From Candidatus Thorarchaeota archaeon (GTDB taxonomy: Archaea; Asgardarchaeota; Thorarchaeia; Thorarchaeales; Thorarchaeaceae): DNA of 60,107 nucleotides. The DNA lies in assembly GCA_004524445.1 (NCBI GenBank), contig SDNP01000018.1:1-60107 (forward strand), given 5' to 3'. The notes beneath the pieces were generated by a model. The model saw only the letters and a list, made by a program, of their open reading frames with translations, did not search any database and had not been told where the DNA came from. Positions 1 through 60,107 of this stretch are shown one piece after another (position 1 is the first letter of the stretch; each line of letters opens with the position of its first letter). The translations under genes and the position numbers were made by a program.

Positions 1-2726
1 ATCCTATCGACAATGGATTTGACTTCTTTTCCATGTTTCCGAAATCTATCCTGGGACATCAGATGCTTCATAATATCACCAATATTCAAAGATACGTCGT
101 TCTCACGTATGCTATCCATGGCGGCAAACATCCATTGAGGAGCAACGTACAGATGAGCAGTTTCCGCGTCTTCTCCTTTCAATAGCTTGGTAATTTCTCG
201 AATATCGCCAATTGTGGACTGAACCACTTCCAGTGCCTTTTCTACCGATAAGTCAATCAATGATTCATCCGCTTGTGGCCAGGGTGCAAATGAAACAAAT
301 CCCTCGCCATTCAGGATGGACCATAGTTCCTCAGAAACGTGTGGTGTCATGGGGGCAACCAATCGCACCCAGATATCACAGACATAAGCCATCGTACCAT
401 TGACCTCTTCTTCAGGAATATCTGAGCGTTGCAGATACCGGTTGACGGCCCGTGTCATCTCCGAGGTGGAGTAAATGGCATAGTCTCTTAATCGGAAGTT
501 CTCTAGAAATTCGGTGCTATCCCTCACTATGGAGTTAACCTTTGATAGCAACCACTGTGTCATCTTGGACGGTTTGTCTTCCTTTCTGAAGGCCTTTGGT
601 TCTTTGTCAGAGAAGCGTTTGATGATATTCATGAACTGCTGTAATCTGTTCTTCACCGCGGGTACGTCTCTCTCACGCCAATCCATCAGACTACCCGGTT
701 CTGCTGCAGAGATTACGTACGTTCTGTACACATCAGCCCCGTACTTCTTTGGAATCTCAACCAACGGAATGACATTACCCTTACTCTTTGACATCTTCCC
801 ACCCTCCATATTCACGTGTTCATTCAGACTGATGCATTGTATCCAGTGTTCCTTGGGGAATATGGCGACATGATGGAAGATGGCAAAGCTCAGATGGTTT
901 GAGATGTGAGATGGCGCAGTATGTCGCTGATCATTGGGATACCAGTACAAGAACTCATCGCGCATCGTCTTTAGTAGTGACGCGTCGATGTTAGCTTCCT
1001 CAGATACCGCATCCGGCTTACCCTTGCCTAGAAACACGTAGTCAAAGAACGCAGGAATCAATTGATTGTGCTTCAAGTTATTGTTCTTGATGTGATGGGC
1101 AATGGTGTAGAATGCCATATAGATAGTCGAATCAGACAGGCTCTCGATAATCCATTCATCATCAAATGGTAGACGCGTTCCAATGCCACGCTTTCGTGCA
1201 CAAGGCCTCTGCTTCAGCCAGTCGAATGTGGCCTCAAATAGATTCCTGAAAATCTCGGGAACGATACACATGTCATCTAAAGCTTTCCGAGCCTGTTCTT
1301 TCCAGTTTCCACTGGTATAATCTAAGAACCATTGACCAGAGAAAACTCCAACTTGGATATCAGTTCCACATTTGCAGATAACAGGTCGCGTATCTGGCTC
1401 GAAAAACACATCACTAGAGTTGCTCTCTCGCATCCATCCGATGATATCCTCTTTGACATCCTTGATTCGACGTTCTGAAAACTGCATGCAATTGTCTTTC
1501 ATGACGCCATCGTAAAACTCTGCTTTGTAGATCTCTTGCGTTGCTTCCTCCAACTTCTCGGACTCGTCTTGAGACTCTATTCCTCGCGAATCCACAGCTT
1601 CTTTCGCTGGAAATTCACCATATCCTTCGATATCTATCATGCTGATAATCTCGATTTCCCTCACTTCCTCAGCAGAGATGTCAAATTTCTCCAAGGGAGT
1701 TGGATCATCCCACAAATCCCGCAGAGCTACATAGTCAAATGGAGCGTGACCAGGGACTGAGTAGACAACGCCTGTCGCATTCTCAGGATTCACAAAAGGA
1801 CCAGGGAGGATGAGTAAATCTTTGTCCTCATGTAATGCCTTAAAGCGCTCGCCAATAATCTCTTCACCAGGAAATTCTTCCATGATCTCAATCTCTTTGG
1901 CCTGCAAGCGGAGCTTCTCAGCAGCCTCCTTGGATACAACCCATTTTTCCTCCTTGAACATTGCTTCATCATTGACTTCTACCCAGACATAGGTTGCCGA
2001 GGGGTTGATCCACATATTGGTTATACCAAAGATGGTTTCAGGTCGCAATGTTGCAGCAACCAGATATCCATCCTTGAAAGGAAACTTGATGGCTGTAAAT
2101 TCCTTTATCTTGGCGGTTTCGCCCTCTAAGAGATCATCTTCACCAACAGGATTTCCGCAGCTGGGGCAGTAGAGCAGAGGATAGTTCCCCTGACCTATGT
2201 ATCCTTTGTCCATGAATTTCTCATATTGCCATTCAATGAACTTGTTGTAGATTGGGTCTCCTGTTGTGAATTTTCTCCGCCAGTCGATGCTATAGCCCAA
2301 GGCGTCAAAATCCTTGGAAATAACATCAGCAAAGAACTCTGCAGTCTTCCAAGCATCAGTGAATTCCGCCATCTGTTTTTGTACTTCTTCTTCAGTGTCA
2401 AAATATAGACGAAGGTCCCTCTCATATTGTTCAATGGCATCGGGATCACCCTCCTTGATTCTATCAACCATGCCTTGGATGGGGGTTCCGGTCATGTGAG
2501 ACGCCATTGGGAAGAGGACATTGTAACCCTGCATCCGCTTCCAACGAGCAATCAAGTCGCCTATAGTGTAGGTTCGTCCATGGCCGATATGCAACGCTCC
2601 ATTGACGTATGGATAAGGTACAGTCAGGAAGAATTTCTCTCTCGTTTCGCCCGGGTCTGCCTCAAAGACCTTCTCTTGTTTCCATCTCTTCTGCCATTTT
2701 CTCTCTATTTCGGCAAACTCACTCAT
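1..2726 (-). CDS. leuS: Leucyl-tRNA synthetase, archaeal type (3' end runs off window; absent from ORF track)
   Basis: Manual translation from ATG at 2726: MSEFAEIERKWQKRW...FFLTVPYPYVNGALHIGHGRTY (HIGH motif), CP1 region ATLRPETIFG, and GKMSKSKGN (KMSKS) near 780-800. Confidence 0.97.
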   Translation of the reverse strand, partial: MSEFAEIERKWQKRWKQEKVFEADPGETREKFFLTVPYPYVNGALHIGHGRTYTIGDLIARWKRMQGYNVLFPMASHMTGTPIQGMVDRIKEGDPDAIEQYERDLRLYFDTEEEVQKQMAEFTDAWKTAEFFADVISKDFDALGYSIDWRRKFTTGDPIYNKFIEWQYEKFMDKGYIGQGNYPLLYCPSCGNPVGEDDLLEGETAKIKEFTAIKFPFKDGYLVAATLRPETIFGITNMWINPSATYVWVEVNDEAMFKEEKWVVSKEAAEKLRLQAKEIEIMEEFPGEEIIGERFKALHEDKDLLILPGPFVNPENATGVVYSVPGHAPFDYVALRDLWDDPTPLEKFDISAEEVREIEIISMIDIEGYGEFPAKEAVDSRGIESQDESEKLEEATQEIYKAEFYDGVMKDNCMQFSERRIKDVKEDIIGWMRESNSSDVFFEPDTRPVICKCGTDIQVGVFSGQWFLDYTSGNWKEQARKALDDMCIVPEIFRNLFEATFDWLKQRPCARKRGIGTRLPFDDEWIIESLSDSTIYMAFYTIAHHIKNNNLKHNQLIPAFFDYVFLGKGKPDAVSEEANIDASLLKTMRDEFLYWYPNDQRHTAPSHISNHLSFAIFHHVAIFPKEHWIQCISLNEHVNMEGGKMSKSKGNVIPLVEIPKKYGADVYRTYVISAAEPGSLMDWRERDVPAVKNRLQQFMNIIKRFSDKEPKAFRKEDKPSKMTQWLLSKVNSIVRDSTEFLENFRLRDYAIYSTSEMTRAVNRYLQRSDIPEEEVNGTMAYVCDIWVRLVAPMTPHVSEELWSILNGEGFVSFAPWPQADESLIDLSVEKALEVVQSTIGDIREITKLLKGEDAETAHLYVAPQWMFAAMDSIRENDVSLNIGDIMKHLMSQDRFRKHGKEVKSIVDR

Positions 2727-2980
2727 CTTTGGAGACCTCTGGTAAGGTAGTGATTAGTCGGTTGTGAACAGAATCCGCTATAAAGGACTCGCAAAAAGAG
2801 CTTCTTTCATCTAAGAAGAACGCAATCCAACCTAGGTTCACATCCACTTTTTTAGATACATGAACCGCTTTTTAGACCTATGGTCAGCTGCAGTTGACCT
2901 AATTGCAATGGTATTCTTCGACGATGTCATTTCACTATAGTTATAATGTGCGTTGTTTAGATTACCAATGGTGTAACTCA

Positions 2981-3202
2981 TTGGCTATCAAAGTGATAAT
3001 TGATCAAGAAGAATGCATAATGTGTGGAACATGCGAAGATTTGTGTCCAGAGGTCTTTGTTCTCGGAGAGGATGATATAGCGGAAATAGTCGAAGAATAC
3101 CAGACTGAAGATACTGCGCATGGGGAAATACCTGAAGAGCAGGAGGAATGCGCACAATCTGCAGCAGATGCATGTCCCGTGGCGATAATCCACTTAACCT
3201 AG
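2981..3202 (+). CDS. Single-cluster [4Fe-4S] ferredoxin
   Basis: CIMCGTCEDLCPEVF ... AADACPVAII; acidic; probable TTG start at 2981. Confidence 0.92.
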   Translation: MAIKVIIDQEECIMCGTCEDLCPEVFVLGEDDIAEIVEEYQTEDTAHGEIPEEQEECAQSAADACPVAIIHLT

Positions 3203-3277
3203 ATTCACTCTGACTGACAATCAAGCGGCATTACTGCATAATTCCCTTTGAGAATAATGCCGCGTTTTTCGATTTTT

Positions 3278-4114
3278 CTATTGTAACTCAGACCCGATTC
3301 CGGACGGTATTGGTCCCTCTGGGAAGTTGAACCTTGTTCCACAGTTCTGGCATTGTATCTTTCCCTGTGAATCAACGGAGGACTCGTCATAGAAATATGT
3401 GGCAGCGCAGTTGGGGCATTTTGCTCTACGTGCTGTTTTCGAGGGCTTGCCCATGTCATACACCTTACCTTTTTCAAAATGCAAAGCCACGAATCTTCCA
3501 ATAAAACCATAGATAGGAGTATAGACAATAAGGAATAGAAACTGCAGGAGAATATACAGTGTTAGGTCAAGCGTTGCTCGGATAAAATTCACTATAAGAA
3601 TTGGAATTCCAACGACTACGATTAGCACCAAGAGGGCAAGACCATGTCCTAGGAGTGCCTTCCAATCTGGTTTGGCGTCTATTGACCAGAAATACCCGGA
3701 CAACCCCATATTGATCCAGCCAGCTAGAATGAGCATTGCCATGATTCCAATAACCAATCCAAATATACTCCCCAGAGCAATGAAAATTGCTAGAAAGAAA
3801 ATCCAAAAGAAGGAACCTAGTCCAAATATCAATGTAAGCAAAAAGCCTTGGGCGAATAATTTCGGAAGGTCCTGAATGATGCTTCTTTCAACATTCTCGG
3901 GTCGTTTACCCCAAGGGATATACTCTTCTTCTGGCTCTTCAAGCGGCATCACCTTAGGGGGAACTGCACTTTCTTGGATACTTGCCTCCATAGGTTTTCC
4001 GCAATTTTGGCACTCTACAAACCCGTCATCATCAATATGCTTCTTCGAATAGAGATATGATGCTCCACAACGGGGACACTCGATTCGTAGCTTATCCTGC
4101 GTTTCTAAATCCAA
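3278..4114 (-). CDS. Membrane protein with N- and C-terminal zinc ribbons
   Basis: CPRC...CQNC at the N-terminus, about 4 hydrophobic helices, CPNC...CQNC at the C-terminus. Confidence 0.8.
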   Translation of the reverse strand: MDLETQDKLRIECPRCGASYLYSKKHIDDDGFVECQNCGKPMEASIQESAVPPKVMPLEEPEEEYIPWGKRPENVERSIIQDLPKLFAQGFLLTLIFGLGSFFWIFFLAIFIALGSIFGLVIGIMAMLILAGWINMGLSGYFWSIDAKPDWKALLGHGLALLVLIVVVGIPILIVNFIRATLDLTLYILLQFLFLIVYTPIYGFIGRFVALHFEKGKVYDMGKPSKTARRAKCPNCAATYFYDESSVDSQGKIQCQNCGTRFNFPEGPIPSGIGSELQ

Positions 4115-4207
4115 CTGAATGTGCCCTCCGAAATCCGATTTATGCTATATTGACATTCTTTTCTGGTATATTAAAAACTTGGTTCCTACTCCAAGAAACC
4201 ACCCCAT

Positions 4208-5014
4208 TCATTCGGATTTCACTATACGTAGTTTCTCACAATACTTCTGCATACCAGCAGTGGAGCTCAAGACCTGCCTAAGGTTCCGTTTTGTTTGAGC
4301 GGTAATCTCAATGGCAGTTTCCTTCCTGATGATGGAGAGTTCCTCGATTAGCTCGGAAATCAATTCGGATGGCATCGTGAGCGGATTGACAACCGGAATA
4401 TCGCTTTCTACCAAGAGTAGGTCATAGGGGGTGTGTTCTGCAATCTCCCTTGTGCGCTTCCACAGCGGGTTGCGATCCTTGAACTCCTGAAGAATCCCCC
4501 GCCCAATTGATATCATGAAATCATTATCGATAACTCTTGATAGTGACTCAACTGGCCCCTCGTAGCCATGAAGAATCACTCCAGCAGGGTTGTATGTTTC
4601 CAGAATAGAGAGAACCTCTCGTTCTGCGCCAGCACAATGAACATTGACCGTTTTATCATATTCACACGCAGCCTCAAGAATTGATTCAAAGACTTTTTTC
4701 TGGGCATTAAGTATTGACTCATCGAATGCCCCTTTATTATCTAAGCCAATTTCGCCAATTACACCAGCAGAAACCACCTCTTGATAGATTTCATCTAGTC
4801 GATTCTTATGGTGCGGAGCAACCTTTGGGTGTATACCAAAACTGGGAATGATGCAGTCGGATTCGTGAATGCACGACTCGGTCTCATGAAATGTCGCAAA
4901 ATCAGAGGATACCGCTATCACGACCATATTGGTGTCTTCAATGTCCTTTATTGCCCGTTCAATTTTGTCCCCGTACACAGTCAAGTGACAATGCGCATCT
5001 ATCATATCTACCAC
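4208..5014 (-). CDS. tatD: TatD family metal-dependent nuclease
   Basis: DAHCHL, GIHP, GEIGLD, VNVHC, ILHGY, LLVESD motifs. Confidence 0.93.
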   Translation of the reverse strand: MVDMIDAHCHLTVYGDKIERAIKDIEDTNMVVIAVSSDFATFHETESCIHESDCIIPSFGIHPKVAPHHKNRLDEIYQEVVSAGVIGEIGLDNKGAFDESILNAQKKVFESILEAACEYDKTVNVHCAGAEREVLSILETYNPAGVILHGYEGPVESLSRVIDNDFMISIGRGILQEFKDRNPLWKRTREIAEHTPYDLLLVESDIPVVNPLTMPSELISELIEELSIIRKETAIEITAQTKRNLRQVLSSTAGMQKYCEKLRIVKSE

Positions 5015-5184
5015 ATAGCCTGAAGTTCAAATGGACACCCACAACCTCCACTTACTGAACTCCATTCCCACGATACAAACAACAAATAGCCTATTAACAT
5101 TTTGCGAAGTTCATTCCTTTTTTGTTGAAAATCTAGCATGGCCGGATGGTATTGTTTATAGTCCATTATCAAACGGAACACCGC

Positions 5185-5883
5185 ATGCCCCAGAGCAAGG
5201 ATGGATTGAGCAAGCAGAGAAACAGTCCTATTCATGACTGGTTTATGGACGAACACGGCGAATTCATAGATTTGCATGCTCAACTTCATACCTATAGTGA
5301 AGTTATTGATTTCTTGAAGCATGTTGAGGATGAATATTCAATCAAAGAATATAGTAACGGCAATAATGCAGGAGCGAGGTGGCTATTCCAAATCTATTCT
5401 CGCGAGTTCATTCAGCAGGTGGCTGATATCGTAGAAAACATACTCCGTGAAATCGATATGGATGGACCTATCCTTGAAGTAATGGCGGGTGATGGTAGAC
5501 TGGCGGACTTTCTGAGACCTCTACTTGAGAGAGAATATATTGCCACTGATGTCAAGTCCAAGAGATATAATATCGCGTATCCAAAATGGATTCATGAACT
5601 AGATGCAGAGGATGCAATTGCAGAATTCAATCCAGCCATTGCGATTATGTCATGGGAACCATATCTTTCCACAAAGAGCATTGAGATTGTGGATAGTGGC
5701 ATTCCGCTCATGTGGATCGGAAATCCGGAGCGTTGTGGGCACTTTGATCTCTTTGATAGAAAGCATGCAGGATTAGATTGTGCCTTCTGCGTTAGTAGAC
5801 ATGACAGGATTCAGGAGGAAGAATTCGTCACAGGTATATTTCTTTTCAACATCGACCTAGATAGTTGCTCTTCTATTCTCTAA
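5185..5883 (+). CDS. Hypothetical protein with a class I SAM-methyltransferase-like fold
   Basis: ILEVMAGDGRL resembles SAM motif I, followed by IATD; start uncertain (5146 or 5185). Confidence 0.55.
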   Translation: MPQSKDGLSKQRNSPIHDWFMDEHGEFIDLHAQLHTYSEVIDFLKHVEDEYSIKEYSNGNNAGARWLFQIYSREFIQQVADIVENILREIDMDGPILEVMAGDGRLADFLRPLLEREYIATDVKSKRYNIAYPKWIHELDAEDAIAEFNPAIAIMSWEPYLSTKSIEIVDSGIPLMWIGNPERCGHFDLFDRKHAGLDCAFCVSRHDRIQEEEFVTGIFLFNIDLDSCSSIL

Positions 5884-5961
5884 TGGTTTGCCTAATTCGC
5901 CCTATGTTTCAGATCATATTTGTGATGTGTCTGTAGATTCTGAGAACCACAGGGGAGGTCT

Positions 5962-6900
5962 CTATTCAGGGAGATTGATTGTATGGTTCCCGTCCGAGTC
6001 AAAGGTAATCCGCATCAGGTCACGAGCAAGCATCGAATTTGCAAAGACTTCTTTAGCTTCAGACAATATCGTTTGTCCATCACCATATCGAGGGCTATAA
6101 TGAGTGAGCAGTAGGAGCTCAACATCAGCGTCCTCTGCAATCTCGGCAGCTTCTCTCGCTGTTGTATGCCCACGTTCATCTGCTAAATCAGCATGCTCTT
6201 CTGCATACATTGCCTCATGAACCAATAGGTTCGCATTTTTGGCTGATTCTCGGACAGCATTGCAGGGTCGAGTATCCCCCGAATATACGATCTTGATTGG
6301 CTTATCTCGTTCTCCTGTCACCTGCTCGGGTTCCACCGATACGCCTGATTCCAATTCAATTGTCTGACCAGATGCCAGCTTGCCCCATAACGGCCCCTCT
6401 GGAACACCTATCTCTCTCGCTTTCTCCGGCAAGAAAGGGCCTGTTGCCCGTTGGTAGATGAATTCATAGCCAAGTGTAAATCCTCTATGGTCGACTTGAA
6501 AGGCACGAATTCCGGCATCTTCCTGCTCAAAGACTATACCTTCTTCTATGGCATGTACGGTTGTGGGAAAGGTTGTTCCGAGATTGATTGTGTTTTGATT
6601 TACTCTAACAAAATCTAACAAAGGAGCAGGTCCAAACACTTGGAGGGGACGCTCCCTACCTAAGAGAGAGAATCGCAACAAAAGACCACCAAGTCCCAAC
6701 ACATGATCCGCATGAATGTGGGAAATGAATATTGCCATGTGCTTGTTCATTCCTGCATTTGCCTCAACAAAGCGCCTCTGAACATCCTCTCCGGCGTCAA
6801 AGAGAAGATTCCATCCCTCATAACGTATCAAATATGCAGGGTGATTTCGTCCGGGAAGGGGGATTGAACCGCCCGAGCCTAGAACTACAAATTCAATCAT
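5962..6900 (-). CDS. rnz: Ribonuclease Z
   Basis: SHIHADH, GP-rich exosite (GVPEGPLWGKL), YSGDT, HEA, HTT, THYSPRY. Confidence 0.96.
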   Translation of the reverse strand: MIEFVVLGSGGSIPLPGRNHPAYLIRYEGWNLLFDAGEDVQRRFVEANAGMNKHMAIFISHIHADHVLGLGGLLLRFSLLGRERPLQVFGPAPLLDFVRVNQNTINLGTTFPTTVHAIEEGIVFEQEDAGIRAFQVDHRGFTLGYEFIYQRATGPFLPEKAREIGVPEGPLWGKLASGQTIELESGVSVEPEQVTGERDKPIKIVYSGDTRPCNAVRESAKNANLLVHEAMYAEEHADLADERGHTTAREAAEIAEDADVELLLLTHYSPRYGDGQTILSEAKEVFANSMLARDLMRITFDSDGNHTINLPE

Positions 6901-6956
6901 TACAACTCTGGTCTAGAATTGTGCAGACTGATTGATATTGTTTGCTCAGTCGCAAA

Positions 6957-8348
6957 TCAAGCCAGATCCAGTGGAAGATTCGTTGATTCAGCATTACTTC
7001 GCATTGTAGGGTAGGTTGTGATATCGATATCATCTGAGTCCCAAAGCCAATTTCCAACCATGTGGTCATAACGGTTTGAGAATCTGAAGGAGGAAGACAA
7101 ACTGGCATCCATTTTGTATAGCTGAAATTCTCTCACCATGAGGTTCTCTGAGGTCAAAGCTTCAATAATCGTTTCCGCACCGCCCGCGGGCAAAGCTGTT
7201 GTTAACAACACCTTCCGTTCCCGATGATTCTCTATATTACTGATTTGACTGATATAGGTTAGAGGGAGCCGTTTCCATGCATGCATTATCTTTGCTGACA
7301 CTGCGGGAGTACATGTTCCGATGATCCGATCCGTAAAGAGGGGTACTGAAATCCGAGCGCGAGGGATAGCCAGCTTCTTTGACTGAATTTTTGAACGATA
7401 ACGATACACCATGCTTTCTGATGCATCTACGCTATCAGCAATCTCTCGTGCACTGGCATTGTAGTCTTCCATTAAATGATCTATAATCATTACTTCTGTT
7501 TCTGACATCTTGGGCGGAAATGATAATTTTGAAACCGTGGGGAGTTCACCCATAGCAAGATCATGATCCGTTCGGAGTAGTAGTCTGAAGTGTAGCTCGT
7601 TCACATGCCAGCGTTTCTTTCTTCGGTCATAGTATTTCGCAGAAAAATGTGGCTTCCCTGTAGACAGCCTCCATGCGGTCGCTGATTGAGAATCACGCCG
7701 AAGAGTTCGAACAACCCTAAGAATTTGGTCCCGGTAGTTAGAAGGAAATAATGCAATGAGGAAGACACGGCGTATCGGGCCATCGACGAAAAGATATCGA
7801 GTGATGTAAGGAGAGATGAGGAGAGTCTCAGGTTCCTCTAATTCGATGAGTATCCGATCAAGTCCAAGTTTGGCGACATTGGGAATAGACTTGAATTCCA
7901 AAATAGAGGTCGATTGTAACTGTTCTATGGCACGTCTTGTCTGTCCATATGACAAATCTATCTGTCGTGCGAGATCTTTGATTGAGAGGTGAGGACATTT
8001 GAGTAGCCCGGTAATTGCCTTTACCTCTGTTCCATTCAGTTTGCTTACCTTACGGTTCCAGACACGCTTAATCAGATTGAGCAATACATCTTGAGATACT
8101 ACTTCGATTCCGCCGAGGCCTATCAAGTCTTCCAGACGCCCGAGGACCGCATCATAGAGATTACCCTTGTAGGTTGCAAGATACTCTCTTAGCTGACCGA
8201 CTTCTGGCCCAGGTTGAAATATACCCGCATCATCTTCGCACTGCATATTTTTGAGAGCCTGCAATAGTGCCGCAGCTGAATGGGAGAGGTTGTTGTCGAT
8301 TCTGGTTTCAATTTTTATGTCGTTCATTGTTTTGCGCTCCCAAAACAT
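6957..8348 (-). CDS. Hypothetical regulator with two HTH (Lrp/AsnC-like) modules
   Basis: Two HTH-like segments: SIKDLARQIDLSYGQTRRAIEQL and SAREIADSVDASESMVYRY. Confidence 0.65.
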   Translation of the reverse strand: MFWERKTMNDIKIETRIDNNLSHSAAALLQALKNMQCEDDAGIFQPGPEVGQLREYLATYKGNLYDAVLGRLEDLIGLGGIEVVSQDVLLNLIKRVWNRKVSKLNGTEVKAITGLLKCPHLSIKDLARQIDLSYGQTRRAIEQLQSTSILEFKSIPNVAKLGLDRILIELEEPETLLISPYITRYLFVDGPIRRVFLIALFPSNYRDQILRVVRTLRRDSQSATAWRLSTGKPHFSAKYYDRRKKRWHVNELHFRLLLRTDHDLAMGELPTVSKLSFPPKMSETEVMIIDHLMEDYNASAREIADSVDASESMVYRYRSKIQSKKLAIPRARISVPLFTDRIIGTCTPAVSAKIMHAWKRLPLTYISQISNIENHRERKVLLTTALPAGGAETIIEALTSENLMVREFQLYKMDASLSSSFRFSNRYDHMVGNWLWDSDDIDITTYPTMRSNAESTNLPLDLA

Positions 8349-8402
8349 AAATGAGTAGATGAAAGATAATGTGTGATTTTGTACTGTAAAACCACTAAAA
8401 AG

Positions 8403-9188
8403 CTACACGGGATTTGCTTCCTTCCAAAGCGAATTGAAGTATGTGCTCGCAATTTCAGCAAATACTGCATGGTTTGAATAGATCCCTAAGAAGGTCCTAT
8501 CTTGACCAGCACCCGCAAGCATAATCAAAGTTTCTCTCGCGTCAGTTACCATTCCAATGCCAAAGACACGAGGTCTTGTTCTAACCTCGATAGAATCGGG
8601 AAGTAAGGTTTGTACTTCTTCAGGAATATCAGCAGTCAAGACTCGAACTTTTGCTATTTTGAGTGTGAGTATTCGATCTACCACATCTGAGAGGTCCTTG
8701 AGGTCAGTATCGATATCAATAGCCTCCACATCTAGCGTAGGAACCGAGAGGACAACCTCTTCCTTCGCGGCATCAAGCATCTCCAGAGCTTTGGCAAGAA
8801 TGGCTGCTCTACCATGAAGCAAATACACATCCCGCGTTGTGACCTGAGTTTCTTGCTCGAATCGTGGCTGTAATTCCTCAACTACTGCTTTACTTGCTGT
8901 TTCTAAGCGGTTCTCCCAGGTAATCCTCACCAATCGCGTAACCTCGGTCGGAGCCTTTGGAATATACATAGTGGGTCGCCCCCGGCGCGATTGAATGAAT
9001 CCCTTCTCCTCCAATCGCCCCAGCACGTCATATACCCGTGAATAAGGAACTCCTGAATCGGAACTGATGTCAGATGCTGACATTTCTCCACCGTCGACAA
9101 GGGACACATAGCACTGCACCTCATATTCAGTCAATCCAAATTCCTTCAACGCTTTCAGAGTCTTCTCACTGACGGACATCTGCATCAA
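8403..9188 (-). CDS. TrmB family transcriptional regulator
   Basis: LKEFGLTEYE...SGVPYSRVYDVLGRLEEKGFI...GRPTMY plus C-terminal effector domain. Confidence 0.93.
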   Translation of the reverse strand: MMQMSVSEKTLKALKEFGLTEYEVQCYVSLVDGGEMSASDISSDSGVPYSRVYDVLGRLEEKGFIQSRRGRPTMYIPKAPTEVTRLVRITWENRLETASKAVVEELQPRFEQETQVTTRDVYLLHGRAAILAKALEMLDAAKEEVVLSVPTLDVEAIDIDTDLKDLSDVVDRILTLKIAKVRVLTADIPEEVQTLLPDSIEVRTRPRVFGIGMVTDARETLIMLAGAGQDRTFLGIYSNHAVFAEIASTYFNSLWKEANPV

Positions 9189-9222
9189 TTCATATATGAT
9201 ACCAAGTCGGTCTTAAGAGTTA

Positions 9223-9786
9223 TCAGACTCGCTCCTTGTACCACTCAAGGAACTGAGTAAAAGCCCTTGTTCTGTGAGAAATGGCTATCTTCTCAGAGAA
9301 GCTCAGTTCTGCATAAGTACGTTCATTTCCCTGGGGAATGAAAATCGGGTCATAGCCAAACCCGCCACTCCCGGCTTCCTCCAGAGAGATTTCACCAATC
9401 ATCTCACCTGTGAATACTTCCACGGCATCAGAATCCGCAAATCCGACAGCTGTAACGAACCTAGCTGATCTCTTGGTCTCGCCTTTCATCAATTTTAGAA
9501 TCCCATTGACTCCGATGGTCTCTAACACAAACGCAGGATATGCCATAGGAAACCCATTGAGGGAATCAATGAATAGACCGGTGTCATCCAAGACCAGGGG
9601 TCTCTCAACCTCTGCGAATGCATACTTGGCAGCTTCGCGAGCAACGACCTCAATAGAGTTCGAGCGTACTTCCCGTTTCTCAAGAGGAGAGGTTTCGAAG
9701 TCCACCCCATAATTATTGAAGAGTGGCGTCAGTTCACGTAGCTTGTGTTCATTTTGAGTGACAAGAAGGATTCTACTGTTTGACAT
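9223..9786 (-). CDS. rdgB: Non-canonical purine NTP pyrophosphatase (HAM1/RdgB)
   Basis: TQNEHKLRE, DDTGL, GFGYDPIF, SHR motifs. Confidence 0.95.
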   Translation of the reverse strand: MSNSRILLVTQNEHKLRELTPLFNNYGVDFETSPLEKREVRSNSIEVVAREAAKYAFAEVERPLVLDDTGLFIDSLNGFPMAYPAFVLETIGVNGILKLMKGETKRSARFVTAVGFADSDAVEVFTGEMIGEISLEEAGSGGFGYDPIFIPQGNERTYAELSFSEKIAISHRTRAFTQFLEWYKERV

Positions 9787-10897
9787 AGGACAGAACCTCC
9801 TTCATGATTCCATATGAGCCCTTGGTCTTATTCAAATCAAACATGCCAGTAGTGTTCCAAAGAATGATGTGTTCCAGTCCAGCTGAGCAGTAATCCTCCA
9901 ATTGCGATATTATCTCTTCTGCGCCACCAATCATGTAGAATGCTTCGAGCACTGCATCTGGAACCTCCTCGATTGCCTTCAGCATTTCGTTTCTCCCATA
10001 GTCCATAGGGATATAATCGCGCAGTGAATAGAAATCATCTCCAAACGGATGCTGATGTCCAAGTCGTTTCCATTCACTTGCAGGCAGTAATAGGGCGAAT
10101 GCCTTGGCTAAGGGAGTTCTCATTAAGCGATGCCGGGTGGAATCGTCCTCGTCCAAAATACACCAATTCCATAATGCAGCGGTAAATAATCCGTTTCGTC
10201 CCAGTTTCTCTCTGGTTGACTTTAGAGTCCGTAGTCTTTTTGCATAATCCTTGGGTTGCAAGAGAGTTGGGATCCAACCATCGCCAAATTCGGCAGCTAG
10301 TTTCAGCATCTTAGGCCCATGGGCAGCGATCCAGATTGGTGGTGGTTTATCTTGTACAGCGGGACGCAGTGACATGACAGCGTTCCTTAGTGTCCAAAAT
10401 TTTCCCTCAAAATCAAATGGCTCATGAGTCTCCCAGATTAGCTTTATGATTTGCAGTGCCTCACGAAGTTTCCCAACCTGACCTGAATAATTCAAACCAT
10501 AGGGCTCAAGATTTTCTATCTCTCCCGCACCGATGCCAAGTATCGCTCGACCTTGACTGATATGATCTAGTGTGAGAAATGTTTGAGCGAGCAATACTGG
10601 ATGACGTCGAATGGGTTCAGTCACAGCTGATAGGATTTTGCAGTTTTCAGTGACGACAGAACACGCCGACATTATTGAAGCCAATTCAAAGTATGTATGC
10701 GGCGACTGTTGAAGAAGTGCGAGTGGGGTAAAATCAGGTGTCCATATTGATTCCGGTACAAATCCCGCAAAATGGTCAGGGAACGCCATACTGTCATATC
10801 CAAGGCCATCTATTAGTTGAGCGTTCTTCTTCACATTACTCCAGGGAGGCAGGAAAGGGCCGGGAGCCCCAATCTCTAACCGGTGGATATCAGTCAC
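9773..10897 (-). CDS. Luciferase-like (LLM) oxidoreductase, probably F420-dependent
   Basis: PDH, VTEPIRRHP, TLDHISQGRAILGIGAGE, IWIAAHGPKML, GDGW. Confidence 0.88.
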   Translation of the reverse strand: MTDIHRLEIGAPGPFLPPWSNVKKNAQLIDGLGYDSMAFPDHFAGFVPESIWTPDFTPLALLQQSPHTYFELASIMSACSVVTENCKILSAVTEPIRRHPVLLAQTFLTLDHISQGRAILGIGAGEIENLEPYGLNYSGQVGKLREALQIIKLIWETHEPFDFEGKFWTLRNAVMSLRPAVQDKPPPIWIAAHGPKMLKLAAEFGDGWIPTLLQPKDYAKRLRTLKSTREKLGRNGLFTAALWNWCILDEDDSTRHRLMRTPLAKAFALLLPASEWKRLGHQHPFGDDFYSLRDYIPMDYGRNEMLKAIEEVPDAVLEAFYMIGGAEEIISQLEDYCSAGLEHIILWNTTGMFDLNKTKGSYGIMKEVLSYVKQ

Positions 10898-12078
10898 TAT
10901 TTACACATCTCTGAAAACGTGATTAGTGTGTTCTTGACGTTCTCGTAATCGGCAAGTGACAACCACTCATCAATACCATGGAAGTTGCTATCGTCTGCTA
11001 TGGTTCCATAACAGGCGGTGGGAATTCCAACTGATGTGAAGTAATGGCCATCATTACCACCCAAGTCTGCAGATATTGGAATCTCTGAACTCACTGCATC
11101 ATTCACAGCAGCATGGAGTGTCTTAATGAATGGATTTTCGGGATCTGATCCCCATCCATGAAGCCTGACCTTGAATTCAATATCTGTGTCGACGAAGACG
11201 GCTTCTGATGCTTCTGCCAGAAAACTCTTGATATCTTCTTCTATATCCTTTGGATCTTCTTCTGGTATCAAACGGCAGTCAAAAGAGAGCTCTGCCTTTC
11301 CGGGGATGATATTGGTCTTGCTACCAGCTTGATACATTGTCATCGAGAATCTTCCCCAAAGATGTTGATAGGGACTCCCCGGTGGAGCAGGAAGCTTGGA
11401 CGTGATTTTCCTCCGACGATCAGAATATCCCAGCATCTCATTCATTAAAGGGATTGACAAGTGAATGGCATTATTGAATTTGAACGGATATCCGGCGTGT
11501 CCCTGTGTTCCATTGATGGTTATTGTTCCTGCCAGAACCCCACTAGCTCCAATGCTCACGTAGCTAGGCCCGGAATCAACGACGATGGCAAAATCGCCAC
11601 GTATTTTGGGCGGCCCGTTAATAAGATAATCAATACCCCACTCGCCACCAATTTCCTCGTTTGGAGAAACTAGAATCTTCCAGTTAACCTTGGATGAACC
11701 TCGATTAATCAGTTCTTTTGCCGCGCTGACGCAGGCAACAATATTCCCCTTATCATCGGTAGTTCCACGGCCGTATACTTTTCCGTTCTTGACTAGCAAC
11801 TCAAATGGAGGGTGCGTCCATTTTTCTTCATCGCCGGCAGGAACTACATCATAATGTGTGCATAACAATATCGTGTTCTTCGCTCCTGAATCGAGCTCGG
11901 CCACTATATTTGGCTGATTGATTCCATCATGTTTTGAATCGTGAACACTCACCTTGAGTCCAGCATCTTCACAGTATCTTCCAATGACTTCTGTACATTC
12001 TGTGTAATTCTTCTTTTCATCACTATTTGTGTCCAACTCTACAATTTCGCGTAGAAAATCTTCTTCCCATTTGTCCAT
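10897..12078 (-). CDS. M20 family metallo-hydrolase (ArgE/DapE-like)
   Basis: HYDVVP, GRGTTDDKG, EEIG, C-terminal FHGIDE; start set at MDKWEE behind AGGAG. Confidence 0.93.
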   Translation of the reverse strand: MDKWEEDFLREIVELDTNSDEKKNYTECTEVIGRYCEDAGLKVSVHDSKHDGINQPNIVAELDSGAKNTILLCTHYDVVPAGDEEKWTHPPFELLVKNGKVYGRGTTDDKGNIVACVSAAKELINRGSSKVNWKILVSPNEEIGGEWGIDYLINGPPKIRGDFAIVVDSGPSYVSIGASGVLAGTITINGTQGHAGYPFKFNNAIHLSIPLMNEMLGYSDRRRKITSKLPAPPGSPYQHLWGRFSMTMYQAGSKTNIIPGKAELSFDCRLIPEEDPKDIEEDIKSFLAEASEAVFVDTDIEFKVRLHGWGSDPENPFIKTLHAAVNDAVSSEIPISADLGGNDGHYFTSVGIPTACYGTIADDSNFHGIDEWLSLADYENVKNTLITFSEMCK

Positions 12079-12145
12079 AGGATGCCATCTCCTGATTGAT
12101 ATAATAGACAGGTGATACATCCTACTCATTAGCCTTTTGAGAGCA

Positions 12146-12952
12146 TCACTTCTGACATGTCTGACAGAAATTAGTCTTGAAACGATTGGCAGTTATTTCG
12201 GACACTCGCCCGCCACACAGCGGACAAACGCCATCTTTTTTCCCATGTATCATTAAGAAATCACGGTTCTCTAATGTGATTTCAGGGAGCGTTCTTTCGC
12301 GAAGAACATCCATGAATTTCGTAAGGATGCTCCTCATCGAATGAAAAAGGCGTTCGATTTCCTCAGGAGTAAGAGTACTTCTCTTTCTAAATGGAAGAAT
12401 GCCTGCATAGAGAAGAATCTCGTCTGCATATGCGTTTCCAATGCCCTTCACAAAACGCTGGTTGCGCAGAATGTTTTTGATTTCTCCGCGACGACGCTGC
12501 AACAACCGACTGAATTCCTTCAAGGTCAAATCTGGGCTTAGAGCTGACGGCCCTCTATTGGTAAACTCAGCCACATCCGTGTAGTCATGTCCAGAAACTA
12601 GATATACCCGTCCCATTTTCTTTCTGTCTGAATACCATAGAGAATTGGTCTTGAATCTTAAACGAAAGATGTCGCTAGCAGAAGGGCGCCCACCTGCGCC
12701 ACGGACGCTGAATCTTCCGGTTAACATTGGATTGATTATGATCTCGAAGTCGTCACGGAATTTAATCAGAAGGAACTTGCCATCTGCCTCAAATCCATCA
12801 ATTATCTTGCCTTGCAATGTTTCTTTGAATTCATCCACCGTTGTGCCATGGATTGGAAGAGGATTATTTACAGATGCCTGGATGATTGTTTCACCCTTCA
12901 ATAATGTAGACAGCTTTTCTGCAATTACTTTCAATTCGGGGAGTTCGGGCAA
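12146..12952 (-). CDS. Fpg/Nei family DNA glycosylase
   Basis: TTG start at 12952 gives (M)PELPE; GKFL, H2TH GIGNAYADEIL, C-terminal CPLC...CQTCQ zinc finger. Confidence 0.93.
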   Translation of the reverse strand: MPELPELKVIAEKLSTLLKGETIIQASVNNPLPIHGTTVDEFKETLQGKIIDGFEADGKFLLIKFRDDFEIIINPMLTGRFSVRGAGGRPSASDIFRLRFKTNSLWYSDRKKMGRVYLVSGHDYTDVAEFTNRGPSALSPDLTLKEFSRLLQRRRGEIKNILRNQRFVKGIGNAYADEILLYAGILPFRKRSTLTPEEIERLFHSMRSILTKFMDVLRERTLPEITLENRDFLMIHGKKDGVCPLCGGRVSEITANRFKTNFCQTCQK

Positions 12953-13031
12953 AAGACTATCCTCAAGCACATCATTCAATTGTAAGGACATTCGAGTATG
13001 ATTTAAGGGTAGGGGCGCAAAATAGTGATTC

Positions 13032-13628
13032 ATGACTGAGCCAATTGTATACCATATTCAGCAAGGCCGCCTAGTTCTTTTGGAAGACCCAGGTGCCTTT
13101 GGAAAGGGAGATTGCTATCTGGTGGATGCTGGTCCCAAGATTTACCTGTGGATAGGACCAGATTCTACTGTTGATGAAAAATTCCTAACTGCAGCAGAGG
13201 CAGTGATGCACGACACAGCCAGACAGGGGAAAGCCGATATCGATAGAATAGATGGAGGGAATGAGCCAGATTCATTCAAAGCCCTGTTCGATGATTTCGA
13301 GATTACCGACCAAGACACAGCAGGCATACTACGGGAGGTAAGACTTGAAACGCATGAGTACAAACTTTGGCGGGTCCATAGGCAAGGAGATGAGACCTAC
13401 TTTGCGGAGGTACCATTAGATAGTTCCTCGCTTGATACTGGGGATGTCTTTGTACTTGATGCATGGGATGACATCTACGTTTGGAGAGGAAAGAAAGCAA
13501 CAGCCAGAGAGAAATTCGACGGCAATATCATCGCAAGGAGGTACGATGCAGAAAGAGTTGGCGTGCAGGATATTGAAATTATCGAAGAGGGAGAAGAACC
13601 AGCAGAGTTCTTTGATGCCTTTGGCTAA
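13032..13628 (+). CDS. Two-domain gelsolin-like protein (Asgard 2DGel type)
   Basis: Two gelsolin repeats: GDCYLVD..IYLWIG..S..EK and GDVFVLD..IYVWRG..A..REK...EGEEPAEF. Confidence 0.92.
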   Translation: MTEPIVYHIQQGRLVLLEDPGAFGKGDCYLVDAGPKIYLWIGPDSTVDEKFLTAAEAVMHDTARQGKADIDRIDGGNEPDSFKALFDDFEITDQDTAGILREVRLETHEYKLWRVHRQGDETYFAEVPLDSSSLDTGDVFVLDAWDDIYVWRGKKATAREKFDGNIIARRYDAERVGVQDIEIIEEGEEPAEFFDAFG

Positions 13629-13631
13629 TAA

Positions 13632-15071
13632 CTATACTATCCTGAAATGACCGGCACGGGGCTCATACACAGCCCCAGAATCCCTCATTCTAGCTAGTGC
13701 ATTTGCCGCCTCATGAATCTCAACACCGGCTTCAGCAGCAATATCTTGAATATTGGGTCCTAGAGAGCCCTTTTTACCCGAGTCAAGGTTCTGGAGGGCT
13801 CGAAGGACCTTTGTATTAAATTTATCAATCCTACTCTCCTCGCCCCATCGCTCTTGTGCTTGCTCTTTTGTCGCTGTCAGTTCTAGAAACTCCTTCAGAG
13901 CGGGTTCTAACACCGAATTCCAAGCATTCTTCAAGTCTTTGGCAGTTAACTTATCTTTCCATTTTGCGCGAGCAGTAGAGCGTGCGATTCTAATCGTACT
14001 CAGAGGCCGTCCTATTACATCAGCATCAAGCACGCTTCCCTTGGCCAATGCAGCCTCATCAAGCCCGAAACTATCACGAAGGGTCTCAAGCCCAGAAATC
14101 ACATGTTTTACTCCTGCATCAATGCTTCGGGAAGAAATTTGAGGAGTCATTAATTTGTATGTGATTGCAGCCTTCAAAATAGGCAATTGAAGCTCGGTGG
14201 GTTTTGCAGTTTCAACCCAGAAGTCTTCGGATGCCAATGCAATAGGTACATCGGGCAGCGACGCCGTCTTCTGGTTGGTCATCGCACTCAATGAAACCTC
14301 GCTGTAGCCAGAAGGATCACGTCTATCGATGCATATAGTTCTCATTTTTGAAATTGAGGGTTTGCCAACATCCATCCTCCAAATCTTGGGAACGGCTACC
14401 CGAACACCTCTCACATTTCTGGTCTTTCTTCGACGACCTCGCATCGATGGCGGGACAACGTTCTTCATAAATGATAATAATCGATTCACTTGGGATTTCG
14501 AGGCAATTGCTTGGATTCCGGTGGTTAAGCCTCCAATATTCTCCTGAAAAGGAGGACTTGACACAAACAATCGTGCGAAAACACGTTTGCTCGCCTCAGC
14601 CATCCCCACATGTTCAAAGAGCATGTCAGAAACGCCACGCAAATTGAGGGGGGGTGTTATCTCCGAGATGTGTGCTTGTGGTATTTCTTCCACGGAATCT
14701 GCAGTGATAGCTTGAACTGTCTTTGAGCCACGTTCTAGCATTCTTGGGGCCGCAACGCTCTTTCCAGTTATCTCGACCAGTGCCCCTTCGTCGGGTAGCT
14801 CTTGGTCTCTCTTGAAGTAAGCAAATATGCCCTCCAATAACCATGGACTCGGAGTAAGAAGAACAAGGGATGGATCGCGTGTATGATGGGCAAATCCAGA
14901 GATTCTGAATTTGTTGCCAGAGATCCTCTTTTTCAATCGCTTTTGCATTGCAAGCTCCCAAGAAGTGAATTCAGCACCCATCTGGCGCTCAAAGACGTCT
15001 ATGGTGCCTACTGCATCTGACAACCTATCAATAGCAGAACCATGCTTCTCAAATAGGTCCTCTATATCCAA
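13632..15071 (-). CDS. Degenerate MCM-like protein (OB fold, eroded AAA+ domain, lid, winged helix)
   Basis: Collinear MCM-like segments: GALVEITG, SKSQV, RPLSTIRIARSTARAKWKDKLTAKDL, GAVYEPRAGHFRIV; no intact Walker A or B. Confidence 0.65.
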   Translation of the reverse strand: MDIEDLFEKHGSAIDRLSDAVGTIDVFERQMGAEFTSWELAMQKRLKKRISGNKFRISGFAHHTRDPSLVLLTPSPWLLEGIFAYFKRDQELPDEGALVEITGKSVAAPRMLERGSKTVQAITADSVEEIPQAHISEITPPLNLRGVSDMLFEHVGMAEASKRVFARLFVSSPPFQENIGGLTTGIQAIASKSQVNRLLSFMKNVVPPSMRGRRRKTRNVRGVRVAVPKIWRMDVGKPSISKMRTICIDRRDPSGYSEVSLSAMTNQKTASLPDVPIALASEDFWVETAKPTELQLPILKAAITYKLMTPQISSRSIDAGVKHVISGLETLRDSFGLDEAALAKGSVLDADVIGRPLSTIRIARSTARAKWKDKLTAKDLKNAWNSVLEPALKEFLELTATKEQAQERWGEESRIDKFNTKVLRALQNLDSGKKGSLGPNIQDIAAEAGVEIHEAANALARMRDSGAVYEPRAGHFRIV

Positions 15072-15110
15072 ATGATCACAGCTCCATTAATCATCGTAAT
15101 TGTATCTCAT

Positions 15111-16082
15111 TCATTCATTCTGTCCTTCTCGTTTAAGGTACTCCCGGTAGGCTTTTGGGTACCTTTCTGCAAGCTCGTCAACAGATGGAAGTCGCGTGGC
15201 GTAAGGCGTGTATCCCTCACCTGGGGAAACCGATGATATTTGGTTTCTAATAATTTCCTTCAGATTTACATTCATTTCAAATCCAAGAAAATGCCTCCAA
15301 CTGGATTTAGCGGCTACTGCTGTGGTTCCATTCCCCATGAAGGGATCGAGAACAACGTCGCCGGGTTTGGATGAAAAATCGATGCATCTCTCAACTACTT
15401 CCAGCGGAAGCTTTGTGCTGTTCTTCCTTTGTCCAGCACGATAACGTCTCTTTATTTCCCATACATCTTGAGGATAGTGTTCAATCTTATTGAAGAAGTA
15501 TTCATCGATATTCTTCACAAATAAGAGAAGATGGTAATGACTAGTAACGAATTTCCTACGAGTATAGACACCGAAGGGATATTTCCAGATGAGGTGATTG
15601 AGGGTTTCCAATCCCATAACTCGAGCAGCATGAAGAATCGACTCCAAATTGTTCCAACCACTGAATACCCAAACTGAGCCATGTTCCGTAATGACACGGG
15701 GAAGTCCCTTCATCCATCTCAGCGTAAAATCCCCATAGGATTCATCCACTTCCTCATATCCTGATACTACGAAGTCATCTTTTCTATTGTAAGCACCACT
15801 CTTCCCATTAAAATCAATGCCAAATGGCGGGTCTGCAATGACAAGGTCGATTGAGGAATCAGGAATATCTCTCATTCCAATTACACAATCTTTGAAGCAT
15901 ATCGTATCCAATTCAAGAGATCCCAGTTTGTCAGGGGCTTGCTCGTAATTTCTTTTCGCCTTCTGAACACTCCAATCATGGGTTGGCTTGAAGTAAAACT
16001 CAGCGAGATTGGGAATGTATTTTCCTCTCGTAGTTTTCTTCCCCGATTTTTTAGATTCTTTCTCCCCAGTTTCAATGGTCAT
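15111..16082 (-). CDS. N6-adenine/N4-cytosine DNA methyltransferase, beta class
   Basis: Catalytic DPPF precedes SAM-binding DPFMGNGTT; TKLP..VVERCI. Confidence 0.93.
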   Translation of the reverse strand: MTIETGEKESKKSGKKTTRGKYIPNLAEFYFKPTHDWSVQKAKRNYEQAPDKLGSLELDTICFKDCVIGMRDIPDSSIDLVIADPPFGIDFNGKSGAYNRKDDFVVSGYEEVDESYGDFTLRWMKGLPRVITEHGSVWVFSGWNNLESILHAARVMGLETLNHLIWKYPFGVYTRRKFVTSHYHLLLFVKNIDEYFFNKIEHYPQDVWEIKRRYRAGQRKNSTKLPLEVVERCIDFSSKPGDVVLDPFMGNGTTAVAAKSSWRHFLGFEMNVNLKEIIRNQISSVSPGEGYTPYATRLPSVDELAERYPKAYREYLKREGQNE

Positions 16083-16285
16083 AGGCTGCTCAATATATTA
16101 TTCCCTCTCTTCTTCTTAAAGCATCTGAATCCTATCACAGTTAGTACAATCAAAAAACATACAAGTGAATATCACGATTGGTGGGTTTTGATTAAGGAAA
16201 GGGGCCAATGGGCATCTGGCAAATTTGTGTTTCTATATTGGTTGACACTGGTTCTATGCCCCAATAACTCCTGATCACTTGCGCA

Positions 16286-17626
16286 CTAATCCTCGACATG
16301 ACAAGACAGAGTGATACCTAGAGGCGTCAATTCTTCATTTACTCTCTTAATGACTTCATCGCAATCAAAGCCCTTTCCGAGCAATACATGAGCTAGACTC
16401 ATTTGATAGGGAGGAAGGAACGGTAGATTGCTCCTGTCCAAAATCTCTTGGTATCTTTCTTTGATGTCTTCATCCTGCAAATATGACTCCAAGCTACGAA
16501 GGGTTGCTTCATGATGAACAAGCATCTCCGCTATTTTTTCGAGAAATTGTTCCTTTGGCACCCTAACAGATGGTCCAAACAATGAGTGTACATTCTCTTC
16601 AAACCAAGTCCGCACCCTATCAGCTGTTACGTTAGGAACGATGTGTGGCTCTTCTTCTTCCTCGGGAGGGACGACTCTTACAAAACCACGCTTCTCAGCA
16701 GCGAGAACAAAATCCGCAAGAGACGGGTAGCCAAGAGAAGCCAAGTCTATATCCCGCTCCCGAATACTAGGCAATATAGAATCTAGCGTTGGACGTTCAC
16801 CAGAACTTGTTTGTTCTTCTACAATCTCACAGAGCGCTTTGAAAGATTCCCTAGATTCTTCAGATATGCGGTCGCTCTCCGGGGAGGAACCATCTGGTAT
16901 TCTCAGGATAGTACCGGGCAGCTGTCCTTTCCGTTGAATATATCCTTCATCCTCTGCAAATGAGAGAAAGTCAATCCAGCTCTGGAAGCCCAGAATTTTT
17001 TCATCGAAATTGGGATTAAGGGCGTTCATTACATGCTTAACATGACCGATTCCGGGGGTGTTGTCAGCATCTTCTATGGCTTTGACCGCTTCTTGGAGTT
17101 TGACTCCAGCAATCCTTCTAAGATCTGCAAGGCGGGCAGAATCTGAAAGGCAGTCCTCTGGTTCAGCGCATTTGAGTGCACTTGGTCTGAATGAATAAAT
17201 ATCGGAGTACTTGGTGGCCAGATCTATAAGCTCAGTAGATGTGATGATTGGATTGCTGATAATCCAAAGACCCAGCCCGCGGTCGCGTAGTGCTCCTGCT
17301 ATCAGCTTGAAATCCCCGTCTCCAGAAATCATGACAAATTCATCGGTTTCTGGATACCGCACTACATGCTCCATGATATAGGATGCCATTTTGTAATCGC
17401 TTGCGTTGTCCCTAGGTGATGGAATATGGATGAGGTCATATCCCAATTGATGGAGATTCTCAGCGATTATTCTTCTGCTATCCCAGTCTGCAAAAGCGTA
17501 GGCTTTGACCACACGCCCAGACTCTCGAATACGACTTGTAATCTGCTCATGAGTTGATGGAATATCATGGACATTCTCAATATCCCAAAAGATGGCTAAT
17601 TGTGTTATTTTGCTAGTAGGTTCCAT
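16286..17626 (-). CDS. NYN (PIN-like, LabA/DUF88) ribonuclease with OST-HTH/LOTUS-like domains
   Basis: IFWDIENV, DNASD, ISGDGDF; then FDEKILGFQSWIDFL and DLASLGYPSLADFV repeats. Confidence 0.85.
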   Translation of the reverse strand: MEPTSKITQLAIFWDIENVHDIPSTHEQITSRIRESGRVVKAYAFADWDSRRIIAENLHQLGYDLIHIPSPRDNASDYKMASYIMEHVVRYPETDEFVMISGDGDFKLIAGALRDRGLGLWIISNPIITSTELIDLATKYSDIYSFRPSALKCAEPEDCLSDSARLADLRRIAGVKLQEAVKAIEDADNTPGIGHVKHVMNALNPNFDEKILGFQSWIDFLSFAEDEGYIQRKGQLPGTILRIPDGSSPESDRISEESRESFKALCEIVEEQTSSGERPTLDSILPSIRERDIDLASLGYPSLADFVLAAEKRGFVRVVPPEEEEEPHIVPNVTADRVRTWFEENVHSLFGPSVRVPKEQFLEKIAEMLVHHEATLRSLESYLQDEDIKERYQEILDRSNLPFLPPYQMSLAHVLLGKGFDCDEVIKRVNEELTPLGITLSCHVED

Positions 17627-17895
17627 CGTCACCAAGAAACAAGTGGTTACATACTTACTGATAAGGTCTAAGGATGTGTGCATAAGGTGACTGCTTCAGC
17701 CAAGCTTCTTCTCCTAGATATATCTTCAGCCTGCCATAATATGCAAAGCTATTCCATGCGTAACGACAATGAGTTGTTCATTTGTAATCATAGTGTCACT
17801 TGTTGGGTTGACAAGGGCTTCGCAGTTGTCAAGAACACAACTGAAGTTTCGGTGTGGGTTACCTATTGACAGAGGCTTTGATGTCCAAGTAATCC

Positions 17896-19857
17896 TCATT
17901 CAAGACTGGAAAGGTACTCCGTGATCATAGCTGAGATTTGACCATCGGTATAATGCTGGGAGGATATAGCTCCACTGGGACAGGTACTCGTACATGTGCC
18001 GCATCCTTTGCATAAGGCGGGATTGACTTCTGCGTGTCCTCGTTCATTTACACTAATCGCATTATAGGGACAGACGGATATACAAACATGACAGCCTGCA
18101 CATTTGTCTTCGTCAACCACACTGAAATATGGTTCAATAGAGACCTTACCTTTACCCATCAGAGCCATAGCACCAGCGGCTGCAGCTTTGGCCTGTGAAA
18201 CAGTATCAGGGATATCCTTTGGACCCTGTGCCATTCCAGCCACAAAGATTCCATCATTGAAGGAATCTACTGGTCTCAGCTTCGGGTGCGCTTCCATAAG
18301 GAAACCATCCGGAGACTCGCTAAGGCCAAGTTTCTTTGAGATGTCTTTCGCTTTTGCGGGAGGTACTACACCTGTAGATAGTACAACAAGGTCAACGTCA
18401 GTAAGCTCCATGGGTTTGCTGAGTAGTGTATCTTCACCGCGTACTGTAAGGGTTTGATCATTGTTTTCCAGTATCTCGCCAACCCTACCGCGTATGAAGG
18501 TCACTCCTGCTTTGGAGGTGGATTCATAGAACTCCTCGTATCCTTTTCCGAAGGTTCTCAGGTCAATATAGAAGACCCAAATTTGAGCACCTGTCTTGTC
18601 ACGAATCATCCTAGCTTGCTTTATAGCTGTCATGCAGCATACTCTGGAACAATACCTGTTGGTGAGCTCATCTCGACTTCCCACACACTGAATGTAGACA
18701 ATCTTTTTGGGTTCCTTCAAGTCGGAGGGCCGAACAACATGTCCCTGAGTTGGTCCTGCAGAGCTGAGCATCCGTTCAACTTCACCGAGATTTACAACAT
18801 TCAAATACTCGCCATAACCGTACTCGTCCTTTTGTGTTGCATCGAAGAGCTCGAATCCTGTGGAAACAATGATTGTTCCGACAGTAAGCTCGAATGTCTT
18901 CTCATGGTCATCATAATCGATTGCTTCAGCCTCACATGCCTCTTTGCACTTGCCGCATCGCACTGCATCTACGCCAAGACAATTCGCCATATCCAAGAGA
19001 TATACTGACGGTACAGCCTGTGCAAAGGGGATATAGATGGCCTTGCGATAGGCAAGACTTGCATCAAACTCAGATGGTATATCCACAGGGCAAATATCTG
19101 AACAATCCCCGCAGGAGGTGCACTTATCCTCAATGACATAACGAGGGCGTTGTTTCACGGTGACTTGGAAGTTGCCAACGTAGCCATCCACCTTTTCCAC
19201 CTCAGCCATGGTGAGTAGCTCAATATTGGGATGAGAACCCACCTCAGCCATTCGCGGAGTCAAAATACAAGAAGAACAATCTAGCGTCGGAAAAGTCTTG
19301 TCCCATTGAGCCATATGGCCGCCTATAGTGGGTTCCTTTTCTACCATGTAAACTTTGAATCCTGCATTAGCTAGGTCAAGAGCAGCAGAGATTCCTGCTA
19401 TACCAGCGCCTATGATAAGCGTCCGTTTCTCAATGGCAACCTCTTTCTCCTCTAGAGGCTCCAGAAGCCTAGCTCGAGCAACAGCCATACGCACCAGATC
19501 CATTGCTTTCTCAGTCGCAAGGTCAGGCTGCTCAGAATGTATCCAGCTGACATGTTCACGGATATTTGCAATTTCAAGCAGGTAGGGATTCAATCCAGCC
19601 TGCCTCATGGTCTCTCGAAATGTCGGTTCATGCATACGGGGACTGCATGCGGCGATGACAATGCGGTTCAAGCGATGTTCCTTGATGCGGTCCTTTAGAA
19701 TCTGCTGACCCGGCTTAGAACAGACATATTTGTAGTCCTCAGCATGGACAACCCCAGGTAAGTCCTGTACTGCTTCAATAACCTTTTCCACATCCACTAC
19801 GCCAGCTATATTGCTGCCACAATGACAGACGAAGACACCGATTTGTTCTTCAGGCAT
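17896..19857 (-). CDS. hdrA: Heterodisulfide reductase subunit A-like flavoprotein
   Basis: GVFVCHCGSNIAG, ACSPRMHE, GAGIAG, KTFPTLDCSSC, QCVGSRD, YCSRVCC, GPKDIPD, ferredoxin motifs. Confidence 0.96.
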   Translation of the reverse strand: MPEEQIGVFVCHCGSNIAGVVDVEKVIEAVQDLPGVVHAEDYKYVCSKPGQQILKDRIKEHRLNRIVIAACSPRMHEPTFRETMRQAGLNPYLLEIANIREHVSWIHSEQPDLATEKAMDLVRMAVARARLLEPLEEKEVAIEKRTLIIGAGIAGISAALDLANAGFKVYMVEKEPTIGGHMAQWDKTFPTLDCSSCILTPRMAEVGSHPNIELLTMAEVEKVDGYVGNFQVTVKQRPRYVIEDKCTSCGDCSDICPVDIPSEFDASLAYRKAIYIPFAQAVPSVYLLDMANCLGVDAVRCGKCKEACEAEAIDYDDHEKTFELTVGTIIVSTGFELFDATQKDEYGYGEYLNVVNLGEVERMLSSAGPTQGHVVRPSDLKEPKKIVYIQCVGSRDELTNRYCSRVCCMTAIKQARMIRDKTGAQIWVFYIDLRTFGKGYEEFYESTSKAGVTFIRGRVGEILENNDQTLTVRGEDTLLSKPMELTDVDLVVLSTGVVPPAKAKDISKKLGLSESPDGFLMEAHPKLRPVDSFNDGIFVAGMAQGPKDIPDTVSQAKAAAAGAMALMGKGKVSIEPYFSVVDEDKCAGCHVCISVCPYNAISVNERGHAEVNPALCKGCGTCTSTCPSGAISSQHYTDGQISAMITEYLSSLE

Positions 19858-20011
19858 TTTTTGCTCCTCTGTGCCTTGGATTCACATGTATTGCGGGTTT
19901 CGGAGCGCCGCCAAACGCTCGTCCGAGGCTTTAGTCTCGCATTAATTTTGTAGTAAAAACATTATTGGTCTGAGGAATAAAGCATTGTAAAGCAGGCTCA
20001 AATCCAATTCA

Positions 20012-20785
20012 TTGAATCTCTATCCTCATTTTCATGAGTGCACAGTGTTTCAAAAAAATGCATTGGCAACGCGCACAGAATTTGATATGAGGTTCCGAGA
20101 AAGAAACATAAATCCTTCATGCTATGTGGGTGTGATTATCTTGCAGATCGACATCCCGGTGTCCCTATTTGATATGACGGGTGTCTCGTTACTCCTACTT
20201 TCTGCAATCGACATCTTGCTGCATATATGGCTAGATTGGTCAAAGCTGAAAATGCAAGGTAGTATTAGAGAACGGGAACCAGAGTTCAGTACGCCAACCG
20301 GAGCAATGATTGCAGCCAGCATCTCGACTCTTCTATCTTTTTCACTTGTGCTGATAATCATATACTCATGGGGTAGTGGTTCTGGACTTGGTTTTCTCAG
20401 TACCTTTTTGATTTACGTTTTCTTGCAGAGTGAAGTTCTTTGGACAATTGGATATATCTTGACTTCTCTAGGGATAGTACTTCATATATGGTCCCGGTAT
20501 ACAAGGCAGGAGATGGCAACATCATGGGCGATGGATAAGGAACATAGATTGGTTACCAGTGGCCCCTATTCTTTCATTAGACATCCATCTTATTCGGCTT
20601 ATATCGTGTGTTTTATTGGACTATTTTTGCTGATTCCTTCTTTAGTGACGGCGCTTCTGATTCCGGGAATCTGGGGCTATTATTTAATAGCCAAAAGAGA
20701 AGAGGAAATGCTTTTGGCCCATTTTGGGGATGAATACGTTAAATATAGACAACGTACCGGAATGTTCATTCCGCGGATTCGTTGA
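20012..20785 (+). CDS. ICMT/PEMT family membrane methyltransferase
   Basis: HRLVTSGPYSFIRHPSY, EEEML..FGDEY..Y; real start probably downstream of 20012. Confidence 0.88.
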   Translation: MNLYPHFHECTVFQKNALATRTEFDMRFRERNINPSCYVGVIILQIDIPVSLFDMTGVSLLLLSAIDILLHIWLDWSKLKMQGSIREREPEFSTPTGAMIAASISTLLSFSLVLIIIYSWGSGSGLGFLSTFLIYVFLQSEVLWTIGYILTSLGIVLHIWSRYTRQEMATSWAMDKEHRLVTSGPYSFIRHPSYSAYIVCFIGLFLLIPSLVTALLIPGIWGYYLIAKREEEMLLAHFGDEYVKYRQRTGMFIPRIR

Positions 20786-20842
20786 CCAAAACCATAAAAG
20801 GCAGCTTTTGGCGTTCGAAGTCAGTCTAAGGGAGGCCATTGA

Positions 20843-21616
20843 ATGCCCAGGAAAGTATGGAATTATATAATGGAAAAGCTCGAGAATGAGGGCGCATGCC
20901 ATTTTTCGCTGCTTGATCCCGACCCAATCAAGATGACCACGGATACAGTGGTGGAAATAGCTGAATTGGCTGAGAAGGCAGGAACTGATGCTATCATGAT
21001 TGGCGGGAGTACAATCTTTGGGATGATTGACGATGCAGTAGATTCCATCACACGGGCTGTGGACATCCCCACAATTCTGTTTCCAGGCAACATATCTGGC
21101 GTTTCCGGAAAAGCAGATGCAATGTTTTTCATGAGCCTGCTAAACAGCACTAACCCGTATTGGATAGTTGGTGCACAGGCACTAGCTGCTGCAGGGGTAA
21201 AGATGGCTGAGATAGAAACCATTCCTATGGCATATCTAATGGTAGCACCAGGAAAGACGGCAGCTTGGGTAGGCGATGCGAAGGTCTTTCCCAGAGATAA
21301 ACCCAAACTTGCTCTTATGTACGCCTTAGCAGCTGAATTGATGGGGTTCAAACTAGTATACTTGGAAGCGGGGAGCGGTGCAGACGGAGGCGGCGTTCCA
21401 TCTGAGTTTATCTCAACGGTATCACAATTTGCAGATATTCCGGTAATTACCGGTGGGGGCTTCAACACTGCTGAAGATGTCATCAGGGGAGTAGAGGCAG
21501 GGGCGTCGATTATTGTACAAGGAACATATTTGGAAAAGCACGTTGTAAAAGACCAAGGCAAGGGCTTGGAGAAAATTGTAAGCGCGCTCAAGAGAGCAGG
21601 CAAGAAACGTATCTAA
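20843..21616 (+). CDS. Geranylgeranylglyceryl phosphate synthase
   Basis: LLDPD, IMIGGS, ILFPG, MSLLNS, YLEAGSG, GGG. Confidence 0.95.
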   Translation: MPRKVWNYIMEKLENEGACHFSLLDPDPIKMTTDTVVEIAELAEKAGTDAIMIGGSTIFGMIDDAVDSITRAVDIPTILFPGNISGVSGKADAMFFMSLLNSTNPYWIVGAQALAAAGVKMAEIETIPMAYLMVAPGKTAAWVGDAKVFPRDKPKLALMYALAAELMGFKLVYLEAGSGADGGGVPSEFISTVSQFADIPVITGGGFNTAEDVIRGVEAGASIIVQGTYLEKHVVKDQGKGLEKIVSALKRAGKKRI

Positions 21617-21699
21617 TAAAACGAGCATTCGTGCTGGTCATGTTTAAATACTCGTTACTAGAGTCAATGACTAACGCCTTCTAAGGGAGGAAACCGCAC

Positions 21700-22092
21700 G
21701 TGTCTTCGAAGACAGAGATTCTCACCTCATTACTGGAAGAATTGAGTAGGGCATCGCAAGGGAATATACAAGCTGCCCTAGTTATATCACGGTCACAGGG
21801 ACTAACGATTTGCTCATATTATCCTCCAAATGCACCAGAAGGTACTGTTCCCCAAGAGGATGTTATAGCAGGCCGTTGTACTCAAATCCAGATGGCAACT
21901 GGAAAGGTGTTCAAGGAATTGCAGCGTGGTCCGCTAGTCCGAATGCTGATTGAGGGCAATGACGGATATGTCATAATCGGAGGAGCCGGAGAAGATGCCA
22001 TTCTTGCTGTATTGACCAATAGAAGGGTGAATCTGGGATACCTGTTCTTTATGATGAGTAAGATTGCCCGTCAGATTGCTGCAAGCCTCTAA
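21700..22092 (+). CDS. Roadblock/LC7 domain protein
   Basis: AALVISRSQGLTI, ELQRGPLVRMLIEGNDGYVII...AILAVL...NLG pattern; 130 aa. Confidence 0.88.
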   Translation: MSSKTEILTSLLEELSRASQGNIQAALVISRSQGLTICSYYPPNAPEGTVPQEDVIAGRCTQIQMATGKVFKELQRGPLVRMLIEGNDGYVIIGGAGEDAILAVLTNRRVNLGYLFFMMSKIARQIAASL

Positions 22093-22150
22093 AACAAGCA
22101 TTCCAACACTTTTATCTTGAATAGAGAGGAGTCTGCAAATATAGAGATAC

Positions 22151-23095
22151 ATGGTGATTGCAGTGCCAGAAGAGAAACCAAAAGAGGTAAAGAATGGCGA
22201 GGAATCGGACGATCCTTGGAAAAAATGGAAAGAGGCGGGAGTAGTTGCTAGAGAGGCACTCGAGATAGCCAGGCCGATGATAAAACCAGATGCGAAAGTA
22301 CTGGATATTGTAGAAGCAGTTGAAGGCTATATTCTGGAGAACGCTACAGGTCTATCCTTCCCTTGTAATGTTGCAATCAACCAAATCGCCGCACACTACA
22401 CCTCAGCATTAGATGATGAAACGGTGATTAACGAAAACGATTTAGTCACTATTGACGTTGGCGCTCATATTGACGGATGTATCTCAGACTCTGCATTCAC
22501 AGTTGCTCTCGACCCGGATCACGAAGACTTAGTTGAAGCCTCAAAGGAGGCCACAGAGACAGCCATCAAAATGATGAGGCCAGGTGCCAAATTAAACACC
22601 ATCGGCGCCCTCATTCAAGATACAATTGAGAATGCAGGATTCAAGCCAGTAAAGCAACTGACAGGACACCAACTCAAGGAATACGAGCTTCATTCTGAAA
22701 AGCAAGTACCTTGTGTTGCAGGGAAGTCTGAGGTCCTAGTTGAAGAGGGAGAGATTTACGCCATTGAAACCTTCGCATCAACGGGTTCAGGAAATGTCAC
22801 CGACCTCCCCAATCCTCAAATCTATCAGCTCCTTCCGATCAGAGTTCCAGTGCGGTTCAGTGGTTCTAAGAAATTTCTGGGAATCGCCCGTCGTGAATAC
22901 AAGGAATTCCCTTTTGCAGAGAGATGGCTTGCCAAGAGAATGGGGCATGCGAAACTGAAAATGGCAATTCGTGAACTCACTCAAAATGGTGTATTAATCG
23001 GTCATAATATTCTTACAGAAGAGAAAACAAAACTGGTTTCACAACATGAACATACGATTATCGTAACAGAAGATGGTGCGCTCCAGACTACCTAG
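22151..23095 (+). CDS. map: Type II methionine aminopeptidase
   Basis: FPCN, AAHY, DVGAHIDG.ISDSA, LTGH, AIETF, QHEHT. Confidence 0.96.
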   Translation: MVIAVPEEKPKEVKNGEESDDPWKKWKEAGVVAREALEIARPMIKPDAKVLDIVEAVEGYILENATGLSFPCNVAINQIAAHYTSALDDETVINENDLVTIDVGAHIDGCISDSAFTVALDPDHEDLVEASKEATETAIKMMRPGAKLNTIGALIQDTIENAGFKPVKQLTGHQLKEYELHSEKQVPCVAGKSEVLVEEGEIYAIETFASTGSGNVTDLPNPQIYQLLPIRVPVRFSGSKKFLGIARREYKEFPFAERWLAKRMGHAKLKMAIRELTQNGVLIGHNILTEEKTKLVSQHEHTIIVTEDGALQTT

Positions 23096-23220
23096 AGTCT
23101 GATTCAAGCATCATGGTTATTCTGGAGACCGGAAGCAGAGCCCAAAATCATTAAAAGTATATTTTCAGTTGTATATAGAGTGGAACCCGGGAGATTAACA
23201 TTCACTTCTATGACCACCCA

Positions 23221-24258
23221 GTGACATATACCTTCATTCGCGGTCCCACCATTATTGGAGGAGAGAGAGTGGAGGAATCACAGGCGAAAGCATCTAAGAA
23301 GGGAGGTCAGCTTAATGCCTCAAGTGAGGAAATTAGATGTACCGAGTGTGGTTGCACCACCGTAGTAGAGGACCTCGCGCGCGGCGAAAAGGTTTGCAGC
23401 AATTGTGGTTTGGTTCTTTCCGATCATCGAATTGATAGTGGAGCTGAATGGAGGGCATTCAGTGCTGAGGAGGCAGACGCTAGAAGTCGAGTTGGTGCGC
23501 CCATGAGGTATACAGTACATGATAAAGGGCTCTCCACTGTAATAGATTGGCGTGATAGAGACAACTCTGGCAGGAAGTTGAGCGCATCACAAAGATCCCA
23601 GATCTATAGACTCCGTAAATGGCAGATACGTTCTCGAGTACATAGCTCAATAGACAGGAACTTGGCTCAGGCAATGTCGGAGCTAGAGAGGTTATCGTCT
23701 CAGCTAGGTATTCCCAATCCGATTCGAGAGATTGCTGCTCTTTTATATAGGAAAGCAATCCAGAAACAACTGGTTAGAGGGCGGTCGATTGAGGCAATGG
23801 TCGCAGCTACGCTTTATGCAGCATGTAGAATTCGTGAGAAACCGCGACCTTTGGACGAGGTTGCTGATGCCACCAGAATTGACAAGAAAAAACTCGGTCA
23901 ATGTTATCGGTTGCTTCTTCGCCACATAAAAGTCAAGATCCCGCTCTCGAATCCTGTGGACTATATCTCAAGATTCTCTACAGAATTGGACTTGTCAAGC
24001 CAGGTACAACTGCGAACCATTGAGATTCTAAAGCGGAGCCGAGATTTGGGACTCACAATCGGAAGAGACCCCCTAGGCCTTGCTGCTGCCGCTATCTATG
24101 TTGCTAGTATCATGTTAGATGATAGAAAAACACAACGGGAGATTGCTCAAGTGGCCCGAGTGACAGAGGTCACTGTTAGAAATCGATACAAAGAGATGGT
24201 AGATAAACTGGGAATAGATACCCTCTCTATGGCGACAAGCAGTTATGACAAGGACTAA
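23221..24258 (+). CDS. tfb: Transcription initiation factor IIB (TFB), paralog 1
   Basis: CxxC...CxxC ribbon, EWRAF, HDKGLST, RLRKWQ, VRGRS, VTEVTVRNRYKE; start possibly the GTG at 23269. Confidence 0.96.
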   Translation: MTYTFIRGPTIIGGERVEESQAKASKKGGQLNASSEEIRCTECGCTTVVEDLARGEKVCSNCGLVLSDHRIDSGAEWRAFSAEEADARSRVGAPMRYTVHDKGLSTVIDWRDRDNSGRKLSASQRSQIYRLRKWQIRSRVHSSIDRNLAQAMSELERLSSQLGIPNPIREIAALLYRKAIQKQLVRGRSIEAMVAATLYAACRIREKPRPLDEVADATRIDKKKLGQCYRLLLRHIKVKIPLSNPVDYISRFSTELDLSSQVQLRTIEILKRSRDLGLTIGRDPLGLAAAAIYVASIMLDDRKTQREIAQVARVTEVTVRNRYKEMVDKLGIDTLSMATSSYDKD

Positions 24259-24304
24259 GGCATGTTGCCATGTCCAGTAGTAGGATCTCTGCCACAATTC
24301 TGTA

Positions 24305-24646
24305 TTATCTTCGCCTTGAAGAGCTTTGAGACCAATCTATTACAATCTGCTCCTCCGGAAAGCCCATCTTGGACAAGACATCCTTAATGGTGCCTCTATG
24401 GTCACCCTGTAATTCGATGTGACCATGCTTGGCTGCTCCGCCACAGGCCAATTTAGATTTGAGTTTTGAGGCCAAATCCCCAAGGTCGATATTCTTATCG
24501 AATCCTTCAACGACCGTATATACCCGGCCCCACTTTCTTCGTTCAATATTCACAGTAATACGCGCTTCTTCCTGAGCGATTGTTTCACAAACACACAAAT
24601 CCTGAGGAAGACCGCAATTCGGACAGATTCCACCTTCATCCGGCAC
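24305..24646 (-). CDS. Translation initiation factor aIF-1 (SUI1)
   Basis: CPNCGLPQDLCVC, LKSKLACGG, IELQGDHR. Confidence 0.95.
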   Translation of the reverse strand: MPDEGGICPNCGLPQDLCVCETIAQEEARITVNIERRKWGRVYTVVEGFDKNIDLGDLASKLKSKLACGGAAKHGHIELQGDHRGTIKDVLSKMGFPEEQIVIDWSQSSSRRR

Positions 24647-24781
24647 TAAGTTACTTACTCCTGATTGTTAATTTTAGCACGAAGCTATGCTGTTAGGGAT
24701 GATTTCACCCATATAAGTGATTTCTCTCAGTATAAATGTAGCAAGAGTAAAATGTGACCTGTCGGATGTATTCATTGAACA

Positions 24782-26389
24782 ATGGCAAATCGAGTGCTGA
24801 TCGTGGATGCCCTAAGCGCGGGAAAGGGAACTAGGACTAGTTCACGCGATAGCATTGGTTGTGGACCGAGAACCATTGCCGGAGTGATGCAGAGAGAAGG
24901 GCTTGAGTGTAGAATTGTTCGTGCGGAAGAACTCATATCAGGTCTGAGAAAATGGAAGGCTTTCGAGAACCTTGCAATTAGTGCCATGACTATGGATACT
25001 CCTGCAGTGAGAACGATAGCAAAGAATTGGAGAAGATTACATAGAGCCGGCCGTATCCTCATTGGAGGGCCGATAGCATTTGAAGCAGAGAAAATATTGA
25101 GAAAGACTCAAGCAGATGCATTGGTTATTGGTGAGGGGGAGGGCACCCTCAAAGAGTTGGTCCATCAGGGATTCTTCGGCGAGAAAATAGACCTCAGTTC
25201 GATTGATGGAATCGCGTATAGAGAGAATGGAAGAACCATCACAACCAAGCAACGCGAATACATTTCGGAGGAGGAGCTATCCGATAAGTACCGCCCCTCG
25301 GTTAATAGGATAGTTGATTACAAAGGCTATAGAGCCAGTAGGGTCTACGTCGAAGCTGTAAGAGGTTGTTCGAATTTTAATAGAACAAAAACTCAGCTTC
25401 CGGATGGCAGAGTATGTTCAGAGTGCGGAAACTGTGACTCCGAAGATCCTATGGAACGTTTCCAGTGTCCAGAGGATATTCCTCCAGGTTGTGGATTCTG
25501 TAGTGTGCCCGCCACTTGGGGGCCACCTAGAAGTCGTAATGAACATGAAATTGTCACTGAGGTTAGAGAACTGCTATTGCTAGGTGTTCACCGTATCGTC
25601 CTTGAAGCTCCCGGCTTCCTTGATTACAAGAGAAATGGTGAACATGAGCCTCTCACCGACCCCTGCAGGCCCCCACCAAACTTGGATGCTATCTCATCCC
25701 TTCTACAGGAATTGACAAGTCTCCCAGAGTTTGAAAAAGGTATGGCCCATATCACTATAGAGAACATCAAGGCCTGCCTCTTCACCGAAGAGGTTGCAGA
25801 AACCCTTTCTAGATTCCTTGGTGATATTTCACCAAATATCGGATTAGAAACAGGATCAGAGCGCCACTCAGAACTTATTGGCAAATGTGGCGGGCCACAA
25901 CAAGTGGTTGACTCAGTTCGGACTGCTAGAAAGTACAACATGCATCCATTTGTTTATTTCATCTATGGACTGCCTGGAGAGGATGAAGAATCACTGAAGG
26001 ACTCGCTCAGAATAATGAATGAGGTGAGTAGTGCTGGTGCAGAGAGAATCATATTATACGGCTTTAGACCTCTACCCAACTCTGCTTTTGCTGATTTTCC
26101 ATCCCCGACATCATCATATCGGTATGGTCAAATTCTGAAGAAACAAGCTTCCAAAATCAATCGTAGGAAGAAAAAGAACTATCTTGGAGAGAGAGTTCGA
26201 GGAATTGCCGCCGAGCCCTCCAGCACACATCATGGATTTACTATGGTATATCCCTTAGCAGAAGGCCCTCTGATGACGGTTCGGGGAGGGTACTCATCAG
26301 GTCGCATATTGGATGTCAGAGTCACCCAGATTTTGAGCCCAGGGCTTTTGAAGGGGGAAGTTGAGGGAACTCCAACGGATTCAGGTTAG
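24782..26389 (+). CDS. Radical SAM protein with B12-binding-like N-terminus and TRAM-like C-terminus
   Basis: ILIGGP, VIGEGE, VEAVRGC...GCGFC, GLETGS, IYGLPGE. Confidence 0.88.
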   Translation: MANRVLIVDALSAGKGTRTSSRDSIGCGPRTIAGVMQREGLECRIVRAEELISGLRKWKAFENLAISAMTMDTPAVRTIAKNWRRLHRAGRILIGGPIAFEAEKILRKTQADALVIGEGEGTLKELVHQGFFGEKIDLSSIDGIAYRENGRTITTKQREYISEEELSDKYRPSVNRIVDYKGYRASRVYVEAVRGCSNFNRTKTQLPDGRVCSECGNCDSEDPMERFQCPEDIPPGCGFCSVPATWGPPRSRNEHEIVTEVRELLLLGVHRIVLEAPGFLDYKRNGEHEPLTDPCRPPPNLDAISSLLQELTSLPEFEKGMAHITIENIKACLFTEEVAETLSRFLGDISPNIGLETGSERHSELIGKCGGPQQVVDSVRTARKYNMHPFVYFIYGLPGEDEESLKDSLRIMNEVSSAGAERIILYGFRPLPNSAFADFPSPTSSYRYGQILKKQASKINRRKKKNYLGERVRGIAAEPSSTHHGFTMVYPLAEGPLMTVRGGYSSGRILDVRVTQILSPGLLKGEVEGTPTDSG

Positions 26390-26488
26390 GTCGTGATGAG
26401 TCGAGGACATGGGAAATGGTTGATAGATGATTTGCTAGAAGAAAAGCTTCATATTGTCAAACCGGAGGTACAACCTTGGTGTTCTGAA

Positions 26489-26632
26489 TTGGTGTACATC
26501 TGCCATGCTTGTAAGCGAGAGGTGACCCCGGAGGGTCTCAAGACACTTCCTGGAGTTAAGTGTCCGTATTGCGGCGGCCGCATTCTCTACAAAGTTAGGC
26601 CACCAGTTGTCAAGCGTGTAAAGGGCGTATAG
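26489..26632 (+). CDS. rpo12: RNA polymerase subunit Rpo12 (P)
   Basis: YICHAC...VKCPYCGGRILYKVRPPVVKRV; start uncertain (frame open from 26393). Confidence 0.9.
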   Translation: MVYICHACKREVTPEGLKTLPGVKCPYCGGRILYKVRPPVVKRVKGV

Positions 26633-26745
26633 GCCGTCAATATTTTCTTTTTAGCCTCTGAATAGCAGATATACTGCTGCCACCATAGATGCTAGAAAAA
26701 GAAGGACAAAAAGTATAGACAGTATCTTTCTTTTTAGTGCATATC

Positions 26746-27714
26746 TCATTCTTTGGTGTCCTCTCCCATCAATACTTTACCAAGCTTTCTAAGCCCCTCG
26801 ATTCCTCTGATTTCATTTTCAAAAAGAGGGACCTCGGTGAGATTCAAATCCTGGTAGAGGTCGCGAATATCTTCAAGATTTTTCTGCTGCATTTTGTGTC
26901 GTTTTGAACAGAATGGGCAGTTAGGATTCTCGGGAACCAGCTGATTGATGATGATATTAGATACTGGAATGTTCCAAGCATTCAGACTGCCAAGAAGTCG
27001 TTGGGTTTCGAAGACAGCCATCGCTTCAGGAATCATAACAATAACGAATTGTGTCGTATCAGGGTCGCTTAGCTCAATGCGTGCCATTCGAATTTTATCC
27101 TTCGTCTGTTGAAGCATATCCCATGAGCTTTGTTCCGCTTCCGCGCCACCAAACATGGACTTCAGTCCGGTCATCATTGAGCTCAATCGCTGTCGCAAGG
27201 TCAGCATTTTTCCAAGCCAGCTATCAAGTAGGTCGGGTAACTCCAGAAGCTTCAAGGTGTGACCTGTTGGTGCGGTATCGAAAACCACTCTGTCATAGGA
27301 TGCATCTTCTATGAATTCAAGCATTTTTCCAAAGGCCATTGCTTCATCTGAGCCAGGAGGAGCCATTCCGCTGACATCGCCTAATAATGAGGATGCCATT
27401 GCCATGTCTTGACCTGCAGCTCCTTCACCAATGCTGTCTTGAAATTCACGCATTCCCTTTTCTGTATCAATTTCCATGCCCCATAACTTGTCAACACCCT
27501 CTATGGGTACGGGGTCTCCACCGGATAAATTCTGATCAAAGCTATCACTTAGTGAGTGAGCGGGATCTGTCGACACAACAAGTGTTCTCAATCCCTGATT
27601 TTCGGATAAGAGGGCCAATGCTCCTGCACAGCTTGTCTTACCCACACCTCCTTTGCCGCCACTGAGAATGAACTTGATGGTTTTGTTCTCTACAATTTCC
27701 TTCAGAGACATCAT
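26746..27714 (-). CDS. Get3/TRC40/ArsA family ATPase, single domain
   Basis: GGKGGVGKTS, STDPAHSLSD, FDTAPTGHT, CPFC. Confidence 0.94.
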   Translation of the reverse strand: MMSLKEIVENKTIKFILSGGKGGVGKTSCAGALALLSENQGLRTLVVSTDPAHSLSDSFDQNLSGGDPVPIEGVDKLWGMEIDTEKGMREFQDSIGEGAAGQDMAMASSLLGDVSGMAPPGSDEAMAFGKMLEFIEDASYDRVVFDTAPTGHTLKLLELPDLLDSWLGKMLTLRQRLSSMMTGLKSMFGGAEAEQSSWDMLQQTKDKIRMARIELSDPDTTQFVIVMIPEAMAVFETQRLLGSLNAWNIPVSNIIINQLVPENPNCPFCSKRHKMQQKNLEDIRDLYQDLNLTEVPLFENEIRGIEGLRKLGKVLMGEDTKE

Positions 27715-27892
27715 GGATTTTCAAATGGGTGAACTGGAGTGGTCTCTATTAATCCTTCCATGAGTACGGAATGTCCTTATTCAGATGGATACTAATAACG
27801 AATGAGAATTGAATATAAGAGAACGACTATACTATTCCAATAGCAACTTATGTTGACGGAATAACCAAAGATGTGCATATAGAGGCGCCCCT

Positions 27893-28621
27893 ATGTCATT
27901 TCCACAAATACGAACTACAGCGGACCAATTGCCAGCTTCCATTCTCCGGCTATTGAACATAGAGCCACCGGAGGAGTTGAGGAAACCCGACCAGAAGATG
28001 GTAGACATGTTCAATCCGAAAGCGGTCGTCATGGTGATGATCGATAACTTCGGTCTGTTTGAATCGGTGGTTTACAAGCCAGAAGCCCTCATTAAAAACA
28101 TGGAAATCTTGGCTCTGATAGATACTGATAATCCATATGCCATACCATTAACAAAGAGGATTCTGTCCGGCTCAGTATCAAGTGGATTTCATCTATTCAA
28201 TTATGTAAACAGATCTGGAAAAGTTGTAAGGGCGATATGTCGACAGGACGATATTCAAGACCTAGGCTTCGGTAATGAGTATTCAGTCACCGTACGAGAT
28301 GATATGGCGACCTACATCGAGTCGACGAAACAGGTCTTCAGAAGCCAGCTGATGTTTTCTCACTTTTTGGACTTCGAAAGCCTATACGCCCAATATGGGC
28401 ACAGAACACCACCAAAAACGCTCCTTGAGAAAATCGTTCGTAGAACAGACAACTGGATAAAGGTGCTACTGAGACAAGCCAGAATAGGCACCCTCTTCTT
28501 TGTAGTTGGAAACCATGGTCGACATTCGATACCTCTTGACTATGAGGGCAAGCTTGCAGAATGGCGAGAAGCAAATGCACCGATTGCCATTGTATTCCAG
28601 AAGCGTGAGGAGATTTCATAG
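27893..28621 (+). CDS. Degenerate alkaline phosphatase-superfamily (NPP-like) protein
   Basis: VMVMIDNFG and FFVVGNHG resemble the core strands xxDGxG and TADHG, with metal ligands altered. Confidence 0.55.
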   Translation: MSFPQIRTTADQLPASILRLLNIEPPEELRKPDQKMVDMFNPKAVVMVMIDNFGLFESVVYKPEALIKNMEILALIDTDNPYAIPLTKRILSGSVSSGFHLFNYVNRSGKVVRAICRQDDIQDLGFGNEYSVTVRDDMATYIESTKQVFRSQLMFSHFLDFESLYAQYGHRTPPKTLLEKIVRRTDNWIKVLLRQARIGTLFFVVGNHGRHSIPLDYEGKLAEWREANAPIAIVFQKREEIS

Positions 28622-29410
28622 CAGAGCGGGAATCCCGAAGATAACTGCAAGAGAGCCTAGGAATAAGCATAGTTTCCAAAAACTAACTGATTGTGCCAAA
28701 CGAAGTAAGCCTTCCATGCTGGTTAGTCCAACTACGAAGACCACTATTTCCATGCCAAGGAGGTCTAGAGGTGCAATTGTAGGAAGAGCTGCACCTCCCG
28801 TTATGTATTCGACAGCAAAGATTCCAAATACTGCGGGAACACTCATCAAGAAACTGAAGCGAAGTGCCTTTTCTTTGTCGACTTTTTGCAGGAGGAGGGC
28901 GGATATTGTTATTCCTGACCTGCTCAGCCCAGGCAATACTGAGAAGCCCTGAGCTAAACCCGTCATGGCGGCTATTCGATCACTTGGTTCAATCGTTTCT
29001 GGCTTAGTCGCCTTGGAGTTCGTACGGGAGGGCAGATACAAGAGGAGGGCAGTTGCAAGCAAAAGGAAGCCGATGAGGATATTCAATATCTCCCCCTGGA
29101 AGATACTAATGGCATTCTTCAAGAGGAAGTATAATGGCATGGCGGTTATTGCAGTGCAAATTGTTGAAATTAAGAGGTGTCTGAATAACTGACGGTCTTG
29201 AAGTGACAGAATTTCCATTATTGTTCGGGGATATCGTACAATCACTGCAATAGCAGTTCCCATATGGAGCCAAACAGCCAATGTTATGACAGATTCCAGA
29301 GGTACTGCTCCAATATTGAAAACAAATAGTACTGCTTGTCCTTCGCTACTTATAGGAAGCCACTCAACTAGGCCCTGGATGAGTGCCACAATCAGTTGCC
29401 AGAACTCCAT
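28616..29410 (-). CDS. uppP: Undecaprenyl-diphosphate phosphatase (BacA family)
   Basis: QGLVEWLPISSEG, LHMGT, PGLSRSG, FSFLMSVP. Confidence 0.93.
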   Translation of the reverse strand: MEFWQLIVALIQGLVEWLPISSEGQAVLFVFNIGAVPLESVITLAVWLHMGTAIAVIVRYPRTIMEILSLQDRQLFRHLLISTICTAITAMPLYFLLKNAISIFQGEILNILIGFLLLATALLLYLPSRTNSKATKPETIEPSDRIAAMTGLAQGFSVLPGLSRSGITISALLLQKVDKEKALRFSFLMSVPAVFGIFAVEYITGGAALPTIAPLDLLGMEIVVFVVGLTSMEGLLRLAQSVSFWKLCLFLGSLAVIFGIPALL

Positions 29411-29487
29411 TTGTACGTACCTCTTATGCAGGCACCACGTACCTAAGACTTAAATCTAATCTATTTGGCTGAAAGCTCGGCCAAGAG

Positions 29488-30159
29488 GTGCACAAAATGG
29501 TGCTTGATAATGGGCGTTTTCTAACGCAAGAACTAAGCAATATCACACAGATGCTTGAGGATCATTTTCGAATCGTAGTATCTGCAAATAGGATTGTGAC
29601 TACGTCACTTGAAGAATGGCTCGATACCGGCGAGCAAGTTGATGTCGGAAATCTTGAAAAGATCACCAGTTTCGAGGAGAAGGGTGACAAGATAAAGAAT
29701 CGGATTGTAAACGAACTCGCCAAAGCAAATGCGCTGATGCAGAGAGAAGATCTTCTCCGATTAGTACATTACAATGACAAGCTCATTGATGGCGCTGAAA
29801 TTGCATGCTACCACTTGGCATCAGTTAACACTAATTGGGTTCCTGATGGGCAACTACAGAAACACGTGAAAATACTTGGCGGACTCCTGATGGACAGCAT
29901 TAACGAACAGAGAGAAGCTGTGAGATCGCTATCTGTGAACATGGAAAAAGCTATGGAGAGCGCAAACAGAATCTGCAGTTTGGAAAAGGAGATGGATATA
30001 CTTCAGCGAGATATCAAATCACTGCTCTATCCAGCAGAAATCCCCTTAGACAAATTGTTGCGCTTCAGAGACTTCTTGAACACTATGGAAGAAATTGCGA
30101 ACTTGACTGAGGACGCAGCCATTGCAATCAGAAGCCTATCCTTGACATTGAGAGTCTAA
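29488..30159 (+). CDS. DUF47/PhoU-like phosphate transport regulator
   Basis: EEKGDKIK, REDLLRL..DKLID, EKEMD, EEIAN..EDA helical repeat. Confidence 0.85.
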   Translation: MHKMVLDNGRFLTQELSNITQMLEDHFRIVVSANRIVTTSLEEWLDTGEQVDVGNLEKITSFEEKGDKIKNRIVNELAKANALMQREDLLRLVHYNDKLIDGAEIACYHLASVNTNWVPDGQLQKHVKILGGLLMDSINEQREAVRSLSVNMEKAMESANRICSLEKEMDILQRDIKSLLYPAEIPLDKLLRFRDFLNTMEEIANLTEDAAIAIRSLSLTLRV

Positions 30160-30174
30160 TGAGGTTGAATTATC

Positions 30175-30738
30175 TTGTCCGAACCCCAAGGAGCTGCAAA
30201 AGCTCAATTAGTGGCGGATAGAGCCATCGTTTGGGATTCAGAAGAAGGAAGCAGACTCTACTCCCTAGGCTATTTCGGACAACCTGTCGGGATAAGAAAG
30301 CCAAAAGAACCGGTATTTGATAAACCGCTTGAACTCTCTTTGCTGGAGGCCATGTACCTAACCGAGAAGAAAATGCTGGTTGTATTTGATCCCGCAAGTG
30401 ATAGGAACTTGAAAGCCAGTGAGATAATGGAACTTGGAATAGAGCGACAGGATGGTTTCCAAGACCAGTATCATGTCTACAGAAGCCTTAGAGATAAGGG
30501 CTATGTGTTGCGACCAGGTTTGAAATTTGGCACTGATTTTGCTGTGTATAGAAAAGGACCAGGAAAGGACCATGCACCATTTCTTGTTCATGTTGTGTCT
30601 TACAAGAAAGGACTGGAACCACTAGATATCGTCCGTGCGGGGCGTCTTGCTACGAGTGTCCGAAAGAAATTCATTATTGCTACTATCAAGGAAACAGGAG
30701 ATATTGCTTACTACTCCTTTGTCTGGTTCAAGCCTTAG
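30175..30738 (+). CDS. endA: tRNA intron endonuclease, single-unit catalytic subunit
   Basis: LSLLEAMYL, GLKFGTDFAVY, DHA, RLATSVRKK (Tyr/His/Lys triad). Confidence 0.95.
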   Translation: MSEPQGAAKAQLVADRAIVWDSEEGSRLYSLGYFGQPVGIRKPKEPVFDKPLELSLLEAMYLTEKKMLVVFDPASDRNLKASEIMELGIERQDGFQDQYHVYRSLRDKGYVLRPGLKFGTDFAVYRKGPGKDHAPFLVHVVSYKKGLEPLDIVRAGRLATSVRKKFIIATIKETGDIAYYSFVWFKP

Positions 30739-30848
30739 ATTCAGCGACATCCCGCAATTTTCTAGCTCTCTACCTGCATTCAGGCTTAGAAAAGGTCATA
30801 AAGGCGCGACTACTTCTTGTTGAATAACTCATCTAACGATGACGGTGA

Positions 30849-31175
30849 TTGCTAATGTCGAAAAAGGCAGAGAATGCAAAGACCTTCGGAGCTCTTCTCG
30901 CACAGGCGTGGGAAAACACACCTTCCTTCATCATTAGTAATGATGATTACATCTATTGCTTATTCCCTCTAGATGAAACTAATGAGAATTGGAAAGAAGC
31001 ATCGCTGACATTTCCGGACGCCTCTATTGAACAGAATGAAATTGACTCCACTCAAGCAATTGCGCTCTTGATTGAAGAACTAAAAGTCTTGCCAACATAT
31101 GGTGCTGAAAGCATTGTTACCACTAAGCCAAAACTGGACCAAGCTGCCAGTAGATTAGCTGAATTTACAGAATAG
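30849..31175 (+). CDS. Hypothetical protein
   Basis: 108-aa ORF with GGTGA upstream that fills the gap; no recognised motif. Confidence 0.7.
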   Translation: MLMSKKAENAKTFGALLAQAWENTPSFIISNDDYIYCLFPLDETNENWKEASLTFPDASIEQNEIDSTQAIALLIEELKVLPTYGAESIVTTKPKLDQAASRLAEFTE

Positions 31176-31240
31176 AAACGAGAATTCATCGGGGCTTTGT
31201 AAAAGGCTCATATACGTTGGTAATAGGATAGGAGCTTTCT

Positions 31241-32038
31241 ATGCCAGAAGAATTTGTTGATTGCCCCAAGTGCGGACACCGAGCATTGGTTGGTAAGTAT
31301 TGTAGTCACTGTGGTTACTTGATTGCTGACAATTCAGACGCCATGAATATTCACGATACCTCAGCTAGTGGCGAATATTCTGATGGAGCAGCTTCAGCTA
31401 GTTCACAAAAAAATGTACCCATTGAGTTTGGTTTTGACATTGGAGAGATGGATGACGAACAGCAAACCCTCCTTTTTGCGAACGCGGAACTGGATGTGAT
31501 TGATTCGGAGCTTGAGAGTCTGATTGAGAGAATAAAATCGACTAGACAGGCACTGGATCTTCCTAGCTCGGACAAAGCAGTACTGGCAAAGAGAACAGAC
31601 AACCTTCAACGTGAGTTGAACGCCATCAAAACAAGACGTGGCGACCTAGTAGGTGAATCTGGACAGCTTAATCTGGCCCGGCTCTTGGAGGTAATCGAGA
31701 AAGAGCAAGATAAGCTTGACAGACTCAAAGAAGCAAAAGATACAATTGACAAGGCTGTTTTTACAGAAGAAAAGAAGGAAATTGAGAAAAACATCGACAT
31801 TTTGAAAAAGAATATTGACAATGAAGTGAAGCTAGCAAAGAAATGGATAAAAGGGATGAAAAAGGAACTAAGGGCACTCAATAAGGAGAAGACTCGACTT
31901 GAAGCAAAACTCAAGATTGGAGATGTTTCAGTCGCAATTTATGAATCGAGGAGAAATGAAATTGGTCGTAAGATCGAAATCATTCAAGGGGGTATGAATT
32001 CTCTCAATGAACTACTTGATACTGCTAGAAAGCACTAG
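31241..32038 (+). CDS. Zinc-ribbon plus long coiled-coil protein
   Basis: CPKC...CSHC, then about 180 aa of heptad-rich helix. Confidence 0.8.
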   Translation: MPEEFVDCPKCGHRALVGKYCSHCGYLIADNSDAMNIHDTSASGEYSDGAASASSQKNVPIEFGFDIGEMDDEQQTLLFANAELDVIDSELESLIERIKSTRQALDLPSSDKAVLAKRTDNLQRELNAIKTRRGDLVGESGQLNLARLLEVIEKEQDKLDRLKEAKDTIDKAVFTEEKKEIEKNIDILKKNIDNEVKLAKKWIKGMKKELRALNKEKTRLEAKLKIGDVSVAIYESRRNEIGRKIEIIQGGMNSLNELLDTARKH

Positions 32039-32074
32039 CATAAGTCTGGCGGTGAAATCTCGAGGTGTTTTATT

Positions 32075-32386
32075 GTGCTGAGCGAACTGCAAGATTGTAC
32101 ACCATTTTGTGAAAAATTCCGTTGTGAAAGAAAACCAAATGCTTTGAAAATAGTCAAACAGCGTGGGCAGAAAGTTGCCTGGTGCACATGGGTCGATGAT
32201 GAATGCGATGGCGCATGGTGTCAATTTGGATTCTGCAAAGACAGGCGAATGACAGATACTGGAAAATGCAAAGGCAAGCTGACAAAATCAGTTCCGAAGG
32301 GCGACGACCTAGACGATGATTTCGTAGACCCAAATGCGATTCCAAAAGATATTGCAAAGAAAATCAAGGGCAAAAGAGTGAGATAG
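32075..32386 (+). CDS. Cys-rich hypothetical protein, probably metal-binding
   Basis: CTPFCEKFRC...WCTWVDDECDGAWCQFGFC...GKC; GAGGTG upstream. Confidence 0.75.
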   Translation: MLSELQDCTPFCEKFRCERKPNALKIVKQRGQKVAWCTWVDDECDGAWCQFGFCKDRRMTDTGKCKGKLTKSVPKGDDLDDDFVDPNAIPKDIAKKIKGKRVR

Positions 32387-32477
32387 TACATTATTATCCC
32401 AGAAGCCAAAATTTAGTCGGGCCCGTAATGTCTATAAGCATGCCAAAGACCATCGCAGGTGATAGAAGGTACATATC

Positions 32478-32603
32478 ATGTTTGAAGAAGTCAGGCCAGA
32501 AATGAGAGCCTTGATCTATCTAATGATTGGATTATCATTCTTGGCCATTGGACTCATTATTGGACAGAGAGCATTCCTGAATGACTTTTTGACATTATCC
32601 TAG
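32478..32603 (+). CDS. 41-aa single-transmembrane small protein (not in ORF track)
   Basis: MFEEVRPEMRALIYLMIGLSFLAIGLIIGQRAFLNDFLTLS*; GAAGGT upstream; fills an otherwise empty gap. Confidence 0.6.
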   Translation: MFEEVRPEMRALIYLMIGLSFLAIGLIIGQRAFLNDFLTLS

Positions 32604-32632
32604 AACTAAATCCATGTTGGCGCGGTGCTGTA

Positions 32633-33625
32633 TTGTCCGACCTCGACATAATAATCGAAACGCTTCTGACTTTTGACGGGATTTCACGTAAATTCGTCCT
32701 TCCAAGGATAATAAGCAAGCTCAGAGATGTGTCTTATAACGGAGACACACCACATTCTTTGGGTGAAGACTCTGCAGCAATATTGACAGGGTCGAATGAA
32801 TTTGTTCTCCTGACGACGGATGCAATTGTTGAGGAGCTTTGTGTAAATCATCCTGAGGCTGCTGGATTTAATGTCGTACTCGCAAATATAATGGACATAT
32901 ACGCTGCCGGAGGGACGCCCACATCCTTCGCGGTTGCCCTTTCATATTCAGATGAGGAAACGGGAAGGCTGTTACTCGAAGGACTGATCAACGGCTCTCA
33001 TACATTCAAAGTGCCAATTGTACGGGGACATACTAATTCAAAATCCACCTCTACCTATGTCGTTGGGTCTGCAACAGGTACCGTCAAGGAGAATCAAATA
33101 TTGACAGCAGGAGGTGCAGAGGAGGGTGATACATTGGTTCTTCTCTTTGACAGAGTTGGTGGACGCGGGGAGCACTATACCCTTGGATGGGATTCAGTGA
33201 CAGATAGAGAATCCTCTGAAGTAATCAAACGGTTAACTGTCATGAATGAGCTTGCCCAAGAGGGGCTGGTGAATGCCTCCAAAGATGTTTCTGTAGCGGG
33301 CATGATAGGTACCGCAGGGATGCTGGTAGAGTATTCTGGCGTGGGCGGCATAATCGACCTTGACATAATTCGCAAATCTGCCCCTAGTGGTCTTGACCTC
33401 TTGGACTGGCTTCGTATGTATATATCACTAGGATTTCTCATTGCTATTCCTGTCCGGAATGTCCCGAAGGTTTCACGCATTGCACAGGACCATGAAATGG
33501 AAGCAATAAGAATAGGAGAAGTTGACTCAGGTGCGTCTTTGAGATTGAGGATGGGCGATGAGGAGAAGGTCATCTTTGACTTCTCCAAAGGGCCAATACT
33601 TACGCCGCGAAGCTCATATAGATGA
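32633..33625 (+). CDS. AIR synthase-related (PurM/ThiL/SelD superfamily) protein
   Basis: GEDSAAI, LLTTD, ANIMDIYAAGG.P, IVRGHT, ASKDVS.AG. Confidence 0.85.
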   Translation: MSDLDIIIETLLTFDGISRKFVLPRIISKLRDVSYNGDTPHSLGEDSAAILTGSNEFVLLTTDAIVEELCVNHPEAAGFNVVLANIMDIYAAGGTPTSFAVALSYSDEETGRLLLEGLINGSHTFKVPIVRGHTNSKSTSTYVVGSATGTVKENQILTAGGAEEGDTLVLLFDRVGGRGEHYTLGWDSVTDRESSEVIKRLTVMNELAQEGLVNASKDVSVAGMIGTAGMLVEYSGVGGIIDLDIIRKSAPSGLDLLDWLRMYISLGFLIAIPVRNVPKVSRIAQDHEMEAIRIGEVDSGASLRLRMGDEEKVIFDFSKGPILTPRSSYR

Positions 33626-33675
33626 TTTCCTGCGCCATTATAGTTAAATGGTCTTAGCAGTTCATCGTTGCTGAA

Positions 33676-33903
33676 GTGTCTATATTGGCGGGCTCGAAAA
33701 AAACATGTAGCATAACTGGTTGCGATAAACCATCGAAGCGATCATTCTCAGCACCCAGAATCAATCCAAGTGTCAATAAAGTTGGATTGACTGTGGAGGA
33801 TTCACGACAACGTAAGACATACCTTTGTAGAGAACACTGGAAACAGGTCAAGAAGGCATACAAGAAGGCTAGAGCTCCCGAGAGAATGCGTTGGGGACCA
33901 TGA
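33676..33903 (+). CDS. Small basic putative Zn-binding protein
   Basis: CSITGC...YLCREHWK; K/R-rich, 75 aa. Confidence 0.7.
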   Translation: MSILAGSKKTCSITGCDKPSKRSFSAPRINPSVNKVGLTVEDSRQRKTYLCREHWKQVKKAYKKARAPERMRWGP

Positions 33904-33955
33904 AAGGGCCAGTTTATGTGCTATTCATGCATATATCCACAGGAGGCGTTCTGTA

Positions 33956-34303
33956 ATGAAGGAAAAGGAAGAGCTTCCCAAGCTAGAACCAAACTACAAG
34001 CTCTGGCTTGAGCACGATGGAGAGTATGTGTTTGGACCTGGAGCTTATGCTATTTTGAAGAGCATCGATGAAACCGGTACCATTACAGAAGGCGCAAAGA
34101 AACTCGGAATGTCTTATAGATATGCATGGGGTGTCATTAGGAAGATAGAAAAAAAGCTGGATGTGAAGCTCCTCCATTCCTATAAAGGTGGAAATGTGGG
34201 GGGCGGCGGAGCTGATGTTACTGATTTTGGAAAGAGTCTGATGCATCTCTTTTCAAAGGTCGATGATGAGTTTTCTTCTGCTGTTGAAGAGCATAGATCA
34301 TGA
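33956..34303 (+). CDS. ModE N-terminal-like winged-helix regulator
   Basis: KLWLE...FGPG...ETGTI..AKKLGMSYRYAW...GG..GGGA.VT. Confidence 0.92.
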   Translation: MKEKEELPKLEPNYKLWLEHDGEYVFGPGAYAILKSIDETGTITEGAKKLGMSYRYAWGVIRKIEKKLDVKLLHSYKGGNVGGGGADVTDFGKSLMHLFSKVDDEFSSAVEEHRS

Positions 34304-35338
34304 AAATCTGATTTCAATAGCACCATTGGGACAATGGCTTTTGCACTCTAGGCACATAATACAATCAGGTGAGTATAGATGCTGATACGGGAATCTTCGG
34401 ATCCTGATGTTCATTGGGCATACAACCTCACATGTGTTGCATACATCTGGTGTACATAGAGCGGGATTTCTTCCAATTCCAATGAGTGCAGACCTAGAGA
34501 ATACACTATAGAACCATCCAGCAGGACAGACCCAACGGCAAAACCACCTCGGAAACCATTTTGAACCAATTACTATCAATGCAACAAAAGTAATCTGTAA
34601 CCAAAATAGGGGAGTCCAATAGCCAATACGCCAAAGAGTGTCTATGCTTGTTGGCCAAAATCCAGACTCAACTAATTCGGGAATTTTCACGAATAGAATG
34701 TAGGCAGGATTGATTGGATCGAAGGCAGCGTCGGCAAAAATCCCCAAGGCATTACGTATGGACTGTGCACTGCCCAAGACTACAGATATCCCAACCCAAG
34801 ATGCAAAGAACATCACCAAGGCAAAGACATATGCTTTGAATCTTCGAAGCTCCTTCTCGGTTCCCGGCGAGGGCCTAACCTTTGACCTACTTGCCAATGC
34901 TGAGAAATCATGGATAGTACCGATGGGACATACCCAGCCGCAGGCAGCACGCCCGAGTACCGTAAGAATAATCACCATGGCACCAAGGGTAAAAAAGGGG
35001 AAGATACCCGAGGTCATAACTCTCTGCATAGCATCGAAGGAACCTGCCATCACAGCAAAGGGGGCTTCAAGCGGAGCAATAATTGGAATAGTAGGTAATG
35101 CCTGTCCAATAGTAGTCCAGAACTCTGTTATTGCATCCTGCCCGAACCATGCGGCAAATAGGTACCCGTTAATGCCTAAAAGAAACAGAATCTGAACAAC
35201 CCGTCTAAGGTTTCTCACATTGAAAATGAGTCCAACAGGATTGCGTATGCTGAATCTGCTGTCCGCTTCATCTTCTACTTGAGCTGGGGATTCATCCTCA
35301 ATATCTGGCATATCTTGGTCTTCGGCATCATCTGCCAT
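34298..35338 (-). CDS. NapH/MauN-type membrane 4Fe-4S protein
   Basis: GRAACGWVCP, RWFCRWVCP, C-terminal ferredoxin motifs CIMCLECKSHCP; TM helices. Confidence 0.9.
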   Translation of the reverse strand: MADDAEDQDMPDIEDESPAQVEDEADSRFSIRNPVGLIFNVRNLRRVVQILFLLGINGYLFAAWFGQDAITEFWTTIGQALPTIPIIAPLEAPFAVMAGSFDAMQRVMTSGIFPFFTLGAMVIILTVLGRAACGWVCPIGTIHDFSALASRSKVRPSPGTEKELRRFKAYVFALVMFFASWVGISVVLGSAQSIRNALGIFADAAFDPINPAYILFVKIPELVESGFWPTSIDTLWRIGYWTPLFWLQITFVALIVIGSKWFPRWFCRWVCPAGWFYSVFSRSALIGIGRNPALCTPDVCNTCEVVCPMNIRIRRFPYQHLYSPDCIMCLECKSHCPNGAIEIRFS

Positions 35339-35426
35339 GGCATTCTTTCCTCGTCTGCGACGCTTTCAAAGCCGGCAACTTGTGTGAGCATTAAAAAGAT
35401 TGTGTTAAGCTGAGAGATGTTCGGTA

Positions 35427-35837
35427 TCAATTGAGAGCAATGAATTCCAAGTGGATTTTATCTCCAATTAGGTCGATTGCGAGAAGGTGGGACCCAGAAT
35501 CGTTGGGAGCAGTAAGAACAATCTCGTGAGAGTACTCTCGCGTCCACTCCTGTGAGCTACCATCAGTCGGTTCATACAGGATTGTCATCGTGTCGTTGGA
35601 AACTGTGATGGTGACATAATCAGGGACGGATATTTCAATAGACACACTATCAGTGGTACCCGAATCAACTCTTCCTGTGGCGTTATGAACCCTATCAGCA
35701 AAATCATTGGCCATGGTAAAGTTTGATGCTGCTGAGATAGTATTCAGAGTGTGAAAGAGTACTGGGATACCAACTATAACTACACTTGTAAGTCCGATTG
35801 CAATCAGCAGCATCTTCTCAAGTGACCGTGATACCAT
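35427..35837 (-). CDS. Pilin-like protein with N-terminal hydrophobic helix
   Basis: MVSRSLEKMLLIAIGLTSVVIVGIPVL followed by a beta-rich, S/T-rich domain. Confidence 0.5.
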   Translation of the reverse strand: MVSRSLEKMLLIAIGLTSVVIVGIPVLFHTLNTISAASNFTMANDFADRVHNATGRVDSGTTDSVSIEISVPDYVTITVSNDTMTILYEPTDGSSQEWTREYSHEIVLTAPNDSGSHLLAIDLIGDKIHLEFIALN

Positions 35838-35929
35838 ACTACATTCATCTGCAAACGCCCCAATAAACTCCCCTACATAGTGTGGGAACATTAAAGCATC
35901 AGAGTGTTCCTACTAGAGTGTGTCAAATA

Positions 35930-37324
35930 ATGAGTGATCCAATTCCTGTACATGTAGGTCTGATGGGACATATAGATCATGGGAAGACAGAGCTAGCAAG
36001 AGCACTAAGCGAGAAGATTTCGACTGCAGGACTAGACAAGCACCCACAAGCTAAAAGCCGAGGAATAACCATAGACCTGGGTTTCACGATGTTTATGCTA
36101 GATGATTTTCTGGTGACACTTGTTGACGCACCGGGTCATGCAGACCTAATTCGAAGTGTAGTGGCTGGAGCGGGAATAATTGATGCTGCAATAGTTGTGG
36201 TTGCGGCGGACAAAGGGCCGGAAATACAAACTGGAGAACATATTATCGTTCTTGATGCCGTCGGTGTAGAAACAATAATTCCAGTAATAACAAAGATAGA
36301 TCTCGTTGGTGATGACCGCATCAAAGATGTTGAGAAGAAACTTCGTTCATTGATGAGGAGTACAGGATATGGCGAATTCCCAATCGTTTGCGTTTCAGCT
36401 AAGACGGGGGAGGGAATTGATGAACTGAAAGAAACGCTAAAGGGAGTGCTGCAGCCGAGCAAACGGAAAAAAGATGCTGACTTTATGATGCCTATTGATC
36501 ACGCATTCCCTAAGAAGGGGCATGGAACTGTTGTAACGGGCACCGTACAACTAGGGAGAATCAAGTTGGAAGAATACGTTGAGCTTTATCCACAAAGAAA
36601 GAAAGCAAAAGTGCGGTCTATTCAGGTTTTTGGACAACCACGAGAAGAAGCTGTAGCGGGAGACCGTATCGGGTTGAATTTGCCTGAAATCAATGACAAG
36701 ATCGTGAAGCGAGGAAACTACTTAGGTGAACCTGATTCATTGAATACCTCTTCAAATCTCATTGTTGAAATGAATCGGAATCCATTGTACCAAGGACGCA
36801 TAACAAGAAGAATGCTGGTCAACGCAACTGTTGGAATGCCCAGTGTGGTTGCAGAGATTTTGCCCTTCCAAATCGAAAATGGCAGACGGATTGTGCTGGA
36901 AGAAACCGTAGAGAAATCATTCCAGGCAGTCATCCTTCTGTCTGCACCGGTGGTGGTTAGTCCAGAAATGGAGGTGCTTCTGCTCCGTACCGATCTCCCA
37001 CCTACAGCAATGAGAATCATTGGATCAGGGAGAATTGAAGAAACACCGGATTCTGTCACGCTGTTCAAGAAAACAACCTGGCAGGGAAAAGTTTCAAGGG
37101 TTCGAGAAAAGGATGTTCTTGTTGAAGGTATAGCTAACACAAAGCGCTTAGCTGAAAGAATGATAGGTCAAACAGTCAAAACAGAACATGGAACAACGGG
37201 AACTGTGAAAAACGCTTTTGGCACCAGAGGCGTAGTATCAGTTATATTTCAGGATGAAGTGCATGAATCTGATAAAGTGGTCTATGCACGATTCTCAGAG
37301 GAGGAATATTCGTTTGGAGATTGA
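35930..37324 (+). CDS. selB: Selenocysteine-specific elongation factor (archaeal SelB/EFSec)
   Basis: GHIDHGKT, RGITIDLGF, VDAPGHADL, QTGEH, IDHAF, FGTRG; adjacent to Sec genes. Confidence 0.95.
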   Translation: MSDPIPVHVGLMGHIDHGKTELARALSEKISTAGLDKHPQAKSRGITIDLGFTMFMLDDFLVTLVDAPGHADLIRSVVAGAGIIDAAIVVVAADKGPEIQTGEHIIVLDAVGVETIIPVITKIDLVGDDRIKDVEKKLRSLMRSTGYGEFPIVCVSAKTGEGIDELKETLKGVLQPSKRKKDADFMMPIDHAFPKKGHGTVVTGTVQLGRIKLEEYVELYPQRKKAKVRSIQVFGQPREEAVAGDRIGLNLPEINDKIVKRGNYLGEPDSLNTSSNLIVEMNRNPLYQGRITRRMLVNATVGMPSVVAEILPFQIENGRRIVLEETVEKSFQAVILLSAPVVVSPEMEVLLLRTDLPPTAMRIIGSGRIEETPDSVTLFKKTTWQGKVSRVREKDVLVEGIANTKRLAERMIGQTVKTEHGTTGTVKNAFGTRGVVSVIFQDEVHESDKVVYARFSEEEYSFGD

Positions 37325-38630
37325 CAAGCTACTATCTGATTTGATTCCGAAAAATATGATGAGAAGAGGAAGAATAACGCTAGATGAGCAGATTTCTCCC
37401 CTGAAGGATCTGCTGAATCGTAGAAGATTTCCTGACGCTTCGTTTTCGGACAGCCAAATCGAGTTACTCTTGACGCTCTTGTCTGCAATGGATACCGATA
37501 AGGATGCAGAGGCCGCACGTGTCGGGGAACGCGAGGGGCGCGTGGCATCTCCATTGGTCGCCCGTCTAGCCGGAAATTTTGTCCATGGAATTGGTCGGAG
37601 TGGACATATTACTGCACCCCAACCCAAAGCAGCAGGAGCATCCCTGATGCAAAAACTGACCAATCAGATTGCAATTGATGCTATCCAGCGGCTTGGACTG
37701 CCTAACATAAAATGTGGAGCAGTGCTGCCCCTATCCACCGGGATGACCATTGGGTTGGTAGTATCTGCGCTTAGAAGAGAGCATGGTGTAAAACAAATCC
37801 TGTTTCCGAGAATCGATCACAAGTCCCCCACGCGAGGAATCAGCCTAGCTGGTGTAAAGGAGATTACAGTACCAACAGAACTGCAGGGCGACGCAGTTGT
37901 TCCGGATGTGTCCTTTCTTGAGAGAGAGGCAAAGTCAGAAAACAACTGTGCTGTCCTTTCCACCACGACATTTTTTCCGCCACGGGAATCAGACCCGGTG
38001 AAAGAGATTGCGAAGATATGCTCCGAGAGAAGCGTACCTCATATCATTAACAATGCCTATGGAGTTCAGTCTAGAAAAATTATGAAAAGCATAATGTCGG
38101 CGATTGATGCAGGCAGAGTTGATGCTGTATTGCAGAGCACAGATAAGAACTTCCTAGCGCCTGTAGGAGGCGCCATCGTCGTAACTACCCGTGAAAAATT
38201 CTTGGAAGAAATCGTAAAAACCTATGCGGGGAGGGGGACAGCAGCACCGGTCTTTCAAACCCTAGCGGCACTCTTGGCTCTAGGATTGACGAGATACCAA
38301 AAGCTAAGAGATGAACAACAAGAAAATAGGAAGCTCCTAGAGAAGGAGCTTGGCCAATTAGCGGAATCAATTAGTCAACGCATTCTTGATGTTAAGAATC
38401 CGATAGCTTGTGCTATTACAATGGATGATATGGACGTCAAAGAGATTGGCGGCCGTTTATACAATCGGCGTGTAACTGGACCCAGGGCAGTCAAGTCTGG
38501 AACACCTGGGTCATGCATTGACGATTATCCTCATGATTACCTGGTTATGAACGCTGCAATAGGAGCAACTAAATCGGATATTCAAAAAGCAATAAAGAAA
38601 CTCTATAAGGAACTCAAGTCACATAAGTAG
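37314..38630 (+). CDS. spcS: O-phosphoseryl-tRNA(Sec) selenium transferase (SepSecS)
   Basis: GEREGR, HGIGRSG, QPKAAG, IINNAYG, QSTDKNF (PLP Lys), YAGR; probable TTG start overlapping the selB end. Confidence 0.95.
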   Translation: MEIDKLLSDLIPKNMMRRGRITLDEQISPLKDLLNRRRFPDASFSDSQIELLLTLLSAMDTDKDAEAARVGEREGRVASPLVARLAGNFVHGIGRSGHITAPQPKAAGASLMQKLTNQIAIDAIQRLGLPNIKCGAVLPLSTGMTIGLVVSALRREHGVKQILFPRIDHKSPTRGISLAGVKEITVPTELQGDAVVPDVSFLEREAKSENNCAVLSTTTFFPPRESDPVKEIAKICSERSVPHIINNAYGVQSRKIMKSIMSAIDAGRVDAVLQSTDKNFLAPVGGAIVVTTREKFLEEIVKTYAGRGTAAPVFQTLAALLALGLTRYQKLRDEQQENRKLLEKELGQLAESISQRILDVKNPIACAITMDDMDVKEIGGRLYNRRVTGPRAVKSGTPGSCIDDYPHDYLVMNAAIGATKSDIQKAIKKLYKELKSHK

Positions 38631-38655
38631 AACGCCCAAAGGGAGGGTTCTCTTC

Positions 38656-39306
38656 ATGAAAGAGGACAAATTTGACCACGAAGCAAAAAGGAAACTGACC
38701 TTCGAGAAGCCCGAACCGCCGGTTGCATTCAGGATTGCATGGTATGTTATGGCATCTCAGCCGGGGGTTTATCTCACTGATTATGGGGAGGCAGAGGCTC
38801 AAGACTTCGAAGGTCATGCCTCATTCTCTGCCAAATACAACGAGTCCAAGGTAGTCCTAGAATTAGAAGTCCAAGAGAATGCAAGTAGAATTGAGATGAG
38901 CATTCAAGGCGATAATGAAGTTGACATAAACGCACTTGGAGATGAGCTAATTCAAAGACTGGAAACATCAATCGAGAAATATCTCTCTCTAACATCTGAG
39001 GCGGAATCCAAAGCTCGGAGAGCTTTGGTAGCAAAAACATGTTGGGACAGGCTAGTATACTACATCTTTGAGAAGAAACCCTTGTCGGATGTATATTACA
39101 TGCTAGCACATGGGAGGGAGATGATGATTAAGGCAACCGAGGGAGAAGCTGTGGAGCCATTGACGCTGAGTACCAGTGCATGGCTGTCTAGATTCGATAG
39201 CCTTTCCAGAGAGGAGCCAACGCCTACCGATTTAGCCTCGGGTCTGGCCAAGAAGTCTATTGAATGGAAAAAGGCAACCCATATGGTTATCGAGAAATAT
39301 CTTTAG
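38656..39306 (+). CDS. Hypothetical protein inside the Sec cluster
   Basis: 216-aa ORF with GGAGG upstream; alpha/beta N-terminal half, helical C-terminal half. Confidence 0.8.
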   Translation: MKEDKFDHEAKRKLTFEKPEPPVAFRIAWYVMASQPGVYLTDYGEAEAQDFEGHASFSAKYNESKVVLELEVQENASRIEMSIQGDNEVDINALGDELIQRLETSIEKYLSLTSEAESKARRALVAKTCWDRLVYYIFEKKPLSDVYYMLAHGREMMIKATEGEAVEPLTLSTSAWLSRFDSLSREEPTPTDLASGLAKKSIEWKKATHMVIEKYL

Positions 39307-39355
39307 ATTGGGCATTTCTATAGCCTTAAGTCCAAAATAGGTTGATTTAGCATAG

Positions 39356-39446
39356 GGCTCCCTATAGGGTCGGTGGTCCGGCTCCGTGGGCTTCAAACCC
39401 ATGATCGCGAAAGGGATTAGAGTTCGATTCTCTTGGGGAGCCGCCA
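39356..39446 (+). tRNA. selC: tRNA-Sec (UCA)
   Basis: 9-bp acceptor GGCTCCCTA/TGGGGAGCC, 7-bp D stem with TGGT loop, anticodon loop CTTCAAA, long variable arm, 4-bp T stem AGAG/CTCT, G73 and encoded CCA. Confidence 0.96.
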
Positions 39447-40196
39447 TCATTCTTCTAATAGAGATTCTAGCTCATTGCTTAGAACATCAAGCGCTTCTTT
39501 CATGTTCCAGCCCTCTCTATTGGCCCTTCCCACAACAGCTCTCCGAATATCAGACACTATGGAAACGCTCCGAAGGTCTTTATGCTTGGTAAGAAAATCT
39601 GCTACGAAATCCCTAGTAGCAACATCTATTGGATTAGCGGTCTTTTCATCGGGGGGAGGAAACTTCACTGGCTCAAGAAACGCAAGCCTATTTACAATCT
39701 CTTTTGCTGCGCTTGAAACATTATTTTTCGCCATATCAACTTCGCGTATTGGTTCATCCCACGCATATTTGCTACCAGGCATATCAAAACGAGCATTGAT
39801 TCGTCGAATGACCTTTTGTGGAATTTCGGAGTCCCGTTGTTCATTCCATCTGAGTGAGTCAGATATGTCAGTGCTTACGTAAACGACAGCAAAGGCACAA
39901 TGAAACTCCTGAGCGAGTTCAAACAATTCATGTCGCATGCTATTGTAATAATTTGTGTCATCATGAATAACCGAGAATTCCAGTTTGAGTTGCTCACATG
40001 TTTTTTGTAGAGCTTTCTCTCGTACTTGCTTCTCTTTCTGCGGCTCAAAATTTGCATAGTATGCCTGATTTCTCCAATCATCAGTACTGATAATGACCAC
40101 CTTTGATTCCTTTGGAGTAGCGTCAGCTATTGCATGTGCTAACGTTGTCTTGCCGGAAGCTGGGAGCCCACATAGGGCAAGGAGAAATTGCTGCAT
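39447..40196 (-). CDS. pstK: O-phosphoseryl-tRNA(Sec) kinase (PSTK)
   Basis: GLPASGKTT, DDTNYYNSMR, RWNEQR, KYAWDEP; abuts tRNA-Sec. Confidence 0.92.
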   Translation of the reverse strand: MQQFLLALCGLPASGKTTLAHAIADATPKESKVVIISTDDWRNQAYYANFEPQKEKQVREKALQKTCEQLKLEFSVIHDDTNYYNSMRHELFELAQEFHCAFAVVYVSTDISDSLRWNEQRDSEIPQKVIRRINARFDMPGSKYAWDEPIREVDMAKNNVSSAAKEIVNRLAFLEPVKFPPPDEKTANPIDVATRDFVADFLTKHKDLRSVSIVSDIRRAVVGRANREGWNMKEALDVLSNELESLLEE

Positions 40197-40262
40197 TAAC
40201 TATCAGCCCAAGTTGGCAAAAAAGGAAATGAATGTAGCGGCTATATCACCGCTACAGTTCTA

Positions 40263-41198
40263 TCATGGCTCCATTGTAATGTTCAGGGAGTTCACAAGCT
40301 CCTTGTATCGGTTTCTAACCGTTACTTCAGTCACATTAGATGCCTTTGCTATCTCTCTTTGCGTTCTGCGGTCGTTCTCCAAAATGCCCGCAATATAAAG
40401 AGATGCTGCTGCAAGACCACCAGGATCCTTTCCAGCTGTTAGTCCTTCAGCCCTGGCTTCTTCGATTATTGATGTAGCTCTTTGTACTGCACGGCCGGTC
40501 ATATTTAAATCGCCAGAAATCCGCGGCATTAAATCGTTAGGAGATGGCAATGGAACTTTGACATTCACATATCGCAATATCTGTCGTACAGAATGAGCCA
40601 GTTCCTTTCTCTTGATTCTAGTTTCTGTTGTCATCTCGTCTAACTGACGTGGAATTCTATGGATTCTGCATGAGAGGTATAATGAGGCTGCAATCATTCC
40701 TTCAATACTGCGACCTCGGACAAGGCGTTTGTCCAGAGCCTTTCGGTAGATTAGTGCCGCCGTTTCCTTGCAGTCCCGTGGTACACCAAGCTGTGAACCA
40801 AGACGCTCCAGTTCGTTCATAGCAATTGATAGATTCCTATGCTTTGATCCATGAGCCATACTGCGGATTTGCCATTTCCTCATTCGGTAAATGGCCGCTC
40901 GGCGACTTCCTTTGATGGAACGACCGTTCGCATCACGATTGCCCCAGCTAATTGTCGTTGCCAGACCCTTGTCGGCTATCATCAATGTAGCCGGAGCGCC
41001 AGTTCGTGCACGAGCGTTTCGTTCTTCAGCGGTGAAGGCTCGCCATTCCGGACCGGTGTCCATTTCATGGTCACTAGCAACGCAACCACAGGAAGTACAA
41101 ACCCGTTCACCTCTCTTAGAATCCTCGATAAAATCAGTCCCGCCACACAATGAGCACACATGTCGGTTTTTCGCTTGATTTTCTGTCTTCTTTGCCAT
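40263..41198 (-). CDS. tfb: TFB paralog 2
   Basis: Zn ribbon, GPEWRAF, DKGLAT, RMRKWQ, VRGRS, VTEVTVRNRYKE. Confidence 0.95.
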   Translation of the reverse strand: MAKKTENQAKNRHVCSLCGGTDFIEDSKRGERVCTSCGCVASDHEMDTGPEWRAFTAEERNARARTGAPATLMIADKGLATTISWGNRDANGRSIKGSRRAAIYRMRKWQIRSMAHGSKHRNLSIAMNELERLGSQLGVPRDCKETAALIYRKALDKRLVRGRSIEGMIAASLYLSCRIHRIPRQLDEMTTETRIKRKELAHSVRQILRYVNVKVPLPSPNDLMPRISGDLNMTGRAVQRATSIIEEARAEGLTAGKDPGGLAAASLYIAGILENDRRTQREIAKASNVTEVTVRNRYKELVNSLNITMEP

Positions 41199-41267
41199 TA
41201 TTGAATACAAGCTCCATCTTGCTCTCAGTGATTTGGGCGTGCTGCTACTGCATTATGAGTAGAGGGG

Positions 41268-41316
41268 AAAGTCAGCATGAGAGCGAGTTTTTTCAACTCA
41301 TCACAACTCTGACTTT
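41268..41316. promoter_or_regulatory. Interrupted inverted repeat just downstream of the TATA-like box of TFB paralog 2
   Basis: AAAGTCAG...GAGTT TTTTC AACTC...CTGACTTT; minus-strand TTTATAAG at about 41326-41333. Confidence 0.4.
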
Positions 41317-41488
41317 GAGCGAGTGCTTATAAACATCCGGAAGCTGGACACCGCCTTTTAGCCGATCACACCGAGGGGGCATAGTAATGGGGTTACAAAT
41401 CGAAATAAGATTGGGAGAATATGGCAACAATTTGAAACCCAACGCTCTGGTAAAGTGACGTATGGAATTGCTTCGAGAGTTGGTAGAA

Positions 41489-42433
41489 TTATGGTCGGAT
41501 TGTAATTTTCAGATTGGTAGCAAGATCTTTGTATCGATTTCTGACTGTGACTTCTGTTACATTCGAAGCTTCAGCTATCTCTCTCTGAGTTCGCCTATCA
41601 CCAGTGATGATTCCTGCGATATACAGAGCAGCGGCCGCCAAACCACCAGGATCCTTGCCAGCTGTGATCCCCTTCTCACGTGCATCATTGATTATCTTCA
41701 TTGCAGTTTGAACAGTAGTACCTTCTAATTTCAAGTCAGCAGATATGCGCGGCATAAGATCATTTGCTGAGGGGATAGGAACTTTCACTTTGACATATCT
41801 CAAAACAAGCCGAACACATTGCCCCAATTCTTTCCGATTCACTCTCGCTTCTTCAACTATCTCATCCAATTGTCGAGGAATTCTGTGGATTCTGCATGAG
41901 AGGTACACAGAGGAGGCAATCATGCCTTCAATGCTTCGTCCTCGCACAAGACGCTTGTTCAGAGCTCTTCGATAAATCAGGGCAGCAGTCTCCTTGGCTT
42001 CTTGAGGAACACCAAGCTGTGAGGTCAACCGATCCAGTTCGTTCATAGCGATGGAAAGATTACGATGCTGCGAGCTATGAGCCAATGTACGGATCTGCCA
42101 TTTTCTCATGCGATAAAGGGCAGCTCGTTTACTACCAGAAATAGCTCTTCCGTTTGCATCTCTATCACTCCAACTAATAGTCGTGGACAGCCCTTTGTCT
42201 GCCATTGTTAGTGTCATGGGAGCACCAGTTCTGGCACGGGAATTTCGCTCTTCTGCTGTAAATGCTCGCCATTCCGGACCAGAATCAACATGCCGCTCGG
42301 TAAGGACACATCCGCAAGATGTGCATATCCGTTCCCCGCGAGCTTCATCCTCATAGAATTCATCTTTTCCGCAGATGGAGCAAACAACATTGCTCTCCTG
42401 TTTATCACCAGTTGTACGAATGGGTTTGGCCAT
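41489..42433 (-). CDS. tfb: TFB paralog 3 (tandem duplicate of paralog 2)
   Basis: Same motifs; long near-identical stretches shared with 40263..41198. Confidence 0.95.
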   Translation of the reverse strand: MAKPIRTTGDKQESNVVCSICGKDEFYEDEARGERICTSCGCVLTERHVDSGPEWRAFTAEERNSRARTGAPMTLTMADKGLSTTISWSDRDANGRAISGSKRAALYRMRKWQIRTLAHSSQHRNLSIAMNELDRLTSQLGVPQEAKETAALIYRRALNKRLVRGRSIEGMIASSVYLSCRIHRIPRQLDEIVEEARVNRKELGQCVRLVLRYVKVKVPIPSANDLMPRISADLKLEGTTVQTAMKIINDAREKGITAGKDPGGLAAAALYIAGIITGDRRTQREIAEASNVTEVTVRNRYKDLATNLKITIRP

Positions 42434-42893
42434 GTTTCTACACCTGCATCATGCAGCGGTCCCGTTCTCGATGAATTGAAGGCTATAAACGGCGTAGATA
42501 CGGAACTAGTAACGATTCGTGTTCTTTCGCCGAGTTTTCTCCGCATATAAGTGTACGCCTGAGTCTATGTTGAATTCCCTCAAAAGAATTGCAACTCCAA
42601 AGAAGGAGGTTTCAGACAACATTAGGCGTAGCTTGTGAGATACAGCATAAAAAGTCCAGTCCAAGAGGTTAGAAAAACAAAAGGGTTCAGGACAGTTCTA
42701 GGGAACTTGGACAAAGTTCGACATTCAGTACATAGTTGATAGAAGAGTAATACGTCTGAATTGTGGTGTCAAAATACTCTGGCCATCCATAATCTTCCGA
42801 GGTCATCTCAAGATCTTCAAGTAGTCCAACCCAGTGCCGTTTTTGGGAAACAATACTCCTCTATCCAAGATTGTCCAACTTACAATAAATGGT

Positions 42894-42999
42894 AGGCAGG
42901 CGCTCACCAGCGAAAGGAAGTCCAGCTGTGTAGGGGCAGCTGGCACAGGGAGATGAATTTGAACGCCCACCTCTAATTTGCATATCCCCTACATGATAT
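42894..42999 (-). ncRNA. Putative structured RNA element with loop-loop pairing
   Basis: 13-bp outer stem whose 3 mismatches are all G-U on the minus strand, 7-bp inner hairpin, loop CCCCUACA complementary to upstream UGUAGGGG. Confidence 0.5.
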
Positions 43000-43002
43000 C
43001 GA

Positions 43003-43569
43003 TTAGTCTAGGCAGTTGATGTTTTTGACCACGTCTTCAGGAATGATACGGATGTTCTCATAGTATGCATTACCATTGTCCAGTTCCGTTTTTGACATGG
43101 CAATCTTGATCATCCCGTTGCTCTTACCCAGAAGATAGCCTGAAAGGAATTGTAAAGGAACCTCCATTTCATCAGCTTCTTCTTTGGTCATGGCACAGCA
43201 TTCAACCCCTGGACTCTCAAAAGTTACTTCCACAATGTCATGGTCATCGCAGAACTCCTCCCGCGTGAGCTGTTTTGTTTCCTTGAGATTCGTTTTTCCT
43301 GCGAGCCGATGCACCCTTGATCCATCATAATGGAATGGGTCATCTCTAAGTTTATGAACGCTGGGAACAAGATAGAGCGATTTCTCATTGTAGCTTTCAA
43401 CCTTGTCACCACTATCTAGAAATTTCTTCTCACTACTCTCTCCAACCATGTATCTAACGTGGTAGACTTTTGCATCCATCTTCTTTTCTTCATCGTCTTC
43501 ACGTACTGTTACTCTGGTATCATGCCAGAAAACTAAGGGCGCGAATGGATTGTTCGGTATGCTAGACAT
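43003..43569 (-). CDS. Hypothetical protein, possible tandem small beta-barrel (Sm/SH3-like)
   Basis: IVEVTF...SGYLL....MIKIA...IIPEDVVKNI pattern, with a weaker N-terminal copy (LVFWHD...YLVP). Confidence 0.65.
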   Translation of the reverse strand: MSSIPNNPFAPLVFWHDTRVTVREDDEEKKMDAKVYHVRYMVGESSEKKFLDSGDKVESYNEKSLYLVPSVHKLRDDPFHYDGSRVHRLAGKTNLKETKQLTREEFCDDHDIVEVTFESPGVECCAMTKEEADEMEVPLQFLSGYLLGKSNGMIKIAMSKTELDNGNAYYENIRIIPEDVVKNINCLD

Positions 43570-43588
43570 TATAACTCACCGTTAATTA

Positions 43589-43623
43589 TTGTTAACTAAT
43601 TTTATTCACCATAGTTAACTAAT
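43589..43623. promoter_or_regulatory. Two GTTAACTAAT boxes in a divergent promoter (candidate operator)
   Basis: GTTAACTAAT at 43591 and 43614; perfect palindrome TAGTTAACTA at 43612-43621. Confidence 0.5.
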
Positions 43624-43710
43624 AAGCGTTTGGCTTGCATCAATAAATCTCATGAATTGTTGATGGCGATGAACTTAACTAAAATGAGAGCGAACAAAGA
43701 GGAGAGGATA

Positions 43711-44289
43711 ATGATTGAATATCTAATGATAGTATTGGGAGTCACAATATTCGGAATGCAGCACAGTGGACTCTCCGCACTTAGGGTGAAGAATAGAATC
43801 ATCGAACGCTGGGGAAAGAATGGATATGGAAACATCTTCAAAGCAACGAGTGTTATAGCATTAGTAATCTCCTTCTTGCTTCTAGATTTTTGGAATTGGG
43901 CCTATTTCTTAACCAATCCTTCGCTAATCCAACCAATTTGGCTGGTGATTGGTAGTGCGTTCATGATTGTAGGATTAGTACTTGCAATGAAGGCCTCCCA
44001 GGTAATATCCGTTAGTACAGTTGCAGATATGCGTTCGGATAGAAAGGCAGAGCTGGTGACAACCGGTCTTTATGGGAAAATCCGACACCCGCTCTATCTA
44101 GCAACCATATTGCTACTGCTGGCATTACCCATGATTTATCCGTTCATCAAAATCCTTGTCTATGCATTATCATTGATAGGATACACCATAATTGGAGCAT
44201 ATCTTGAAGAGAGAAAACTCATAGACTACTATGGACAGCAGTACATAGATTATAAGCAGAAGGCCGGGTTCTTTATTCCTAGATTTTAG
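43711..44289 (+). CDS. ICMT/PEMT family membrane methyltransferase (MddA/NnrU-like N-terminus)
   Basis: FGMQHS, LVTTGLYGKIRHPLY, EERKL..YGQQY..Y. Confidence 0.88.
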   Translation: MIEYLMIVLGVTIFGMQHSGLSALRVKNRIIERWGKNGYGNIFKATSVIALVISFLLLDFWNWAYFLTNPSLIQPIWLVIGSAFMIVGLVLAMKASQVISVSTVADMRSDRKAELVTTGLYGKIRHPLYLATILLLLALPMIYPFIKILVYALSLIGYTIIGAYLEERKLIDYYGQQYIDYKQKAGFFIPRF

Positions 44290-44738
44290 CCCATTAGCAT
44301 TTTCTCTATCTTGGACAGGTGCCTCGATTTCTTCACAGCCTTCGCAGACACTTCCAAGACCTCTCCCTTCTCGATGACGAAGTGCTCAATAGCTATTTCG
44401 GGTGTAAAATGCCGCTTAATGTCCTCAACTACATAATGGAGCTGCACGCAGTGTGGACTCCCATCAACAGTTAGGACAGTAATCTTCTTCACATTCGAAT
44501 ATCTGACAATTGAACCAATCTTGAATCCAGCTTGATTCACATGGGTTTCTTCAAGACAAACTTGAAGAGCATACTGACCCCCATGCTTTAGTGAGAATTC
44601 GTCAACAAGTTCTTTGTATCTGCTCATCACGCAGCTTCCAACTAAAAGCAGATTACCCTTCTCTCGAATCCTATTATCGCCCACATTAATCCTCATGAGG
44701 TGTTCGATTCTCGTTTGCGTGTTCTGCATGACTACCAT
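44286..44738 (-). CDS. Putative Fe-S cluster-associated protein
   Basis: LLLVGSC, VCLEE, LTVDGSPHC three-Cys pattern. Confidence 0.6.
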   Translation of the reverse strand: MVVMQNTQTRIEHLMRINVGDNRIREKGNLLLVGSCVMSRYKELVDEFSLKHGGQYALQVCLEETHVNQAGFKIGSIVRYSNVKKITVLTVDGSPHCVQLHYVVEDIKRHFTPEIAIEHFVIEKGEVLEVSAKAVKKSRHLSKIEKMLMG

Positions 44739-45664
44739 TTCCTTCTGGGTGCCGTATCCTGTTTCTCTTCAATCGCATCATGATCAATTAACGGAGATGC
44801 AACCTTTGCGATTCTATCACCTTCAAAGACATAACTCATTCCGCTAATGGTGATTACAGTGCCAGAAAAAGGAGACCTGATTTCGGTGCTATCTTGTACC
44901 TTGCCAAGCAAGTCGCCAGATTCAATCTGTTCACCCGAGTTCACAGTAGGAACGAAGAATCCCTCTGCATCAACATACGCCTGCTGAAGCATTCCAGTGT
45001 AGATGCTGGAGCTCTCAATTGATCCGCCAGGAATGATATTTTTTACACGCAGGAAGTTAAGGATTGATTCTCTCACTTCAACTGCTACTTGAGGGTCTAT
45101 TTGATTGGGAGATCCACGCATCTTAATTGTTGACACGGGGATTCCTTCATGAGCTGCTTCGACATGCAATGCGCCCCGAGTGTCAGATGATTGTACGGCA
45201 TATGGTAATCCTAGCTGGGATACTAAGTTCCTAACGTGGATGTATTCCCGATGAAGAGCCAAGGCATGCGTCACGCAAGGCTGCACAGAGAAGTCCAGAT
45301 TCACTACGTAGTCAGACTGGGACGCACGCCGCCATATCTCCCAGCTCGCTCGTTCGGTCGCCGTTCCTCGCTCGTTTCCCGGAAATACACCATCTAAAGA
45401 CTGAGAATCTAGAGGAGATACCCGTGTACCTAATCGAAATGCCAAGGGATTGGCAACAGGAAGTATGGCAATGGTACCATTTATCCGACCCAGCCCTTCT
45501 AGACTTCGCATAATCAGATAACTAGTATACATGGAAACAGCAGACCTTCCATCGAATGTCGCAGTAATCAGAACGCGTGGCCTTTCAACTCCGAATGTAT
45601 AGAAACCGAGAGTTGAGCCAGTTTTGGGATCTATATCTACTGCATCGACACTTGGTTTGACCAT
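44732..45664 (-). CDS. AstE/aspartoacylase (M14) family protein, probably inactive
   Basis: LPVANPLAF, R.SP.D, FPG..RGT.TER and C-terminal barrel-sandwich IRSPFSG; Zn ligands missing. Confidence 0.82.
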   Translation of the reverse strand: MVKPSVDAVDIDPKTGSTLGFYTFGVERPRVLITATFDGRSAVSMYTSYLIMRSLEGLGRINGTIAILPVANPLAFRLGTRVSPLDSQSLDGVFPGNERGTATERASWEIWRRASQSDYVVNLDFSVQPCVTHALALHREYIHVRNLVSQLGLPYAVQSSDTRGALHVEAAHEGIPVSTIKMRGSPNQIDPQVAVEVRESILNFLRVKNIIPGGSIESSSIYTGMLQQAYVDAEGFFVPTVNSGEQIESGDLLGKVQDSTEIRSPFSGTVITISGMSYVFEGDRIAKVASPLIDHDAIEEKQDTAPRRKW

Positions 45665-45740
45665 TCGATAGACCTTCTCTATACTTTGAATAAAAACGTA
45701 CTAGAGGAAATATGAATAGGTGTAACACAAGGAAAATGAA

Positions 45741-46943
45741 TTATATGGCCAGTTTGATCATTGATAGAAGGTGGCTTCGCACCATCCTTTTTATGAGATC
45801 ATTCTTAATTTCGGTGGCGGGTCGATTACCAGTCACCATCTCAAATGCAAGCTCAGCCAGCCGGTCGTCATCTTCCAAGAGTCCACAAACAAGCTCTGCA
45901 TTCTTTTCTGACTTGAACAAGTATCTTGAGATGAATCGTGCAGCCTTCAATTCCTCGCGAATGCTTTTTTTCAGTCGGTGATCATAAGCGGCAATATGAT
46001 GAGGGCGCTTCATTCTTACCACTTCTTCTGCCACCTCAGCTGCAATCAATCCCGACTGTATAGAATAGTATACTCCCTCACCAGTGATTGATGAAGCGAT
46101 TCCGGCAGCATCGCCAATCAACATTGTTCTTCGAGCAGTAACTCTTGTGTCCAAGGAGGTCATTGGAATTCGGGCGCCCTTCTTAGACGAAACATCAAGT
46201 GATATTCCTCGTTCTCTTTCGAGCTTGTTGATGAACACATTCCAGGAACCATAGAGGTCTGCCTCGTAATCCAACCTATGACCTATGCCAAGTGAGATAC
46301 CGTTTGCCTTTGGAAATACCCACCCATACCCGCCCCCTATAACACCAAGGAAAATTTCAAGGGGTAATGTATCATCATCGCCCCTCATCATAAAATTGGT
46401 TACTTCATCTGAATTCATTGATACATCAGCCACGATGCAGGCAGCTATCTCATCTGCATTCCATTCTCTCAATCCTACCCTCTTGGCAACAATGCTATTC
46501 ACGCCATCTGCGCCAACAAGAAGACGGCCCTTATGTGAATCCCCTTTTGCTAATGCTCGGACTGCATGACGCAAATGTTCAACGGCCACAACACGAGTGT
46601 TTTCGATAACCTCGGCTCCTGCATCCATTGCTTTTTCAATTAGAAAGGCATCCAGTTTTTCGCGACTGGAGGTATATCCTACAATTTGATTCGCAGTTCG
46701 TATTATATCTTGACCTGAGGGTGAATGAATGATAGCGGTCGTGATCTCATTTTCTAACGCGCTACTTAGATCAAGGTCTAGCAGATTGACAGTTCTTTGT
46801 GATAGTGCACCCCCACAGGGCTTCTTTCGGGGGTAAGATTCCTTCTCCAGCAGAACTACATCCAAGCCATTTTGAGCCGCCATCCGGGCACAGACAGCTC
46901 CGGCAGGACCTCCTCCAACAATAACTAAGTCACGCAACGTCAT
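45741..46943 (-). CDS. Geranylgeranyl reductase family FAD oxidoreductase
   Basis: VGGGPAG, KPCGG, GADGVNS, YGWVFPK, GDAAG, TGEG. Confidence 0.93.
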   Translation of the reverse strand: MTLRDLVIVGGGPAGAVCARMAAQNGLDVVLLEKESYPRKKPCGGALSQRTVNLLDLDLSSALENEITTAIIHSPSGQDIIRTANQIVGYTSSREKLDAFLIEKAMDAGAEVIENTRVVAVEHLRHAVRALAKGDSHKGRLLVGADGVNSIVAKRVGLREWNADEIAACIVADVSMNSDEVTNFMMRGDDDTLPLEIFLGVIGGGYGWVFPKANGISLGIGHRLDYEADLYGSWNVFINKLERERGISLDVSSKKGARIPMTSLDTRVTARRTMLIGDAAGIASSITGEGVYYSIQSGLIAAEVAEEVVRMKRPHHIAAYDHRLKKSIREELKAARFISRYLFKSEKNAELVCGLLEDDDRLAELAFEMVTGNRPATEIKNDLIKRMVRSHLLSMIKLAI

Positions 46944-47020
46944 TCGATCACTTGACACATCGTTATTTGGTAGCAATAAGTTGATGTGTCCTTTTCTTAC
47001 TTTCCCAAAGGGGTAATAGT

Positions 47021-48064
47021 TTGAGTGAACAGGCAAAAATATGCATCATAGCAACCGGAGGAACGATAGCTAGTATAGAGGATCCGGCATCGGACTCGCT
47101 GCGACCTTCTCTTAAAGTTGAGGATTTAGTAAAGACACTTCCAAAAGCTATGAGCAATATTGACATTATTAGAAAAGACCTCTTCTTGATTGACTCTGCA
47201 AATATGCAACCCCACCATTGGCAAGAGATATCTGAATCCATTCAATCAGTTCATGAAGACCATCCAGAGTTATCCGGATTCGTCATAACTCATGGAACAG
47301 ATACAATGGTCTACTCTGCATCAGCAGTCAGCCTAATGGTGCAAGAGTTGGGCAAACCGATTGCATTCACTGGATCTCAAATCCCGTCAAGCGTTCCCTG
47401 GAGTGATGGACCAAGAAATATACTTGATGCCATACGAGTAGCATCTTTTGCGGATCTTGGTGAAACCTGTATTGTATTCAATGGGGAGATTCACCGCCCA
47501 ACAAGAACCAAAAAAGTACGTGTTAATTCCTATGATGCTTTTGACTCAATGGACCCAACACCCTTGGGAGTGCTTTCTAGAGAGATTGTACTATTTGAAG
47601 ATAGGAAGAAGCGGACAACAGCTAATCCAACCTTTGACAGAAGGTTAGATCCAAACGTGTTTCTACTAAAGGTATTTCCAGGGATGAAACCAAACGTAGT
47701 TTCGGGCATTGTAGAGATGGGGTATCATGGGCTAGTGATTGAGGGATTTGGTTCTGGCAACATTCCCAGCGAGGAGAATTCGCTCGTACATGGAATACAG
47801 GAGGCGGTAGATGCAGGGTGCGCGGTGGTGATCAGCTCGCAATGTGCATTTGGACAAGCCTATCCCTCTCTTTATGAAGTTAGTCGAGCTTCTGCGGAGG
47901 TAGGTGCAATCAGTGTATATGATATGACATCTGAGGCGGCATTCGTCAAGCTGGCATGGATACTTGGACGTACGAAAAAGCTGGATGAAATCCAAGAAAT
48001 GATGATGAAAAACTATGTTGGGGAAATCTCATTCCGGTCAGATGTGGGCTTCACTGCAACGTGA
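47021..48064 (+). CDS. ansA: Type I L-asparaginase
   Basis: TGGTIAS, DSANM, HGTDTM, TGSQ; lacks the GatD N-terminal domain. Confidence 0.9.
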   Translation: MSEQAKICIIATGGTIASIEDPASDSLRPSLKVEDLVKTLPKAMSNIDIIRKDLFLIDSANMQPHHWQEISESIQSVHEDHPELSGFVITHGTDTMVYSASAVSLMVQELGKPIAFTGSQIPSSVPWSDGPRNILDAIRVASFADLGETCIVFNGEIHRPTRTKKVRVNSYDAFDSMDPTPLGVLSREIVLFEDRKKRTTANPTFDRRLDPNVFLLKVFPGMKPNVVSGIVEMGYHGLVIEGFGSGNIPSEENSLVHGIQEAVDAGCAVVISSQCAFGQAYPSLYEVSRASAEVGAISVYDMTSEAAFVKLAWILGRTKKLDEIQEMMMKNYVGEISFRSDVGFTAT

Positions 48065-48142
48065 TATTCATCGAACTAACGACATTCTTAAATCAGCATA
48101 TAGTGCCACTGCAGAGTGACTATAATAGATTGGTCGAATCGC

Positions 48143-48259
48143 GCCTGGGTAGCCAAGCCCGGTTACGGCGGCAGTCTGGAATTTGTGCGCCTGTGAGCGC
48201 ACTATCTGGGCAGCTGCTGTCCATTGGACGCATGAGTTCGAATCTCATCCCAGGCGCCA
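48143..48259 (+). tRNA. tRNA-Ser (GGA) with a 30-nt intron at 37/38 (48182..48211)
   Basis: Acceptor GCCTGGG/CCCAGGC, anticodon stem GCAGT/GCTGC, loop CTGGAA^A, variable arm GTCCA-T-TGGAC, T loop TTCGAAT, G73 and CCA. Confidence 0.93.
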
Positions 48260-48274
48260 CCAATTTCTAGTGGT

Positions 48275-48541
48275 TCAAAGACTTTTTGAAACACTCTGAT
48301 TCTCATCTACGGCAGTGATGTATAAACCATATAATGTAAGCAAGAAACCGGGTACGGCGGCAAGCAATGTGAATTCTGCGTCAAAAACCCATATTGCCTC
48401 ACCGATATCCTTGCCGGGAACATTATTTACTAGATACCAGAAGCGAAGGCTGACTAGAATCGCCCATAGGATTCCACCACCAATTAGCCCAAAGAAAATC
48501 AGAATTGGGCCTAATTTGTTGGATTTCAACAAAAGCCCCAA
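48275..48541 (-). CDS. Small membrane protein
   Basis: Two to three hydrophobic helices; start may extend upstream. Confidence 0.6.
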   Translation of the reverse strand: MGLLLKSNKLGPILIFFGLIGGGILWAILVSLRFWYLVNNVPGKDIGEAIWVFDAEFTLLAAVPGFLLTLYGLYITAVDENQSVSKSL

Positions 48542-48775
48542 GAAGACTATGATGGCTCAGCTTGTGAATATTAATGATGAAATGCACTTGTTGATGTTTT
48601 TGATTGGGTTAGTTCATTATCAAAAGCACAGAGATGATTAACAATCTATGTTTCATGGAGATAGCGTCAAATCTTAAAGGGGATACCCCAAAATTAGCTT
48701 CCTGATGGCAATGATTATAAGGTGACTCCAAGAGGCTCACAAAGCCTCAAGCCAGTCCGAATGAGGTAATACATT

Positions 48776-49249
48776 ATGTCCGAGCAAGAATACCAATACA
48801 TAGTCCGAATGGCAGGCCATGATATTGATGGCCAAGAGAACCTACTCCGAGGGTTAACTAAAATCAAGGGAGTCGGTCTTAGGCTTTCAAAGGCGATAAT
48901 TAACCAGCTAGATTTGGATCCCGAAAAGAGGATTGGATATGTTTCAGATGATGAAATCGAGAATATCGAAAAAATCATCGAGGATCCAACTTCACATGAT
49001 TTTCCAGGATGGTATGTCAATAGGTCTCGCGACCGAAGAACAGGCAAAATGATTCATTTGATTGGCTCAGACCTCGAGTTCACGCACAGAAACGACATAG
49101 ACCGTCTGAAGAGGATTAGGTCATGGAGAGGTATGAGGCATCAACTTGGTCTGAAAGTGCGTGGTCAACATACCAGGACTACTGGACGAAGTGGAATGTC
49201 AGTAGGTGTGTCCAGAAAGCGACTCAAGAGAGAGGCCAGAGAAGAGTGA
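48776..49249 (+). CDS. rps13: 30S ribosomal protein S13
   Basis: LTKIKGVG, IRSWRGMRHQLGLKVRGQHTRTTGR. Confidence 0.98.
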   Translation: MSEQEYQYIVRMAGHDIDGQENLLRGLTKIKGVGLRLSKAIINQLDLDPEKRIGYVSDDEIENIEKIIEDPTSHDFPGWYVNRSRDRRTGKMIHLIGSDLEFTHRNDIDRLKRIRSWRGMRHQLGLKVRGQHTRTTGRSGMSVGVSRKRLKREAREE

Positions 49250-49268
49250 AGATGGAGGCTAGAATTTA

Positions 49269-49892
49269 ATGGGCGACCCACGGAAGCAAAAGAAGAAGTA
49301 CGTTTCGCCGCAGCGTCCATTCGATAGTGATAGATTCGAACAGGAACTACAGCTGATTGGTTCTTATGGATTAAGAAACAAGAAAGAGCTGTGGGGTCAT
49401 AGAACAGATTTGTCTCATTATCGGAGACAAGCTCGGAATCTTCTAGCATTGCCACAGGAAGAAAGACAACGCCTTGAATCGGAACTCATTGACAAGCTGG
49501 CAAGACTTGGAATTCTTACTGGAGAACCTTCCCTCGATAGTGTTTTGGACTTGGAGCTGGAAGACGTGCTTGAGAGGAGACTTCAGACAATAGTCTTCAG
49601 AATGGGCATGGCATCTTCAGTATATCATGCTAGACAACTTGTGACACATGGACACGTCGCACTGGATGGAGCCCGTGTGATGTCACCAAGCAGAATTATT
49701 ACCCTACCCGAGCAGGATAGATTGAGCTACAGTCAAAAGTCACCGTTGAATGACGAATCTCACCCAGCCAGAATAGCTGCTTCGGAGGTCGCAAAGATGG
49801 TGAGCGCTCAAACTGGCGAAACCATGGTAGATATTGCGCCTAGACGAGCAGACCTAGAGTTTGACGAAGGTTTTGATGAAAACGTAGATTAG
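49269..49892 (+). CDS. rps4: 30S ribosomal protein S4
   Basis: MGDPRK, YGLRNKKELW, LERRLQT, ARQLVTHGH. Confidence 0.98.
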   Translation: MGDPRKQKKKYVSPQRPFDSDRFEQELQLIGSYGLRNKKELWGHRTDLSHYRRQARNLLALPQEERQRLESELIDKLARLGILTGEPSLDSVLDLELEDVLERRLQTIVFRMGMASSVYHARQLVTHGHVALDGARVMSPSRIITLPEQDRLSYSQKSPLNDESHPARIAASEVAKMVSAQTGETMVDIAPRRADLEFDEGFDENVD

Positions 49893-49905
49893 GAGATGAA
49901 GTAGA

Positions 49906-50304
49906 TTGAGCAAAGAAGACCGCGATAAGTGGGGTGTTGCACATATTTTTGCATCCTACAATGATAGCATAATTCACATCACTGACATCACTGGTGCTGA
50001 AACCATCGCCAGATATAGTGGCGGAATGATGGTCAAAGCAGACAGAAATGAATCATCTCCACATGCTGCGATGCAAGCAGCATTCCAAGCAGCAAGAGAA
50101 GCCAAGGACAAGGGCATATACGGCCTTCATATTCGCGTTCGCGCTCCAGGCGGGCATGGCCCAAAAACACCAGGCCCCGGTGCACAGGCTGCTATTCGTG
50201 CTCTAAGTAGAGCAGGCCTCAGAATTGGCATTATTGATGAGGTCACGCCAATGCCCCATGATGGTACCCGAAAACCTGGCGGACGTAGAGGCAGAAGAGT
50301 CTAG
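49906..50304 (+). CDS. rps11: 30S ribosomal protein S11
   Basis: [30 protein letters not shown]. Confidence 0.98.
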
Positions 50305-50329
50305 TTAGACGTTCCATATATTATTTGCA

Positions 50330-51670
50330 CTAGAATGAATGCCATTTTTCGATCAGTTTATCGCCAAAGCCATTATTGCTTCTCCCGACTCTTGATGTCG
50401 GCCGTGTGAGGTGCCGTTGTGCTCGGGGTGGTGGTAGGTGAAGACCTGATTGTATCTTTCTCTCAAGCACTGACTTCTTCTTACTCAAGTCCTGAGACCG
50501 AAATCCACATTTCTCGCACTTGTAGCCCTTATTTCGCCCGGCACTCTTTAGACGTTTTCCGCACTCTGGACATAATGGATTGAAGTATCGAAGTTTCTCA
50601 GCTAGATTGATTATTTCCATGCCCTCTACATTCAGTGTCATGCCATGGCTCCTCGATGAAGGTCTTACTCCTGCATGAAGAACTAGGCGGTCTCCTGGAA
50701 TCAACTGACGTACAACTTCTCTGAAATCACCGGTGGGCTCATAGGCGGCGCAATCTATGGCTCCGGAATCATCTGCAACTTGGAAGATAACATGCCCTCC
50801 TTCTATTATAGTTGGCTTTTTCAGCACCTGGCATCGGACGCGTGCAGACATATATGGCCGCAAATCAAAAATCCTAACTCTATGCCGCAGATGCTCACCC
50901 GTCCCCTGATTTGTTCTGAAAATCATCCACCGCTCTTTCGATTGATTGCTCTTAATACAATCAGCAGCTTCCCTCAAAATATTCGGACTTTCACCTCTAA
51001 CGCCAAAGAGAACAGGATCTGGTCCATGAGGTTCGACAAGCACGTATCCAGTTTCATAGTCAATATTCGAGAAAGTAGCTTCGCCAAACCTCTGGTCCAT
51101 CTTTTTGACAGAGTGGAGAGATACCCCACGAGGTTTTGCTGAGGAGTCAATTGATCGATAGGCGATGTACTCATAGGTATAATCCTCGTCGAGGGTGTTT
51201 CCAATAGCCGATATCGCTCCTATCACGCCTCTGCCGTTACCTAGGGTGAATGAGTCAATCTCTTCACGCTTCAAAAGACGTTTAGCTATTTCTAGAGACA
51301 CTGCGCGCCACATGGCTTGGCGTGAAAACCACCTGATTCGATGAGGAATATTTCCCTGAAGAACAACAACGCCAGGATTTGTGTTAGGATAGCCTCGTTC
51401 AATATATCGTGAGACCATGTCGGAGATTAACGGGATGAGCTTGGGCATCTTATGTCTGTGAATGGAGAATCTAAGCGCGACTGCCCCATTACCTCTGGTT
51501 CGAAATGGAATATTCGGATTCAGTCGCACTAGATTGGCATAGTCCTTCCACTGAGCAGACAAAGTATTCAACTCTTCAACAACAAGAGTCGCAAAATGAG
51601 TGGTGCAACCGCCTCGGGGGCTATCTATGTCATCCATGCCCATGGCAACATCAATCATCTCCGAGCCCAT
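50330..51670 (-). CDS. tiaS: tRNA(Ile2) 2-agmatinylcytidine synthetase
   Basis: GMDDIDS..GGCTT, LVRLNPNIP.RTRGNG, TNQGT, AAYEPT, C-terminal Zn ribbon and RHLT.P. Confidence 0.95.
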   Translation of the reverse strand: MGSEMIDVAMGMDDIDSPRGGCTTHFATLVVEELNTLSAQWKDYANLVRLNPNIPFRTRGNGAVALRFSIHRHKMPKLIPLISDMVSRYIERGYPNTNPGVVVLQGNIPHRIRWFSRQAMWRAVSLEIAKRLLKREEIDSFTLGNGRGVIGAISAIGNTLDEDYTYEYIAYRSIDSSAKPRGVSLHSVKKMDQRFGEATFSNIDYETGYVLVEPHGPDPVLFGVRGESPNILREAADCIKSNQSKERWMIFRTNQGTGEHLRHRVRIFDLRPYMSARVRCQVLKKPTIIEGGHVIFQVADDSGAIDCAAYEPTGDFREVVRQLIPGDRLVLHAGVRPSSRSHGMTLNVEGMEIINLAEKLRYFNPLCPECGKRLKSAGRNKGYKCEKCGFRSQDLSKKKSVLERKIQSGLHLPPPRAQRHLTRPTSRVGRSNNGFGDKLIEKWHSF

Positions 51671-51671
51671 G

Positions 51672-51974
51672 TCACTGGCACCTCACACAAATGGTTGCTT
51701 CTCCCTCTCGAATTCCATGATCTTCACAGACCAATCGTCCACATATATCACAAGCACGAGAAGATAGGCACTGATTACAGACGGAACAGATAGTTTCACT
51801 GCAGAGCAGGCACATATTCTCCGCCTCATTGAAACAATCACTGCAGATAGATGCCCCACAAACATCACAGACGAAGTTTACACTATCACCTTCACCGCAC
51901 ACTTCGCAGTATTCGCCTGCTTTGAATTCGACAACCTTTTGGGGCATCATCTCTCCAAAACCGGGCATACACAA
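51672..51974 (-). CDS. Small multi-zinc-finger protein
   Basis: Repeated CxxC pairs (CEVC, CDVC, CSDC, CLLC, CSVC, CDIC, CEDH, CVRC). Confidence 0.8.
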   Translation of the reverse strand: MCMPGFGEMMPQKVVEFKAGEYCEVCGEGDSVNFVCDVCGASICSDCFNEAENMCLLCSETICSVCNQCLSSRACDICGRLVCEDHGIREGEATICVRCQ

Positions 51975-52006
51975 ATCTCTTGTGTAATGTTCACAGAGTG
52001 AATGAT

Positions 52007-52549
52007 GTGACCAACGATAGTGACAAGCCGAGAATCATAGTCTTTCACGCCGGTCAGTGTGATCCGAAAAAATGTACTGGGTTACGTTTGGAAAGGATGA
52101 GAAAAGCAGAAGTGGTCAGGAGCATTAGAAATATACCCCCTGGAGGAGTGGTGTTGAATCCCGTTTCTCAAGTCGCTTTATCACCTACGGATCGGGGAAA
52201 TATTATGAAGAGCGGTCTTATAGCCCTCGATTGTTCATGGAAGAAGGCAGAGGAGATATTCCAAACCACGACGCAAGGGATTCAAAGGGCTCTCCCATAT
52301 TTGCTGGCAAGCAATCCCATAAACACATACAAACCAATCAAGCTGTCCACCGTGGAGGCAATCGCAGCAGCGTTATACATAGTAGGAGAGAAGCAAAAAG
52401 CAGAGAACCTGCTGGATGTTTTCAAATGGGGGCCCAGTTTCCTAATATTGAATCAAGAGTGGCTCGACTCTTACGCTGTCTGTGAATCAAGTACAGAAGT
52501 GGTTGCGGTTCAAAAGGAAATCATGCAAGAACACAGTCGGGAAACATAG
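52007..52549 (+). CDS. tsr3: 16S rRNA aminocarboxypropyltransferase Tsr3 (DUF367)
   Basis: QCDPKKCTG, LDCSW, RALPYLLASNP, LSTVEA, FKWG..F..LN. Confidence 0.95.
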   Translation: MTNDSDKPRIIVFHAGQCDPKKCTGLRLERMRKAEVVRSIRNIPPGGVVLNPVSQVALSPTDRGNIMKSGLIALDCSWKKAEEIFQTTTQGIQRALPYLLASNPINTYKPIKLSTVEAIAAALYIVGEKQKAENLLDVFKWGPSFLILNQEWLDSYAVCESSTEVVAVQKEIMQEHSRET

Positions 52550-52639
52550 GTTGCAAGATTCGGATATGGCTATTGGGGAACGCAGGAATCATCCGCTGAA
52601 ATAACAAATCTAATGAATAAATGTGTCGTTGCGTCTGCT

Positions 52640-52909
52640 ATGAGTGTATTTGAGGGCGAAGACAAACCCGGTTGGAATAGGTGGTGGGTCAGGCGGGCAT
52701 TAAAGACAGGCAGTGGTATTCTATTTGCTTTGGCGATATGGGGCCCTGTACTGCTGCTTGCAGGATTCCCTGCATCTTGGTATCCTCCAAATTCATTTTT
52801 ATTTGGGATGCTGGGGCTGATAATGCTTTACGGATATTATGTGCTTGACCGTGATTTCAAGAAAAAACTGGAGGAAAGGGGTGCCCAATACCAACCCATC
52901 GGTGAATAA
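52640..52909 (+). CDS. Small two-TM membrane protein
   Basis: Two hydrophobic helices with charged flanks. Confidence 0.65.
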   Translation: MSVFEGEDKPGWNRWWVRRALKTGSGILFALAIWGPVLLLAGFPASWYPPNSFLFGMLGLIMLYGYYVLDRDFKKKLEERGAQYQPIGE

Positions 52910-52983
52910 ATTCATCACAAATTTGTTGGATTGACGTGTTCACCAACAGATGTCAAAATGGGGGTGTGCCGTCAATGGAAAGA

Positions 52984-53335
52984 AAGTGGCTCTGGTACAT
53001 AGAGTAACCCTGATTCTGTTCCACTCCCAGATGTCACCATCAAGGAGTCTTGCGACATCAGACTAAGCTCCCTACCCTAGGCCTCAGGTCGGCACATCGT
53101 CAGCCTATTCTTGGGATTGCTACCCAGTGATGAGCCGTTTCATCCGAACCAGACTAATCCTCAACAGGTTATTTCCTGCATCATCGTCAAATCCAGTCTG
53201 GGGGTGTCGTTTCTGTTCTCAGAGCGAGGTTCTAACCTCCCTGTTCACACAGGACTGGCACCGACATGGAGTCAGGAGTTTCCTCAGCACCCACTTGGAG
53301 TACCGTCAGTCGCGCTTACACTCCAGAGCCAACTT
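52984..53335 (-). ncRNA. rnpB: RNase P RNA (archaeal, probably type A)
   Basis: Minus strand: GAGGAAACTCC (CR-I), ACAGAAA (CR-II), TGAAAC (CR-III), AACAGAATCAGGGTTA (CR-V); terminal helix TGGCTCTGG/CCAGAGCCA; P8-like CCTGT-GTGA-ACAGG. Confidence 0.93.
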
Positions 53336-53385
53336 ACTCTTTGATTATGATGTAATTAACTATACGCTTCGGCGAAGAACTAATC

Positions 53386-54399
53386 TCAATCTTCTTTCCA
53401 CAGAGGTGGATATCTGCCACGCTCCATGAGTACCCGTTCAATCTCGGCAACTATGCCACTCTTTGATTTAGCAATCCGATCACTAATGTCCTTGCTTCTT
53501 GCAAGAGCTATTGCTTCGTCCTTTAGCGTTTTCAAAACTATAAGGTCACCAGGATTAATGCCCGTGGAGAGCTGCAATACACCGTTAGCCGCGAGATTAG
53601 CTCCGTGACAGAGCGCATCCACAGCGCTGTCTCTCACCTTTATCTCGGGCAGATGTTGTAAGGCATACTCTATGGGTCGCACGTAACTTCGGATTTCTTC
53701 TTCATCTCCATCTTCTAGCCAGAAGTGATAAGCATCTTGCAGATCGTGCAAATTACAGAGATGTTCGTCCTCACGGAAATGACCTACTCTGGTACGCCTC
53801 AATTCACGCATATGAGCGCCAACACCCAAGACTTCACCAATGTCGAAACATAACTTCCGGATGTAGGTTCCCGCTTCACATCCTACCTTGAAAAGGACGA
53901 CTCTGCCCTTGATTTCTAGGAGATCATTGTAGTAAATCTCACGAACCCTGAGAACCCTCTTGACTGAAGACCGCAAAGGAGGTCTCTGATAGAGTTTTCC
54001 AGTGAACTCGCTAATAACGCGTCTAATATCTTCCTCTGGAGCCTTACCATGGAGCTCCATCACACAAACGTATTCTTTCCCAGCAGGAAGAAGCGCTTGC
54101 ATTGCTTTCGTTCCATCCCCCAAGCCCAAGGGAAGAATACCCGTGACTGCAGGATCAAGAGTTCCAGAGTGTCCAACTTTATCGGCTTTGACTATCTTTC
54201 TTACCCAAGTGGCAACTTCATGGCTAGTTGGTCCAGCAGGTTTGTCCAGAGATACGACTCCATTGGACAATAGGTACTCGACCGGTAGCTCGTTTGCAGA
54301 TTGATATCCATAGTCCGGATTTGTTGTATCTTCTGCACGATAGAGGGTTTCGCGAGGGCGGTCAGCAGGAAGCACATTCTTCATTTCGTTACTGTCCAC
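53386..54399 (-). CDS. cbf5: H/ACA RNA-guided pseudouridine synthase Cbf5 (TruB family)
   Basis: DKPAGPTSHEV, GHSGTLDP, GTYIRKLC, PUA domain. Confidence 0.97.
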   Translation of the reverse strand: MDSNEMKNVLPADRPRETLYRAEDTTNPDYGYQSANELPVEYLLSNGVVSLDKPAGPTSHEVATWVRKIVKADKVGHSGTLDPAVTGILPLGLGDGTKAMQALLPAGKEYVCVMELHGKAPEEDIRRVISEFTGKLYQRPPLRSSVKRVLRVREIYYNDLLEIKGRVVLFKVGCEAGTYIRKLCFDIGEVLGVGAHMRELRRTRVGHFREDEHLCNLHDLQDAYHFWLEDGDEEEIRSYVRPIEYALQHLPEIKVRDSAVDALCHGANLAANGVLQLSTGINPGDLIVLKTLKDEAIALARSKDISDRIAKSKSGIVAEIERVLMERGRYPPLWKED

Positions 54400-54423
54400 C
54401 TTGGGCGAGTCCTGAGGTCATCT

Positions 54424-54705
54424 CTATTCTGAAGCTCTAATTTTCACTCTAAACTTATCCAGTAAATCAGCCGCGTCTAGTGCCTTCTCAACATCTTCAT
54501 CACTTGCACCCTTCTTTATATCAAGAATAGTACCCAATGGTTCAAGATGCTTAACGCTACAAGGACGGCGTCTCACCCCATTCAGACCCTTCGGTCCAGT
54601 AATCTCAACTCTACGGTCATCTTGCTCGTCCACTATGACACAGTAACTTCCAGCCTCGCGGCCCATTGTTTTAACACAAATTCGTCCAACTTCAAATAAA
54701 GTCAT
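54424..54705 (-). CDS. rpl14e: 50S ribosomal protein L14e
   Basis: EVGRICVKTMGREAG, ITGPK..GVRRR..KHLEP. Confidence 0.96.
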   Translation of the reverse strand: MTLFEVGRICVKTMGREAGSYCVIVDEQDDRRVEITGPKGLNGVRRRPCSVKHLEPLGTILDIKKGASDEDVEKALDAADLLDKFRVKIRASE

Positions 54706-54827
54706 TTTTTTCTTTCACCTCGACCTACGGGAGGTCAATCGAATACTCAGAGTCACCTTCTGAGACTCATTCCATCCTATAGGGAGAATTATACTTCCAG
54801 TGTGTGGTCCCAATATCAGCGTTACGC

Positions 54828-55379
54828 TCAGGCAGTTGGAGGTTGATTTTCAAATAGATATGAAGCGGCTTGTATTATAATCGAAGCTACACCCTCCAAA
54901 TCGTATATCGATGTGTTAATTATGAGATCGTATATCTCGAGATCCCGTATATCGACACCATAGAACTCCTCATACCGCTCCCTCTCAATCTTTTCGCGAA
55001 CAATTGTTTCCTTCATAGCATTATCAAATGAAACATCATCACGGCTAGCTATTCGCTTCACTCGGACCTCGGTGGGCGCTCTCAGATACACCTTCAAGTC
55101 AGCAAAATCATCAGCCATCCACGCCGCAAGCTGACCGTCAAGAACTATGCTTCCTTTTCTTGCCTCTGCTTTAATCCGTGCATCCAACTCGTGGTCGATA
55201 TCTGGATCAGTTTCTGCGACTTTGCTAAATTCCTCCAAAGTCATTTCTCTTTCTTCAGCTAAGCCACGGAAAATCCGCCCTGCTGACACTCTTCTTAAAT
55301 CAAAATGCTCAGCCACAATATCTGCTGTTGAACTCTTTCCGGTTCCATGAAGGCCGCCAATCGTTATAACGCGGTTCAT
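54828..55379 (-). CDS. cmk: Cytidylate kinase, archaeal type
   Basis: GLHGTGKS, SAGRIFR, RIASRD, YDLIINT; conserved operon position. Confidence 0.94.
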   Translation of the reverse strand: MNRVITIGGLHGTGKSSTADIVAEHFDLRRVSAGRIFRGLAEEREMTLEEFSKVAETDPDIDHELDARIKAEARKGSIVLDGQLAAWMADDFADLKVYLRAPTEVRVKRIASRDDVSFDNAMKETIVREKIERERYEEFYGVDIRDLEIYDLIINTSIYDLEGVASIIIQAASYLFENQPPTA

Positions 55380-55651
55380 TTTTCCAATTCTCTGACCGTG
55401 TCCTTGATTCCCTCTTTCATGGCTGCGGAGGTCATATAGCCACCGTAAGGACGGTTCGGTCGCTTCGCAGATTTGCTTGACTTCCTATTCAGTCCATGCT
55501 TAGCCTCGCGGGGCAATTGCATTTTCTTGCCGGTTACTGCACAAGTTCCTGAAGACTTGTAGAATTTCTTCCTATGGACAGTAATCACTCCGCCAGGTGT
55601 CTTTATTTTCCTATTCGCTCTGCCCTTGGTAAGCATTCCTGGTCTTGGCAT
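55376..55651 (-). CDS. rpl34e: 50S ribosomal protein L34e
   Basis: MPRP, KTPGG, KRPNRPYGG; operon position. Confidence 0.93.
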   Translation of the reverse strand: MPRPGMLTKGRANRKIKTPGGVITVHRKKFYKSSGTCAVTGKKMQLPREAKHGLNRKSSKSAKRPNRPYGGYMTSAAMKEGIKDTVRELEK

Positions 55652-55756
55652 AGTTATCACATCAACTGAACAAGAGGAAAGGCATAGACCTCTGCTTAAA
55701 AGCACAACGGTGAGCCACCTAAAATCATAGCCAGATCTGGCTTGTTCGGTTTCTGC

Positions 55757-56293
55757 CTATGTGATTTGAGTGCCCATGATTCTCTGCAAAATACTACTAA
55801 GACCCAGTCCACAAAGGAAATAGAAGCCCCAATAGCTCATTCCGAAGCCAAACGGGGTGGGTACTCCAATCATGCCAATTAGGAAGGGTAGTACTTTGTT
55901 TACGTTGAATGGCAGAATAGCTACAACAGCATCCTGTCCACCAGCTGTATAGAAATTCCGCAATAGAGTGAAAATAAGCATAAACGGAATTATGAAGATA
56001 AGTGTCGGTTTGCATCGCTGCTTGAGCATTTCTCCTTGAATTCGATCAATGTACGCCTTTCTACGCTTGATTTTTCTTAGCAGTTTTTCATCCTGTGTAC
56101 GTTCAGCCTCTTTTTGCATCTCCTGATGTTGCTTGATTTCAGCCTGATATCTCCGGAGTCTCCGCATATTTGCGAATTTCCTCATGGCCAGGTTGCTGAT
56201 AGATGAAATCGTAACAGAAACAATCATGATGAATAGGGCTGAAACTGGTGGATCTTCAATCAAGGTAAGGAAATCTAAGAGAATGTCCTGCAT
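55757..56293 (-). CDS. DUF106 / EMC3-TMCO1 (Oxa1 superfamily) membrane protein
   Basis: TM, coiled coil, two further TMs with W.FYFLC; lies between adk and rpl34e. Confidence 0.9.
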   Translation of the reverse strand: MQDILLDFLTLIEDPPVSALFIMIVSVTISSISNLAMRKFANMRRLRRYQAEIKQHQEMQKEAERTQDEKLLRKIKRRKAYIDRIQGEMLKQRCKPTLIFIIPFMLIFTLLRNFYTAGGQDAVVAILPFNVNKVLPFLIGMIGVPTPFGFGMSYWGFYFLCGLGLSSILQRIMGTQIT

Positions 56294-56299
56294 TCATGT

Positions 56300-56890
56300 C
56301 TACTCCATTATTGTGTCAGCTAGTTCAGTTCCTGCTTGTTCCACTTTACCTTGGCGGTTCTTGATGATTCTTACGGTAGCTCCGGTTAGGGTACCACCCG
56401 CTACTGCAGCCGCCCTGCACATTCGCTGATGTGTATCTATCGCCTCAGAGGCTTGTTCGTCACGCGATCGTGTGGGATCATCACTGCGCCGCAATGCAAT
56501 CTTCTCTGGATCAGCCTCAACAAGGACAATGGTCTTGGGACTAATGGCACGAATCACCCATTCGGGCAATCCAATCAAAAATCCATTATTTGTGTGAATC
56601 AAAGTGTGCGTATCCACTATAACGCGTGCATCTTTGGCTTTTTCTGCAATAGATTCACCGGCGAGTCGTTGAACTTCTCGTTGCTTTGCAGTCTCCATCT
56701 TCCGCATCTCATCTCGGTCTTTGACCAAGCCGCGCTCGGAGGCAGTCGAGAACATTTCAGTACCGAAATTGAGAACTAGAACCTCTTCATCATGTTCCGC
56801 CTTCACCTTATCGACTGCTGTGTTTATGACTGTGGTCTTCCCAACGCCGGGAATTCCTGTCACTATTACAACATTCCTTGATTCGCTCAT
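56300..56890 (-). CDS. adkA: Archaeal adenylate kinase
   Basis: GIPGVGKTT, NFGTEM, RDEMRK, IVDTH, GLP. Confidence 0.95.
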   Translation of the reverse strand: MSESRNVVIVTGIPGVGKTTVINTAVDKVKAEHDEEVLVLNFGTEMFSTASERGLVKDRDEMRKMETAKQREVQRLAGESIAEKAKDARVIVDTHTLIHTNNGFLIGLPEWVIRAISPKTIVLVEADPEKIALRRSDDPTRSRDEQASEAIDTHQRMCRAAAVAGGTLTGATVRIIKNRQGKVEQAGTELADTIME

Positions 56891-57059
56891 TGTTCTGGCT
56901 CACACCTATTACCTGATTAAACGGATTTCACGGATAGGGGGTTATATATCATTCTGTGTCGCTCCAAGCGAGCAGTTGCAAATTTATGGTACCGCTAATT
57001 GGTCTACAACATAAAAATCAATAAAAACTCACAAATGATGGCTTTGCGTGTGTGTTGGC

Positions 57060-57623
57060 ATGTCAAAACAAACATTCAAGGTATTGGTTCTGGGTCCACC
57101 AAATGTGGGTAAGACTTCTCTCGTTCAGAGGTATACCCAGGGGGTTTTTGAGGAAAAATATAATCCCACTATTGGTTTTGACGTTAGTACCGAAGAATTG
57201 GTATTCCCGGAGGGGGAGATGCGACTTGCAATAATGGATTTGGGAGGACAGGAATCATTCGATGATTTACGCCGACGATTGTTTCAGGGGGCACATTATG
57301 TCATCATTGTCTATGACTTGACTGATCCATCCACCTTCTCTGAGATTCCTACTTGGTATGAAACACTTTGCAATGAGGTTTGTTTGCCAACTGGTGTGTT
57401 TTTACCAGGGTCAATTGTAGCGAATAAAGCGGACTTAGCAAAGAGAGTTGATACTGATAGAGGAAAACAAATGGCGAAGTTACTAAATTTGGATTACTTC
57501 GAGGCAAGTGCAAAATCCGGGAAAAATGTTAGCGAGATATTTGCCAGAGCTGCGTCGCAATGTCATATTAGAGCATTTGGCGTAAAAGATGACACAACAA
57601 CCGAGCTCATCATGAGATCATAG
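57060..57623 (+). CDS. Rab/Ras-like small GTPase
   Basis: G1 GPPNVGKT, G2 PTIG, G3 DLGGQE, G4 NKAD, G5 EASAK. Confidence 0.94.
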   Translation: MSKQTFKVLVLGPPNVGKTSLVQRYTQGVFEEKYNPTIGFDVSTEELVFPEGEMRLAIMDLGGQESFDDLRRRLFQGAHYVIIVYDLTDPSTFSEIPTWYETLCNEVCLPTGVFLPGSIVANKADLAKRVDTDRGKQMAKLLNLDYFEASAKSGKNVSEIFARAASQCHIRAFGVKDDTTTELIMRS

Positions 57624-57796
57624 ATTTCTCCTGACTGGCTTCATAGAGGAAAAGGCGGTCCATGTCATACTAGAGGATTTTCTTCACACGATAGCAGGCA
57701 AGAACCTAGGCATTACACGGTCTTTTATCATTTGTATTTTCACATTACATACTCTTAGACGAATGCCTGGAAAGAGATCTAAGGAGATGATGAAAG

Positions 57797-58078
57797 TTGA
57801 GAACCCCTAGCAAGGCAAAGGCAGAGAGAGAGATTGGACTACGTGAGAAGAGAGGAACAGGGGGATTCAAATCTGTGACAGAGAGTTTCATCCGACTTTC
57901 CGAGGAGAAGCTAATCACATGTCCACGGTGTGGAAATGCCATCGATTTCCAATCTGGAATAGACTGGCACGGCCCAACAAGCTTCAGCTGTAGTGCATGC
58001 AACAAACTTCTTCACATGTCTTATGTTACACGACAACTTGAGAAGATGGGACTGCTGGATACGATTTTTCTACAATAG
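57797..58078 (+). CDS. Small zinc-ribbon protein
   Basis: CPRC...CSAC with a basic N-terminus. Confidence 0.65.
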   Translation: MRTPSKAKAEREIGLREKRGTGGFKSVTESFIRLSEEKLITCPRCGNAIDFQSGIDWHGPTSFSCSACNKLLHMSYVTRQLEKMGLLDTIFLQ

Positions 58079-58247
58079 GCCTATGAAAGAGGACCCCCCT
58101 CATAAGCATCCTTGTCTTCCAAAAATTCTGATTGCATGTGTGATGAATGCTCTGGCAATCGTATTTCTGATGGTTTTTTGCATATTCAAGAAAATAATAT
58201 TAGCACAACTGGTTTAACAATTAGATGCACGTTAGAGAGGGTTGCAA

Positions 58248-60107
58248 ATGAAATACAAAGGTTTTCTGCCTATCATAGTTCTTTTTGTAATATTAGCTGT
58301 CAGTCCACCACAGATTTATCAGCCATCACCAATTGCAGATGATTCTAGCCATCATGGACAAGATATCTTGGTTGATGACGATTCAATAGCAAAGGTAAGC
58401 ATCCAATTTACAAGGGAGCTGAGCCTTCGAGAGATCAAGTATTTTGGTAATCTAGGGATCGATTTTGGTAATAGCGTTCAGAGCCTAGGATCTGTATATA
58501 TCGCTGAGGCATCAGGAGCTGCCCTCTCAATGATTAGAAACCACCCGCTATATGTACAGGATGAACCGATGCATGAGCGTAAACTTTGTGCTCCACGTAA
58601 CATTTCTGTTCAAGAGACCTTCGCAGATAGCACATGGTTCATGAAAGATTATGAGAACTATAATTTGACAGGAAAAGACATCCTTATCGCTGATTTAGAC
58701 ACTGGGATTCAATGGCGTCATCCAGACTTCTTTTTTGCAGACGGAGGCAATTACTCCTGGTTTGATGCAAACATGGATTGGCAATTTCAAAATGGCACCG
58801 AGGGTATTGATGTAAACGGCAACAACTCAATTGAGACAAATGAAACACTCTACACGATTGACACTAACAATAATGGCGTCTATGAAGTTGACATTGACTG
58901 GATTTGGATGGATAATGGTTCATCACTAGGTGTCATCGATGATGGTGATACGTTCTTTGTTGTGGATGACTCAAATGATGATGGTACCCTGAATGCAGGA
59001 GAGGAACTAATTGCGCTCAAGACACCAAAGACAAAATATATTGTCACTAAGAATACCGGAGGCTATGAGGTCTGGCAACGAGGAATTAATTTGACCGCAT
59101 CTACGTATTATGACACAGATGGTCATGGTACTGGCGTAGCAGGCATCCTAAACGGTGGACAGCTGGGATACAGACAATTTGTTGGTGTGGCACCAGATGC
59201 TGATCTCATGGCAATCAATGTCTTCGGTTCAAATGGGTTGACCATTGAAGAGGGCTTGATTTGGGCAGAGAAGCATGGAGCCGACGTCATTCTCATTGAA
59301 GTTGGCTCATGGACATACGAGTATCTTGATGGGACGAGTAATGTTGAGGCCATGATAGACACCCTCACTAATAGCGGCATTCCAGTGATTGTACCTGCAG
59401 GAAATCTGGCCGGGGCAAAAAGGCATGCCCTTCGAACCGGCAGTCCATATACCAAGCTAAGCACAAGATTCATTGCATCTTCTACTTACAATCCGTCGGA
59501 ACTTTATCTCACAATTCTATCAGACATGCCTATATCAAACATTCAAGTCAACATAACCGAACCCACATCTACAGGCACAATAACGCATCAGATAACCTTT
59601 GGGAGTGGGTATTGGAACTGGCAGAACACCGTATCAACCAGCAATATCACAATCGATGCGTTCAAGTCGGGTTCATCGAGAAGTACCTACATGTTGGCAA
59701 TGGACATCTCTGGGACTATCAAGCAGAATGTCTATTGGTCAGTCGATATTATAGATATCCAGCCAGCACACTATCATATGTTCATCTCTGACGATGCTTC
59801 TGCATGGAGTGGAGGGTCTGAGTGGCATCCCAGTGATGGTGCCACGGATCAAAATACAATAACATGGCCATCAACAGCAGATACTGCAATATCCGTTGCC
59901 TCATATATGTCGAGGAATCTATGGTTACCCGGATATGGGCAAATAGCTCCCTACTCGTCACAGGGAAACAGAATTGACGGAACTTCCAAACTATCAGTAG
60001 CTGCTCCTGGCGGCTGGGATGTTGTGTCTCCTTGGTCAAATGACTCAACATGGGCTAGCTGGATGACAGGGGTGGGAAGTCTGCCACTCTATCCCATGTT
60101 TGGAGGG
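58248..60107 (+). CDS. Secreted S8 subtilisin-like protease (runs off window; absent from ORF track)
   Basis: Signal peptide MKYKGFLPIIVLFVILAVS; IADLDTG (Asp), DGHGTGVAG (His), VPAGN, AAPG; window ends at MFGG just before the expected GTS serine. Confidence 0.93.
   Translation, partial: MKYKGFLPIIVLFVILAVSPPQIYQPSPIADDSSHHGQDILVDDDSIAKVSIQFTRELSLREIKYFGNLGIDFGNSVQSLGSVYIAEASGAALSMIRNHPLYVQDEPMHERKLCAPRNISVQETFADSTWFMKDYENYNLTGKDILIADLDTGIQWRHPDFFFADGGNYSWFDANMDWQFQNGTEGIDVNGNNSIETNETLYTIDTNNNGVYEVDIDWIWMDNGSSLGVIDDGDTFFVVDDSNDDGTLNAGEELIALKTPKTKYIVTKNTGGYEVWQRGINLTASTYYDTDGHGTGVAGILNGGQLGYRQFVGVAPDADLMAINVFGSNGLTIEEGLIWAEKHGADVILIEVGSWTYEYLDGTSNVEAMIDTLTNSGIPVIVPAGNLAGAKRHALRTGSPYTKLSTRFIASSTYNPSELYLTILSDMPISNIQVNITEPTSTGTITHQITFGSGYWNWQNTVSTSNITIDAFKSGSSRSTYMLAMDISGTIKQNVYWSVDIIDIQPAHYHMFISDDASAWSGGSEWHPSDGATDQNTITWPSTADTAISVASYMSRNLWLPGYGQIAPYSSQGNRIDGTSKLSVAAPGGWDVVSPWSNDSTWASWMTGVGSLPLYPMFGG

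Follow-up and report, generated by a model that had tools for sequence, protein, structure and literature searches.

A clade-restricted structured RNA in a Thorarchaeota 3′ UTR and its possible pairing with the start region of a TFB mRNA

The 3′ untranslated region (UTR) of a Thorarchaeota gene encoding a 188-aa Cys/His protein carries a 79-nt core element that is a real, previously undescribed folded RNA, confined to one Thorarchaeota clade. The element lies on the minus strand of the window, which is the whole stretch of 60,107 nucleotides of Candidatus Thorarchaeota DNA that was analysed. A sequence-only reading of this DNA had proposed a novel minus-strand structured RNA in the 3′ UTR of the open reading frame (ORF) at 43003–43569, and the comparative data support that proposal: both helices covary and no Rfam family corresponds to them. 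The function of the element can be named with less confidence. The explanation that we tentatively prefer, at somewhat less than even confidence, is that it serves as a 3′-UTR-borne antisense regulator of the translation of the main TFB, since its most conserved single strand is complementary to the start region of that mRNA. TFB brings RNA polymerase to every promoter. Almost nothing is known, to our knowledge, about regulatory RNAs in Asgard archaea, for which the element provides a covariation-supported motif absent from Rfam together with a concrete target prediction in TFB.

Fold, homologues, and conserved anatomy

The features referred to throughout are the following (all on the minus strand of the window).

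42894..42972 (−): core conserved RNA element, 79 nt; covariance-model match of 94 bits, E = 5e-17, the only match in the genome
42960..42972 (−): 5′ strand of helix P1, pairing with 42894–42906; double changes in 9 of the 11 P1 pairs in the model
42894..42906 (−): 3′ strand of P1, assigned from RNAfold and covariation
42943..42964 (−): conserved pyrimidine-rich, anti-Shine-Dalgarno-like strand with the core UCAUCUCCCUG; the core is unpaired and the sequence invariant
42922..42943 (−): P3 hairpin with a 7-bp stem (42943–42937/42928–42922); five of the seven pairs show double changes
42929–42936 (−): P3 loop, 8 nt, CCCCUACA, conserved across homologues
42907..42921 (−): J3/1, a U/C-rich conserved single strand, lost in one g2 subclade
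42982..42999 (−): hairpin 1, with a 5-bp stem (42999–42995/42986–42982) and an 8-nt loop (42994–42987); genus-specific
43003..43569 (−): gene for the 188-aa Cys/His protein (ORF), of which the element is the 3′ UTR
42883..42893 (−): T-rich tract following P1, where the transcript presumably ends; interrupted here by a repeat insertion

When the minus strand is folded with RNAfold, exactly the arrangement described by the sequence-only reading is obtained, with a free energy of −38.2 kcal/mol. Hairpin 1 begins 3 nt past the stop codon of the 188-aa ORF (TAA at 43005–43003), and P1 is a 13-bp helix whose sole non-Watson-Crick pairs are three G-U pairs and which encloses a pyrimidine-rich internal loop and P3. 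The hairpins, the 13-bp stem, its three G-U pairs, and the distance from the stop codon, all taken originally from inspection of the letters, were each confirmed on this strand. The folding energy itself is unremarkable (z = −1.65; 10 of 200 shuffles fold equally well), and the plus strand folds no better than its shuffles (z = 0.12). With a z of only −1.65, thermodynamics alone is insufficient, and it is the comparative evidence that lifts the element above chance.

A first covariance model was built from the eight first-found genomes and searched across 86 genomes of the Thorarchaeota family. It returned exactly one match per genome in 49 of them, distributed over five of the 16 genera, namely g1, g8, g7 (all seven genomes), g5 (25 of 28), and g2 (14 of 17), and none in the eleven other genera. 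A second model, built from all 49 homologues, gave no matches when 125 further Asgard genomes from outside the family were sampled. In the eight first-found genomes, the 3′ flank of the 188-aa gene carries the element with an outer helix that differs but is complementary. This position is kept almost without exception: the element starts 17–45 nt past the stop codon of the 188-aa gene in 48 of the 49 cases, and the remaining one is a degenerate copy whose 5′ half has been replaced.

Covariation was assessed on the 48 distinct homologues. Here, 92% of the cells assigned to helices are paired, compared with 83% in shuffles and 33–41% when the partners are slid against each other. Double changes are found in 14 of the 18 pairs, and compensatory cells number 109 where 29 are expected. 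G-U pairs make up about 11% of the cells in the homologue alignment; as these would be A-C mismatches on the opposite strand, the functional strand is that of the 188-aa gene.

The invariant parts of the element are unpaired. They comprise the 5′ strand of the internal loop, the P3 loop, and, in most clades, the U/C-rich 3′ joining strand. Most conserved among the unpaired segments is the 5′ internal-loop strand, with the core UCAUCUCC(C/U)UG, and the P3 loop reads CCCC(U/C)ACA in nearly all homologues. An additional helix, P2, forms in g5 and g2, where it presents UCUCC as a loop; it is considered optional because only two invariant pairs are possible in this genome.

Hairpin 1 is a genus-level add-on and not a defining feature of the family. 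It occurs in this genome and in its congener G001 (together genus g1), where the stem contains one compensatory change. The sequence-only reading had noted that the 8-nt P3 loop is the exact complement of a segment in hairpin 1, which holds letter by letter: positions 42936–42929 match 42993–42986, of which seven belong to the loop of hairpin 1 and one is the first base of the 3′ stem strand. The same exact 8-nt complement is present in G001, and one g7 genome has an unstructured 7-nt complement of the P3 loop at the same offset. Nothing comparable to hairpin 1 or to its loop complement was seen in the remaining 46 of the 49 homologues. The proposed kissing loop or pseudoknot thus survives as an exact complementarity in g1 and falls as a conserved or covarying pairing; being limited to g1, it is not a feature of the family. 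An exact 8-mer complement of the P3 loop arose in the 30-nt spacer in 77 of 200,000 shuffles of matched composition (about 4e-4 by chance), and at this improbability the match is probably meaningful within genus g1. The g1 complement also suggests that the P3 loop is free to form base pairs.

Gene neighbourhood and excluded identities

The whole family carries the 188-aa gene, and every homologue of its product is a hypothetical protein from Thorarchaeota. Across the genera with invariant element loops, the protein is only 52–62% identical. Its invariant residues are H72, H80, C107, H110, E114, C124, C125, and C186; two of the cysteines form a CC pair, and the last lies three residues from the C-terminus. 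The AlphaFold2 model is all-beta (pLDDT 90). The protein has no Pfam family, and no assignment was obtained from Foldseek against the PDB, VIA-align wide, or the ESM Atlas. Its C-terminal 80 residues are modelled as a small beta-barrel that comes closest, among solved structures, to Hfq and Lsm (Z about 4, rmsd 2 Å over 53 residues). The 188-aa product is possibly a metal-binding protein of new fold.

Two TFB paralogues follow downstream of the element on the minus strand (41489–42433 and 40263–41210), and a third is located at 23299–24222 on the plus strand of the 60-kb window. The genome as a whole encodes five TFB-like genes, three of them in this one window. A selenocysteine cluster at 37254–40196, 3 kb from the element, contains SepSecS, an unknown 216-aa ORF, tRNA-Sec, and PSTK (Pfam, Rfam, and ARAGORN). 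The only Rfam matches in the window are RNase P RNA (52993–53325) and tRNA-Sec.

Directly 3′ of P1, most homologues in g1, g5, and g7 have a C-rich and then a T-rich tract. After it comes a BRE/TATA promoter that belongs to a TFB paralogue; every genus has a TFB gene downstream. For the element itself, no BRE/TATA-like motif was found at a suitable distance, with the spacer to the 188-aa gene as short as 17 nt. In the genera without the element, a plain GC hairpin and a T-run occupy the same site after the 188-aa gene. In one genus (L022:~900-960, G013:C63), the hairpin after this gene resembles a tRNA T-arm with a GGTTCGAGTCC loop and is possibly a fragment of a tRNA or what is left of an attachment site.

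In this genome, the T-tract between the element and the TFB promoter holds a repeat of ~210 nt with inverted ends (window 42682–42893, minus strand), which has AAGTTGGACAA near its start and TTGTCCAAGTT near its end and which resembles a MITE because of these inverted ends. The genome contains seven copies, 71–88% identical to the copy at 42682–42893, and many matches of 65–80 nt are found in most genera of the family. The congener G001 has no insertion at this position.

In line with the sequence-only reading, the element corresponds to no known family: searches for SECIS, tRNA, C/D, H/ACA, and Rfam models were all negative. Rfam 15 gave no hit at the site at gathering score and none that was meaningful at E values up to 10, nor did it match the element in seven homologous loci. 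ARAGORN and Rfam find only tRNA-Sec (at 39356) as tRNA in the window. A C/D box sRNA was rejected, as the C box (RUGAUGA) and the D box (CUGA) do not occur at conserved minus-strand positions and no Rfam snoRNA scored above threshold. An H/ACA sRNA was rejected as well: the bases after P1 vary (ACC, GAC, CGC, AAC) and include no ACA triplet, the distance from pocket to end is 28 nt where about 14 nt is expected, and the upper stem has no G-A pairs. A 55-aa ORF (42803–42970) overlaps the element; a coding function was dismissed because the indels among homologues are not multiples of three and the pair changes are compensatory. Finally, 16S rRNA has a 7-nt match to the P3 loop (GUAGGGG, in the helix 23 region). 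Pairing at this site was rejected because half of the homologues have C in place of U, which would break a pairing with the invariant rRNA.

Complementarity to the start region of the main TFB mRNA

The genome was searched for complements of the conserved single strands of the element. An exact 11-mer complement of the 5′ internal-loop strand was found on the start codon of the fifth TFB gene, located on a different contig (G000:C57:24220-25182). This TFB is the most conserved paralogue of the family, with 80–84% identity across all 16 genera, and its start region, which reads roughly GCAGGGAGAUGAUUGGAC, is nearly invariant, including synonymous sites. The predicted duplex between positions 42943–42964 of the element and G000:C57:25172-25193 consists of 14 bp, a 2-nt bulge, and 6 bp, with an energy of −32.1 kcal/mol. 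A seeded RNAduplex scan across the 5.6-Mb genome, both strands included, ranks it best apart from the antisense of the locus itself, and it is the sole top-ranking site that lies on a start codon. Important for reading this rank is that the 22-nt segment was delimited only after the match had been seen; for a 21-nt segment chosen beforehand, the TFB site comes third (−28.5 kcal/mol, compared with −29.2 and −28.8 for the first two).

The strength of the complementarity differs among the clades. Comparison with shuffled strands in the 37 genomes for which both sequences were available gives a mean z of −5.7 in g1, −4.1 in g5, −3.5 in g7, −1.6 in g2, and −1.4 in g8; the complementarity is thus weak in g2 and g8, although both retain the element. 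On cofolding, the heteroduplex is favoured in g1, g5, and g7, with a ddG of −9 to −12 kcal/mol, whereas the ddG is 0 in g2. When matches with at most three mismatches were collected in five g5 genomes, the TFB start was the one recurrent locus among the 6–15 matches per genome. As a control, the 3′ UTRs of the 188-aa gene from genera without the element were examined and showed no complementarity to TFB (z −1.6 to +1.1).

Compensation in trans is seen in the main g2 type, where CAUGGAG in TFB goes with CUCCAUG in the element, while the other clades combine CAGGGAG with CUCCCUG. At this same position most g5 genomes have a U-U mismatch inside the duplex, and trans covariation is scant apart from the one clade. 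The outer 5–6 bp of the duplex furthermore require that the top of P1 be opened. The TFB start region is equally conserved in the 11 genera without the element and must therefore be constrained for other reasons. Scanning the genome with the P3 loop and with J3/1 turned up no target site that stood out. Their recurrent best match, in the TFB coding region at about +215 to +225, has ordinary energies and was set aside as an effect of composition because it coincides with a G-rich run of Arg-Val-Gly-Gly-Pro codons.

A separate observation concerns the locus of the main TFB (L072; G000:C57:24220-25260, minus strand). Its first six codons and the preceding 10 nt are nearly invariant, as nucleotides, in all 16 genera, and a covarying 5′-UTR hairpin, the loop of which is C-rich in several genera, precedes the start. 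Conservation and hairpin together suggest that the TFB start may be controlled at the RNA level even where the element is lacking.

The 5′ strand of the element also resembles the 3′ tail of 16S rRNA, and in g5 it differs at one base from GAUCACCUCCU, which we take to be the general archaeal sequence. The comparison with an anti-Shine-Dalgarno sequence rests in addition on GGUGA-type motifs in front of local genes. The TFB start region, in turn, looks like a Shine-Dalgarno sequence in which the AUG is embedded. The 16S rRNA gene of this genome (G000:C9:95370-97140) runs to the end of its contig and departs from the usual sequence past AAGTCGTAAC, which may reflect an intron or an assembly break.

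Possible roles and related systems

An antisense function would account for the most conserved strand in the following way. The element is a lineage-specific, single-copy RNA domain at the end of the mRNA of the Thorarchaeota-only 188-aa gene. The GC-rich, covarying 13-bp P1 closes this domain, with the presumed T-rich termination tract next to it, and the 7-bp P3 displays an invariant C-rich loop; the invariant strand on the 5′ side of the internal loop would act as the seed. The RNA could act within the mRNA or as a processed, stable 3′ fragment of ~80–110 nt. The predicted partner of the seed is the stretch from about −11 to +11 on the mRNA encoding the most conserved TFB paralogue; this pairing would cover the start codon and thereby block or otherwise change translation initiation. 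In g1, hairpin 1 may be an added intramolecular partner that masks or positions the P3 loop. We infer that the RNA is expressed and stable, that the pairing takes place in the cell, and in which direction the effect goes.

The gene context is of interest here, as the element adjoins two other TFB paralogues. The sequence-only reading had linked it in cis, as one of several options, to this downstream pair. That link was not borne out, whereas a connection in trans emerged, through complementarity to the start of a different and more conserved TFB. Taken further, transcription of the locus could silence the principal TFB and shift the cell toward the others, which would amount to an RNA-based choice between general transcription factors in an Asgard archaeon; we regard this extension as unlikely on present evidence. 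If the pairing with the TFB mRNA does take place, it would be one of the rare instances in which an archaeal basal transcription factor is controlled post-transcriptionally, and would help explain why five TFB paralogues are retained. Should the pairing turn out not to exist, databases would still gain a clean new RNA family, and the clade a marker.

Nearly as likely as the antisense regulator, at roughly one chance in three, is a role confined to the 188-aa mRNA. Here, the element would be a cis-acting 3′-end domain for termination or stability and a platform for a protein, such as an Lsm/SmAP protein or, in a form of autoregulation, the Cys/His protein that the mRNA encodes, and would have no target in trans. 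The strict linkage to one gene, directly after its stop codon, fits this explanation, and the plain hairpin and T-run found at this site in the other genera indicate that the position of the element is an elaborated terminator site. The U/C-rich single strands resemble Sm-type binding sites and the C-terminal barrel of the encoded protein is nearest to the Hfq/Lsm folds, but small barrels occur widely, and the score of this similarity does not come near a meaningful level. The retention of the element in g2 without extended TFB complementarity, and its weak complementarity in g8, likewise speak for a cis role, as does the conservation of the P3 loop and J3/1, for which the antisense model has no explanation. 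On the other hand, a terminator or stability hairpin needs no invariant loops, and it would be left unexplained why the best genome-wide partner of the invariant strand is the TFB start codon. It is very improbable that the element has no specific function and is simply an elaborate terminator hairpin inherited within the clade. Its unexceptional folding energy and its restriction to five related genera would agree with this, but the loops are invariant across genera whose flanking protein has diverged and the helix substitutions are compensatory, which together point to selection on both structure and loop sequence.

Also very improbable is a tertiary-folded sensor or riboswitch-like switch, in which the kissing loop or pseudoknot between hairpin 1 and P3 would control read-through into the TFB pair. 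The exact 8-nt complement, with its low chance expectation, the compensatory change in G001, the 7-nt complement in one g7 genome, and the arrangement of T-tract and downstream TFB gene in all genera can be cited in its favour. Against it, nearly all homologues lack hairpin 1, some with a spacer of only 17 nt, and Rfam contains no matching riboswitch; we know of no ligand pocket that is similar to the pyrimidine-rich loops. Moreover, the downstream TFB has its own BRE/TATA promoter after the T-rich tract, and the element is undecayed even though the 210-nt mobile repeat separates it from that promoter, which speaks against the suggestion of a cis switch upstream of the TFB pair. That the element is a SECIS or otherwise belongs to the selenocysteine system is extremely unlikely, despite the Sec biosynthesis cluster (SepSecS, tRNA-Sec, and PSTK) 3 kb away and the location of archaeal SECIS elements in 3′ UTRs (PMC11227280). 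The 188-aa ORF contains no in-frame TGA, its 18 homologues align over the full length without stops, and reading TGA as U merely adds codons upstream of stops. The 5′ strand has neither a UGA nor the (A/G)UGA...(G/A)A core of Asgard elements, the consensus shows no GAA_A bulge below three G-C pairs as in the euryarchaeal type, and there is one copy per genome and not one per selenoprotein gene. The element does share with the eukaryote-like SECIS of Asgard archaea (PMC11227280; PMC4989117) the succession of stem, internal loop, stem, and apical loop in a 3′ UTR of a genome that encodes the Sec machinery; in contrast to them it has no kink-turn quartet and no upstream UGA, it is single-copy, and its loops are pyrimidine-rich instead of A-rich.

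Among known systems, the antisense reading finds its closest counterparts in bacterial base-pairing sRNAs derived from 3′ UTRs, such as GlnZ from the glnA 3′ UTR (PMC9731577). These are alike in that they form the end of an mRNA with which they share the terminator, possess a conserved single-stranded seed, and target, in the case of the element by prediction, the translation start of an mRNA encoded elsewhere. The element differs in being archaeal (Asgard) and without Hfq, in that its processing and expression are predictions here, and in that its seed lies inside a closed internal loop and not at a free 5′ end. The position of 48 of the 49 homologues at 17–45 nt past the stop codon, mostly with the T-rich tract as presumed transcript end next to them, is that of a 3′-UTR-borne base-pairing sRNA, and the element possibly belongs to this class, an assignment drawn from sequence features that we judge to have slightly less than even chances of being correct.

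A further parallel exists with the C-rich (UCCC-motif) sRNAs RsaE/RoxS of Firmicutes, which bind G-rich ribosome-binding sites (PMC9266662). Like these, the element has C-rich unpaired motifs that resemble the 3′ tail of 16S rRNA, and it is complementary to a purine-rich start region. There is no homology between them, and the element has a single well-matched candidate target instead of a regulon and comes from another domain of life. Archaeal oligo-T terminators with a preceding hairpin are similar as well, in that the gene ends in a GC-rich helix with a T-rich tract behind it; the element, in contrast, carries within this helix a conserved insert of 50 nt with invariant loops.
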